DNA of 36,484 nt from Candidatus Moraniibacteriota bacterium (GTDB lineage: Bacteria > Patescibacteriota > Minisyncoccia > Moranbacterales > UBA9337): NCBI GenBank assembly GCA_036584565.1, contig JAZHDF010000097.1, forward strand, positions 1 to 36,484, written 5' to 3'. This document shows, piece by piece, positions 1-36,484 of the stretch. The translations under genes and the position numbers were made by a program. Numbering within the stretch: the first letter of the stretch is position 1; each line of letters starts with the position of its first letter. The notes below the pieces were generated by a model that made no database searches, was not told the DNA's origin, and saw only the letters and a program-made list of their open reading frames with translations.

Positions 1-51
1 TTGTTTAGCATCATATGGCTATTATATCATAGCTTCTGATGGTCTAGAGCC
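1..51 (-). mobile_element. Probable left end of an IS1595-family (IS1016-like) insertion sequence; transposase start runs off the window
   Basis: Minus strand reads GGCTCTAGACCATCAGAAGCTATGATATAATAGCCATATGATGCTAAACAA: GGC-type terminus, extended -10 TGATATAAT, and ATG ATG CTA AAC (MMLN..) at 14..1. It coincides with the premature end of the MmeI-like ORF. Family call is inference from only 51 bp. Confidence 0.5.
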
Positions 52-2147
52 TTTTTAATATCATGCGGATTCACTCCTACTAGCCACAATACCCACCTTC
101 TTTTATTGTGCAAAAATTCTTTCGCACTAATAAGTGGTTTAATAAATTTTTTTATTTCAGGATTTTTTTCAATTATTGATTTAAATTCATCGTCCCCTAT
201 GATTAAATTTCCTCCATCAACTGGCTTGTTTCCATAAACCATCCTTGGAACTTCACAAATTGGTTTTCCTATTGATGGAATAACAAGATTATCGGCTTCT
301 ATAAGATATGGATTAATATTTTTTACCACCATTTCATGAGGCTCACCTTTTATATTTTCATATTCATAGAGATATTTTTTATCCTTATCAAAATTAGCAA
401 ATCCAATTATTACGCAAAAAACTGCTGCCTTTCCACGTGCTTCATTGTTCCACTTGAATGTCTTGTGAGCAAAATGAATTTTAATTCCATAATTATTTAA
501 AAGTTCATTCCACAATATACTAACCTGCTCTCCTTGAGTAATTGAGTTTGTCGATACGAAAGCAACTGCAATATTTGTATTTTGTATATATCGTGCAGCC
601 TTAATATACCAAGCGGAAACATAATCCAAGACACCAAACCCCTTTATTTTTCCAAATACATTTTCCATACCTCGCTTTTGTTCTGCATTTTGCAAGTGTT
701 GTCCAATAAAAGGCGGATTGCCAAGAATATAAGAAAGCTCATTTTTAGATACGACTTCTTCCCAATCTTTCTCTAAAGCATTACCGATAAAAATCTCCGC
801 CCCTCTGCCCAATGGCAAATCGACAATATTTTTGCCAAATGTTTGGCTAGCCATTTCATTCATCTGATGATCCATCAACCACATTGCCGTTTGGGCGATT
901 TTGGCCGGAAATTCTTCTATTTCAATCCCAAAAAATTGTTCAGGTTTTAATTTTATAATTCCCTTAATATCAAAAGGCAAAAGCTGACTTTCTCCAAAAT
1001 GTTTTTTTAGAATTTCCAATTCCAAAAGCCTGAGTTCTCGATAAGCAATGATCAAAAAGTTTCCACAACCGCAAGCTGGATCAAGAAATTTGAGTTTAGA
1101 AATTTTTTCATGCAAATCATTCAGTTTATTGATATTTTTCCCGCAAGACTTCAACTCCTCCTCAAGTTCATCCAAAAATAGAGGTTTGATAAGTTTTAAA
1201 ATATTTTTTTCACTGGTGTAATGCGCCCCCAAATGCCGTCTCTCATCTTTATCCATTACGGATTGGAAAAGCGAACCAAAAATGGCTGGAGAAATTTTTG
1301 ACCAATCAAAAGCGCAGGCTTCGAGCAATCTCTTTCTCATTTCCGAATTAAAGGAAGGACAGGAAACTTTTTCCGCAAAAAGCCCTCCATTTACATATTC
1401 AAATTTACTCAATTCTTCATCAAGAGTAGATTGTCTTTTTTCAATTGGCGTATTTAGGACATTAAATAAGCCCTCCAAATGCATACCCGTATCACTCCCA
1501 TCTTCACTAGTACGATTTTCCAGATAATGGCGAAATTGATGATGCAAAAAAATATTGGCGTCATCCGCAAAAAGACAAAACAAAATCCTTACTAAAAAAA
1601 CATTCAACTCATGCCCGCTATAACCAGTTTCAATCATCACATCATAAAGCTTCCCCATCAATTCCGCTGCTTTAATATTTACTTCGTCCTCTTCTTTGTA
1701 TTCTTGTTTTTTGTAGCCGGCAATAAAATCAAACAGATGGACTTTTTTATGCAAATCTTTTAAGAGGAATTCTTGCTCGGTATTTTCTTCCAAGTCAAAA
1801 AGTCTAAATCTTTCAAAATCAGAAACCAAGATATATTTGGGCAAATCTTTTTCTTTTATCCCTGGGAAATAATCCATCGCTTGAGTATGAGCTTTTTCCA
1901 AATCTCTTCCGCGGGATTTATGCTCCACAATCAACATTCCCGGCCAAAACAAATCAATAAAACCAGCATTGCCTCCGTGCTTTTTGACTTGAAATTCAAA
2001 ATTAGCTAACCTCCGGCGAGTTAGCCCAAAAACATTAAAAAAATCATCCCAAAAAGATTTAGCTTCCGCATCCTCAGAAACTTCATTTTCCCATTCTTTG
2101 GAAAATTCAATGGCTCTCGATTTTATTTCATTCCATGATAAAGGCAT
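27..2147 (-). pseudogene. MmeI-like Type IIL restriction-modification enzyme (fused endonuclease/N6-adenine methyltransferase), C-terminally truncated
   Basis: N-terminus MPLSWNEIKSRA, IDLFWPG..VEHKS nuclease motif, FLDPACGCGNF (motif I), GNPPF (motif IV). It is 706 aa, against roughly 900+ aa typical for the family, and ends within the target-recognition region in ALDHQKL*. Confidence 0.8.
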
Positions 2148-2268
2148 ATTGTAAAAAATTATCAGTTATTACCCCTCATTATATACCCTTTCCGAGCCAA
2201 ATAAAAGATTTTAAATCAAATGTTAATGTGCTAATATTGTTAATGTTAAAAATAAAAAAAACAACCTT

Positions 2269-3282
2269 ATGAAAATTTTAGTTACCGGCGGAGCGGGATT
2301 TATCGGCTCCCATACCTGCGTGGAGTTGATCAAGGCCGGCCACACTCCGATAATTATCGATAACTTTTGCAATTCCCAAAAGTGGATAATCCACCGAATC
2401 GCTCAGATTACCCAACAAAACATCATCTATTACGAAGGCGACTGCAACAATTCGAATTTTTTAGAAGAGGTTTTAAATAAAGAGAGGGATATTGAAGGCG
2501 TGATACACTTCGCCGCTTTTAAGGCGGTCGGCGAATCGATTGCTAAGCCCCTGGATTATTACAAAAACAATCTCAATTCGCTTATCTCGATTTTGGAAAA
2601 AATGCAAAAATTCAAAATAAAAAATTTGGTTTTTTCTTCCTCCGCCACCGTTTACGGCGACCCCGATTCCAATCCGATCTTTGAAACCGCTCCGCGAAAA
2701 AAAGCCAACTGCCCTTACGGCAACACCAAGACAATTTGCGAAGACATTATCGAAGACACCGTCAAAGGAAACCGAAACATTTCCGCTATCGCCCTGCGAT
2801 ATTTCAATCCGATCGGCGCCCATCCTTCGGGATTAATCGGCGAATTGCCTCTCGGCGCGCCCAACAATCTGGTGCCTTATGTCACCCAAGCCGCCGCCGG
2901 TATCCGCGAAAAGCTGACTGTTTTCGGCAACGATTATCCCACTCCCGACGGCAGCGGAGTAAGAGATTTCATCCATGTGGTCGATTTGGCTCAAGCACAC
3001 CTCAAAACTTTGGAATACCTAAGCAAAAAAGAGGTTCCTTTTTATGATATTTTTAACGTGGGCACCGGAGAGGGCCACAGCGTTTTGGAAATAATCGAAA
3101 CTTTTGAAAAAGTTAACGGCGTCCCGGTGCCTTATGAAATAGGACCTCGTCGCGACGGAGACATCGCCGCCTGTTTTGCGGACGCTTCCAAAATAAAAAA
3201 AGAAATGAATTGGCAAAGCGAAAAGTCATTGGAAGATTCATTGCGCGACGCTTGGAATTGGCAAAAGAATTTGAAAAATTAA
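2269..3282 (+). CDS. galE: UDP-glucose 4-epimerase
   Basis: TGGAGFIGSH, HFAAFKAVGES, FSSSATVYG, YGNTK (YxxxK), LRYFNPIGAHPSG, RDFIHVVDLA. Confidence 0.97.
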   Translation: MKILVTGGAGFIGSHTCVELIKAGHTPIIIDNFCNSQKWIIHRIAQITQQNIIYYEGDCNNSNFLEEVLNKERDIEGVIHFAAFKAVGESIAKPLDYYKNNLNSLISILEKMQKFKIKNLVFSSSATVYGDPDSNPIFETAPRKKANCPYGNTKTICEDIIEDTVKGNRNISAIALRYFNPIGAHPSGLIGELPLGAPNNLVPYVTQAAAGIREKLTVFGNDYPTPDGSGVRDFIHVVDLAQAHLKTLEYLSKKEVPFYDIFNVGTGEGHSVLEIIETFEKVNGVPVPYEIGPRRDGDIAACFADASKIKKEMNWQSEKSLEDSLRDAWNWQKNLKN

Positions 3283-3289
3283 AAAATAG

Positions 3290-3358
3290 TAATTGGTAAC
3301 TTGTAATCGGGAATCGGGAGCAAGAATTAAGAATGAAGAATTAAGAATGAATAATTGG
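3290..3358. repeat. Degenerate 7-bp tandem repeat tract
   Basis: TAATTGG TAACTTG TAATCGG GAATCGG GAGCAA GAATTAA GAATGAA GAATTAA GAATGAA TAATTGG. Confidence 0.75.
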
Positions 3359-3413
3359 CAATGAGGGGATTTTGTCATCAAGTCATCACTCAACTGTCAT
3401 CGGGAAAGATCTT

Positions 3414-3527
3414 GTCATTGCGAGGAGGTACTCCGACGCGACAATCTCGTCCGAAACTGCCACGTAAATTTTGACTACCCCGGTCAGATATTATCTGACG
3501 GGGCAGGCAAAATTTACTCGCAGAGAC
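3414..3527. repeat. REP/RPE-like palindromic element with a nested internal palindrome
   Basis: Outer arms GTCATTGCGAG (3414-3424) and CTCGCAGAGAC (3517-3527). Inner GTAAATTTTG/CAAAATTTAC (3464-3473, 3508-3517) encloses CCCCGGTCAGATA-T-TATCTGACGGGG. Confidence 0.7.
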
Positions 3528-3672
3528 ACTCTGTTTTTATTTTTGCAAAAAAATAATTCTCCGTCAGTTTATTTAAAAATTAAAAAATTCAAAAATTAAA
3601 AATAAACCGAATTACCCTTTAATATTAAATACCGACTATTTTCAACATTTTTTAATTATACCACAAAAACGA

Positions 3673-3894
3673 CTAAAAATCAATATCGATAATTTTTATC
3701 TTGGCCGATTTGCCACCCGCGATAGTAATCGCGCTTTTGGCCGTTTTAAAGTGTTTGGCCAAGATCTTTATCACCATTTGATTGGCCTCCCCGCCGACCG
3801 GCGGAGCGGTCACTTTGATTTTATATTCATTTTCTCCCTTTTTTTCGACTTCATTGCGAGAGGCTCGCGGGATAACTTTGGCATAAATTCTCAT
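3673..3894 (-). CDS. DUF167 / UPF0235 (YggU-like) protein
   Basis: KVIPRASRNEV, KVTAPPVGGEAN, IAGGKSAKIK; 73 aa. Confidence 0.9.
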   Translation of the reverse strand: MRIYAKVIPRASRNEVEKKGENEYKIKVTAPPVGGEANQMVIKILAKHFKTAKSAITIAGGKSAKIKIIDIDF

Positions 3895-3898
3895 ATTT

Positions 3899-4153
3899 TT
3901 ATAGTCTTTCTTTTATCTCTCTTTTTAGCCAATCATCGATCCAATCGGGAATCATGTCCCCCTTGGGATTATGTTCTTCCCCTTCTCGATATACAATCCC
4001 GACCATCTGACTGATGATTTTTTTTGAATCCTCTTTTAATTCTTGCCGGAGGGAGATTTTCTTTTGCTGACTGTAAATAATCGCCGCCCCCAGAAAAACA
4101 AAAAATAAAAAGAAGAAAACTATAAACAAAACAAATAATATTTTTTTAAACAT
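3899..4153 (-). CDS. Small single-pass membrane protein, hypothetical
   Basis: MFKKILFVLFIVFFFLFFVFLGAAIIY hydrophobic N-terminus; the ORF track allows an upstream start at 4189. Confidence 0.6.
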   Translation of the reverse strand: MFKKILFVLFIVFFFLFFVFLGAAIIYSQQKKISLRQELKEDSKKIISQMVGIVYREGEEHNPKGDMIPDWIDDWLKREIKERL

Positions 4154-4213
4154 TGTTTTTCTTTTGATTACTTTACCATTATATACCAAAAATCCGAAAT
4201 TAAAACCGAACCG

Positions 4214-4242
4214 TTGACTTTTTGCCTTTTTTATGCTATTCT
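4214..4242 (+). promoter_or_regulatory. Sigma70-type promoter of PEP-CTERM gene 1
   Basis: TTGACT, 17-bp spacer, TATTCT preceded by TGn; Shine-Dalgarno GGGAGGAG just before ATG 4301. Confidence 0.6.
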
Positions 4243-4300
4243 CGGCCCAGTACCTAAACAGGTTTTTATTTTTTCAAAAAAAACAAGAGGGAGGAGCATT

Positions 4301-4873
4301 ATGAAGAGAGTTGCCGCTTTGCTTGCCGTGGTGTTTTTTTCACTGGTCGGCACCTCGTCGGCCACTTCAATCGATTGGGTTGACATCAAAACTCCAATTA
4401 TCGGAGGAGTCGTGACAAACGACGACTCCGTGTGGCTGGGAAAGGAGTGGTGCTGCTGCCTTCAAATGATCGGCGAATATTCGGCCTCCTTCGAGATTAC
4501 GGGGGGCGGACTGCTTGACATCTACGCCGATCTTTGGACTTGGGATTCCAAGTATTATGACAGCTTTTTTGTTGAAGTCTGGAAAGAAGACTCTCCCACT
4601 CCATTCTTCTCTTGGAATTGGGGCGGTCAGTCATGGCCCGATTGCCAGGAAGAATTCTTTCAGGGCACTCTCTCGGTTGATCTAAACAATTTCAAGGATA
4701 CCGATTTTACGGTAACCCTTGGCATGCATACCAAGTTCGATATGATCATGCCTTCGGGGGGGATGTATAGCGTTTCCTATCATACCGCCCCCGTTCCCGA
4801 ACCCGCCACAATGCTCCTTTTCGGCACCGGACTGGCCGCACTTTCGGCCGTTGCTCGTCGCCGCAAACAATAA
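4301..4873 (+). CDS. Secreted PEP-CTERM sorting-domain protein 1
   Basis: Signal peptide MKRVAALLAVVFFSLVGTSSA; C-terminus PVPEPATMLLFGTGLAALSAVARRRKQ. Start moved to 4301 because of the strong SD. Confidence 0.92.
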   Translation: MKRVAALLAVVFFSLVGTSSATSIDWVDIKTPIIGGVVTNDDSVWLGKEWCCCLQMIGEYSASFEITGGGLLDIYADLWTWDSKYYDSFFVEVWKEDSPTPFFSWNWGGQSWPDCQEEFFQGTLSVDLNNFKDTDFTVTLGMHTKFDMIMPSGGMYSVSYHTAPVPEPATMLLFGTGLAALSAVARRRKQ

Positions 4874-4900
4874 AACTTCCCGGGGAAGGAGGAAGTTTTG

Positions 4901-4935
4901 ACCCGCTTACACAAAACATCGTGTAAGCGGGTTTT
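4901..4935 (+). terminator. Intrinsic terminator, preceded by a second hairpin at 4872-4899
   Basis: ACCCGCTTACAC/GTGTAAGCGGGT 12-bp stem followed by TTT; upstream AAAACTTCC/GGAAGTTTT. Confidence 0.8.
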
Positions 4936-4939
4936 AAAT

Positions 4940-4967
4940 TTGACAAAAAATTCCCCTGTGATATTTT
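4940..4967 (+). promoter_or_regulatory. Sigma70-type promoter of PEP-CTERM gene 2
   Basis: TTGACA, 16-bp spacer, TATTTT preceded by TGn. Confidence 0.5.
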
Positions 4968-5059
4968 TAGGAATGTGTGTCAATCGGCCAAGTCTTTAAA
5001 AAATCAAAAAAACAAAAGGGAGTTAAGAGGTAAAAAAGATTTATCTTAAGAAAGCGGCT

Positions 5060-5635
5060 ATGTCTCTTTTCTTTTCGGCCACCATTTTGGGGGTCTCCGA
5101 AAACGCTTTAGCCACCCCGATTCAATGGGAAACTTTTTCCGAAGGAGTCACGACTTATGAGTCCGGCCTGGTCAAGATAAAACCGGACCCGCTAAAGTTG
5201 AGTTCCGAGTCGGAAATTTTCGGCGCCGGATTTTTTACTCCGGAAAACGGTTCTCTGCAAATGGAAATCTCGGTTTTTATTTCTGAAATTTCTTTGCTCA
5301 AATTTGAAAATCCCCGTTTTTTGGTAACCGCCTCCTCGGAAGGATTTTTCTGGAACGAAGAAAGTCCTCAGCTGACAATTTTTGATTCCTGGAGCTTTCC
5401 CTTGTCCGCAACTCTCGGTTATTTGGAAAAAATCAATCTCGAATCCCAGAGCTATCTGAGTTTTGTCTTGGAGACAAAAGAAGGCGCGCCCAAATCTTAC
5501 GGGCTTGGAAATTTTGATTTCGTCGCCGACACACCCCTCACCGCCACTGTTCCCGTTCCCGAACCGTCCACAATGTTGCTATTCGGTATCGGGCTGATGG
5601 GAATGGCCTCTTCGATGCGCAGAAGAAAAAAATAA
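5060..5635 (+). CDS. Secreted PEP-CTERM sorting-domain protein 2 (true start possibly GTA at 5030)
   Basis: ..ENALA-TPI signal cleavage pattern; C-terminus PVPEPSTMLLFGIGLMGMASSMRRRKK. Confidence 0.9.
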   Translation: MSLFFSATILGVSENALATPIQWETFSEGVTTYESGLVKIKPDPLKLSSESEIFGAGFFTPENGSLQMEISVFISEISLLKFENPRFLVTASSEGFFWNEESPQLTIFDSWSFPLSATLGYLEKINLESQSYLSFVLETKEGAPKSYGLGNFDFVADTPLTATVPVPEPSTMLLFGIGLMGMASSMRRRKK

Positions 5636-5654
5636 AGAGAAAAAGAGGCTAAAA

Positions 5655-5686
5655 ACCCGCCAAAGCATAACATTGCTTTGGCGGGT
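5655..5686. terminator. Hairpin between convergent PEP-CTERM gene 2 and trpS, likely bidirectional terminator
   Basis: ACCCGCCAAAGCA/TGCTTTGGCGGGT 13-bp stem, A-run on the left. Confidence 0.8.
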
Positions 5687-5707
5687 CGATTTATTTAAAA
5701 CAAGAAA

Positions 5708-6709
5708 CTAGAAATAGTCTATTTTCATCGCCTCCTTGACTTCATTGAGTGTTGCCTGAGTCACCAAGCGAGCTTTCTGTGTTCCCTCTAGTAATACATC
5801 CCTCAAAAATTCCGGTTTTTGGGCAAATTCTTGCCGACGCTCCCTGATCGGAGATAATAAATCTTCCAAAACTTTTATCAGTCTTTTTTTAACTTCCACA
5901 TCTCCCAAACCGCCTTGGCGATAGTGATTTTTCAGTTCTTCCAGACCGGCTTTATCCTCGTCAAGAGCTTCCAAATATTCAAAAACCGGATTGCCTTCCA
6001 CTTTACCGGGGTCTTCCACTCGTAAATGGGCGGGGTCGGTCATCATTCCCATCACTTTTTTCTTGATTTCATCTTCCGAATCGGAAAGATAAATCGCATT
6101 GTTTAATGATTTACCCATTTTGGCGTTACCGTCCGTTCCCGAAAGTCTCCGCACAGCCGAAAGAACCGCTTCACACTCTTTCAATGTCTCTGTTTGGTAA
6201 ATATGATTGAACCGACGCACGATTTCGTTGGTTTGCTCTATCATCGGCAACTGATCCTCTCCCACCGGCACCAAATCAGCCTTAAAAGCGGTGATATCGG
6301 CCGCCTGACTAACCGGATAAACCAAAAAACCCACCGGCAAACTTTTATCAAAACCTTTTTGGGCGATTTCAGTCTTGACGGTCGGATTTCTCTGCAATCT
6401 CGCCAAAGTCACCAAATTGAGATAATAAGTGGTCAGTTCAAAAAGTTCCGGCAACATCGATTGAATCAGGATGGTGCTTTTTTGAGGATCGATACCCACC
6501 GACAAATAATCCAAAGTCACCTCATTGATATTGTCTCTTACTTTTTGCGGATTGGAAAAATTATCCGTCAAGGCCTGCACATCGGCAATCATAATAAATT
6601 GATTAAAATCGTTTTGCGCTTCCACCCTCTTTTTGAGCGAACCGACATAATGCCCCAGATGCAATCGGCCGGTCGGCCGATCCCCGGTTAAAATTGTTTT
6701 TTTATTCAT
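5708..6709 (-). CDS. trpS: Tryptophan--tRNA ligase
   Basis: [13 protein letters not shown] (HIGH), [21 protein letters not shown] (KMSKS-like). Confidence 0.97.
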
Positions 6710-6713
6710 AAAA

Positions 6714-7355
6714 TTAATTGTTTACAAAATTACATCCCCCTTGATTACACACCGCTTTGGTATCTCCGTAAACGGCGCAATATTCGAAAGTCTCCTTCTT
6801 TTTATCTATTTGAAAATCGCATCCGCCCCATCTGGCTCCGTATAAATTATTAAAATCCGGCCAATTACCCATCCCCTCGCAAACCGCTTTATTTGCCTCG
6901 GGAACATTGACAAATTTTTTATCATCGATGCAAATTATCACCGCCGGCACCGAGGAAGCCGCCGCCGCTTTAAAAGAGGCAACCCTGGCTTGTTCTCCCT
7001 CCAAAGAAAGAGATCTCACCGCTTCACCCAAATAAGCCTTAAAAAAATCCCCTTCCGTTCCGCAATAGCGAGTTTCCTTATCCAAACTCGCGAGCATTTT
7101 TTCCATATCCGCCGACAAAACGCCGGACTCCCGCTGACCGGAAGCTTCTATTTCTTGCATTATTTTTTCCAAAGAAATTTCCGACATCGGCTTGAAGGCA
7201 TATTTGGTTTCCAGTTCGGCTATGGCTTGCTTATGCGCCTCTTCCGATTTGGCAATCTTTTTTTCTCCGGACTGATAAATATAATAAGCAAACCCGGCCA
7301 AGACCAAATTAACCGCAAAAAGAATCAGCCCGATTGTTCTATAGATATTTCTCAT
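6714..7355 (-). CDS. Membrane-anchored hypothetical protein with Cys-rich, possibly pilin-like C-terminal domain
   Basis: N-terminal transmembrane helix, helical linker, Cys-rich C-terminal half; co-oriented with trpS. Confidence 0.7.
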
Positions 7356-7385
7356 TTTTTATTTTAATTTAAAAATCAATCCCTT

Positions 7386-8537
7386 CTATTTCCAAATCCT
7401 TTGATACAACTCAAAATACTCTCGCGAAACATTTTTCCAACTCATTCGCTCGGCCAATTCCCGACTCGTCATTCCCATTCGCTTTCGTAAGTCATTGTCC
7501 TTAAAAATAATTTCAATCTTCTCGGCTAAATCCTCGGCATCTTTCATTTTTACAGTATAGCCGTTTTCTCCCTCTTTGACCAGTTCCGCCGTCCCGCCCG
7601 TTTCGGTGGTCAAAATCGGCAACCCCGAAGCCAAAGCCTCCAACATGGCGTTACTCATCCCCTCGTTCAGAGACGGTAAGACAAATAAGCTGGCTTCCCG
7701 ATAGTACGGTCCGGTTTTTTCTCGCGGAATTCTGCCCAAAAAAACAATGTTATTCCGCAAATTCATCTTTTTACTCATCGCTTCCAAGTTTTCTTTTTCG
7801 TTTCCATCTCCCATGATATGTAAAAAAATATTCGGATATTTGGGAACCAGGACACTCAAAGCCTCGATTAAATAATTGATTCCTTTACGAGCGGTGATAC
7901 GGGTTGCTCCGACGGTAATAATAAATTTTTCTTTCGGTCGCAAAACTTCGTCGGGATAAAAATCCTCCGTATCGACTCCGTTAAAAATTACCTCGATTTT
8001 TTGCGCTTTGTTTGTTTTGAGGGCCAAGTCTTTCAAACCTCGGCTGTTGGAAACCACGCTTGCCGATTGCTTCCAGATTAGTCTTATTAAGGGTTTTAGG
8101 ACAGCATAAAGCGCCGTAAATCTCTCGCTGTAACCCGGCACATCCGAACCGCGCAGAGACACAATGTAAGGAATCTTTTTGGTCAGTTTTAACCACAGAG
8201 AAATCGCTCCGCAAGGAACGGTAAAAAAAGAATGTGACAGATTGTATTTTTTTTCTCGCGTTAATTTACCGGCCAATCTAAGCGCCTTCCAGCTGTAAAC
8301 AAGCAAATCTTTTTGAGACTGAAAATGCAAATTGGCGGCGTTTTTGCCAATAGGAATTTTATGGACGGTAATGTTTTCTCCGATTTTTTCGGTCGAATAC
8401 TCCTTATTGACGGAAGAAGTAATCAGATCCACTTCCAAATCTTTTATCTTGGAAAATTCTTTTAAAATATAATAAGTGGCGTTTCCGGCTCCTCCTCCCA
8501 ACGGCGGATATTCGTAATTAAAAAATAATATTTTCAT
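7386..8537 (-). CDS. Glycosyltransferase family 4 (GT-B)
   Basis: NYEYPPLGGGAG, VIFNGVD, RKG, LPSLNEGMSNAMLEALASGLP (EX7E). Confidence 0.93.
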   Translation of the reverse strand: MKILFFNYEYPPLGGGAGNATYYILKEFSKIKDLEVDLITSSVNKEYSTEKIGENITVHKIPIGKNAANLHFQSQKDLLVYSWKALRLAGKLTREKKYNLSHSFFTVPCGAISLWLKLTKKIPYIVSLRGSDVPGYSERFTALYAVLKPLIRLIWKQSASVVSNSRGLKDLALKTNKAQKIEVIFNGVDTEDFYPDEVLRPKEKFIITVGATRITARKGINYLIEALSVLVPKYPNIFLHIMGDGNEKENLEAMSKKMNLRNNIVFLGRIPREKTGPYYREASLFVLPSLNEGMSNAMLEALASGLPILTTETGGTAELVKEGENGYTVKMKDAEDLAEKIEIIFKDNDLRKRMGMTSRELAERMSWKNVSREYFELYQRIWK

Positions 8538-8554
8538 TTTTAAAAAAATAAGAA

Positions 8555-10348
8555 TTATTCCTCACCCAAAATTTCTTCCCAAATATATCTTTTGGACACC
8601 GCTCCGCCCTCGTTTTTATAAGTTCTAAACTTGGAAACATCGGGTGCTTCGCAATTGATAAATTCTTTTTTCGGATTCAGATGATAGACCGTCAAGGTGC
8701 CGAATTGCTTTTCCTCAAATAAAGAAAATTTCTTGAAATATTTGGCAAGAGATTTTTTATTCGACTGAGTGCGAATAATCAAAAAATAATTTACCTTTTG
8801 ACAAATGGGGGCGCCGGCGCTCACACTGAGTCCGTCCCGAGGAATTTCTTTTTTATCCAACAAATAGCTGAAAGCTCGATGAAATTCGCTCTGCCCATAG
8901 AAAAGAATCGCATAACCGTTCTTTTGATGTTTTTCTTCCATATAATCGGCGATGGCGTTTTGCTGTTCCCAGGTAATTCTGGTTTTTTGGCGCAAAATTT
9001 TATCTGTTCCGATACTTATCGGCTCGCTTGCAGTCTTGGCCAATTGTCTCAAATATTCCGTCGTGAAATAAAGATTGAAAGCCGCAAAAACAATAGCGAA
9101 GGCCCAACCTAAATTTTTTATTTTTATCACCCGACTTATTTCATAAACTATCAACCCCCAAAAAACAAACGGTAAAGCGATTACAATCAAATAAAAACGA
9201 GGAGAAATATCGTAAGCCAACAGAGTAAAAATAACAAAGGAAACAACAAACATTATCCCGTTAAAAATCAAAAAATCTTTTTTGCGTAAATTTTTTTCTC
9301 TGATCGTTTTCCAAATCAAAATAATAGCCCCCAAAGCAAAAAATACGGAGGCCAACAAGCCCTTGTGTAGATTTTGGCGACAAGCTCCGACACAATCGAC
9401 TTCTATTTTTTTACTCTGAAAATCAAAAGCGATCCTGGGCAATTCGGCCGCCTGAGAACCGGTAACGATTGTCCAATAGCTCAAAGCGTTTTCACTGAAA
9501 TTTTTAACCACCTTTTCCGCCAAATCATAATCTTTTTTACTCTCGGATTTTTCTCCTACCGTTCCCGTCAACTGCTTGATATTTCCTCCTTCGCTTTTTA
9601 TGTCATTGATAACCATAGGCAGATGCAAAAAAAAGACGATCAAGACACTCCCCGCCCAAAAAACAAATTTTATTTTCGGTCTTTTAAATACCAAAAAAAT
9701 CACCCCCGCCAAAAAAACGATAATCAAAGCCAAAAAGTGCAACTGGGCCAAAATTCCGAAAAGAAAAGCGCTTGTCATCAACCAAGCCCCTTGCCTTTTC
9801 TTGTTTTCTCCGTCTACCGCCTGCAAAAGCGCCCAAGAAAAAGCGATTGCAAAAAAAGGAATCAGATTGGGATTCCAAGCAAATCTGGCATAAGTCACCA
9901 AAAAAAGAGAGGTGGCGAAAATCGACCCGGTAGCCAGAGATAAATCCTTGGAAAAAAATCTCCGCAAAAAGAAATAAAAAACAATCATGGCCAAAACGGA
10001 GAAAAATAAGCTGGCTAAAGCCGAGCCCAAAACCGAACTCCCGACCAAAAAAGAAAAACCGTATTCGATATAATAAAAAATCGGACCCAAGCGCAAATAA
10101 CTTCCGGCCGCCCGAGGCCCCAAAAGGGGTAGCTTGGAAACCCCGCCCTCCAAAGATTCGTCAATAAGAACCGCGTCCCTGGCCTGATCCAATTCGAAAT
10201 GAAGCCACGGTTCGAATTTATAACCCCGCAAAAAAACTCCGATCGCGAAAAATAACAAAAAAATCCAAAAATATTTATTTTTAAGAAAACTTAAACTTTC
10301 CAAGATTTTTAAATTTATTTTTAAATTTTTTCCCTTCTCGTTTTTCAT
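8555..10348 (-). CDS. ArnT/PMT-like (GT-C, GT39/83) multi-pass membrane glycosyltransferase
   Basis: FELDQARD in the first extracellular loop, PLLGP, LGPIFYY, YARFAWNPN, many transmembrane segments. Confidence 0.85.
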   Translation of the reverse strand: MKNEKGKNLKINLKILESLSFLKNKYFWIFLLFFAIGVFLRGYKFEPWLHFELDQARDAVLIDESLEGGVSKLPLLGPRAAGSYLRLGPIFYYIEYGFSFLVGSSVLGSALASLFFSVLAMIVFYFFLRRFFSKDLSLATGSIFATSLFLVTYARFAWNPNLIPFFAIAFSWALLQAVDGENKKRQGAWLMTSAFLFGILAQLHFLALIIVFLAGVIFLVFKRPKIKFVFWAGSVLIVFFLHLPMVINDIKSEGGNIKQLTGTVGEKSESKKDYDLAEKVVKNFSENALSYWTIVTGSQAAELPRIAFDFQSKKIEVDCVGACRQNLHKGLLASVFFALGAIILIWKTIREKNLRKKDFLIFNGIMFVVSFVIFTLLAYDISPRFYLIVIALPFVFWGLIVYEISRVIKIKNLGWAFAIVFAAFNLYFTTEYLRQLAKTASEPISIGTDKILRQKTRITWEQQNAIADYMEEKHQKNGYAILFYGQSEFHRAFSYLLDKKEIPRDGLSVSAGAPICQKVNYFLIIRTQSNKKSLAKYFKKFSLFEEKQFGTLTVYHLNPKKEFINCEAPDVSKFRTYKNEGGAVSKRYIWEEILGEE

Positions 10349-10360
10349 TCCCTGTAAAAT

Positions 10361-11938
10361 TTATTTTTTAATTTCCCCCCAATGATAAACGTTTATCGGC
10401 CCTCGGACCTGAAGATTATTAACTTTAGTCAAATTTTTCTCCATATATTTTTGCGCTTCCTTGGAAATAAAATTTTCATCATTATCCGAATAGACTATCC
10501 AACCGGAAGGGTTGGCGGCGATTATTTCCTTTAAACGAGTAAGGGTAATCTTTTTCTCTCCTTCTTCCGCTCTTTCTCCGCCCATCGAATAAACCTTGAT
10601 ACCGGCGCCTTGCCAATAAAAATTCCTAAAAGCCCTCGTTATTAAAACATCTTCGTCGTCTTTATGCTTCACAACATAACCGAAAACTTTTTTATAATCC
10701 GGATTTTCCGAGCGAGAAGTTTGGCGATAAGCGTTTTCTTCTTGGAAAAAATATCCGAAATTTATCAACAGCACCAAAATAATCGCCATCGCGGCCAAAT
10801 ATATTTCCCGACTATGCGCTTTGGAATTTTCTCGCAAAAAATCGGCCACTCGCCAGATTCCCGCCGCAATCAAAATTATTTGAAAAGGTTTGATAAAAAA
10901 CAAATATTGCGCTCCGACATTTCTGTCCCATAAAAAAACGGCTAAAAAAAGAATCACCGCATAATTTAAAAAAATAAAAATACCCGCTTTGGTTTTTTCT
11001 TTTATCAAATAGAACGATCCTAAAAGTAACAGCGCCCCGGCCAAAATCCAATTGGCATAATCGAAAAAAGAATTGTTTAAATAAGAAAAATGATCTTGCC
11101 AGCTCAAAGAAGCGGTCAAAGCGTTTCCTTGAATAAAAAAGACGATCGCCAAAACAATCGCCAAGGTTGAATAAAAAGAATAATGGTTGTAAAAACTCTT
11201 GGTTTTTTTCCATTCCACCACCGCCAGCACTAAGAAATATACCAAAGCCACAAAAACAAAGTTAGCGGTCAAAAGATGTAAATGCATACTCAAAATACCC
11301 AAAAACAACAGGAGCGGAAAATAGATAAAATTAAGTTTTGTTTTTTTGTTTAAAAGCCTGAGCCACTTCTGTTGCGGAAGCTTTCGAGACTCGAAAAAAT
11401 TAAAAGCCGCGTAAGCCAAAAGCAAAAAAACCGGCATAAACATAATATACATTCTCATCCGCCGAGAAAATTCTATCCCGTCCAAACTAAAAGCCAAAAG
11501 AAAGGCTGCCAGCAAAGCGATAGCCTTGTTTTTTGTGAAACCTAAAGTCACCCGATAAATTATAAATACCGCCAAGATTCCCCACAAAACACCCATTGTT
11601 CGATAAGACCACTCTTGACTGTCCGGTAAAAATCGCAACGATTGCGCCACCTGCCAATTATAAGCCCAGGCTCTGGTATAAGTATCTTCTCCGTCACCCC
11701 AAAAATCAAAATCAAAAAAAGTTTTAAAGTAAAGATTGTCCTCAAACGGACGCTCCCAGTTAAAATCCCACCTTCGCCACTCTCCGGTCTGAAGATAACC
11801 GTAGGCCGTGTTGACCCCCAAAAACTCGTCGGCCGAAAAAGATTTTTCTCCCAAATTATAAAAACGCAAAAAACCGGCCAAAATCAAAATCCCAATCAAA
11901 ATGACTGTGACCCTATTTTTCAGGAAATATTCCTTCAT
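10361..11938 (-). CDS. ArnT/PMT-like (GT-C) multi-pass membrane glycosyltransferase
   Basis: LRFYNLG..FSADE, SRRMRMY, many transmembrane segments. Confidence 0.85.
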   Translation of the reverse strand: MKEYFLKNRVTVILIGILILAGFLRFYNLGEKSFSADEFLGVNTAYGYLQTGEWRRWDFNWERPFEDNLYFKTFFDFDFWGDGEDTYTRAWAYNWQVAQSLRFLPDSQEWSYRTMGVLWGILAVFIIYRVTLGFTKNKAIALLAAFLLAFSLDGIEFSRRMRMYIMFMPVFLLLAYAAFNFFESRKLPQQKWLRLLNKKTKLNFIYFPLLLFLGILSMHLHLLTANFVFVALVYFLVLAVVEWKKTKSFYNHYSFYSTLAIVLAIVFFIQGNALTASLSWQDHFSYLNNSFFDYANWILAGALLLLGSFYLIKEKTKAGIFIFLNYAVILFLAVFLWDRNVGAQYLFFIKPFQIILIAAGIWRVADFLRENSKAHSREIYLAAMAIILVLLINFGYFFQEENAYRQTSRSENPDYKKVFGYVVKHKDDEDVLITRAFRNFYWQGAGIKVYSMGGERAEEGEKKITLTRLKEIIAANPSGWIVYSDNDENFISKEAQKYMEKNLTKVNNLQVRGPINVYHWGEIKK

Positions 11939-12391
11939 AAAACAAAAAAATTAATAACGAAAACAAAAATTTATCACATTTCAATTTTAACCGATATTCG
12001 ACCGTTTCGCAACCGCCGCAAAAAAATCAAGCTCACATATTTTCCCCTATTCGACGGTTATCCTTTCTTTTGTCATAGCAAGATCCCGACTCAATCTATA
12101 ATTTTGCCGGAGCGGGCTTGCAGTCCAGTCTGCTCGTTCCTGTCTCATAAACTGTCTTAATTCTTTATATTTTAAATGATTTATCAACCAAAGATAAAAT
12201 TGGGTTTTAAATTTATTTTTTCTCTTTGAGGTTTGTCATTTCTTTGGTATAATTAAAATACCTTAAAAACAAAAACGGAGCGGAATTAAATTTTCCATCA
12301 AAAAATAAATTTCTGTAAAAAAACCGCTTCTAATTTTTAGTTTGGAATTTTGTTTTTTTATTATTTTTATTCAATTTTTCTTTTCTATCTT

Positions 12392-14665
12392 ATGCCTGCC
12401 CGAAAACAAAAAAAAATATTTCCGGAAATAAACGAGATAATGATTGTTAACAACAAGAAGCTTGATCCTTATTTGGAGGTTGTTAATTTTTCTTCCCGCA
12501 ATGTAGATCAAAAAAAACTGGGTACGATTTTAGGAATTTTTGAAATCAAAGATCTTTCCGACGACTCGGCCTATATAGTAAACTTCCTTTCTTCGGTAGC
12601 CAAAAAAACTTATTTCGCCGGCCACCAAAAAAGCCCCGAGGAAAGCTTTGAATCGACTTTGGCCAAAGTCAATTTATCTCTGGCTGAAATCGCCAATCAC
12701 GGCAATGTCAATTGGATTGGCAAGATAGACGCCGTCCTCTGTTCAATCTTTGAAGATCAAATAAATTTCAGCGTTTCCGGCGATGCCAAAGTTCTGCTCC
12801 TGAGAAATCAAAAATTAATGGAAATCAGCGAAAGTCTCTCCCCCAAAGATGAAGCGGCCAATCCGCTTAAAACTTTTACCGATATCGCCAGCGGAAAATT
12901 GGAAAAAGGAGACAAATTAATCTTAACCACCGATGATATTTCCCATGTTTTTAGCCTTGAAGAAATAGAGAGAAACGCCCTTGAGTTTGAAAATGAAAAA
13001 TTTATCCGATTTTTGAGAACCGCACTGATAAACGAATTGGAGATCGCCGGTACGATTATCTTGGATATGAAGGAAAAAATAGAAAATTCGGAACAAAAAA
13101 TGATCTCGGAGGGAGAAATTGATCCGATTCCTCCGACTACCGAAAAAAACCTATTCGGCAGCGCCGCTTTTGACAAAAAACCCGAGGATTCGGTTAAGGC
13201 GGAAATAGAAAAAAAACTCTCCGAAAAAAATCAAGAAAAAACCTACACCAACCAAAAAACCGGCCACATTTATATCACCGACTCGGGAGATGATTTCTCC
13301 TCTCCGGAAGAAAACAAATTTGAAACCTGGCTTATCATCGCCAAAGAAAAAATGTCCGATTTCGGATTTTGGTTTCAGGAAAATTATTTGAGGAAATTTA
13401 AGTATCGAACCAAAAAATTTATCGAAAATATTTTTAAAAAACCGATTGAGCCGGATGATCACACTTGGTCGGAAAAGGCTCCCGCTCCGAAAGAACCCCT
13501 TCCAAAAACTTCCTCTTCTCAAAATACCAAGAACTTCTCTCGAAAATTCCTCTCTCGTCTAAATGACCTAATGCCCGAGCGAAAAACCGCTCCGCCCTCT
13601 CTGTCCGCGCAAAATTCACCGCTACCCGAAATTACAAAAAATTCAAAAATAAAATTTCCGATCAATTGCTCCTCGTCGGTTAAAAATAAATTTAATTTCA
13701 AAAAAATAACCGACTTCTTCGGTTTAATCATTCCTCGCTTTTCCAAAATCAAACAAAATTTTATCGAGATGAGCCCCCGCAAAAAAATAATTACCTTGTT
13801 TTTGATTTTATTCATCGTAATTGTTCCTTTTTGGTTTTTCAAAAAAGAGGAAAACTCTGCCGTTGTTAATGAAATTTCCAGTCCGACCGAGGATTTAAAG
13901 ATTAATCCTTCTTCCGAGTTCTACAAAGAATCGGAAAAAATTTATTCCGACTCGGAATTTATCGGCGCGTTTATCTTTAACAATTCCGTTTTTGCCGTCG
14001 GCCGAAATAGGATCGCTTCCGTAACGGATAACAAAGAGTATCCTTTCCCGGAAGATTTTAAAAATGCCCGAAACTATTGTTTCATGAATGATTTAAATTT
14101 GCTATTTTTGATTAACGAAGAAAATCTTCTCATAAGTTTTAGTCCGATTTCTCTCAAATTTAACAGCGATGCTATCAATATCCCCGCTAACGCCGAAATT
14201 AAAACTATCGGCTCTTATCTGACCTATCTATATATCGCCGACTCATTTAATCGACAAATCTATCGTTATCCCCGAGCGGAAAACGGTTTCGGAGAAAAGA
14301 TAAATTGGCTCCAGGACGATATCGACTTTGAAAACGTCACCGGAATGGCGATTGACGGCAATCTTTATTTAAGCAAAAAAGATTCCGTTATAAAATTATT
14401 TAACCGAAAGATTCAAAATTTTGAACTCAAAAAAGACGGCGAATCTGCCATCGACAAAATATTTACCGATGGAAACACCGCCTCTCTCTATGTCTTGGAC
14501 AAGACCAATGGAGAGCTCGATAAATACAACAAAGACGGCGACAAGCAAGCGTTTGTTTCCAATCAGGCGCTAACCGAAGCCGTCGATATTCGGATTGATG
14601 AAAAAAATTCTCTGGCCTATTTCATCACGCCGGAAGGAATGTTTAAAATAGCTCTTCCGCAATAA
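12392..14665 (+). CDS. Membrane protein with N-terminal PP2C/PPM-like fold, one transmembrane helix and a C-terminal NHL-like beta-propeller
   Basis: SVSGDAKVLLLRN, GKLEKGDKLILTTDD; TM IITLFLILFIVIVPFWFF; YLYIADS, GMAIDGNLY, LYVLDK repeats. Start uncertain (12350/12392/12440). Confidence 0.7.
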   Translation: MPARKQKKIFPEINEIMIVNNKKLDPYLEVVNFSSRNVDQKKLGTILGIFEIKDLSDDSAYIVNFLSSVAKKTYFAGHQKSPEESFESTLAKVNLSLAEIANHGNVNWIGKIDAVLCSIFEDQINFSVSGDAKVLLLRNQKLMEISESLSPKDEAANPLKTFTDIASGKLEKGDKLILTTDDISHVFSLEEIERNALEFENEKFIRFLRTALINELEIAGTIILDMKEKIENSEQKMISEGEIDPIPPTTEKNLFGSAAFDKKPEDSVKAEIEKKLSEKNQEKTYTNQKTGHIYITDSGDDFSSPEENKFETWLIIAKEKMSDFGFWFQENYLRKFKYRTKKFIENIFKKPIEPDDHTWSEKAPAPKEPLPKTSSSQNTKNFSRKFLSRLNDLMPERKTAPPSLSAQNSPLPEITKNSKIKFPINCSSSVKNKFNFKKITDFFGLIIPRFSKIKQNFIEMSPRKKIITLFLILFIVIVPFWFFKKEENSAVVNEISSPTEDLKINPSSEFYKESEKIYSDSEFIGAFIFNNSVFAVGRNRIASVTDNKEYPFPEDFKNARNYCFMNDLNLLFLINEENLLISFSPISLKFNSDAINIPANAEIKTIGSYLTYLYIADSFNRQIYRYPRAENGFGEKINWLQDDIDFENVTGMAIDGNLYLSKKDSVIKLFNRKIQNFELKKDGESAIDKIFTDGNTASLYVLDKTNGELDKYNKDGDKQAFVSNQALTEAVDIRIDEKNSLAYFITPEGMFKIALPQ

Positions 14666-14700
14666 AAAAACAGGTTTTTTTCGAAAGCCTGTTTTTTTAT
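14662..14700. terminator. Bidirectional terminator between convergent genes
   Basis: ATAAAAAAACAGG ... CCTGTTTTTTTAT inverted repeat. Confidence 0.75.
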
Positions 14701-14711
14701 CGCTTTTTATA

Positions 14712-14981
14712 TTAAGCGATACTCACCAATTTCCAATTGTCTCCCTCGACTTTGCTGATTTTAAAATCGATATTTTCATAACCGGCTTGTTTCAAAATTT
14801 CCTCCAAACCGAATCTGAGATTATCGAGACTGATATCTTCCGCATGTTCCTCAAATCCGTCGTGGGCCAGAGAAACTGTCCCCAATTCCAAGACTACTTG
14901 AGAAATTTTTTCCAGATTATTTTCCCGGGCAACTTCTTTTATTTTATCGGCGATTTCTTTGGCCAAAATAAAATCATGCAT
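14712..14981 (-). CDS. hypA: HypA/HybF-like nickel metallochaperone lacking the zinc finger
   Basis: MHDFILAKEI N-terminal Ni motif, KISQVVLELG, DNLRFGL; no cysteines; downstream of hydrogenase genes. Confidence 0.75.
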   Translation of the reverse strand: MHDFILAKEIADKIKEVARENNLEKISQVVLELGTVSLAHDGFEEHAEDISLDNLRFGLEEILKQAGYENIDFKISKVEGDNWKLVSIA

Positions 14982-15025
14982 ATTTTTTAAATTTAATAAT
15001 TAATATTTAGCTTTATCTTTAAAAA

Positions 15026-15571
15026 TCAGACAATAACATTTCCCCTTCCGATTGAGGGCAAATCTCCTTCGTATTGAGTTAGAGCTATCACTATATCCCC
15101 CTCGGTATCTTTTATTTGGGCCAGAGCCAAAGCTCGATGCATCCCCTCTATCAAAACAATTTTTCCCTCATTAATAACTCCGGTCAACATTGTTTGGTAA
15201 GGAAAATTTTTTATTATCGATTTGACTTTCTTATTTTCCGCTACCGTCTGATGGGTTAAGATATCTCCAATCATCTTTGTCTTCTCTCCTTGATAACATT
15301 TTTCTTGCCACCCGCGGGACGGCACGCCGTAAATCAAATTAACATCTTCATTCGGCTTGATAATGCGATAAACTTTCCACAAACATTTCTCCGGCTCCAA
15401 CGGCGCGACATAATTATTGCGCCAGTCGTCCCAAGACTCAAATCCGCGCTCCAGCCAATGCGCCTCCCAGTCTTTTTGATAAGCCTCATAAGATTTCCAG
15501 ATGGAAAAAATCTCGCTCCATTTAATGCCGCCTGCGTACTCGAACGATTCGTACTGCTGAGGAATTTTCAT
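15026..15571 (-). CDS. Hypothetical protein with a ParB/Srx-like motif
   Basis: 181-aa ORF; KIVLIEGMHRALAL resembles the ParB-N (D/E)GxHR motif. Confidence 0.6.
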   Translation of the reverse strand: MKIPQQYESFEYAGGIKWSEIFSIWKSYEAYQKDWEAHWLERGFESWDDWRNNYVAPLEPEKCLWKVYRIIKPNEDVNLIYGVPSRGWQEKCYQGEKTKMIGDILTHQTVAENKKVKSIIKNFPYQTMLTGVINEGKIVLIEGMHRALALAQIKDTEGDIVIALTQYEGDLPSIGRGNVIV

Positions 15572-15596
15572 AATAAATAAAATAAAAAAATTAATT

Positions 15597-17228
15597 TTAA
15601 AAAATAGTCAGTCCGGTGGGAGAACCAGGTGCACCGATTGTACTTCCCGATAATTCCATCGGGGTTAAACCGTCGGAAAGTTGCCAACCGCGAGAGCCGA
15701 TATGGGCGAATTGATCAGTTTGCAATTTACCGTTAGCGTCAATTAATGCCGATTCGCTGGTATTTTTAAGATTGTCTATGTCTACAAAGTCCAACCATGG
15801 ATTAATCGTCCATATTGTTTTGTCTTTATCATAGCCAATGTAGTCACGCATCCAAAATTTAGATGTTTCCGAATTACTATTGATTATCACATTTTCGCTT
15901 ATAAGAGTGTCTCCGAATTTACCCGGATTTACGCCATCATAATAAGCCAAGATAATATCTCCAACTATCGTATTTCTATAATAGTATGAATTTGTTGTAT
16001 ATCTTTCCGGGCTGAAAGATGAAGTGTTTATTCTTATTGAGCAAGTTGTGTAGGGTGTTATATTTGAGGTACCGGTTGTCTTGAAATAATTGAAACAAAT
16101 TTCAACTTTATCTGTTCCATACATAAAGCCATTAACAACGGCGCCTATTGCCTCTACGCTTGCCATTACAATACTATTACCCCTAATAGATGATCCATCA
16201 AGATCATCCTTTACAGCAAGGGCAACATTAATACCGGAAATAGATGTTCCACCGTTGTTGTGAATTATATTATTTTCTATTAAGGTTTTGGGAGCATCAT
16301 ATAGACTACCAATAGCGGCTACACCCGTAAAGTCTGAAAAAACATTATCTTGGATGGTAAAATAATAGCCCAACCCTGATTCACGCGTAAAAAGAAATCC
16401 CTGATTGTTATTTTGTGACACCGGAGATGATATGCCGCTGAAAGTACAGCGGCGCACAGTTTTGTAATTTTGTACCGAAGACATTCTCACGGCGTGGCCG
16501 CTGATAAAATTGCTGAAATTAAGATTATCAAAATATACATTTCCCGCAATTATTGATCCCCACCCTTCTACATTTACGGTTTCGCTAGGGTATCCAATCC
16601 ATGTGAACGGGCTATTTCCGATGTTTGTTGGTTGCCGTTCTACAAGATCAGCCATCTCTGCATATTCAGGACCGTCGTTGCTAATTCCAAATGGAGCAAG
16701 TGCATAGTTTCCCCCTCGAAAATACACAATGGCTGTTTTATCCGTTACGCTCTCCAACATATTCAAGATTGTCTTGAACGGCTGAGAAAAAGATCCGGTC
16801 GAATTCCCATCATAATAACTGTCTATAAAGAAAAACCCCGCGTTGGATATAACTATCTCCCATGTCGTCGAAACTGTGGTTGATTCAGAGTCTGTAACTG
16901 ACAGTGTGATATTCCCGGAGTTTGACTGAGGATTAGGCCAAGAGATTTCTCCGGTTCTAGGATTGATAGTCATTCCCTCGGGTTGATTGGAGAGTGAATA
17001 AGTATAAGGATAGGTTCCTCCGATTACTGCGGCTCGGATATTGTATTCGATTCCGGGATAAGCTCGGAAAATTCGGTTGGTGGAAGGGATAGCCGGGTCA
17101 CCGGTTCCGGCCGGTTTGATATTAGTTATTTCTAAAGGAAAGAAAGCCGCTTGAGAAGTTTTTGAAAAGATAAAAAAACTTAAGATTAAGAAAAGAGAAA
17201 TGAAAATTATTTTTGTTTTTTTATTCAT
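15597..17228 (-). CDS. Array gene A: secreted protein with putative Ig (He_PIG-like) domain and pectin-lyase-like beta-helix
   Basis: Signal peptide, GGTYPYTYSL..PEGMTINPRTGEISW, TGSFSQPFKTI/VYFRGGNY, IQDNVF/IENNII repeats, C-terminal SPTGLTIF. Confidence 0.85.
   Translation of the reverse strand: MNKKTKIIFISLFLILSFFIFSKTSQAAFFPLEITNIKPAGTGDPAIPSTNRIFRAYPGIEYNIRAAVIGGTYPYTYSLSNQPEGMTINPRTGEISWPNPQSNSGNITLSVTDSESTTVSTTWEIVISNAGFFFIDSYYDGNSTGSFSQPFKTILNMLESVTDKTAIVYFRGGNYALAPFGISNDGPEYAEMADLVERQPTNIGNSPFTWIGYPSETVNVEGWGSIIAGNVYFDNLNFSNFISGHAVRMSSVQNYKTVRRCTFSGISSPVSQNNNQGFLFTRESGLGYYFTIQDNVFSDFTGVAAIGSLYDAPKTLIENNIIHNNGGTSISGINVALAVKDDLDGSSIRGNSIVMASVEAIGAVVNGFMYGTDKVEICFNYFKTTGTSNITPYTTCSIRINTSSFSPERYTTNSYYYRNTIVGDIILAYYDGVNPGKFGDTLISENVIINSNSETSKFWMRDYIGYDKDKTIWTINPWLDFVDIDNLKNTSESALIDANGKLQTDQFAHIGSRGWQLSDGLTPMELSGSTIGAPGSPTGLTIF
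15631..15703. repeat. 3' constant block shared by array genes A and C (second copy 18131-18203)
   Basis: 73 bp with one mismatch; encodes IGSRGWQLSDGLTPMELSGSTIGA. Confidence 0.95.
16926..17156. repeat. 5' constant block shared by array genes A and D (second copy about 21601-21831)
   Basis: 77 identical amino acids (SQAAFFPLEIT...ISWPNPQ) with only synonymous nucleotide differences. Confidence 0.95.
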
Positions 17229-17251
17229 ATCTTAAACTATATCACATTGAG
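17207..17251. repeat. 45-bp junction direct repeat, copy 1
   Basis: TTATTTTTGTTTTTTTATTCATATCTTAAACTATATCACATTGAG, identical to 18067-18111. Confidence 0.97.
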
Positions 17252-18088
17252 GCCAGTGGGGGGATTAATGAAATCCCCATCTGGGGGTACATATCCTTCA
17301 AAGATAACCATCTCATCCATCCAATGCTCAAAAGGCTCAGTGGCTTCAGATGAAGGATAAAAAGTAAACCCGCTAAACGTAGTTGAAGCATTTTCATCAG
17401 CTGATTGATTTATAAAAGTTGCAACCAGCTCATCATTAATCCATATTTTAGACTCCCCATCACTTCCTCCAAGTGTCGTCGGCATTTTTATCCAATGACG
17501 AACATTTGTCCAATATGCACCGAAGCCAGATTGTCCTCCAGCCGTAAAATTAAATTCAAAACGACCATCCGGATTATAATAATTGTTACCCTCGATTAAT
17601 TCAGAATAACCATAACCTATATGAACGGATGTTACTTTGTCAGTAATGATCATTGGCCCGGTGTTAACAGACGAATAATAGTCATCACCAAAATGCGAAT
17701 TCATGGTTGCAAAATAATAAGAGCTCCCGGTTAAAGGGCGGAAAGCCTTTATGTTGCCACCGGCAATATCTCGCGCTGACTTATTAAATTTTATCCAATA
17801 ATAAACAGTTATCTCGTCTTTTCCTATGACGCTCGCTGTCCCGATAGCTGTATTCCCTGCTCCATACAAAGAACCGTTCGGAGAAGCTGTTAATTTTAAA
17901 CATTCTCCCGATACGCATCCCAGAGATTCAACGGTTCTTAACCATCCACTGGAACTTCCGGCTCCAGCGCAAGTTTCTGTGACACAATTTTGATACAAAA
18001 TATCTCCATCCAAAGCAAAGGATGCCTCTGGAAGCAATAGAATAAAAAATATTAATGTTAAGCTAGTTATTTTTGTTTTTTTATTCAT
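17237..18088 (-). CDS. Array gene B: secreted protein with probable concanavalin-A/polysaccharide-lyase-like beta-sandwich
   Basis: Signal peptide; EITVYYWIKF, WTNVRHWIKM, DGESKIWINDELV, HWMDEMVI; C-terminal PPTGLNVI. Confidence 0.75.
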   Translation of the reverse strand: MNKKTKITSLTLIFFILLLPEASFALDGDILYQNCVTETCAGAGSSSGWLRTVESLGCVSGECLKLTASPNGSLYGAGNTAIGTASVIGKDEITVYYWIKFNKSARDIAGGNIKAFRPLTGSSYYFATMNSHFGDDYYSSVNTGPMIITDKVTSVHIGYGYSELIEGNNYYNPDGRFEFNFTAGGQSGFGAYWTNVRHWIKMPTTLGGSDGESKIWINDELVATFINQSADENASTTFSGFTFYPSSEATEPFEHWMDEMVIFEGYVPPDGDFINPPTGLNVI

Positions 18089-18111
18089 ATCTTAAACTAT
18101 ATCACATTGAG
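18067..18111. repeat. 45-bp junction direct repeat, copy 2
   Basis: Identical to 17207-17251; spans the stop of gene C, an 8-nt spacer and the start of gene B. Confidence 0.97.
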
Positions 18112-19632
18112 TCCGGTGGGAGAATTGGGGGCACCGATTGTACTTCCGGATAATTCCATCGGGGTTAAACCGTCGGAAAGTTGCCAACCGCGAGAGCCGA
18201 TATATTCCATATATGATTCCTGCAAAACACCTTCTAATTCTATGGAGTCGGTCATGGTTCCGGTGAGATTATCAAGAATTACAACTCTGCTCATATCTAA
18301 TACTTCGGATGTATCCACAGCACTACCGGAGTTATGAATTATTATATTTTCCCCAATGTTAAATGGGCCGTCAGCACTGTCCGTTGTATTGTAAAAATTT
18401 ATCGGCCCCTCGAGAGTGTTTCTGTAAATATCAACGGAACCAACATTAGAGTTCTGATTTAATTCAATAGAGTTTCCGCTAATATTTTTGATATAGTTAT
18501 AGAGGATTTCATATTGACCACCGGAAACAGCTTGACTATTCATATTACCACCAATAGGATGATTAGGAACATTGTAAATATAGTTTCCGCGAACTGTTGG
18601 CCTGATAACATCCTGCTTAAGGGCTATACCTTCAATTGCACCACTTCCTGTCGTGTCGATTATGTCATAAATGATATTATTTTCAATTAACATCTTGGTT
18701 GTTGAATACACCTTAATTGCAGCTCCGTGATTTAAAGTATGCAGCATATTATCTTGTATCACGATATAGTTTTGTTGCGGGCCTTGTGCCCAAAGTCTAA
18801 AAAAAGACTGATTATTAAATCCATCCGTAGGTCCAAGGTCATACAATGTCATGCGTCTATATACAGTCCCGGTTTGATTATTTTGGATTCCATAGCTGGT
18901 CATATTTTTTATAGTTAGACCGTCAATATAAATTCGATTGTCTCCATTTGAGTAAAAAGCAATACTATAAGGCTCTTTTTTAAAATCCAATTCGGGATTT
19001 TCGCCAGGATATGCCAGCCACACCATAGGTTTGTAATTTCCGACAAATGGAACCCATGTTCCATCTTCGATATATGCATCCAGATAATATGTACCTGTCT
19101 TCCAATAGACGAACTCTCCGGGATGATAAGAAATACTCTTTGATGCATAATCATCCCCACCATAAATATCTTTCATGCTTTTCCATGGGTTGTCTTCTTT
19201 GCCGGTGCCACCCTCTGCTATACTTTTTCCGTTTACAGCATCAACAAATAAAAAACCTGAATTTGTTACAGTAATTGTCCAACTCACTGTTTGAATGTTT
19301 GATTCAGAATCAATTACTTGAGCGGTAACGTTATAGGGAGACGCATTTATTATCGGATTTAACCAAGATATTTCTCCGGTTCTTGAATTTATCGTCATTC
19401 CGGAAGGAGCTGTCGTCAAAGAATAGATATAAGGATAAAGTCCTCCTATCACCGCCATTCTGACATTATATTCAAGACCCGGATATGCTTTATAGAATCT
19501 ATTGGTGATATCCAACCCAGCCCGCGGTTGAATTATTTCCAGAGGATAATTGGCAGCTTGAACTTTTTGGGTAGCTAAAAAAAAGCTTAAAGAAAAAAAT
19601 ACTGTAAGGATTATTTTTGTTTTTTTATTCAT
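18097..19632 (-). CDS. Array gene C: secreted putative-Ig plus beta-helix protein
   Basis: Signal peptide, GGLYPYIYSLTTAPSGMTINSRTGEISW, GTGKEDNPWKS, IQDNML/IENNII/VRGNYI, C-terminal SPTGLNVI. Confidence 0.85.
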   Translation of the reverse strand: MNKKTKIILTVFFSLSFFLATQKVQAANYPLEIIQPRAGLDITNRFYKAYPGLEYNVRMAVIGGLYPYIYSLTTAPSGMTINSRTGEISWLNPIINASPYNVTAQVIDSESNIQTVSWTITVTNSGFLFVDAVNGKSIAEGGTGKEDNPWKSMKDIYGGDDYASKSISYHPGEFVYWKTGTYYLDAYIEDGTWVPFVGNYKPMVWLAYPGENPELDFKKEPYSIAFYSNGDNRIYIDGLTIKNMTSYGIQNNQTGTVYRRMTLYDLGPTDGFNNQSFFRLWAQGPQQNYIVIQDNMLHTLNHGAAIKVYSTTKMLIENNIIYDIIDTTGSGAIEGIALKQDVIRPTVRGNYIYNVPNHPIGGNMNSQAVSGGQYEILYNYIKNISGNSIELNQNSNVGSVDIYRNTLEGPINFYNTTDSADGPFNIGENIIIHNSGSAVDTSEVLDMSRVVILDNLTGTMTDSIELEGVLQESYMEYIGSRGWQLSDGLTPMELSGSTIGAPNSPTGLNVI

Positions 19633-19638
19633 ATTTTA

Positions 19639-20278
19639 GTCATAACACCCCCGCCAAAGGCGGTGGCTTGATGAGTAGGGTCGCCTCAAAGGCGACTTTT
19701 ACCATCGTTGGTTAATTAATTGGTTTTTTAGAACTTGTCATCATTCTCATTCTGCTCCCTGATATATTTTTTGATTATTTCTTCATCAAATCCGACTGTT
19801 GATACCGCATAGCCTCGAGCCCAAAAATGTGCTCCGGTGTAATTCCTGTCTTTTCCTTGCATTCGGGCGATTGCGATAGCACTTTTTCCTTTCATAAATC
19901 CTATCACGCTGGCTACGACATATTTGGGAGGAATTTCAATGCACATGTGCACATGGTCTTTGGTGAGATTTCCTTCGGTAATTTTGCTTTCTTTTTGGGT
20001 TGCCAGCTCATGCAGTATCTTTCTGAGCTCTTCTCTGATTTTACCATAAATTATCGCTTTTCTTCTTTTGGGGATGAATATTACGTGATATTTGCAATTC
20101 CATTTTGAATGCGATAAACTTTGATATAGATTAGACATAATTTTGTTTTAATGAACGATGACTTCTCATCAAGCCTAATTCATTTTACATCATTATGTCT
20201 TTTTTTGTGGTTGGGGTATAGGTAAAACCTTTTCGAGTCGCACTAGTGGAACTAGTGGTTTACCTTTTGGGAAAAACT
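19639..20278 (-). mobile_element. IS200/IS605-family element carrying tnpA only (IS200-like)
   Basis: Left-end hairpins GGTAAA..CACTAGT/ACTAGTG..TTTACC (20221-20264); right-end hairpins CCGCC-AAA-GGCGG (19651-19663) and GTCGCC/GGCGAC (19680-19696), ending in TGAC on the minus strand. Exact ends inferred. Confidence 0.85.
19728..20138 (-). CDS. tnpA: IS200/IS605 Y1 (HUH) transposase
   Basis: SLSHSKWNCKYHVIFIPKRR, DHVHM (HUH), KGKSA, HFWARGY, KKYIREQ (catalytic Tyr). Confidence 0.96.
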   Translation of the reverse strand: MSNLYQSLSHSKWNCKYHVIFIPKRRKAIIYGKIREELRKILHELATQKESKITEGNLTKDHVHMCIEIPPKYVVASVIGFMKGKSAIAIARMQGKDRNYTGAHFWARGYAVSTVGFDEEIIKKYIREQNENDDKF

Positions 20279-20280
20279 AA

Positions 20281-21903
20281 TTATAATACATTGAGGCCGG
20301 TGGGAGAATTAGGAGATATAATATCTGTATTTTCTACAAAATTCACAGGCGTAGATCCGTCTCCAAACTGCCAACCGTTATAGCCCAAATATTCACTATA
20401 CCCCAAAGTAAGCAAACCATCAGAATCAATAACTGATGCAATGTTAGTGTTATACAAATTATTTTCATCATTAATACAGGCTCTTCTGGCAATTCTTTGC
20501 TGGGCAGTCATGCCTCCATCGTTATTAAAAGAAAGGAAGTTATAAGTCTCATAAGTTGATGCATTACTATTAGGATTAAGAATAATATTGTCATTTAAAT
20601 AATAAGGACCGGAAAAACTACAATTTTCGGGATTAATAAACCTAAAATAAACATCTTGAGTAACGGTGTTACGCCAAAATTTTACTCTCTTGGTTGTCCC
20701 ACTTTCCGTATACCCCTCCGTATTAGTCTCAAAGGCGGTGGCTCTTTCCGTTGACACTTGTCTATAAAAAAGATTATATAAAATTTCCGTATAGTCAGAA
20801 TTGTATAATCTTGCATTGAGAATGAGGCCTTTATCAACAATAACTTTATTTCCCCTTATTGTCGTGTAACTTAGATTTTCTTTTGGCATAAGAGGATGAT
20901 TGAGTCCGTTAATTCCGGCTCCCCCACTGCTATGAATATAATTGTTTTCAATTAATATCTTATTATGATCATAGAGACTTCCGATTGCCGAGGCTCCTGT
21001 GAAATTAAAAAACTCATTATCTTGAATAACAAAAAAACTCCCAAAAGCCCCGCTTCTACTAAGAAACAAAAAGCCTTGATTTTCATTCACAGTCCTAACG
21101 GCAACTATATTGCTCCAGCTACATCGGCGTATCGTCATATAGCTATTATTATTACCCATAAGCATACCGTAGTCGGAAAAATTTGATAAATTTAATTTAT
21201 CAAAATAAGGTGAAGTTGAGAAAACACTAAATAATCTTTCATCTCCGTCAATATTTACGTCCTCGCCCGGATAACCAAGCCATGTTGCGGGATTGTCATT
21301 GAGATTAGTTGCCGCTTTGCCGGTTATTAACGCAATTTCTGCATTGGGATTGGAATTGTGCGCCGGTAAAATATAATTTCCACCTCGAAAATAAACTATC
21401 CTGGAGTTATCTCCGTTTATTGTTGAACTCAACATACTTAATACAGAACTATACGGCTTCTCAATACTTCCTGTTTCATCCCCCGAATAAGCACTATCTA
21501 CAAAAATAAATCCTTCCTCGGTAACCGCAATCGACCAAGAAGTTTGTACAGTGGTATCTTCCGAATCAGTCACGGATAAAGAAATATTATTTGCATCGGT
21601 TTGCGGATTAGGCCAAGAGATTTCTCCGGTTCTGGGATTGATAGTCATTCCCTCGGGTTGATTGGATAATGAATAGGTGTAAGGATAAGTTCCTCCGATG
21701 ACTGCGGCTCGGATATTGTATTCGATGCCGGGATAAGCCCTGAAAATTCGGTTGGTGGAAGGGATAGCCGGGTCGCCGGTTCCGGCCGGTTTGATGTTAG
21801 TTATCTCCAAAGGAAAGAAAGCGGCTTGGGAAATTTTTGAAAAAATAAAAAGACTTAAGATTAAAAGAAAGGTAGCATAAATTATTTTTGTTTTTTTATT
21901 CAT
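20281..21903 (-). CDS. Array gene D: secreted putative-Ig plus beta-helix protein
   Basis: Same N-terminal Ig block as gene A, TGSIEKPYSS/VYFRGGNY, IQDNEF/IENNYI/IRGNKV, C-terminal SPTGLNVL. Confidence 0.85.
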   Translation of the reverse strand: MNKKTKIIYATFLLILSLFIFSKISQAAFFPLEITNIKPAGTGDPAIPSTNRIFRAYPGIEYNIRAAVIGGTYPYTYSLSNQPEGMTINPRTGEISWPNPQTDANNISLSVTDSEDTTVQTSWSIAVTEEGFIFVDSAYSGDETGSIEKPYSSVLSMLSSTINGDNSRIVYFRGGNYILPAHNSNPNAEIALITGKAATNLNDNPATWLGYPGEDVNIDGDERLFSVFSTSPYFDKLNLSNFSDYGMLMGNNNSYMTIRRCSWSNIVAVRTVNENQGFLFLSRSGAFGSFFVIQDNEFFNFTGASAIGSLYDHNKILIENNYIHSSGGAGINGLNHPLMPKENLSYTTIRGNKVIVDKGLILNARLYNSDYTEILYNLFYRQVSTERATAFETNTEGYTESGTTKRVKFWRNTVTQDVYFRFINPENCSFSGPYYLNDNIILNPNSNASTYETYNFLSFNNDGGMTAQQRIARRACINDENNLYNTNIASVIDSDGLLTLGYSEYLGYNGWQFGDGSTPVNFVENTDIISPNSPTGLNVL

Positions 21904-21925
21904 CTCTATTTTTAATCTCTAATAA

Positions 21926-23188
21926 TCAATGCACCGCGCAAGAAATACAGGGATCATAAGCGCGGATGAAACCTCTCAGCTTTTGGGTTCTTTTTTCCTC
22001 CGGCAAATCTTTGACCTTGACCAAATACTCCGCGATGTCATTTTCCAGATGACTCAAAGCCTGGGCGGTAGGAGTGATAATATTGGCATTTTTGATATAG
22101 CCTTTATTGTCGATATCAACATGATAATAAAGCGTCCCGCGAGGCGCTTCCACAGCGGCCACTCCCACTCCTTCCCGCACTTGATATTTTTGCGTCAAGG
22201 CGTTTTCCAAATGCAAATTCCTCAAATTTCTCAAAATACCGATCGATTTCTCGATTGCCAAAATTATTTCCACCATTTGATAACTGACATTATGAAAAGG
22301 ATTGAAATCCGGCATCCGATAGCCCAAAGATTCCAAATAATGCTCGGCTCGCGGAGTAAGTTTTTTATAATTATTATTCATTCTGGCTATCGCTCCGACC
22401 ATATAACTGTTTCGATTCCTTGTCTCCACTCGCTTTACCACCTCATTCGGTTTTTGCAACTCATGAAAATTGTTTTCAAATTTTTCCACCGAAATCTTCA
22501 AACCCCTATTGGATACAATATCTCCTTCGTAAATGGAATAATCTCGTCCATTATTTAAACAAACATATTCCGTCTCCCGGGAAAATTCCGGAAATTTAAA
22601 CCGAGCAAAAAACTCTCCCAGTTTTTCCGCCGTTTCCAAGACTTCAATTCCTCTCTCAATCAATGCTTCGATTTCTTCTTTGGCGGGGACCTTTTTGAAT
22701 CCTCCCACCTCGTTGGTCAGAGGATGAATTACTCTGCCTCCGATTATTTTAACCAGCTCCATTCCAAATTCCCTGATTTTTATCGCCATTTTGGTCTCTT
22801 CAGGATATTGTTCCACCAGTTTTAAATCATTATCGATATCCAAAAGATCGGCCAGAGATAAAAAGAAAAGATGCAGAGCGTGAGAGTGGATAATCTGTCC
22901 CCACTCCAATAATTTGCGAAGCTCCTTGGTTTCGTCAGTAATCGGAACTCGCATCGCTTTTTCAATCGATTTAATGGCTGTCAAATTATGCACTACCGGA
23001 CAAATTCCGCAAATCCGTTGAGCGATAACCGGCATATCGCTATAGTGGCGTCCGATCAAAATTCCCTCGATTAAACGAATTCCCTCTTTGACCTCCAGTT
23101 TGGCGCTTTTAACATCGCCGCTAAGCACACTGGCCATAAAACCGGCATGCCCTTCCATTTTATTGATATGGTTTATTTTTATATTCAT
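21926..23188 (-). CDS. [NiFe]-hydrogenase large (alpha) subunit, group 3b-like
   Basis: KMEGH, L1 RICGICPVVH, HSHALHLFFL, EAPRGTLYYH, L2 DPCISCAVH followed directly by the stop. Confidence 0.95.
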   Translation of the reverse strand: MNIKINHINKMEGHAGFMASVLSGDVKSAKLEVKEGIRLIEGILIGRHYSDMPVIAQRICGICPVVHNLTAIKSIEKAMRVPITDETKELRKLLEWGQIIHSHALHLFFLSLADLLDIDNDLKLVEQYPEETKMAIKIREFGMELVKIIGGRVIHPLTNEVGGFKKVPAKEEIEALIERGIEVLETAEKLGEFFARFKFPEFSRETEYVCLNNGRDYSIYEGDIVSNRGLKISVEKFENNFHELQKPNEVVKRVETRNRNSYMVGAIARMNNNYKKLTPRAEHYLESLGYRMPDFNPFHNVSYQMVEIILAIEKSIGILRNLRNLHLENALTQKYQVREGVGVAAVEAPRGTLYYHVDIDNKGYIKNANIITPTAQALSHLENDIAEYLVKVKDLPEEKRTQKLRGFIRAYDPCISCAVH

Positions 23189-23194
23189 AAATTA

Positions 23195-23705
23195 TCTACA
23201 AAGTACGAATTTTACGAAATTACGAACTTGGTTTTTTAATTTAAATTAACAATTCTTTTAAATTTTACACCTTCTCTTGTGAAGTTGATCAATAATCCCA
23301 ATTTTAATCCTGTTGCCCTCAGATAAGAATAGATCTGATTAATATTTCTTTTTGAAAATCCATTACCCTGCTTTAACTCTATAATTATTATATCTTCATA
23401 TAAAAAATCTAATATATATTCCCCTATTTCCTTATCGTACATTTTAACTTTTAATCTCAATTGCTCCCTAAACTTCTTTTTATTTTTTTCAAATACACCA
23501 GCTACTGCTTTTTGATAAAAACTTTCCTTATGTCCGAATCCTATTTTATCCCAAATACTATACATCATCCCTATAATTTCATATGTTTCATCTGGATAAA
23601 TAATTTCCTTATTGGTTTTCATAAAATTATCCCAAAATAAAGTTTAAAATTCTTGTATATACAATATTTGGATTTCGTAATTTCGTAAAATTCGTAATTC
23701 GTAGA
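23195..23705. mobile_element. Inverted-repeat-bounded unit carrying a GxxExxY gene (putative intervening or mobile element)
   Basis: 32-bp inverted repeats at 23195-23226 and 23674-23705 (inner 23 bp perfect, 2 mismatches in the outer 9), flanked by CATAAATTA / CATAATTA. The repeats are certain; mobility is inferred. Confidence 0.65.
23236..23622 (-). CDS. GxxExxY protein (PD-(D/E)xK nuclease superfamily)
   Basis: GHKESFY (GxxExxY), ILDFLYEDIIIIELK, QIYSYL..TGLKLGLLINF; 128 aa. Confidence 0.93.
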   Translation of the reverse strand: MKTNKEIIYPDETYEIIGMMYSIWDKIGFGHKESFYQKAVAGVFEKNKKKFREQLRLKVKMYDKEIGEYILDFLYEDIIIIELKQGNGFSKRNINQIYSYLRATGLKLGLLINFTREGVKFKRIVNLN

Positions 23706-23710
23706 CATAA

Positions 23711-24487
23711 TTAATCTCCCCTCTCCTCAATATCATCCCTTAAGCCGAAAATTTCCGTCACATTTTCAAACTCTTCATCCGTCATCATTTTTTTCAGAGT
23801 GGCACGCATCGCTTTGACATTACCTTTGGGACGCAATCCGCGACAGCCCTGACAACCCATCCTGGCGGTCGGACAAACCGCATTGCAGCCGCCCAAAATC
23901 ATCGGCCCGAAACAAGGCTTGCCTTCCAAAAGCAGGCATTTGTTTCCTCTGGCTTTGCATTCGACACACACCGGCTGATCCGGTATTTGCGGAATCTCTC
24001 CTTTGAGCAAACTTGGGAAATATTTTAAAAACTCTTCTCCGTCAATCGGACAACCGGGAAAGACAAAATCCACTTTGACAAAATTATCCACTTCTTTGAT
24101 CTCCGGATTATTGATGCCTTGAATGTAACGATAAACATGCTTGATAGTATTTTTACCTTCTTGATAATTTTTGATTTCCGGAATTCCACCCATGGCCGCA
24201 CAATTTCCGATCACCACCAAGAGTTTGCTCCTCTCTCTGATTTTTTTCAGTGTTTCAATATTTCCCTCGGTAATCGGCGTCCCTTCGACAAAAGCGATGT
24301 CCAGTTCCACTCCCGAATCTTCCTGATCCTCTATCATTCCCCAATCCACCATTTCCACCTGCTTAACCACCTCCAAAAAACGCTCACCCAAATCCAAGAG
24401 CGCGAACTGACAACCCTCGCAGGAAGTCAGGCTGACTATGGCAATTTTTGGTTTTTTGTTTTCTTCTTTTTTATTTTCTGTTTCCAT
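23711..24487 (-). CDS. [NiFe]-hydrogenase small (delta) Fe-S subunit, group 3-like
   Basis: LTSCEGC, FVEG, IGNCAAMGG, PGCP, VCVECK, CFGP..GGCNAVCP..GCQGCRG. Confidence 0.93.
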   Translation of the reverse strand: METENKKEENKKPKIAIVSLTSCEGCQFALLDLGERFLEVVKQVEMVDWGMIEDQEDSGVELDIAFVEGTPITEGNIETLKKIRERSKLLVVIGNCAAMGGIPEIKNYQEGKNTIKHVYRYIQGINNPEIKEVDNFVKVDFVFPGCPIDGEEFLKYFPSLLKGEIPQIPDQPVCVECKARGNKCLLLEGKPCFGPMILGGCNAVCPTARMGCQGCRGLRPKGNVKAMRATLKKMMTDEEFENVTEIFGLRDDIEERGD

Positions 24488-24841
24488 AATTAAAAATAAT
24501 ATTTTATTTTCTAAATGATATAAAATAAAACCTACTTAAATTAATGCGGCCTTAAATTTATTTTCCTAAAAAAGGATTCTTTTTCGCAGCTGCCGTATGA
24601 AATGAAAGGCCGAAGGAAAAGGAACTTTTTGAGAAAAATAAATGCTCTAATCAATGATGATTCTTCCTTTTAAATTTTACCACATTTTGCCCGATTATAA
24701 AATTTTTTAGATTTATAAAATAATCGGGGACTCAACCTCTATCATTAAAATTAAACCTCCAAAACCAAAAATTAAAAAACAAGTCTTTTTATCATCGCCC
24801 CGATATGCTAATATGCTAACATATTTAAATCATTCTCCTCT

Positions 24842-25963
24842 ATGCGAATATTTGATTTTCCCTCCGAAGAAAATAAAATCGTCTTAGCCCTCGGGGCCGA
24901 ATCGGCCGGAAATTTTTCTGTTTTTAAAAATGGAAAAATATACTTCTCCGAGGATTTTCATGATTTGTCGGATGAAAAAAATTTTAAAAATTTCAAAAAA
25001 AAACTTTTATCTTTTCTCAAAAAAGAAAACATTAAACCCGCAATCATTATTTCCGATTTGCACCCCCTTTTCAGAACCACTTACTGGGCGGAAAAATTGA
25101 GCCAAAAATACCAAGCTCGACATATCCGAGTCCAACATCATTATGCTCACGTTTTTTCTTCCATCGGCGATAAATTAATAATGGACCGAAAATACAAAAC
25201 ACCGGAGATGCTTTACGGAATTGCGCTCGATGGCACCGGCTACGGAGAAGATGACCGGATTTGGGGAGGAGAATTGTTTCAACTGAAAATTAAAAATTCA
25301 AAATTAGAAGTTTTAGATAGAATAGGAAGCTTGGAAAATCAAATTATGTTGGGAGGCGAATTGGCTGTCAAGGAGCCCGCTCGGATGCTTATCTCAATTC
25401 TTTCCGATTTTTTATCCTCAAAAGAAGTTTATCCTCTTGTAAAAAAATATTACTCCGCCGCTGAATTTAAAATTTTATCTGCCCAATTGAAACAAAATTT
25501 CAACTGTTTGGAAACCTCCGGCGCCGGAAGAGTTCTCGACGCCGTTTCGATTCTTTTGGGATTTTCCGAGAACCGAAGAGACTTCAAGCACCAAGCCACT
25601 CTTTTACTGGAAAAAAATTCCACCCGGCCCTACTCGGATATAAAGCCTGCGCTTTTAAAAAATTCAAGGTTAATCCTCCGGATCACTCCCCTGTTTAAAT
25701 ATTTGATTCAAAATATCCGCCGAGATAAAAGTCGCTTGGGGGCCACTGCTCAATATTATCTCGCCCGGGGATTGACGAATATGATAAATAAATCAATCGC
25801 CCAAAAAAATCCTCCGGTCTTTGTCTCGGGAGGGTTAAGTAAAAACAAAATTATTTCCGATTATTTCCGTCGACAAGGTTTTTATCAACCGCAAATCATT
25901 CCTTACGGAGATGCCGGGTTAAGTTTCGGTCAAATCTTTTTCTATCTCTTCTATAAAAAATAA
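24842..25963 (+). CDS. hypF: HypF-like carbamoyltransferase, C-terminal Kae1-like domain only
   Basis: VLALGAE, SDLHP, VQHHYAH, ALDGTGYG..IWGGE, TSGAGRVLDAVS, GDAGLSFGQ; no acylphosphatase, zinc-finger or YrdC domains. Confidence 0.88.
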   Translation: MRIFDFPSEENKIVLALGAESAGNFSVFKNGKIYFSEDFHDLSDEKNFKNFKKKLLSFLKKENIKPAIIISDLHPLFRTTYWAEKLSQKYQARHIRVQHHYAHVFSSIGDKLIMDRKYKTPEMLYGIALDGTGYGEDDRIWGGELFQLKIKNSKLEVLDRIGSLENQIMLGGELAVKEPARMLISILSDFLSSKEVYPLVKKYYSAAEFKILSAQLKQNFNCLETSGAGRVLDAVSILLGFSENRRDFKHQATLLLEKNSTRPYSDIKPALLKNSRLILRITPLFKYLIQNIRRDKSRLGATAQYYLARGLTNMINKSIAQKNPPVFVSGGLSKNKIISDYFRRQGFYQPQIIPYGDAGLSFGQIFFYLFYKK

Positions 25964-25965
25964 AA

Positions 25966-25999
25966 AAGCTCGCCTACCCCGATAGCGGGAGGCGAGCTT
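25966..25999. terminator. Hairpin between convergent genes
   Basis: AAGCTCGCCT..AGGCGAGCTT stem with an A-run on the left (terminator for the minus-strand gene). Confidence 0.75.
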
Positions 26000-26010
26000 G
26001 CGAGACGATG

Positions 26011-26577
26011 TTACTTTTTCATCCTTTTCCCGGATACAAACTCCGGGATGATATTGACCTGAATTTGGTCTTTTTTAAATCCGACCTCCTTCAGATAAAA
26101 AATTATATTACCCGCAACGCCGACCTCCCTCTCTAGGATGTTCACTTTGATACAAAATTCCCTGCACTTCAAATGATTGGAACCCGGAAAATGAAACTCC
26201 AGATCCCAAAAAATTTTGGCCTCCTTTAATTTTTTAACGATAGAATTTATCCTTGAAGGGATGGTAAAAATTTCCAGATACGGTGCGTCTACTTTGGCGA
26301 AACCGGCCGTCTTGCAAAGCGACGGCACCGGCGAAACAATCATCCCGGTCGCCCGCTGAATCCTTCCGAAAAACTCTTCCTCGGGGGGATACTCCATTCC
26401 GATAAAGCCGGTGGCGACAATGCCAAAGTCAAGGAAATCCACCTCGTAATTTTTGACAATATTGATGACCGCATCTTCGTCTCTAAAGCGCATTTCTCGC
26501 AAAGCCCCTCTGAACCGAGGCAAAAACATTTCCGACAACTCATCAGGGGTCTTTCCGATCAGAACAAAACTTGCCAT
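26011..26577 (-). CDS. Hypothetical protein
   Basis: 188-aa ORF with SD GAGGTGA, upstream TGATATAAT and a downstream terminator. Confidence 0.7.
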   Translation of the reverse strand: MASFVLIGKTPDELSEMFLPRFRGALREMRFRDEDAVINIVKNYEVDFLDFGIVATGFIGMEYPPEEEFFGRIQRATGMIVSPVPSLCKTAGFAKVDAPYLEIFTIPSRINSIVKKLKEAKIFWDLEFHFPGSNHLKCREFCIKVNILEREVGVAGNIIFYLKEVGFKKDQIQVNIIPEFVSGKRMKK

Positions 26578-26798
26578 AATTCACCTCTTTTTCAATGTTT
26601 TTATTACTGCGGACTTCGGTTTGACTGCGCCTCTAACAAAGAACTCGAAATTTAATTATATCATATTTTAAACAAAAAAGCAATACCCCCGCTAGTCATC
26701 ACCTCCGCCTCAAAGCTTTTCGTTAAAATAAAAAATTCGACTAAAATCGAATTTTTTATTTAAATTGAACATTTTTAACAAAACCCCAAAAAGATTTA

Positions 26799-29045
26799 TC
26801 ATAATTTTTCCGCCAATTTTTCCTTGGTCGTCGGTCCGATCTCTCCGGTGGGAGAAATACTGTTATCGATTTGAAAATTTCTTACCGCCTGCCTGGTTTT
26901 CGGCCCGTATATTCCGATGATATTTTCTTTTTCCAAATATCCCAATTCATTAAGCGCTCTTTGAATGGCCTTTACACCCTCCGGGGTGTTGGAATTGAGA
27001 TTATAATTTTCAAAACGATAGCCCGAATTATCTAAATTTATTTTTTTCTCGGCCACCTCCCTCTTTGTATCGGGATTTTTGACGCTGATATTTCTTTTGC
27101 GATTATTTTGATTTTCCAAAAGTTTTTCTATGCAAAATTTGGCCACAATTTTTTTACTGCTCTTTCTGTCCACCGCAAAAGCTTTTTGGTTGCCTATTCT
27201 GACCTCAGCATCTTTTTCAAAATATTTCCCTTTGATTTCCAGTCTTAATCTTTGAACACATTTCAATTCCGGCTTTTCATACTCAAAAGCTTTCCAAGAA
27301 ATTATCTTAGCTTTTCGAGTTTCTTCTCCTGTCAAATCGTTGCTTTCTAAATCGGGAATTATTATTCCCGAATCATCTTTAATTAAAACTTCATCCTCCT
27401 CTTCATCTTCTTCCTCCTCAAGAATGGAAACGTAAGAACCGTCGGTAGAATCCAAATAAGGGAAATCCAGATTGTCCGCCCTTATCACAAAAGAAATCGA
27501 GCCTTCCTCATCCTCCTCTATCACAACAAAAGAAGCTTTCCAACTGTTTCCCTCGTTTGAAATAGTAATCGGACCAAAAACCGCATATCCGCCCGAATAA
27601 AAAAGCACCTCCAAATTGGAAATATTCTCATTGGTGGAAGTAAATAAAAGTGTCACTTCATCTCCCGTCTCCGCCAGACTGCTATCCGTTTCGTTATCTG
27701 AGGAAATGTTTATTGTCGAAAGAGAATAAATCGGAGCCGCTTTAAAAATCGTAAAATTGGCATCCAAATAAAAATCAGCACAAGCGCCACTGTCATCACA
27801 AACTTCGCCTCTTAGTCCATACTCGCCATTATTGACCGAACCAATGTCCCACCAAAAAGAAGTACTACCGGTATCGGAAACCAAGGCCGACCCGACTTCG
27901 TTTCCGTTCGAATCGAGGAGGTTTATAGTGTAAGTCAGGGGATCGCCGTTGGGGTCACTGGCCGCATTCCAAGCGATGTTTATATTTTCACCATAATTTC
28001 CCCCCGCCACCGGAGAAATAAAATTTGTCGGAACCGGGGGCAAGTTGGGCAGCGGTTCAAAATAAAATTGAGTCGCGAATGAATCAAATGTCGAGTCGGC
28101 ATAACTGGCGGTAACGATCGCCTTGGCTCCGTCGGAATTAGCCCCTCTTCTGGCCACATGAATATGCGCATCCGGACAACCGGATTGAGCGGCTGCTCTC
28201 CAACCCGATTGGTCAGCCGCATACCATCGACTTGAATTATCACAAATTGAAGAATTGTGATATTTTAAATTCCAACCCCTGTTTACATTGGGAGAATTCG
28301 CATATAAAATTATCCAAAAATCTCCGCCGATATCGATACTTTTTGTTCCGACAGTACCGTCCGGATTAGTCGTCAAAGGAACGAGATGATGAGATGACTT
28401 TCCAATTACGTGATTGTGGTGAAAGGTTGCTTCTTTGCCGATTGTTCCAATCAATTCAACATCCGAACTGTTGCGCCAATCGGAACGAAAAAAATTTATA
28501 TCTTTATTTTTCTCCACCAAATAAACGGATAAATCGGCCGAGTTCACCAGGGAAACCGGTTCGGCGTTTATCTCTACAAAAAAATTCATATTTTCCGCCA
28601 TATTGAAAGGATTTTCAAAGTGAAGAATGTGATAGTTATTTCGCCTGATACTTATCAATGACGGGGTATTATTCCAAGTGATTTCCGAAGGAGCAAAAAA
28701 TATTTCCGGATAAATATCGTCCGGATATATTTGAGTTTCCCACTTGGCCTCTCCCTCATCGTAAGTCATTGTCTTGGTTTTAGATTGAGAGTCGACAGTC
28801 CCATCAGCATAATAATCCCAAGCCCCCATCGGATCGTCTCCGTTTATGCCGGAGATTTCCAAGCTGGCCGAGATTGGCTCTTCGGAAATATCCGCTTTCA
28901 CCGTATAAGGAGCGAATCTGGAGATATCCAAGGCCGGGTCAATAGTAATACCGGAAACTTCCGCCGAAACACCTAATGGAAAAATCCCACCCGTAAAGAA
29001 CAACGCCCCCAATAAAAATCCTATTTTATTTTTATTTTTATTCAT
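26799..29045 (-). CDS. Secreted multidomain surface protein with Ig/FN3-like regions and a C-terminal peptidoglycan-binding domain
   Basis: Signal peptide, WNAASDPNGDPLTY, acidic linker, VKAIQRALNELGY..GIYGPKTRQAVRNFQ..TGEIGPTT. Confidence 0.85.
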   Translation of the reverse strand: MNKNKNKIGFLLGALFFTGGIFPLGVSAEVSGITIDPALDISRFAPYTVKADISEEPISASLEISGINGDDPMGAWDYYADGTVDSQSKTKTMTYDEGEAKWETQIYPDDIYPEIFFAPSEITWNNTPSLISIRRNNYHILHFENPFNMAENMNFFVEINAEPVSLVNSADLSVYLVEKNKDINFFRSDWRNSSDVELIGTIGKEATFHHNHVIGKSSHHLVPLTTNPDGTVGTKSIDIGGDFWIILYANSPNVNRGWNLKYHNSSICDNSSRWYAADQSGWRAAAQSGCPDAHIHVARRGANSDGAKAIVTASYADSTFDSFATQFYFEPLPNLPPVPTNFISPVAGGNYGENINIAWNAASDPNGDPLTYTINLLDSNGNEVGSALVSDTGSTSFWWDIGSVNNGEYGLRGEVCDDSGACADFYLDANFTIFKAAPIYSLSTINISSDNETDSSLAETGDEVTLLFTSTNENISNLEVLFYSGGYAVFGPITISNEGNSWKASFVVIEEDEEGSISFVIRADNLDFPYLDSTDGSYVSILEEEEDEEEDEVLIKDDSGIIIPDLESNDLTGEETRKAKIISWKAFEYEKPELKCVQRLRLEIKGKYFEKDAEVRIGNQKAFAVDRKSSKKIVAKFCIEKLLENQNNRKRNISVKNPDTKREVAEKKINLDNSGYRFENYNLNSNTPEGVKAIQRALNELGYLEKENIIGIYGPKTRQAVRNFQIDNSISPTGEIGPTTKEKLAEKL

Positions 29046-29242
29046 TTTCTAAAATTATATTTTTGTATTATTTAATTCTGTTAAAATTAGCTTTATATTG
29101 CTTCCATGCTATGCTCACAACTATTATTTCAAAGCGGTATAGCCCGTTTTTGTGACCAAGAATTGCCCCTGCGGAGATAAAATCCAATCGATAAACTTAT
29201 CCGCATTCGAATTTACGCTTCCGACCGTATTTTAAAAACACT

Positions 29243-30442
29243 TCACTTTTTAACAGCCACTTGCAGATTATCAATATAACCCGTTTCAAAGCCCGCCTCG
29301 CAATAAACAAAATAATACAACCACATCCGGACATTCTCTTCACTAAAGCCCAATTCCATTATTTCTTTTTTCTTGGCCAAAAAATTATTTCTCCAAATAT
29401 TCAAAGTTTTGGCATAATCCTTACCGATACTATCAATGCCGACTATCTTCAGATTATTATTATCCAGCTCTCCTTTGACCTGATTCAGCGAAAGCAACTC
29501 ACCGCCGGGAAATATATATTTTTTGATAAAGCCGGTATTTTTGAGATAAGTCTCAAAATCTTGATCCGGATAGGTGATGAATTGAAAACACGCCTCACCC
29601 CCGTCGACCAACAGACTGCCGCATTTAGCCAAAAAGACCGGCACATATTCATGACCGAGCGCTTCCATCATTTCAATCGAGACAATCTTGTCATATTCTC
29701 CCTCCAGATCTCGATAATCAATCAATTTAAGATCGATGCTATCGCTCAAACCCTCTGCTTCAATTTTATTTTTGACATAACCGAACTGCTCATCCGAAAT
29801 AGTGGCGGTGGTGATATGACAACCGAAGTTTTTAACCGCATACAAAGCAAAACCGCCCCAGCCCGTCCCAATCTCCAGCACGCGATCTCCTTTTTTTAGA
29901 TTTATATTTTCGCAAATCTTCCTGTATTTATTTAGTTGAGCTTCCCGCAAATCTTCAGTTTCCCCGAAAACCCCCGAAGAATAAGTCATCGTGTCATCCA
30001 ACCAAAGCCGATAAAAATCATTGGAGACATCATAATGCGCTTTGATATTTCTTTTGCTTCCCGCAACGGTGTTTTTATTTCTAAAATGATAAAATTTCAA
30101 CAAAAAACCGCCCCACTCAAAAAATATATCCCAATATTTTTTTTGCCGAAAACCGGGTAGTAATTCCTTATTTTGCACAAACCACAACAATAATTTTTTT
30201 ATATCGTCGGTCTCAAACTCTTGCAAAAAATATGCTTCTCCGAGTCCCGTATCGCCAAATAAAATCAACCGCCTAAAAAAATTTTTATCTAAAACCGTAA
30301 TATTTACCTCATCAATCAAAGCATTTCCTTCTCCCTGCTCAATCCTTTCCCCGTAGTGATAACTTTTTCCGGAAACTGACAGATGCAAAATACCCTTAAA
30401 ATTTTTATTTTTCAGAAATATCAAAAACAATCGCTCAAACAT
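29243..30442 (-). CDS. cfa: Cyclopropane-fatty-acyl-phospholipid synthase family SAM methyltransferase (UfaM-like)
   Basis: NIKAHYDVSNDFYRLWLDDTMTYS, VLEIGTGWG, SIEMMEALG, FIKKYIFPGG, YYFVYCEAGF. Confidence 0.92.
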   Translation of the reverse strand: MFERLFLIFLKNKNFKGILHLSVSGKSYHYGERIEQGEGNALIDEVNITVLDKNFFRRLILFGDTGLGEAYFLQEFETDDIKKLLLWFVQNKELLPGFRQKKYWDIFFEWGGFLLKFYHFRNKNTVAGSKRNIKAHYDVSNDFYRLWLDDTMTYSSGVFGETEDLREAQLNKYRKICENINLKKGDRVLEIGTGWGGFALYAVKNFGCHITTATISDEQFGYVKNKIEAEGLSDSIDLKLIDYRDLEGEYDKIVSIEMMEALGHEYVPVFLAKCGSLLVDGGEACFQFITYPDQDFETYLKNTGFIKKYIFPGGELLSLNQVKGELDNNNLKIVGIDSIGKDYAKTLNIWRNNFLAKKKEIMELGFSEENVRMWLYYFVYCEAGFETGYIDNLQVAVKK

Positions 30443-30444
30443 AC

Positions 30445-31293
30445 CTATTTAATAACTTTATTACTGATTATTTTAGCAATGGCTTCATCCGATTCCGCTT
30501 TTCTGAAAAATTTAACCTTTTTAAAATACAGCTTGGCCGCCTGATAATGAATCAGGACTATAACCCGCACAGTCATCAGCGGATAACGCAACTGAGCCCA
30601 AAACAAACCGCCGTTGGTTATTTCTTTGCGTTTTCCCGTTAAAACGGTTTTTAATTCAATCTGCTCACCCTGCAAAGAGTTAATCGCCATCATAAAAGAC
30701 TCATCGGGAATACTGAAACGCCACTCCAAATCATTATCATAGCTGATAAAGGGCGATATATAATAATTTTTTTTCTGCCTCGAAGTGAATATTTTTTTCT
30801 TATCATCGTCAATCAAGACATAATACATTTTTTGGTCGTGGAAAGTATTGTTAACCTCGCTAAACATAACTCGAAATTTTCCATTTTTATCAAAACAATA
30901 ATAGAAACTAACCGGGTTAAATATATAACCGAAATTTCTCAGATTCGTAAAAATAAAAACTTTCTCTATTTCAAAATCGAAGTTAAGTTCTTTTGCCAAA
31001 ATTTTAATCCTCTCTTTGGTATTTTTGCCGACATATTTTTGCGGATCATAATTGACATTTTCACCGGCGATAATTTTGGCATTGGTTTCAGTCTTATTTA
31101 AAAATTTAAAGTGATCTTCATCATAGAAGCTCAAAATGTTCTTACTATTATAACCGAAAATATAATTATTCTTTTGCAGATCATCCAATTCATCCAAATC
31201 CAAATAAACCATATAAATGGAATATTTGAATGAATTTTTGCGAGGCTCCAAACGCTCGTGGAACAACTTTAAAATATAGAGACAAGAATTCAT
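30445..31293 (-). CDS. DUF1365 protein (UfaO-like)
   Basis: HERLEP..F.Y, LDLDEL, FGYIFNPVSFYYC, EVNNTF, YISPF, IHYQAAKLY. Confidence 0.9.
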   Translation of the reverse strand: MNSCLYILKLFHERLEPRKNSFKYSIYMVYLDLDELDDLQKNNYIFGYNSKNILSFYDEDHFKFLNKTETNAKIIAGENVNYDPQKYVGKNTKERIKILAKELNFDFEIEKVFIFTNLRNFGYIFNPVSFYYCFDKNGKFRVMFSEVNNTFHDQKMYYVLIDDDKKKIFTSRQKKNYYISPFISYDNDLEWRFSIPDESFMMAINSLQGEQIELKTVLTGKRKEITNGGLFWAQLRYPLMTVRVIVLIHYQAAKLYFKKVKFFRKAESDEAIAKIISNKVIK

Positions 31294-31297
31294 AATT

Positions 31298-32545
31298 TTA
31301 TATTTTATTTTTTAAAATATCAACCACGCCCAAGCCGGACTTTACGCCATCCTCATGGAAGCCATAGCCGAAATAAGCGCCGGCAAAAAATATTTTGGTC
31401 CCTTCGTTTAGCTCCGGCAATCTTTTCTGAAGATTGAAATTTTCGACTGTAAAATTGGGATGCTCATAATTCATTTCCTTGATTATCTTTCCTTCGTCGA
31501 TTTTATCAAAAGGATTGATGGAAACCAAATACTCCGTTTTAGCTCTGTATTTTTGCAGGTTATTCATCCAATAAACCGTCGAACCTTTTTCGCCCTCTAC
31601 GCTCATTATCTGATTCCACGAGGCCCAAGCTCCTCTGACAGTCGGCATCGTGGAAATATCATTATGCAAAACCGCCTTATTTTTATTATAACCGAACAAC
31701 TCCAATAATTTCTTTTTTTCCTCGGGGATATTTTTGCATATTTCCAAACTCTCGTTGGCATGACTGGCCAAAACAACATAATCAAAATTATAAACGCCCC
31801 GAGCTGTCTTTAGCTCGACACCGCTATCGCCCTCCTCTACCGAATCAACCCCCTCGTTTAGATGAATATCAAAATTACCTTTTTTTATTATCTTTCCGAT
31901 ATAGGTATTCGATCCGCCCTTTACCGTATACCACTGGAATTGTCCGCTGGCGCCAAGCAAGCCGTGGTTATAAAAAAACGGCAACAATAACGATACCGGG
32001 AAGTTATAAACACTCTGATGCGGGACCGACCAGACTGCGGATGACATCGGGGCGAGATAATTATCTATAAAATAATCCGACAGATTATATTTTTTACAAT
32101 AATCTTTGATAGTTTCGGTGCTACCGGCGATATCTCCAAAATCTTTCAAGGCCACCTTGAAAAACTTATTGATTTCAAACAAAAATTTCCAAAACCTGAA
32201 TGAAAATATGTTTTTTCTTTGAGAAAATAAACTGTCTAAACCGCTACCCGAATATTGCAAACCGCTTTTTTTATTATATACGGAAAATGACATGTCCGTC
32301 TTTTGCATTTCGACTCCCAACTCGGAAAAAAGTTTAACCATGTTGCCATAAGTTTCCAGATTGAAAACCATAAAACCGGAATCAATTTTAAACTCTCTTT
32401 CCCCCTCTTTTACGGTATGGGTATGAGTATGTCCTCCCAAATAATCATTTTTTTCAAATATGGATATTTCAAAATCATCGCGCAAATAATAAGCGCAAGT
32501 CATGGCGGATATGCCGGATCCGACGATAGCGAGCTTTTTTTTCAT
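31298..32545 (-). CDS. FAD-dependent oxidoreductase, amine oxidase family (UfaD-like)
   Basis: AIVGSGISA, LGGHTHT, DSGFMVFN..TY, AWASWN, TVYWMNNLQ, YEHP, GAYFGYGFHEDG. Confidence 0.9.
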   Translation of the reverse strand: MKKKLAIVGSGISAMTCAYYLRDDFEISIFEKNDYLGGHTHTHTVKEGEREFKIDSGFMVFNLETYGNMVKLFSELGVEMQKTDMSFSVYNKKSGLQYSGSGLDSLFSQRKNIFSFRFWKFLFEINKFFKVALKDFGDIAGSTETIKDYCKKYNLSDYFIDNYLAPMSSAVWSVPHQSVYNFPVSLLLPFFYNHGLLGASGQFQWYTVKGGSNTYIGKIIKKGNFDIHLNEGVDSVEEGDSGVELKTARGVYNFDYVVLASHANESLEICKNIPEEKKKLLELFGYNKNKAVLHNDISTMPTVRGAWASWNQIMSVEGEKGSTVYWMNNLQKYRAKTEYLVSINPFDKIDEGKIIKEMNYEHPNFTVENFNLQKRLPELNEGTKIFFAGAYFGYGFHEDGVKSGLGVVDILKNKI

Positions 32546-32547
32546 AT

Positions 32548-33312
32548 TTATTTAACAAAAAAATTAGGGATAAAAGCCGGAGTTTTTCGGGCGTATTCGA
32601 TAAATTCCTTGTTATCCGCATAGTGTTTTTCGGCCAGAGGAACACCGGAGATAAAACGCAAAAGTATCGTAATGGTCAAAGGGCCGATCAAGCCGAGCCA
32701 GAAATAATCGGAACCGTAAGTAATGAGCCAGATCCCCCACCACAAAGTAGCTTCCCCAAAATAGTTTGGGTGGCGAGTAAAGCGCCAAAGACCCGTTTTC
32801 ATAATATGCCCTCGATTTTCCGCTTTGCTTAAAAAATCTTTTAATTGCTTGTCTCCGATGGCCTCAAATAAAATTCCAAATATCCAAATTATTAAACCTA
32901 ATCCATTGATTAGCCCAAAACCGCTTTCCCCGGAACTATTGACTGCCAGAATACTTGCTCCAACTAAAAGAAGTAGCGCTCCTTGCAACATAAATACCCG
33001 ATACCAAGAATTAAAAACCATCGATCCTCGCCAATTTTCTCGCATTTTCCGGTAACGATTATCTTCTTTCTCGCTCTTGAGAAATCTTGATCCGATATGA
33101 TATGCCAAACGAAAACCCCAAATTTCCACCAACAAAAAGATAATAATATTTTTATTATTGGGATTCATCATGGCCCCGATCACCGCCAAAAGGACAAAAC
33201 CCAGTCCCCAAGCCACATCCGCCACATCATTTCTTTTTTTAATTACGGCATAGATAAACCAAAGATTCATAAAAACCAGTACCGCTATAAATTGGATGAT
33301 TACAATAGACAT
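32548..33312 (-). CDS. DUF1295 (steroid 5-alpha-reductase-like) membrane protein
   Basis: DVAWGLGF, WGFRL, EDNRY, EAIGDKQL, TGLWRFTRHPNYFGE, SGVPLAE. Confidence 0.92.
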   Translation of the reverse strand: MSIVIIQFIAVLVFMNLWFIYAVIKKRNDVADVAWGLGFVLLAVIGAMMNPNNKNIIIFLLVEIWGFRLAYHIGSRFLKSEKEDNRYRKMRENWRGSMVFNSWYRVFMLQGALLLLVGASILAVNSSGESGFGLINGLGLIIWIFGILFEAIGDKQLKDFLSKAENRGHIMKTGLWRFTRHPNYFGEATLWWGIWLITYGSDYFWLGLIGPLTITILLRFISGVPLAEKHYADNKEFIEYARKTPAFIPNFFVK

Positions 33313-33322
33313 ATTTTTTAAG

Positions 33323-33733
33323 TTAATTTAAAAAATTTCTACCGATAAAAAAGACTGCCAATGAAACCGTGGTAGATAAAACCGTTCCCCAAATAATATC
33401 AATAATTGTAATTTGCCAAGAGTAATCTTTGAGAACGGCCAAATTGGTTAAATCAAAAGTCATGTAAGTAAAGAATCCAAACATCGCCCCGTAAAACAAA
33501 GCGTAGGTCCAAGAATTATTTTTGATAGCCGGATGAACGGCAAAAATTATCACCCCCACGATAAATAGCAAATAAAACAAAATCGCCACCGGCCAGTTCG
33601 GCATCGGCTTCATTAGGTGGCCCATATATTTTTGATAAATATCTTTGGCTATCACCACCAACCAGAGCATATCTATCATAAAAAAAACCGGCACAGCAAT
33701 CAGATACAACTTCAAAAAATCAAGCGTATTCAT
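33323..33733 (-). CDS. DUF2177 membrane protein
   Basis: IDMLWL, YMTFDLTNLAVLKD, IDIIWG. Confidence 0.88.
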   Translation of the reverse strand: MNTLDFLKLYLIAVPVFFMIDMLWLVVIAKDIYQKYMGHLMKPMPNWPVAILFYLLFIVGVIIFAVHPAIKNNSWTYALFYGAMFGFFTYMTFDLTNLAVLKDYSWQITIIDIIWGTVLSTTVSLAVFFIGRNFLN

Positions 33734-33868
33734 ATTTTTAGATTTAATTATTATTGTGTAAGATTATGAATTCAATTTGAATCCATACTAAAATTATAAC
33801 ACAAAAAGAGCCCCAAAAACAGGCCCTGTGAAAATTTTAAAAAAGAGACTGCCTTTGACCGCAAAGAA

Positions 33869-34303
33869 TCAATTCCCTCTTACGCCTGCCTTTTGAGGAT
33901 AAATAATCCTGCCGACAAGCAAAGGCGCCCATAAAATGGACAACAAAACAAAAATCCAAGTCTCTCCTCGCCAGAAATAATAAGTGGCCAAAACTTCCGC
34001 CAAGCTCAAATGTCGGATAAAGATATTCATAAAAATCTCAAAAGCGATGGTCATCGCGGTCCAGACCGAACCCATAACCAAAAGCTCTCGCTTGGAATAT
34101 TTATACCGGCTCTTTTTGATAAAAAAATAAATGGCGCCGAAAAAAAGACCCATCCCGGTCAGACTGCTCAGTTGATGAGCCCAAAAACCGATATGCGGTT
34201 CCAGCAAAGGCTTGTAGGTTGTCTCCCGGATAGTCGCGTTTATCAAAGCCAGCCCGAGAAGCGCAAACCAAAAAGCTATTATTTTTAGATTGATTGATTT
34301 CAT
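33869..34303 (-). CDS. Four-transmembrane hypothetical membrane protein
   Basis: Four hydrophobic segments; NATIRE, AHQLSS, TIAFE. Confidence 0.75.
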   Translation of the reverse strand: MKSINLKIIAFWFALLGLALINATIRETTYKPLLEPHIGFWAHQLSSLTGMGLFFGAIYFFIKKSRYKYSKRELLVMGSVWTAMTIAFEIFMNIFIRHLSLAEVLATYYFWRGETWIFVLLSILWAPLLVGRIIYPQKAGVRGN

Positions 34304-34345
34304 TTTTGTATTTCAGAATCGGACTTTTTTACCCGCTTTCTCCGA

Positions 34346-34660
34346 TTAATATCTCTTAAAATAATAAAAGAAAAATGATACCAGATAGAAAAAAGTGATT
34401 ACAAACAAGGCTACTTCAAGAAAGATTAAATCCTTTTTCTTAAAAAACTGAATTTCATAAATAATATACATCAAAATATAAAAAGGCACTGCGAAAATTT
34501 TTATAAATGCACCCATAATTATCCCTATAGCCGGGTCACAAAGTTTTCCATCGGGCGGACAAGACGGATAATGAAAATCAAAATAACTAAAAAGGAAATT
34601 CGAAACGATAAGAATAAAAATTGCGGAAAAAACCAGATTTAAAATTAATCTTTTTGACAT
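34346..34660 (-). CDS. Small hypothetical membrane protein
   Basis: Three hydrophobic segments and a CPPDGKLC loop; start could be 34675. Confidence 0.6.
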   Translation of the reverse strand: MSKRLILNLVFSAIFILIVSNFLFSYFDFHYPSCPPDGKLCDPAIGIIMGAFIKIFAVPFYILMYIIYEIQFFKKKDLIFLEVALFVITFFYLVSFFFYYFKRY

Positions 34661-34684
34661 AATTTTATAAATCAATTAATTAAA

Positions 34685-35911
34685 TTAAAGACCATCTTCC
34701 ACTAATGACAAGGATTTAATAAATTTATCCACCTCCGACAATTTAGGAACAAAATCTTCCTCTTTTTCGGACAATAATGCATCAAAAGTCCACTCTTCCC
34801 ATTTCTTTAATTTTTCTTCCTCCATCTCATAATAATTTATATTTTTAAAATCCGGATTATCCATTTTTATTTTATTCATAGACTCTTCCAGTTTTGGAGA
34901 ATATAAATTATAAACCCCGAAATGAACATAATATTTTTCATCATCGGTTAAGCCTTGGAAAATATAAATAGGGTGTTTTGCGAAATAATCTTCCTGATAA
35001 TATCCGGACAATGTAAATCTTACCCCCTTGCCACCCCCGAAATCCACTCTCTTTATATTATAAATTCCTCGAGGCATCGGCTTAAGGGAAAATTTGGCTA
35101 TTTCAAATATTTTGTCCGGATCAATTTCCGCCGAGGCCGATCTGGTAATTTCTCTTAAAATCTCAAGGTTATAAATAAAGTGCGGCTTATGTTTATCCTT
35201 GTAATTATCGATATTTACGCCACTTGCATTATAAATGTCCAAAACAGCCTGTTTACTTACTTCTTTATCAGAATTGATGCTGAAAATATAAGATAATCTT
35301 CCCGGCGAATCTATTGAACCAAGCGCATTTTTAGCATCATACTTAGTTGGCTGAAAATAAATATCTTTTGAAATATCCTTAAATAAAGAAGATTTATCAA
35401 AACTGACATCTACCGGAGGACTCGTTTTTTGCGCAAAAGATATATCGTCAACATAAATATTTCTTTTTATCAAAATATTATCTTTGTTTTTTATTAAAAC
35501 CGTATCATTGCCGGGTTTGTAAGGAACATAAGAACTTTTACACCAGTTATTCGAATCATTGGACTTGACAAATATATTTTCCGCCCTGTTTGATCCCTCT
35601 ACCGACAATTTAAAATCCTCACAATTTAATTCCGTTTCATTGTGAAATTCAACATCAACAGAATCTAAATTGGGCACATTAAATGTATTATTTTCATTAA
35701 ATATATGACTCTCAATACTAACGTAATCCTCGCTTATTTGTGGACTATTAAAAACTTCTTTATTTAAAACAGAACTATTATCAACAATCTCCCTTTCCCC
35801 AAGTTCTTTATTACTTTCTTCCCTAATAAAAAACCAGCTAAATACTCCTGCTGTTAAAAAAAATATTATTGCTATTATAATTCCTGTTTGTTTTTTTGTT
35901 TTTGTATTCAT
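34685..35911 (-). CDS. Membrane-anchored extracellular hypothetical protein
   Basis: N-terminal transmembrane helix, 408-aa ORF; GKGVRF..YIFQGLTDDEKYYV segment. Confidence 0.75.
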   Translation of the reverse strand: MNTKTKKQTGIIIAIIFFLTAGVFSWFFIREESNKELGEREIVDNSSVLNKEVFNSPQISEDYVSIESHIFNENNTFNVPNLDSVDVEFHNETELNCEDFKLSVEGSNRAENIFVKSNDSNNWCKSSYVPYKPGNDTVLIKNKDNILIKRNIYVDDISFAQKTSPPVDVSFDKSSLFKDISKDIYFQPTKYDAKNALGSIDSPGRLSYIFSINSDKEVSKQAVLDIYNASGVNIDNYKDKHKPHFIYNLEILREITRSASAEIDPDKIFEIAKFSLKPMPRGIYNIKRVDFGGGKGVRFTLSGYYQEDYFAKHPIYIFQGLTDDEKYYVHFGVYNLYSPKLEESMNKIKMDNPDFKNINYYEMEEEKLKKWEEWTFDALLSEKEEDFVPKLSEVDKFIKSLSLVEDGL

Positions 35912-35986
35912 TTTTTATTTTTAATTTTTCTGTACTAATTTTAACATAAAAAATTTAAAACAAAAACACCATTTTTTGTAATATTT

Positions 35987-36460
35987 TTATTTTATGATAT
36001 GCAATCCATTTTCATCAAAGCCCAATAATCCTCTGTCTAAATTTTCATTCTCCACAATGTTTTTAAAACCATCTTTAAATTTTTGAAAATAACTGAAAAC
36101 AATTATTCCCAATCTCATTTCACTCAACTCTTCCATAGAGAAAAATCCTATTTTTTGCCCCTCATTTCCCAATTTAATATCCTTTATTTTATCTTCCGAT
36201 AATTTAATCCAATAGAGAGAATGCTCCAGTTTATCTGGAATAATAATCTTACCAATCTCCTTTATCTCATCCTCTGAAATTTGAAGATTTGATTCCTCCT
36301 TAACTTCTCGGATCAAAGCTTCTGTGGGAGTTTCGTTTGCTTCCAGATATCCACCTATCAATTGCCAGCAGTTAGGATCCGGGATTCTTGGATTATTATC
36401 GCGCAACAACATTAATACTTTTTTATTATATGTTATCAAAGCTCCTGATGATTTTTTCAT
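35987..36460 (-). CDS. NUDIX hydrolase
   Basis: Nudix box GGYLEANETPTEALIREVKEESNL; LLRDNNPRIPDPNCW. Confidence 0.92.
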   Translation of the reverse strand: MKKSSGALITYNKKVLMLLRDNNPRIPDPNCWQLIGGYLEANETPTEALIREVKEESNLQISEDEIKEIGKIIIPDKLEHSLYWIKLSEDKIKDIKLGNEGQKIGFFSMEELSEMRLGIIVFSYFQKFKDGFKNIVENENLDRGLLGFDENGLHIIK

Positions 36461-36484
36461 ATTAATTTATTTAAATAATTTTTT

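Follow-up and report, generated by a model that had tools for sequence, protein, structure and literature searches.

Four adjacent genes for putatively exported proteins in the genome of an ultra-small Candidatus Moranbacteria (CPR) bacterium are mosaics that arose by real recombination and not by chance. On sequence comparison, the cores of the encoded proteins are closest to foreign proteins, and their ends match the neighbouring genes. Gene conversion has replaced these ends, which comprise the leader, the first half of the Ig domain and the last ~45 codons, with sequence from adjacent paralogues. The locus as a whole is probably best explained as an inserted array in which foreign cores carry a peptide-selected tail and ends converted from neighbours, with the ends acting as addresses.

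A gene array in a hydrogenase operon

The window (the whole 36,484-nucleotide stretch of DNA that was analysed) contains four co-oriented ORFs, A to D, which all lie on the minus strand within one 6.3-kb segment and look co-transcribed. Signal peptides were assigned by eye to B, C and D. Gene D (20281-21903, 540 aa) further encodes a He_PIG Ig domain, a right-handed beta-helix core and the 14-residue tail DIISPNSPTGLNVL. Gene C (18097-19632, 511 aa) combines a He_PIG Ig domain with a very diverged beta-helix core and the tail TIGAPNSPTGLNVI, and gene B (17237-18088, 283 aa) has a beta jelly-roll core of polysaccharide-lyase- or lectin-like type and the tail DGDFINPPTGLNVI. Gene A (15597-17228, 543 aa) is the mosaic member: its 5' third is D-like, its last ~44 codons are C-like and its core is its own.

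The array is inserted directly after the gene for the NiFe hydrogenase large subunit (21926-23188, minus strand; PF00374, E 6.8e-31). The downstream flank (14712-15571) includes orf181 (15026-15571) and a short HypA-like gene (14712-14981), both on the minus strand. Flanking synteny with six congeners is intact; in all six that were examined the array is missing at the same site, and orf181 and/or the hypA-like gene come immediately after the hydrogenase gene. On balance, the 6.3-kb segment appears to be a lineage-specific insertion in the hydrogenase operon.

Between D and C lies an IS200/IS605-type insertion (19633-20280, minus strand) with hairpin-forming ends visible in the sequence. Its tnpA (19728-20138) encodes an IS200/IS605 Y1 transposase (PF01797, E 1.6e-35; 135.2 bits on the NCBIfam equivalog NF033573, cut-off 55), and the statement in the initial annotation that the window holds no dedicated recombinase was thus mistaken. 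The genome has one copy of the element and, on contig C82, a single distant Y1 homologue (25% identity). Nothing links the tnpA of the element to the mosaicism.

Arrays of this kind gain and lose genes between close relatives. At three other syntenic loci, the numbers of tagged genes (those ending in the tail) in this genome (G000) and in its relative G001 are 6 versus 1, 7 versus 2 and 2 versus 1. The family combining an Ig domain with a beta-helix has six full-length copies in G000 and none in 40 relatives. Furthermore, one locus in a Moraniibacteriota MAG (L023) contains eight consecutive genes of the same families with a common leader and tail of their own. The genome studied here is a 97-contig draft of 1.15 Mb with 1232 ORFs, and its tagged genes lie on many short contigs, two of them running off contig ends.

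Mosaic genes and conversion of the gene ends

Direct reading confirmed that the first 22 nt (ATGAATAAAAAAACAAAAATAA) are the same in all four genes, and that all four proteins end in PTGL followed by three hydrophobic or polar residues and the stop. The N-terminal peptide MNKKTK occurs four times in the 1.15-Mb genome, each time in an array gene. Two blocks reported in the initial annotation were also recovered, namely a run of exactly 77 identical amino acids in A and D, and a 73-nt block with one mismatch in A and C (15631-15703 versus 18131-18203). Repeat search found an A/D conversion tract of 300 nt and 90% identity (16927-17226, partner 21602-21901), and the A/C block forms the inner part of a 94-nt tract of 95% identity (15610-15703, partner 18110-18203). 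The repeat search also gave a 60-nt junction repeat of 93% identity (17207-17266, partner 18067-18126), which is made up of the last ~30 nt of the upstream gene, its stop, an 8-nt spacer and the first 22 nt of the downstream gene. All these tracts are on the minus strand.

Sliding-window identity, informative sites, the max-chi2 test and the core tree agree that the genes are mosaics made by recombination, as had been proposed. For A and D, windowed nucleotide identity runs at 0.81-0.95 in the first ~95 codons and then drops sharply to 0.33-0.67, whereas for A and C it is 0.90-0.94 in the last windows and 0.19-0.63 earlier. Informative sites among A, C and D number 326 AD, 174 AC and 178 CD overall; in the last block they switch away from AD dominance to AC 34, AD 3 and CD 13 (Fisher p 7e-14). 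The max-chi2 value was 57.4 against a permutation maximum of 18.6, with none of 1000 permutations as high. Identical residues of A and D are encoded by the same codon at 57/71 positions in their tract versus 70/156 in the core, and those of A and C at 26/31 versus 44/96, which corresponds to a codon identity of 80-84% in the end blocks versus 45-46% in the cores. In the core tree, D grouped with the foreign proteins P0008 and P0003 (support 100/100), and an A+D clade was rejected (p-AU 9.65e-7).

These results weigh against a simple old tandem duplication in which the ends stayed alike only through stronger purifying selection. Such a history would fit the family-wide retention of the Ig block (61/77 residues are identical between D and foreign P0008) and the peptide selection on the tail. 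It is very improbable nevertheless, because synonymous sites are alike in the end blocks too, the core tree rejects the A+D clade, the Ig and beta-helix family is full-length in 0/40 relatives, and the core of B is 74% identical to a foreign protein versus 31% over 97 aa for its best relative in the genome. Codon identity, max-chi2 and the core-tree test already contradict it. The initial annotation had named an invariant array among strains and congruent domain trees as the signs of old duplication; array content differs between close relatives, and the domain trees are incongruent.

The assembly was considered as another source of mosaicism, since in a metagenome-assembled genome gene A could have been joined wrongly from different paralogues. 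The fragmentation of the draft, with its many short contigs and two truncated tagged genes, points in this direction, as do the breaks of Logan contigs at repeats. We give this explanation hardly any credence, however: the A/D block, at only 90% identity, leaves an assembler no ambiguity, the A/C block of 73-94 nt is shorter than usual reads, and the flanks remain syntenic with the six congeners. Moreover, the Logan contigs of one sequencing run, which stop at short repeats, showed 0 differences from the window on either side of each block, an even depth (~14) and no alternative joints. As they do not bridge the short repeats, the sequence through the 73-bp block is taken as assembled in the deposited contig.

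Diverged cores with predicted polysaccharide-lyase folds

The cores are old, deeply diverged lineages with their nearest relatives in other organisms. Compared with foreign P0008, D is identical at 255/361 core residues, 5/27 leader residues and 5/15 tail residues, whereas it shares 133/353 core residues and 74/77 residues of the N block with its neighbour A. A and C are identical at 87/318 positions in the core, 23/33 in the C block and 11/15 in the tail. For B and foreign P0122 the values are 179/243 (74%) in the core and 3/14 in the tail.

He_PIG (PF05345, gathering score 24 bits) was detected in A (36.3 bits), C (35.5 bits, E 1.4e-8) and D (35.0 bits, E 2e-8). It was not found above the gathering score in B, for which profile searches gave no Pfam or NCBIfam match. 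AlphaFold2 predicted an Ig domain and a right-handed beta-helix for A (pLDDT 89.2), with stacked short strands at residues 130-490. Foldseek related this model to the parallel beta-helices of PL9 (5olr/5olq, E 9e-5 to 2.5e-4) and PL6 lyases (8bwk, E 3.6e-4), with TM scores of only 0.32-0.46. B was instead predicted to be a concanavalin-like beta jelly roll (pLDDT 84.4), confirming that its fold differs from that of A. It matched PL20, PL36 and PL14 lyases (E 4e-8 to 6e-7), including the PL20 glucuronan lyase 2zzj (E 3.8e-8, TM 0.52/0.61) and Aly36B (E 2e-7). The earlier suggestion of glycan-active proteins is therefore upheld at the level of predicted folds, where the lyase matches of A and B are generic (TM 0.3-0.6, 11-16% identity). 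The fold of B also matches lectin-like domains and so does not imply enzyme activity. The proteins probably cut or bind acidic polysaccharides, which may be those of the host or of the cell's own envelope.

A C-terminal tail shared across the genome

The C-terminal end had been described as a constant end of the array; it proved to be common to 29 (strict) to 34 (relaxed) of the 1232 ORFs, which are spread over 13 contigs and encode putatively exported proteins from six or more families. The consensus derived from the 34 ORFs is D-x-x-[APS]-P-x-x-P-x-G-L-x-[VI]-[LIF]-stop, and its 14 codons lie at 15600-15641 in A, 17240-17281 in B, 18100-18141 in C and 20284-20325 in D (all minus strand). The motif is internal only three times. 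The families that carry it are unrelated by BLASTP and contain He_PIG, PKD, TIG, Beta_helix or no Pfam domain. Positions P(-10), P(-7), G(-5) and L(-4) are near-invariant in the 34 ORFs alongside free synonymous variation, and all four Pro, four Gly and six Leu codons are used, indicating that selection acts on the peptide. The last 21 nt have a mean identity of 0.78 within the array and 0.61 between contigs, too low for the tail to serve as a crossover site away from the array. In the AlphaFold2 models of A and B, which are two unrelated folds, the tails (residues 529-543 and 273-283) had pLDDT values below 52 and no secondary structure, and lay outside the fold of their own protein as expected of a free donor strand. 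Given its genome-wide spread, its use of all synonymous codons and its predicted disorder, the tail looks like a selected peptide signal. It is probably a docking tag and is not primarily a crossover anchor.

This bears on the proposal that the array is a dedicated recombination-driven cassette library, whose ends exist as crossover or conversion anchors so that cores can be swapped for changing host glycans. In its favour, conversion tracts begin at the gene ends. Consistent with it as well, the core of B is foreign-like (179/243 to P0122) yet its first 22 nt and last ~30 nt are local, the junction unit is repeated at 93%, and arrays differ between close relatives. However, outside the array the tail is kept only as a peptide (mean 0.61), with too little DNA identity for homologous recombination, and the anchor role fails there. 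The array consists of four complete genes, each with its own ATG and leader, which leaves no expression site with silent cassettes. Even depth (~14) without alternative joints in one run, the lack of any site-specific recombinase target in the repeat search and the single copy of IS200 also speak against a library, which we consider unlikely. Tuning to host exopolysaccharides is likewise speculative. A better reading of the ends is that they serve trafficking, one as a Sec leader and the other as a C-terminal tag, and that conversion tracts happen to start there.

Alternatively, the tail could be a functionless remnant, the first Fn3-type strand, surviving from multidomain surface proteins that were split into single genes. 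Homologues in other phyla indeed have similar, looser P-x-x-L-x-V-x tails at their ends or run on into Fn3 (P0014 has PF00041), and in the Fn3-rich protein of this genome the domain leaders, DTTPPSISLIDI, closely resemble the tail. We judge this origin quite improbable, since 34 ORFs of unrelated families stop exactly three residues past G-L and a remnant would decay, whereas the four key positions are near-invariant.

Strict tail DNA matches numbered 31 in this genome and 8 in G001, against one each in the controls. Among the 39 other relatives and 400 genomes phylum-wide, sets that overlap by a few and in which the strict pattern misses variant tails, no genome had more than five matches (controls 0-5). 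With enrichment of the strict tail confined to G000 and G001, a general machinery is not evident.

A possible role of the gene ends

In the explanation we favour, the constant ends would be addresses and not recombination devices. The N-terminal end, with a leader judged by eye, would direct the protein to export by Sec. The tail is similar to the leading strand of an Fn3-type domain and would probably tether the enzymes to a common cell-surface acceptor by beta-strand addition. Conversion would then supply newly acquired cores with the resident forms of both addresses. In a bolder and rather tentative version, the tail might be a universal donor beta-strand plug, an Fn3/Ig leading-strand mimic that docks dozens of unrelated secreted enzymes on one CPR surface acceptor in a cellulosome-like manner; end conversion would re-address horizontally acquired cores, and the arrays would be a plug-and-play enzyme rack.

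One candidate acceptor was examined, P0266, a small protein with a TM helix and Fn3 (contig C88:2894-3646, 2.2 kb from the C88 array) and the only such protein near an array. It did not qualify as an acceptor, which should be missing the corresponding strand and occur together with the donors. Its own conserved, A-strand-like PLEI segment occupies the strand-A position, and it occurs in 28/41 relatives, most of which have the strict tail only at background level. No homologue was found in the Moraniibacteriota array loci or in G001, though G001 has tails.

CPR/Patescibacteria live attached to other cells, and to our knowledge it is poorly understood how their enzymes are displayed when neither an outer membrane nor classic anchors are present. 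With ~34 of ~1200 ORFs carrying one C-terminal tail, this genome offers a clear natural set of proteins on which to test what may be a new tethering signal. Repertoire evolution can be followed here with statistics: after diverged foreign cores have come in, conversion from resident copies replaces their leader and tail, and expansion of the arrays follows at hot spots, in this case within a hydrogenase operon. Should the tail be a docking peptide, it could become a surface-display tool; if it is not, the array is still a well-documented case of concerted evolution restricted to gene ends.

Comparison with known systems

A preprint on the Pam pili (PMC13278184) shows that donor-strand assembly occurs in CPR bacteria, whose cells have no outer membrane. 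As in the donor-strand complementation or exchange of chaperone-usher Pap/Fim pili and of Pam pili, a short beta-strand would here fill the incomplete Ig-like fold of another protein. The putative donors, proposed from sequence and models, are however enzymes and not pilins, and their strand lies at the extreme C-terminus after a Pro-rich linker.

Sortase, exosortase and archaeosortase signals (LPXTG, PEP-CTERM, PGF-CTERM) are likewise short conserved C-terminal motifs on many exported proteins of one genome, but in them a TM helix and a basic tail follow the motif. All 34 tagged ORFs end three residues after G-L, and no NCBIfam model matched the four array proteins. In cohesin-dockerin cellulosomes, too, many different secreted carbohydrate-active enzymes bear one C-terminal module for a common scaffold. 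A dockerin is a folded Ca-binding domain of ~70 residues, whereas the element described here is a disordered 14-residue tail with no known scaffoldin. True dockerins (PF00404) occur in some homologues of A elsewhere (P0005, P0021, P0052 and P0059).

Constant trafficking ends, variable cores and ectopic gene conversion characterize the Giardia VSPs with their invariant C-terminal pentapeptide, Plasmodium var/rif and Neisseria opa. In the present array the cores are unrelated enzyme folds instead of one antigen fold, and the C-terminal end is a free 14-residue peptide without a membrane anchor. It differs also from antigenic-variation cassettes in having neither silent copies nor a single expression site, the four genes being full-length with their own ATG and leader and showing no alternative joints in one run. 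What it shares with these families is a kept export signal and C-terminal end, diverging cores, conversion mosaics and gene turnover between relatives.

Gene content and predicted folds of the locus

The draft genome that carries the array (G000; 1.15 Mb, 97 contigs, 37.6% GC), of which the window is contig C97, encodes a NiFe-hydrogenase large subunit sharing 93% identity with proteins named Candidatus Moranbacteria at NCBI, which places the organism in the CPR/Patescibacteria. In order of transcription, all on the minus strand, the locus comprises the hydrogenase small subunit gene (23711-24487), a gene for a GxxExxY protein (23236-23622; TIGR04256, 97 bits) between the small and large subunit genes, the large subunit gene (21926-23188), gene D (20281-21903), an IS200/IS605 transposase gene (tnpA, 136 aa; 19728-20138), gene C (18097-19632), gene B (17237-18088), gene A (15597-17228), a 181-aa ORF (orf181; 15026-15571) directly after the array, and a short HypA-like gene of 89 aa (14712-14981). 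He_PIG Ig domains were found in A, C and D, no NCBIfam model matched any of the four array proteins, and B and orf181 matched neither Pfam nor NCBIfam.

The GxxExxY gene occupies the same position in the congener G002, lies downstream of the large subunit gene in G008, and is absent from the locus in G004 and G006. The HypA-like gene is kept next to the hydrogenase in 6/6 congeners read; the HypA profile matched its product over the first 39 positions only (26.7 bits, below the cut-off), and the protein contains no cysteines and hence no zinc site. A 771-aa ORF on the plus strand (12350-14665), with no Pfam match, likewise has a counterpart beside the hydrogenase locus of each of the six congeners read, at 50-90% identity. 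The window yielded no tRNA genes, and its promoter and terminator scan stayed at shuffle level (32 versus 30.4 and 9 versus 6.9, respectively).

The AlphaFold2 model of A (54-sequence alignment, pLDDT 89.2) consisted of an Ig domain followed by a right-handed beta-helix, with a PL9 rhamnogalacturonan lyase and PL6 alginate lyases as its best solved-structure matches (E about 1e-4, TM 0.3-0.46). B, modelled from 24 sequences (pLDDT 84.4), was a beta jelly roll and thus differed in fold from A, as the initial annotation had proposed. It was closest to PL20 glucuronan lyase (E 3.8e-8), followed by PL36 and PL14 alginate lyases, and its jelly roll matched lectin-like domains too.

Shared junctions and the mosaic of gene A

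All numbers given for the array in the initial annotation were reproduced: the first 22 nt are common to all four genes, A and D are identical over at most 77 consecutive residues, and the block shared by A and C (15631-15703 versus 18131-18203) has one mismatch in 73 positions. A repeat search of the window revealed a 60-nt junction repeat with 93% identity, which runs from the final ~30 nt of one gene through its stop and an 8-nt spacer into the opening 22 nt of the gene downstream. What is constant in the array is thus in fact the junction between genes. For a junction 33-mer, the metagenome contigs gave no exact match.

In a codon alignment of five of the six paralogues (all but the one on contig C71), nucleotide identity between A and D was 0.81-0.95 over the first ~95 codons and 0.33-0.67 thereafter, and that between A and C was 0.19-0.63 up to the last ~45 codons, where it reached 0.90-0.94. 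Identical codons among identical residues numbered 57/71 in the A-D block versus 70/156 in the core, and 26/31 versus 44/96 for A and C. Informative sites of the A/C/D triplet were AD 326, AC 174 and CD 178 overall, and AC 34, AD 3 and CD 13 in the last block (Fisher p 7e-14). The maximum chi-square of 57.4 was reached in 0 of 1000 permutations (permutation maximum 18.6). Block-wise trees of the paralogues and ten outside sequences disagreed as well: A and D were sisters in the Ig-block tree, whereas the core tree placed D with the foreign metagenomic proteins P0008 and P0003 (support 100/100), and constraining it to A+D was worse by 61 log-likelihood units (p-AU 9.65e-7). The identity steps, synonymous sites, maximum chi-square and conflicting trees show that the mosaic of A arose by recombination, in line with the earlier proposal. 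The one public run found to contain the stretch (Logan contigs) had even depth (~14) and no joints; its contigs break at repeats and are therefore uninformative on population variants.

The statement in the initial annotation that the window held no dedicated recombinase was incorrect, as the IS200 tnpA gene lies between C and D. The element (19633-20280) looks complete, with hairpins at both ends. It is a single copy in G000, with a Y1 homologue of 25% identity on contig C82. No evidence tying it to the mosaic was found.

Apparently separate origins of cores and ends

Compared with foreign P0008, D shared 255/361 residues in the core, 5/27 in the leader (the predicted N-terminal Sec signal peptide) and 5/15 in the tail; compared with its neighbour A, it shared 133/353 in the core, 20/27 in the leader and 74/77 in the Ig block. 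For A and C, the corresponding values were 87/318 in the core, 23/33 in the C-terminal block and 11/15 in the tail. The core of the paralogue on contig C88 matched that of foreign P0028 at 307/339 positions. Likewise, the core of B matched foreign P0122 at 179/243 positions with unrelated ends, and its best in-genome relative reached 31% identity over 97 residues; at its extremities, nonetheless, B has the sequence of its neighbours, over the first 22 nt and the last ~30 nt. On these comparisons, the ends plainly follow the genome and the cores the orthologue. The Ig plus beta-helix family has six full-length copies in G000 and none in 40 relatives, five of which gave weak partial matches only. 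The cores thus look acquired, with the ends overwritten later.

A C-terminal tail shared across the genome

The strict tail form (P-x-G-L-x-[VI]-[LIFM]-stop) was searched in 1232 non-overlapping ORFs of G000. As a result, 29 strict and 34 relaxed tagged ORFs were identified on 13 contigs, and the same motif occurred at internal positions only 3 times. For comparison, a crude count puts the exported or membrane proteins of G000 at about 180. The constant ends described initially are thus shared within the array, but the PTGL ending is not specific to it. Aligned at the stop (n=34), the 14-residue tail reads D (27/34), x, x, A/P/S, P (32/34), x, x, P (34/34), x, G (31/34), L (33/34), S/N, V/I, L/I/F. 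Pro and Gly are each encoded by all four of their codons and Leu by all six, and mean identity over the last 21 nt is 0.61 between contigs versus 0.78 within this array, which shows that the tail is kept by selection on the peptide and not by one DNA segment spreading.

Tail carriers fell into at least six groups by BLASTP, and their Pfam content was He_PIG, PKD, TIG, Beta_helix or nothing. The tail was disordered in both models (pLDDT below 52) and so lies outside either fold. A Fn3-rich, membrane-anchored protein of G000 (1287 aa) contains repeats that start with DTTPPSISLIDI and similar, and homologues in other phyla have looser P-x-x-L-x-V-x ends or continue into true Fn3; the tail resembles an Fn3-type domain leader. 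In the signal peptides of tagged proteins, a cleavage-region motif of type LPNF(S/A)xA-A occurred in many G000 genes and in a similar array of a Moraniibacteriota MAG (L023, 47-11916), that is, in two Moranbacteria lineages. This motif may represent a signal-peptidase site typical of the lineage or else serve as a second address.

Distribution and turnover of the arrays

At the DNA level, the strict-tail pattern gave 31 matches in G000 (control 1), two of which end in TGG rather than stops. The nearest relative, G001, gave 8 (control 1), and counts for the remaining 39 relatives were 0-5. None of 400 genomes drawn evenly from the phylum exceeded 5 (controls 0-5). The pattern overlooks variant tails, as exemplified by L023: its eight consecutive genes of the same families have their own shared leader (MQKQIFK...LPNFASAA), and only three of the eight tails (APSAPSGLSVM, PPSAPTGLGVN and others) fit the strict form. 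Arrays that combine several enzyme families under lineage-specific common ends thus recur in at least one other Moranbacteria lineage.

At the hydrogenase site, orf181 and/or the HypA-like gene come straight after the large subunit gene, with the array absent, in 6/6 congeners read (G001, G002, G004, G005, G006 and G008; G003 and G007 are outside this count). In G001, the flanking proteins are about 93% identical and the spacer is 81 nt; no target duplication was seen. The array is thus an insertion in a variable site. Of the six congeners, only G001 and G004 carry orf181 here, a patchiness that marks the spacer after the hydrogenase gene as itself a variable spot.

Three further loci are syntenic between G000 and G001 and differ in tagged genes: 6 versus 1 from the HypD-like gene to ManC, 7 versus 2 beside an ECF sigma factor, and genes of 275 and 360 aa versus one 825-aa gene after the UMP-kinase-like gene. 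A fourth locus, of RmlA/GalU/TagA type, holds different tagged sets in the two genomes. Array content is therefore not invariant among close relatives. Further G000 arrays of 3-7 tagged genes each are located at C1:14924-20783, C71:3-7403, C88:5866-10268, C94:2118-8131 and C44:1-4690, several of them among nucleotide-sugar transferase, GT4 and WecG/TagA glycosyltransferase genes or beside an ECF sigma factor. Decayed tagged copies were found at C1:18811-19659 and C88:5866-6534. Taken together, the arrays undergo birth-and-death evolution with conversion at the gene ends. Two tagged genes are truncated at a contig end, suggesting that assembly fails at the repeats.

Possible function of the tail and comparison with known systems

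The simplest reading of a free C-terminal peptide that is under selection and present on many unrelated exported enzymes is an address. Sortase-type signals have a helix and a basic tail, whereas the G000 tail is without both. Donor-strand exchange operates in CPR bacteria in Pam pili, according to a 2026 preprint (PMC13278184), making a donor-strand mechanism for the tail plausible.

Two candidate acceptors were examined. P0266 (C88:2894-3646), the only small membrane-anchored Fn3 protein near an array, has an N-terminal membrane helix, an acidic linker, a Fn3-like domain and a conserved C-terminal ESIFDLI..AIEDVFGWAMK helix. It was set aside as acceptor: a conserved PLEI segment lies at the strand A position, the protein occurs in 28/41 relatives, most of which show the strict tail no more often than background, it was not found in G001, and the array loci of G001 and the Moraniibacteriota MAG hold no homologue. 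A 141-aa protein beside the Moraniibacteriota array was likewise set aside, being not Fn3-like by eye and having no G000 homologue. On the P0266 results, a role of the tail in supplying the first strand to a small membrane-anchored Fn3 protein was not reproduced in G000, although a different protein may be the acceptor.

The initial annotation had interpreted the array as a recombination-driven cassette library with its ends as crossover anchors. The recombination mosaic and variable array content stand, but the ends, with a tail selected as peptide, are best read as trafficking signals kept uniform by gene conversion, and the variable cores as an imported, fast-changing repertoire of polysaccharide-lyase-like proteins. 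No published description of the tail or of such arrays was found in the literature searched, which covered papers without their supplements. Multigene families with constant ends and conversion are a known general kind; in the variant seen in this CPR genome, several unrelated enzyme folds carry a common leader and a common 14-residue tail.

What the first reader, a model, noticed from the sequence alone, without database searches (positions are those of the whole stretch)
23186..23713. GxxExxY nuclease-fold gene inside TACGAA-built inverted repeats, inserted between the hydrogenase subunit genes: candidate undescribed mobile or intervening element
Seen: TACGAATTTTACGAAATTACGAA (23204-23226) is the exact reverse complement of 23674-23696, and the match extends to 32 bp with 2 mismatches (23195-23226 / 23674-23705). 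Each arm is itself a tandem array of TACGAA-like units. Just outside the arms, the minus strand reads TAATTATG upstream (including the small-subunit stop) and TAATTTATG downstream (including the large-subunit start). This looks like a target duplication: removing the unit restores stop-TT(T)-ATG between small and large subunits. The enclosed gene looks more AT-rich than its neighbours by eye. Established: GxxExxY proteins (TIGR04256) are ~130-aa PD-(D/E)xK-superfamily proteins of unknown function, with no DDE, HUH or recombinase motif. Inference: a ~510-bp selfish unit that targets start-codon contexts in operons. Either the multimeric repeats are binding sites for its own nuclease, or the arms pair in mRNA to loop the gene out, as rRNA intervening sequences do.
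Basis: partly seen in the sequence, partly recalled or inferred. Interest (0 to 1): 0.88.

Follow-up and report, generated by a model that had tools for sequence, protein, structure and literature searches.

The report
Tiny nuclease cassette with repeat-built arms
A 128-residue nuclease gene boxed in by two mirror-image arrays of the short word TACGAA sits between two hydrogenase genes, and comparison with relatives shows it belongs to a widespread, apparently undescribed family of small selfish DNA cassettes.

Summary
A 32-nt inverted repeat (94% complementary), each arm four TACGAA units, brackets an intact GxxExxY / PD-(D/E)xK gene between the [NiFe]-hydrogenase small and large subunit genes. 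The insert is about 25% G+C; its flanks are 42-49%.

It is not a one-off. The genome holds about 19 such arrays: two long forms with the gene, gene-less 135-165-nt hairpins between ribosomal protein genes, and solo arms just before start codons. Relatives show empty sites, a solo-arm relic, a decayed ortholog, and a different GxxExxY clade with different units at the same hydrogenase site.

Across Patescibacteria, 10 of 11 and 18 of 28 GxxExxY genes have arms built of tandem units, and the unit differs by protein clade. Four-unit TACNAA arrays are abundant in 17 of 22 related genomes with the gene, against 1 of 19 without it.

Best reading: a compact selfish DNA cassette whose nuclease recognises the units in its own arms, with MITE-like derivatives. 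The target-site duplication is not supported. An RNA-level, IVS-like role for the arms remains possible, but mismatched short forms and in-frame copies inside essential proteins argue against it as the general function. How the cassette moves is not shown. My literature searches found no description of it.

The parts
23671..23709 (-). Upstream (left, in gene orientation) arm. Four TACGAA units, starting 5 nt after the small-subunit stop codon.
   Evidence: IR arm 23674-23705. The nhmmer array model hits 23671-23709 at E 5.8e-11. Sequence.
23236..23622 (-). GxxExxY / PDDEXK_3 nuclease gene, 128 aa, intact, with the catalytic residues E33, D72, E82 and K84.
   Evidence: TIGR04256 E 8e-28 and PF13366 E 1.5e-26. 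E33, D72 and K84 are invariant and E82 is at least 90% conserved in 35 sequences. AF2 model pLDDT 93.2. pN/pS 0.194/0.662 against the paralog L002.
23192..23230 (-). Downstream (right) arm. TTCGTA units ending in GTAGA, 8 nt before the large-subunit ATG.
   Evidence: IR arm 23195-23226. nhmmer hit 23192-23230 at E 4.2e-10.
23711..24487 (-). Flanking host gene: [NiFe]-hydrogenase small subunit (group 3b-like delta).
   Evidence: PF01058 E 3.7e-22. Best NCBIfam hit NF040836, below its cut-off.
21926..23188 (-). Flanking host gene: [NiFe]-hydrogenase large subunit (alpha).
   Evidence: PF00374 E 6.8e-31. Best NCBIfam hit NF040832, below its cut-off. Orthologs are 65-82% identical in relatives.

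Best explanation
The region 23192-23709 is one copy of a compact selfish DNA cassette. It consists of a roughly 125-aa PD-(D/E)xK nuclease gene (GxxExxY) placed between two inverted arms, and each arm is an array of about four 6-8-nt units (here TACGAA).

My reading is that the units are the recognition sites of the cassette's own nuclease. On this reading the nuclease, probably acting as a dimer or higher oligomer, binds both ends and cuts there, and host replication or repair completes the movement or copying. Gene-less hairpins with the same arms are its non-autonomous, MITE-like derivatives. Solo right arms survive because they have become the leader just before the downstream start codon.

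The cassette has no promoter of its own and is read with the host operon. It persists only where it does little harm: in the few bases between a stop and the next start, or in frame in a protein loop.

Shown: the architecture, its generality, presence/absence polymorphism, co-variation of unit with protein clade, co-occurrence of arrays and gene, and purifying selection.

Inferred: that the nuclease binds the units, that it acts on DNA, and any step of movement.
For: 1. Same architecture at the paralog L002 (35-nt IR, 91%, TACGAA units; proteins 68% identical).

2. Generality. 10 of 11 genome-contig loci have unit-built arms. In 18 of 28 phylum-sample loci the IR score exceeds the maximum of 100 shuffles. 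In an independent metagenome set of another clade, 39 of 67 loci have an IR and 36 of 67 a direct repeat above the shuffle maximum, built of GGATT/TGATT units.

3. The unit differs by protein clade: TACGAA, TACTAA, TACAAA, TACGGA, TGCGAAT, GCTGAT, CTTGATT. Protein identity against shared repeated 6-mers gives Spearman 0.209, reached by 0 of 2000 permutations. One genome carries different units around different clades.

4. Mobility-type pattern.
- 39 of 301 phylum genomes carry the gene, in 1-6 copies.
- The hydrogenase spacer is 12-54 nt and empty in 9 loci. It holds a solo arm in G009 and is filled by this clade in G000 and G002. A 27-32%-identical clade with ATCCGAAT units fills it in G023, G034 and G031.
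- The S7|fusA spacer is 3-4 nt in G023 and G014, holds the long form in G000 and G024, and holds short hairpins in seven others.
- The S17|L14|L24 spacers are empty in G007 and G004 and filled by three different hairpin families in congeners.
- The G002 and G009 copies carry internal stops.

5. The G000 hydrogenase copy is closest to the G000 S7|fusA copy (68%), not to the G024 S7|fusA copy (54%).

6. Four-unit TACNAA arrays number 5 or more in 17 of 22 related genomes with the gene, against 1 of 19 without. A reversed-pattern control gives 0-4 per genome. G034 holds 75 arrays, mostly as 71-116-nt hairpins.

7. Units matter more than the stem. In 23 G034 hairpins the fourth base of a unit agrees between arms in 21 of 92 cases (43% expected), and the central spacer is complementary in 1 of 23.

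8. Catalytic residues are conserved and pN/pS is 0.194/0.662.

9. Flanking IRs are specific. Of 444 small ORFs, 15 score 36 or more, and these include 2 GxxExxY and 8 IVP genes.
Against: - No biochemical or population evidence of movement. The only sequencing run found holds contigs, which show no joints and no empty-site variant.
- A PD-(D/E)xK nuclease alone cannot carry out strand transfer, and no target-site duplication is seen, so how insertion happens is unexplained.
- The association of arrays with the gene is confounded by shared ancestry. G039 has 13 arrays and no gene, and five gene-bearing genomes have fewer than 5 arrays.
- 10 of 28 phylum loci and 28 of 67 metagenome loci show no IR above the shuffle maximum.
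- In long forms the arms are highly complementary, the RNA fold pairs them (z -3.95), and one spacer position changed on both arms between G000 and G002 (read). This fits selection on a stem or gene conversion between arms.
- Cassettes with the same grammar carry a four-helix IVP gene instead of a nuclease. A nuclease is therefore not required for this architecture.
Confidence: 0.55

Rival explanations
1. RNA-level intervening sequence. The arms exist to pair in the polycistronic transcript. RNase III cuts the stem, releasing the nuclease mRNA and freeing the downstream start codon, as 23S rRNA IVSs are excised. The nuclease is cargo, or serves only DNA-level spread.
For: - The MFE and centroid folds of the 541-nt transcript pair the two arms (about 33 bp, z -3.95).
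- An RNase III gene is present.
- The same genome has 13 matches to the IVP family. 8 of 11 examined are bracketed by tandem-unit IRs, and one lies inside 23S rRNA.
- IVP cassettes occupy sites used by GxxExxY cassettes elsewhere, such as pheS|pheT and the spacer upstream of a tmk-like gene.
- The Coxiella IVS has a 28-bp terminal stem cut by RNase III (passages of PMC4990558).
- No minus-strand promoter-like site lies inside the insert.
Against: - Short forms have systematically mismatched arms: the unit's fourth base agrees in 21 of 92 cases, and the central spacer pairs in 1 of 23.
- Short forms in G002 and G006 carry TACGAAT on one arm and TACTAAT on the other.
- Outside Patescibacteria the arrays also occur in direct orientation.
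- Related cassettes, arms included, are kept in frame inside LeuRS and RecG, and other host proteins carry the domain internally. Cutting the stem there would destroy an essential mRNA.
- No RNA data are available.
Confidence: 0.2
2. Classical free-standing homing endonuclease gene. The nuclease cuts the empty intergenic site in a cognate chromosome and is copied in by repair. The arms are incidental.
For: The same junctions are occupied across distant lineages:
- S7|fusA in Moranbacteria-like G000 and G024 and in two Saccharibacteria;
- hydrogenase small|large in three families;
- RecG at one position in four proteins.
A PD-(D/E)xK homing endonuclease is known (I-Ssp6803I, recalled).
Against: - Copies 68% identical, with the same arms, sit at unrelated sites in one genome.
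- Homing does not explain the arms that co-vary with the protein, or the dozens of gene-less hairpins.
Confidence: 0.1
3. The arrays are REP/MITE-like repeats moved by another enzyme, for example the IS200-like or RAYT-like Y1 transposases of these genomes. GxxExxY is a passenger.
For: - An IS200-family TnpA lies 3 kb away (window 19728-20138).
- Y1_Tnp is present in 12 of 18 array-rich relatives and 3 of 23 array-poor ones.
- Many arms end in GTAG, the tag of RAYT-associated REPs (abstract of PMC3733652).
- G039 has arrays and Y1-like genes but no GxxExxY.
Against: - Six array-rich genomes have no Y1 match.
- The RAYT-like gene of G000 is flanked by its own, different palindromes.
- The unit varies with the GxxExxY clade, and several unit types coexist in one genome.
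Confidence: 0.08
4. An ordinary, vertically inherited accessory gene whose flanking repeats are regulatory or terminator-like. Not mobile.
For: - The copy in the related record L024 is 80% identical at the same site. The G002 ortholog (83%) also keeps the site but carries an internal stop.
- The G023, G034 and G031 copies at this site are 67-72% identical to each other.
Against: Empty sites, relics, a second clade at the same site, short gene-less forms at many other junctions, patchy occurrence in 39 of 301 genomes, and G+C about 17 points below the flanks.
Confidence: 0.05

Closest known systems
23S rRNA intervening sequences (IVS) with an S23p / 23S_rRNA_IVP ORF
   Same: About 0.4-0.5 kb, one small ORF in the loop of a long terminal stem, A+T-richer than the host, sporadic distribution, origin unexplained (passages of PMC4990558). 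In this genome IVP cassettes have arms of the same tandem-unit kind, and one lies in 23S rRNA.
   Different: This element lies between protein genes and not in rRNA. Its ORF is a PD-(D/E)xK nuclease, not a four-helix bundle. The arms are arrays of units that co-vary with the protein.
RAYT / REP-REPIN systems
   Same: A single small nuclease-type gene flanked by inverted copies of its cognate repeat, with many gene-less hairpin copies in intergenic spacers (abstract of PMC3733652).
   Different: The enzyme is not a Y1 HUH transposase. The repeats are arrays of four short units, not a single G+C-rich palindrome. The gene is multi-copy and polymorphic in position.
MITEs, for example Correia/nemis elements of Neisseria (recalled)
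   Same: Short forms are 70-165 nt with terminal inverted repeats, lie in operon spacers next to start codons, and differ between close relatives.
   Different: No target-site duplication is seen. The candidate autonomous partner encodes no DDE transposase. The arms are built of tandem units.
Free-standing homing endonuclease genes and inteins
   Same: A small nuclease gene recurs at the same conserved junctions. Relatives sit in frame inside RecG, LeuRS, LepA, GatB and AsnB.
   Different: It has inverted arms and gene-less derivatives. No Hint domain is listed in the fusion proteins.
Rickettsia palindromic elements (recalled)
   Same: Palindromic repeats tolerated in frame inside protein genes.
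   Different: RPEs encode no enzyme. Here the loop is a folded nuclease domain.

Membership tests
GxxExxY protein (TIGR04256) / PDDEXK_3 (PF13366) | Profile score above the curated cut-off | tested here: met
   97.1 bits against a cut-off of 35, and 93.4 bits against a cut-off of 22.
GxxExxY protein (TIGR04256) / PDDEXK_3 (PF13366) | PD-(D/E)xK catalytic residues and fold | tested here: met
   E33, D72 and K84 are invariant and E82 is at least 90% conserved in 35 sequences. The AF2 model has pLDDT 93.2. The best PDB folds are Cas4 SSO0001 (E 1.3e-4, TM 0.59), lambda-exonuclease-like enzymes, MGME1 and Hjc, all weak.
23S rRNA intervening sequence | Inserted in an rRNA gene | tested here: not met
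   The neighbours are hydrogenase genes. Rfam gives no match in 22900-24000. None of 19 other GxxExxY loci lies in rRNA.
23S rRNA intervening sequence | Terminal inverted repeats that form a long stem in the transcript | tested here: met
   32-nt IR. The predicted fold pairs the arms, z -3.95. This is a prediction only.
23S rRNA intervening sequence | Excision by RNase III | not testable with these tools
   An RNase III gene is present. No RNA run was listed.
MITE / TIR DNA transposon | Target-site duplication | tested here: not met
   The window's TAATT(T)ATG duplication is not repeated at G002, at L002, or at the G034 short forms, whose printed flanks I read by eye without a formal test.
MITE / TIR DNA transposon | Transposase of a known family in the autonomous copy | tested here: not met
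   The only Pfam/NCBIfam matches are PF13366 and TIGR04256.
MITE / TIR DNA transposon | Multiple copies with insertion polymorphism between relatives | tested here: met
RAYT-REP system | Y1 (HUH) tyrosine transposase | tested here: not met
   The genome's RAYT-like gene has its own, different palindromes.
Homing endonuclease gene | Cleaves the empty allele of its own insertion site | not testable with these tools
   Only recurrence at the same sites is seen.
Intein (for the in-frame relatives) | Hint protein-splicing domain | tested here: not met
   No Hint or intein family is listed for the LeuRS and RecG fusions, or for the 10 further representatives scanned, 8 of which carry the domain inside a recognisable host protein.

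The most novel reading that the evidence does not exclude
GxxExxY nucleases mark a new and very widespread class of prokaryotic mobile element (32,721 protein clusters at 50% identity match the profile). The element's only gene is a roughly 125-aa PD-(D/E)xK nuclease set between arrays of its own recognition units. It spawns MITE-like hairpins. It lives silently in the few bases between operon genes, or in frame inside essential proteins such as RecG, LeuRS, LepA and GatB. It shares its cassette grammar with the long-unexplained rRNA intervening sequences, which would then be one branch of the same element type.
Probability: 0.4. Interest if true: 0.9.

Novelty: new variant of a known kind. 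Interest (0 to 1): 0.8.

Why it matters
GxxExxY / PDDEXK_3 is a large family with no known function: 13,813 clusters match at E 1e-10, and my full-text search found only five papers that mention it, none about repeats.

Tying the family to a defined cassette gives it a testable role. The cassette has repeat-built arms that co-vary with the protein, cognate gene-less hairpins, and polymorphic insertion in the tightest spacers of core operons.

It may also explain three things:
- where many short intergenic hairpins of ultra-small Patescibacteria genomes come from;
- why core genes there carry odd internal domains;
- what rRNA intervening sequences are.

If the units are the nuclease's sites, the clades offer a natural series of small DNA-binding nucleases with different 6-7-nt specificities.

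Tried and rejected
- Target-site duplication: looked for at G002, at L002 and, by reading the printed flanks, at the G034 short forms. None is consistent.
- Short forms as recent internal deletions of the long form: at S7|fusA the G005 and G008 short forms share only the arms with the G000 long form. The loop shows no significant DNA or protein similarity (best blastx E 0.07-0.3).
- Public runs: one DNA holder only, probably the source and kept as contigs. No RNA holder is listed. Laying it showed no joints and no empty-site contig, and the loose ends at the arms come from other array copies. This says nothing about expression or excision.
- Homodimer prediction: 'no answer' (score 0.00 against a mark of 0.42). 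It is not used as evidence either way.
- Sequence search of PDB chains: no relative (best hit CheF, E 0.34).
- PADLOC: no match. PHROGs: only weak families of unknown function. Phage records: no tblastn match.
- Rfam: nothing in 22900-24000 at E up to 1.
- Promoter/terminator scan: nothing above the shuffle expectation.
- GxxExxY inside rRNA: not seen in the 19 loci scanned. The CPR rRNA-insertion paper lists LAGLIDADG, GIY-YIG and 23S_rRNA_IVP in the passages I read, with 0 occurrences of 'PDDEXK' in the main text. Its supplementary Table S4 was not available and could list further domains.
- Literature searches for a prior description. The library holds open-access papers and bioRxiv only, so a description in a subscription journal cannot be excluded.
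Full report
THE OBSERVATION

The window's minus strand reads hydrogenase small subunit (23711-24487), a 128-aa ORF (23236-23622), then hydrogenase large subunit (21926-23188).
- The ORF matches TIGR04256 (GxxExxY) at E 8e-28 and PF13366 (PDDEXK_3) at E 1.5e-26.
- The neighbours match PF01058 and PF00374. Both are most like sulfhydrogenase delta and alpha, below the equivalog cut-offs.
- A 32-nt inverted repeat, 94% complementary, brackets the ORF (23195-23226 / 23674-23705).
- Each arm is a run of TACGAA units. The two-unit pattern occurs nowhere else in the window (2 matches, 0.18 expected).
- The insert is 25-29% G+C against 42-49% beside it.

THE ARMS ARE A DISPERSED REPEAT FAMILY IN THIS GENOME

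The window is contig C97 of a 1.15-Mb genome in 97 contigs, 99.9% complete. The titles of the nearest public loci name it as Patescibacteria, Moranbacteria-like.

The genome has three GxxExxY genes.
- The second copy (L002) is 68% identical and has a 35-nt, 91% IR of the same units. It sits between rpsG and fusA.
- The third copy is 28% identical and has only a weak 14-nt IR built on TTCGAA.

A profile of the four-unit array finds 19 copies at E up to 0.005. The array consensus is TTCGTAAtTTCGTA-tAAA-TTCGTAaTTCGTAGAG.
- Four of these flank the two long forms.
- Others form gene-less inverted pairs of 135-165 nt between rpsQ|rplN and rplN|rplX, and upstream of a NifU-like gene.
- Several are solo arms in the orientation ...GTAGAGAAnAAC followed directly by the ATG of rpmJ, a ferredoxin, pgk, cofD-like and rpsG.

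An unbiased scan tested 444 ORFs of 95-175 aa for flanking IRs. It returned 15 with score 36 or more. Two are the GxxExxY genes (ranks 2 and 3) and eight are 23S_rRNA_IVP genes.

THE ORTHOLOGOUS SITE IN RELATIVES

27 of 41 related genomes have the large subunit. I examined 19 loci other than the window's own.
- Empty: the small-to-large spacer is 12-54 nt in nine loci (L013, L014, L016-L021, L023).
- Relic: G009 has a 68-nt spacer holding a solo right arm 5 nt before the ATG.
- Ortholog: G002, of the same genus, has the orthologous cassette (83% identity, TACGAA/TACTAA arms), but its ORF has an internal stop.
- Other inserts: four congeners have unrelated 89-212-nt inserts. One of them keeps TCTCTACGAAAT at its left edge.
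- Second clade: G023 and G034, and also G031 (found through), carry a GxxExxY only 27-32% identical to the window's at the same junction. Those three are 67-72% identical to each other and are flanked by ATCCGAAT units.
- Not scored: L009 (contig end) and L011 (withheld Ns).

So relatives do not all carry the gene, empty sites exist, and the site was colonised by two clades.

TWO OTHER JUNCTIONS IN RELATIVES

S7|fusA:
- 3-4 nt (TAAGTTATG) in G023 and G014;
- the long form in G000 and G024;
- short TACNAA hairpins in G003, G005, G007, G008, G009, G018 and G034;
- a different array family in G001, G002, G004 and G006.
Two Saccharibacteria have GxxExxY cassettes at the same junction.

S17|L14|L24: the spacers are empty in G007 and, for L14|L24, in G004. 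In the other congeners they are filled by three different hairpin families.

GENERALITY OF THE ARCHITECTURE

- In 10 of 11 loci from genome contigs the gene is tightly bracketed by arms of about four units. The eleventh was misparsed and shows the right arm.
- In a sample of 301 genomes of the phylum, 39 have the gene, in 1-6 copies.
- Of 29 loci fetched from that sample, 28 could be analysed. In 18 the IR score exceeded the maximum of 100 shuffles.
- Units differ by clade: TACGAA, TACTAA, TACAAA, TACGGA, TGCGAAT, GCTGAT, CTTGATT, GCTAATT.
- Over 35 elements, protein identity correlates with sharing of repeated 6-mers in the arms (Spearman 0.209; 0 of 2000 label permutations reach it). 8 of 23 pairs at 50% identity or more share a unit, against 5 of 112 pairs below 30%. 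Relatedness inflates this test.
- An independent set of 67 analysable metagenome loci of another clade showed IRs above the shuffle maximum in 39 and direct repeats above it in 36. They are built of GGATT/TGATT units with a GTCTGAAC-type end.
- The four plasmid examples from other phyla are less regular: one 11-nt IR, one direct repeat, one downstream hairpin of 3+3 CGCGGAT units, and direct AATCC arrays.
- The gene's neighbours are on the same strand in 34 of 38 upstream and 30 of 33 downstream cases, with gaps that just fit the arms.

ARRAYS GO WITH THE GENE

In the 41 relatives, the four-unit TACNAA pattern occurs 5 or more times in 17 of 22 genomes that have a GxxExxY match, and in 1 of 19 that have none (G039, 13 arrays). 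The reversed-pattern control gives 0-4 per genome.

G034 has 75 arrays. In the 302 kb of it that I fetched there are 61 arrays and 23 strict inverted pairs of 71-116 nt. Typically a stop codon lies just to the left and an ATG a few bases to the right.

Y1 transposases are a weaker correlate: 12 of 18 array-rich genomes and 3 of 23 array-poor ones. The RAYT-like gene of G000 has its own, different flanking palindromes.

STEM OR BINDING SITES?

For a stem:
- The predicted transcript pairs the arms (z -3.95).
- RNase III is encoded.
- G000 and G002 differ at one spacer position on both arms (read).

For sites:
- In the 23 G034 hairpins the fourth base of a unit agrees between arms in only 21 of 92 cases, against 43% expected; 60 of 92 are G against T.
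- The central spacer is complementary in 1 of 23, while the constant parts of the units are kept.
- G002 and G006 short forms have TACGAAT on one arm and TACTAAT on the other.
- Arrays also occur in direct orientation.

Related cassettes also sit in frame inside proteins.
- A 1206-aa LeuRS in G018 and an 848-aa RecG in G040 carry the domain with translated arms.
- Of 10 long representatives scanned, 8 carry the domain inside a recognisable host protein: three RecG, AsnB, LepA, two GatB and a glycosyltransferase. The other two (P0145, P0021) match only PDDEXK_3. None has a Hint domain listed.
- Of the 150 best representatives, 72 are single-domain proteins of 180 aa or less, 50 are tandem two-domain proteins (median linker 20 aa), and 17 are embedded with at least 60 aa on both sides.
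Cutting a stem in those mRNAs would be harmful. This is why I rank the DNA-level, binding-site reading first. The tandem fusions hint at a dimer; that is inference.

THE PROTEIN

- E33, D72 and K84 are invariant and E82 is at least 90% conserved in 35 sequences.
- pN/pS against the paralog is 0.194/0.662.
- The model is confident (pLDDT 93.2). It resembles a minimal PD-(D/E)xK core, nearest Cas4 SSO0001 (E 1.3e-4, TM 0.59), with lambda-exonuclease-like enzymes, MGME1, Hjc and EndA further off.
- No solved relative is found by sequence.
- The profile matches 32,721 clusters at E up to 0.001.

LINK TO INTERVENING SEQUENCES

G000 has 13 matches to 23S_rRNA_IVP (12 above the cut-off).
- Of 11 examined, 8 have flanking IRs above the shuffle maximum, built of their own tandem units.
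- One lies in 23S rRNA.
- One lies at pheS|pheT and one upstream of a tmk-like gene. GxxExxY cassettes use both junctions in other genomes.
GxxExxY and IVP cassettes therefore look like two cargo types of one cassette grammar. Since IVP is not a nuclease, a nuclease cannot be essential to that grammar. This limits my confidence in the mechanism.

COMPARISON WITH KNOWN SYSTEMS AND NOVELTY

The element works most like a RAYT-REPIN system or a MITE with an autonomous partner, and it looks most like an rRNA IVS. It fails defining features of each: no Y1 enzyme, no DDE transposase or target duplication, not in rRNA, and no IVP ORF.

Full-text searches found five papers that name the family, none about repeats or mobility. 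Nothing equivalent turned up under the other term sets. Supplements were closed and subscription journals are not covered.

I file it as a new variant of a known kind (an IVS/MITE-like hairpin cassette). I put 0.4 on the stronger reading that it defines a new class of mobile element.

VERDICT

Movement is inferred from comparative patterns, not shown. Interest 0.8.

Noticed in passing
G000 contigs C40, C84, C26, C34, C91, C69, C27, C82, C54, C22 (loci L084-L093): 13 matches to 23S_rRNA_IVP (Avd-like four-helix) in a 1.15-Mb genome. 8 of 11 examined are bracketed by inverted arms built of their own tandem units. One is inside 23S rRNA, and others sit at pheS|pheT and upstream of a tmk-like gene.
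   Followed up: partly
L228:2384-6004 (+) and L229:1363-3909 (-); proteins P0044, P0070, P0084, P0096, P0133, P0058, P0079, P0088: The GxxExxY domain, with translated arms where I looked at the DNA (LeuRS and RecG), is inserted in frame inside LeuRS, RecG (same position in four proteins), AsnB, LepA, GatB and a glycosyltransferase. No Hint domain is listed. The LeuRS also carries an internal Ser_hydrolase domain.
   Followed up: partly
proteins P0001-P0150: 50 of the 150 best family representatives are tandem two-domain GxxExxY proteins with a median linker of 20 aa. They could be fused dimers or two adjacent cassettes read through.
   Followed up: no
L144:546-1259 (G000:C8:1545-2258): A 237-aa RAYT-like gene (weak Y1_Tnp / REP_Tyr_transpos matches) is flanked by palindromes of the type GGAGACTAAGTCCCCAATTGGGGACTTAGTCTCC. 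Related palindromes lie in frame inside its own ORF.
   Followed up: partly
window 19728-20138 (-), between 18097-19632 and 20281-21903: An IS200-family TnpA (E 1.4e-39) sits between two paralogous He_PIG-domain proteins, directly downstream of the hydrogenase large subunit.
   Followed up: no
L008 and L010, hydrogenase small|large spacer: A different structured insert of about 200 nt (GTCTTTGCGAG...GGCAATCCA / TGGATTGCC...CTCGCAAAGAC) occupies the same spacer in two congeners.
   Followed up: no
G000:C10:3171-3584: The top hit of the flanking-IR scan: a 137-aa ORF with the perfect palindrome GTAATACGAAACTACGGCCGTAGTTTCGTATTAC on both sides. The palindrome contains TACGAA and CTACG.
   Followed up: no
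L095, L098, L099, L102 (S7|fusA spacer of G001, G002, G004, G006): Another array family (TAAGAAT / TAGGAAT units on the left, AAAATT-type on the right), about 180 nt, fills the same junction. G001 keeps a TCTCTACGAAAT remnant beside the stop codon, which suggests replacement or nesting.
   Followed up: no
It is accompanied by GTCTGAACCATGATT...GGATT...GGATT arrays in both orientations.
   Followed up: partly
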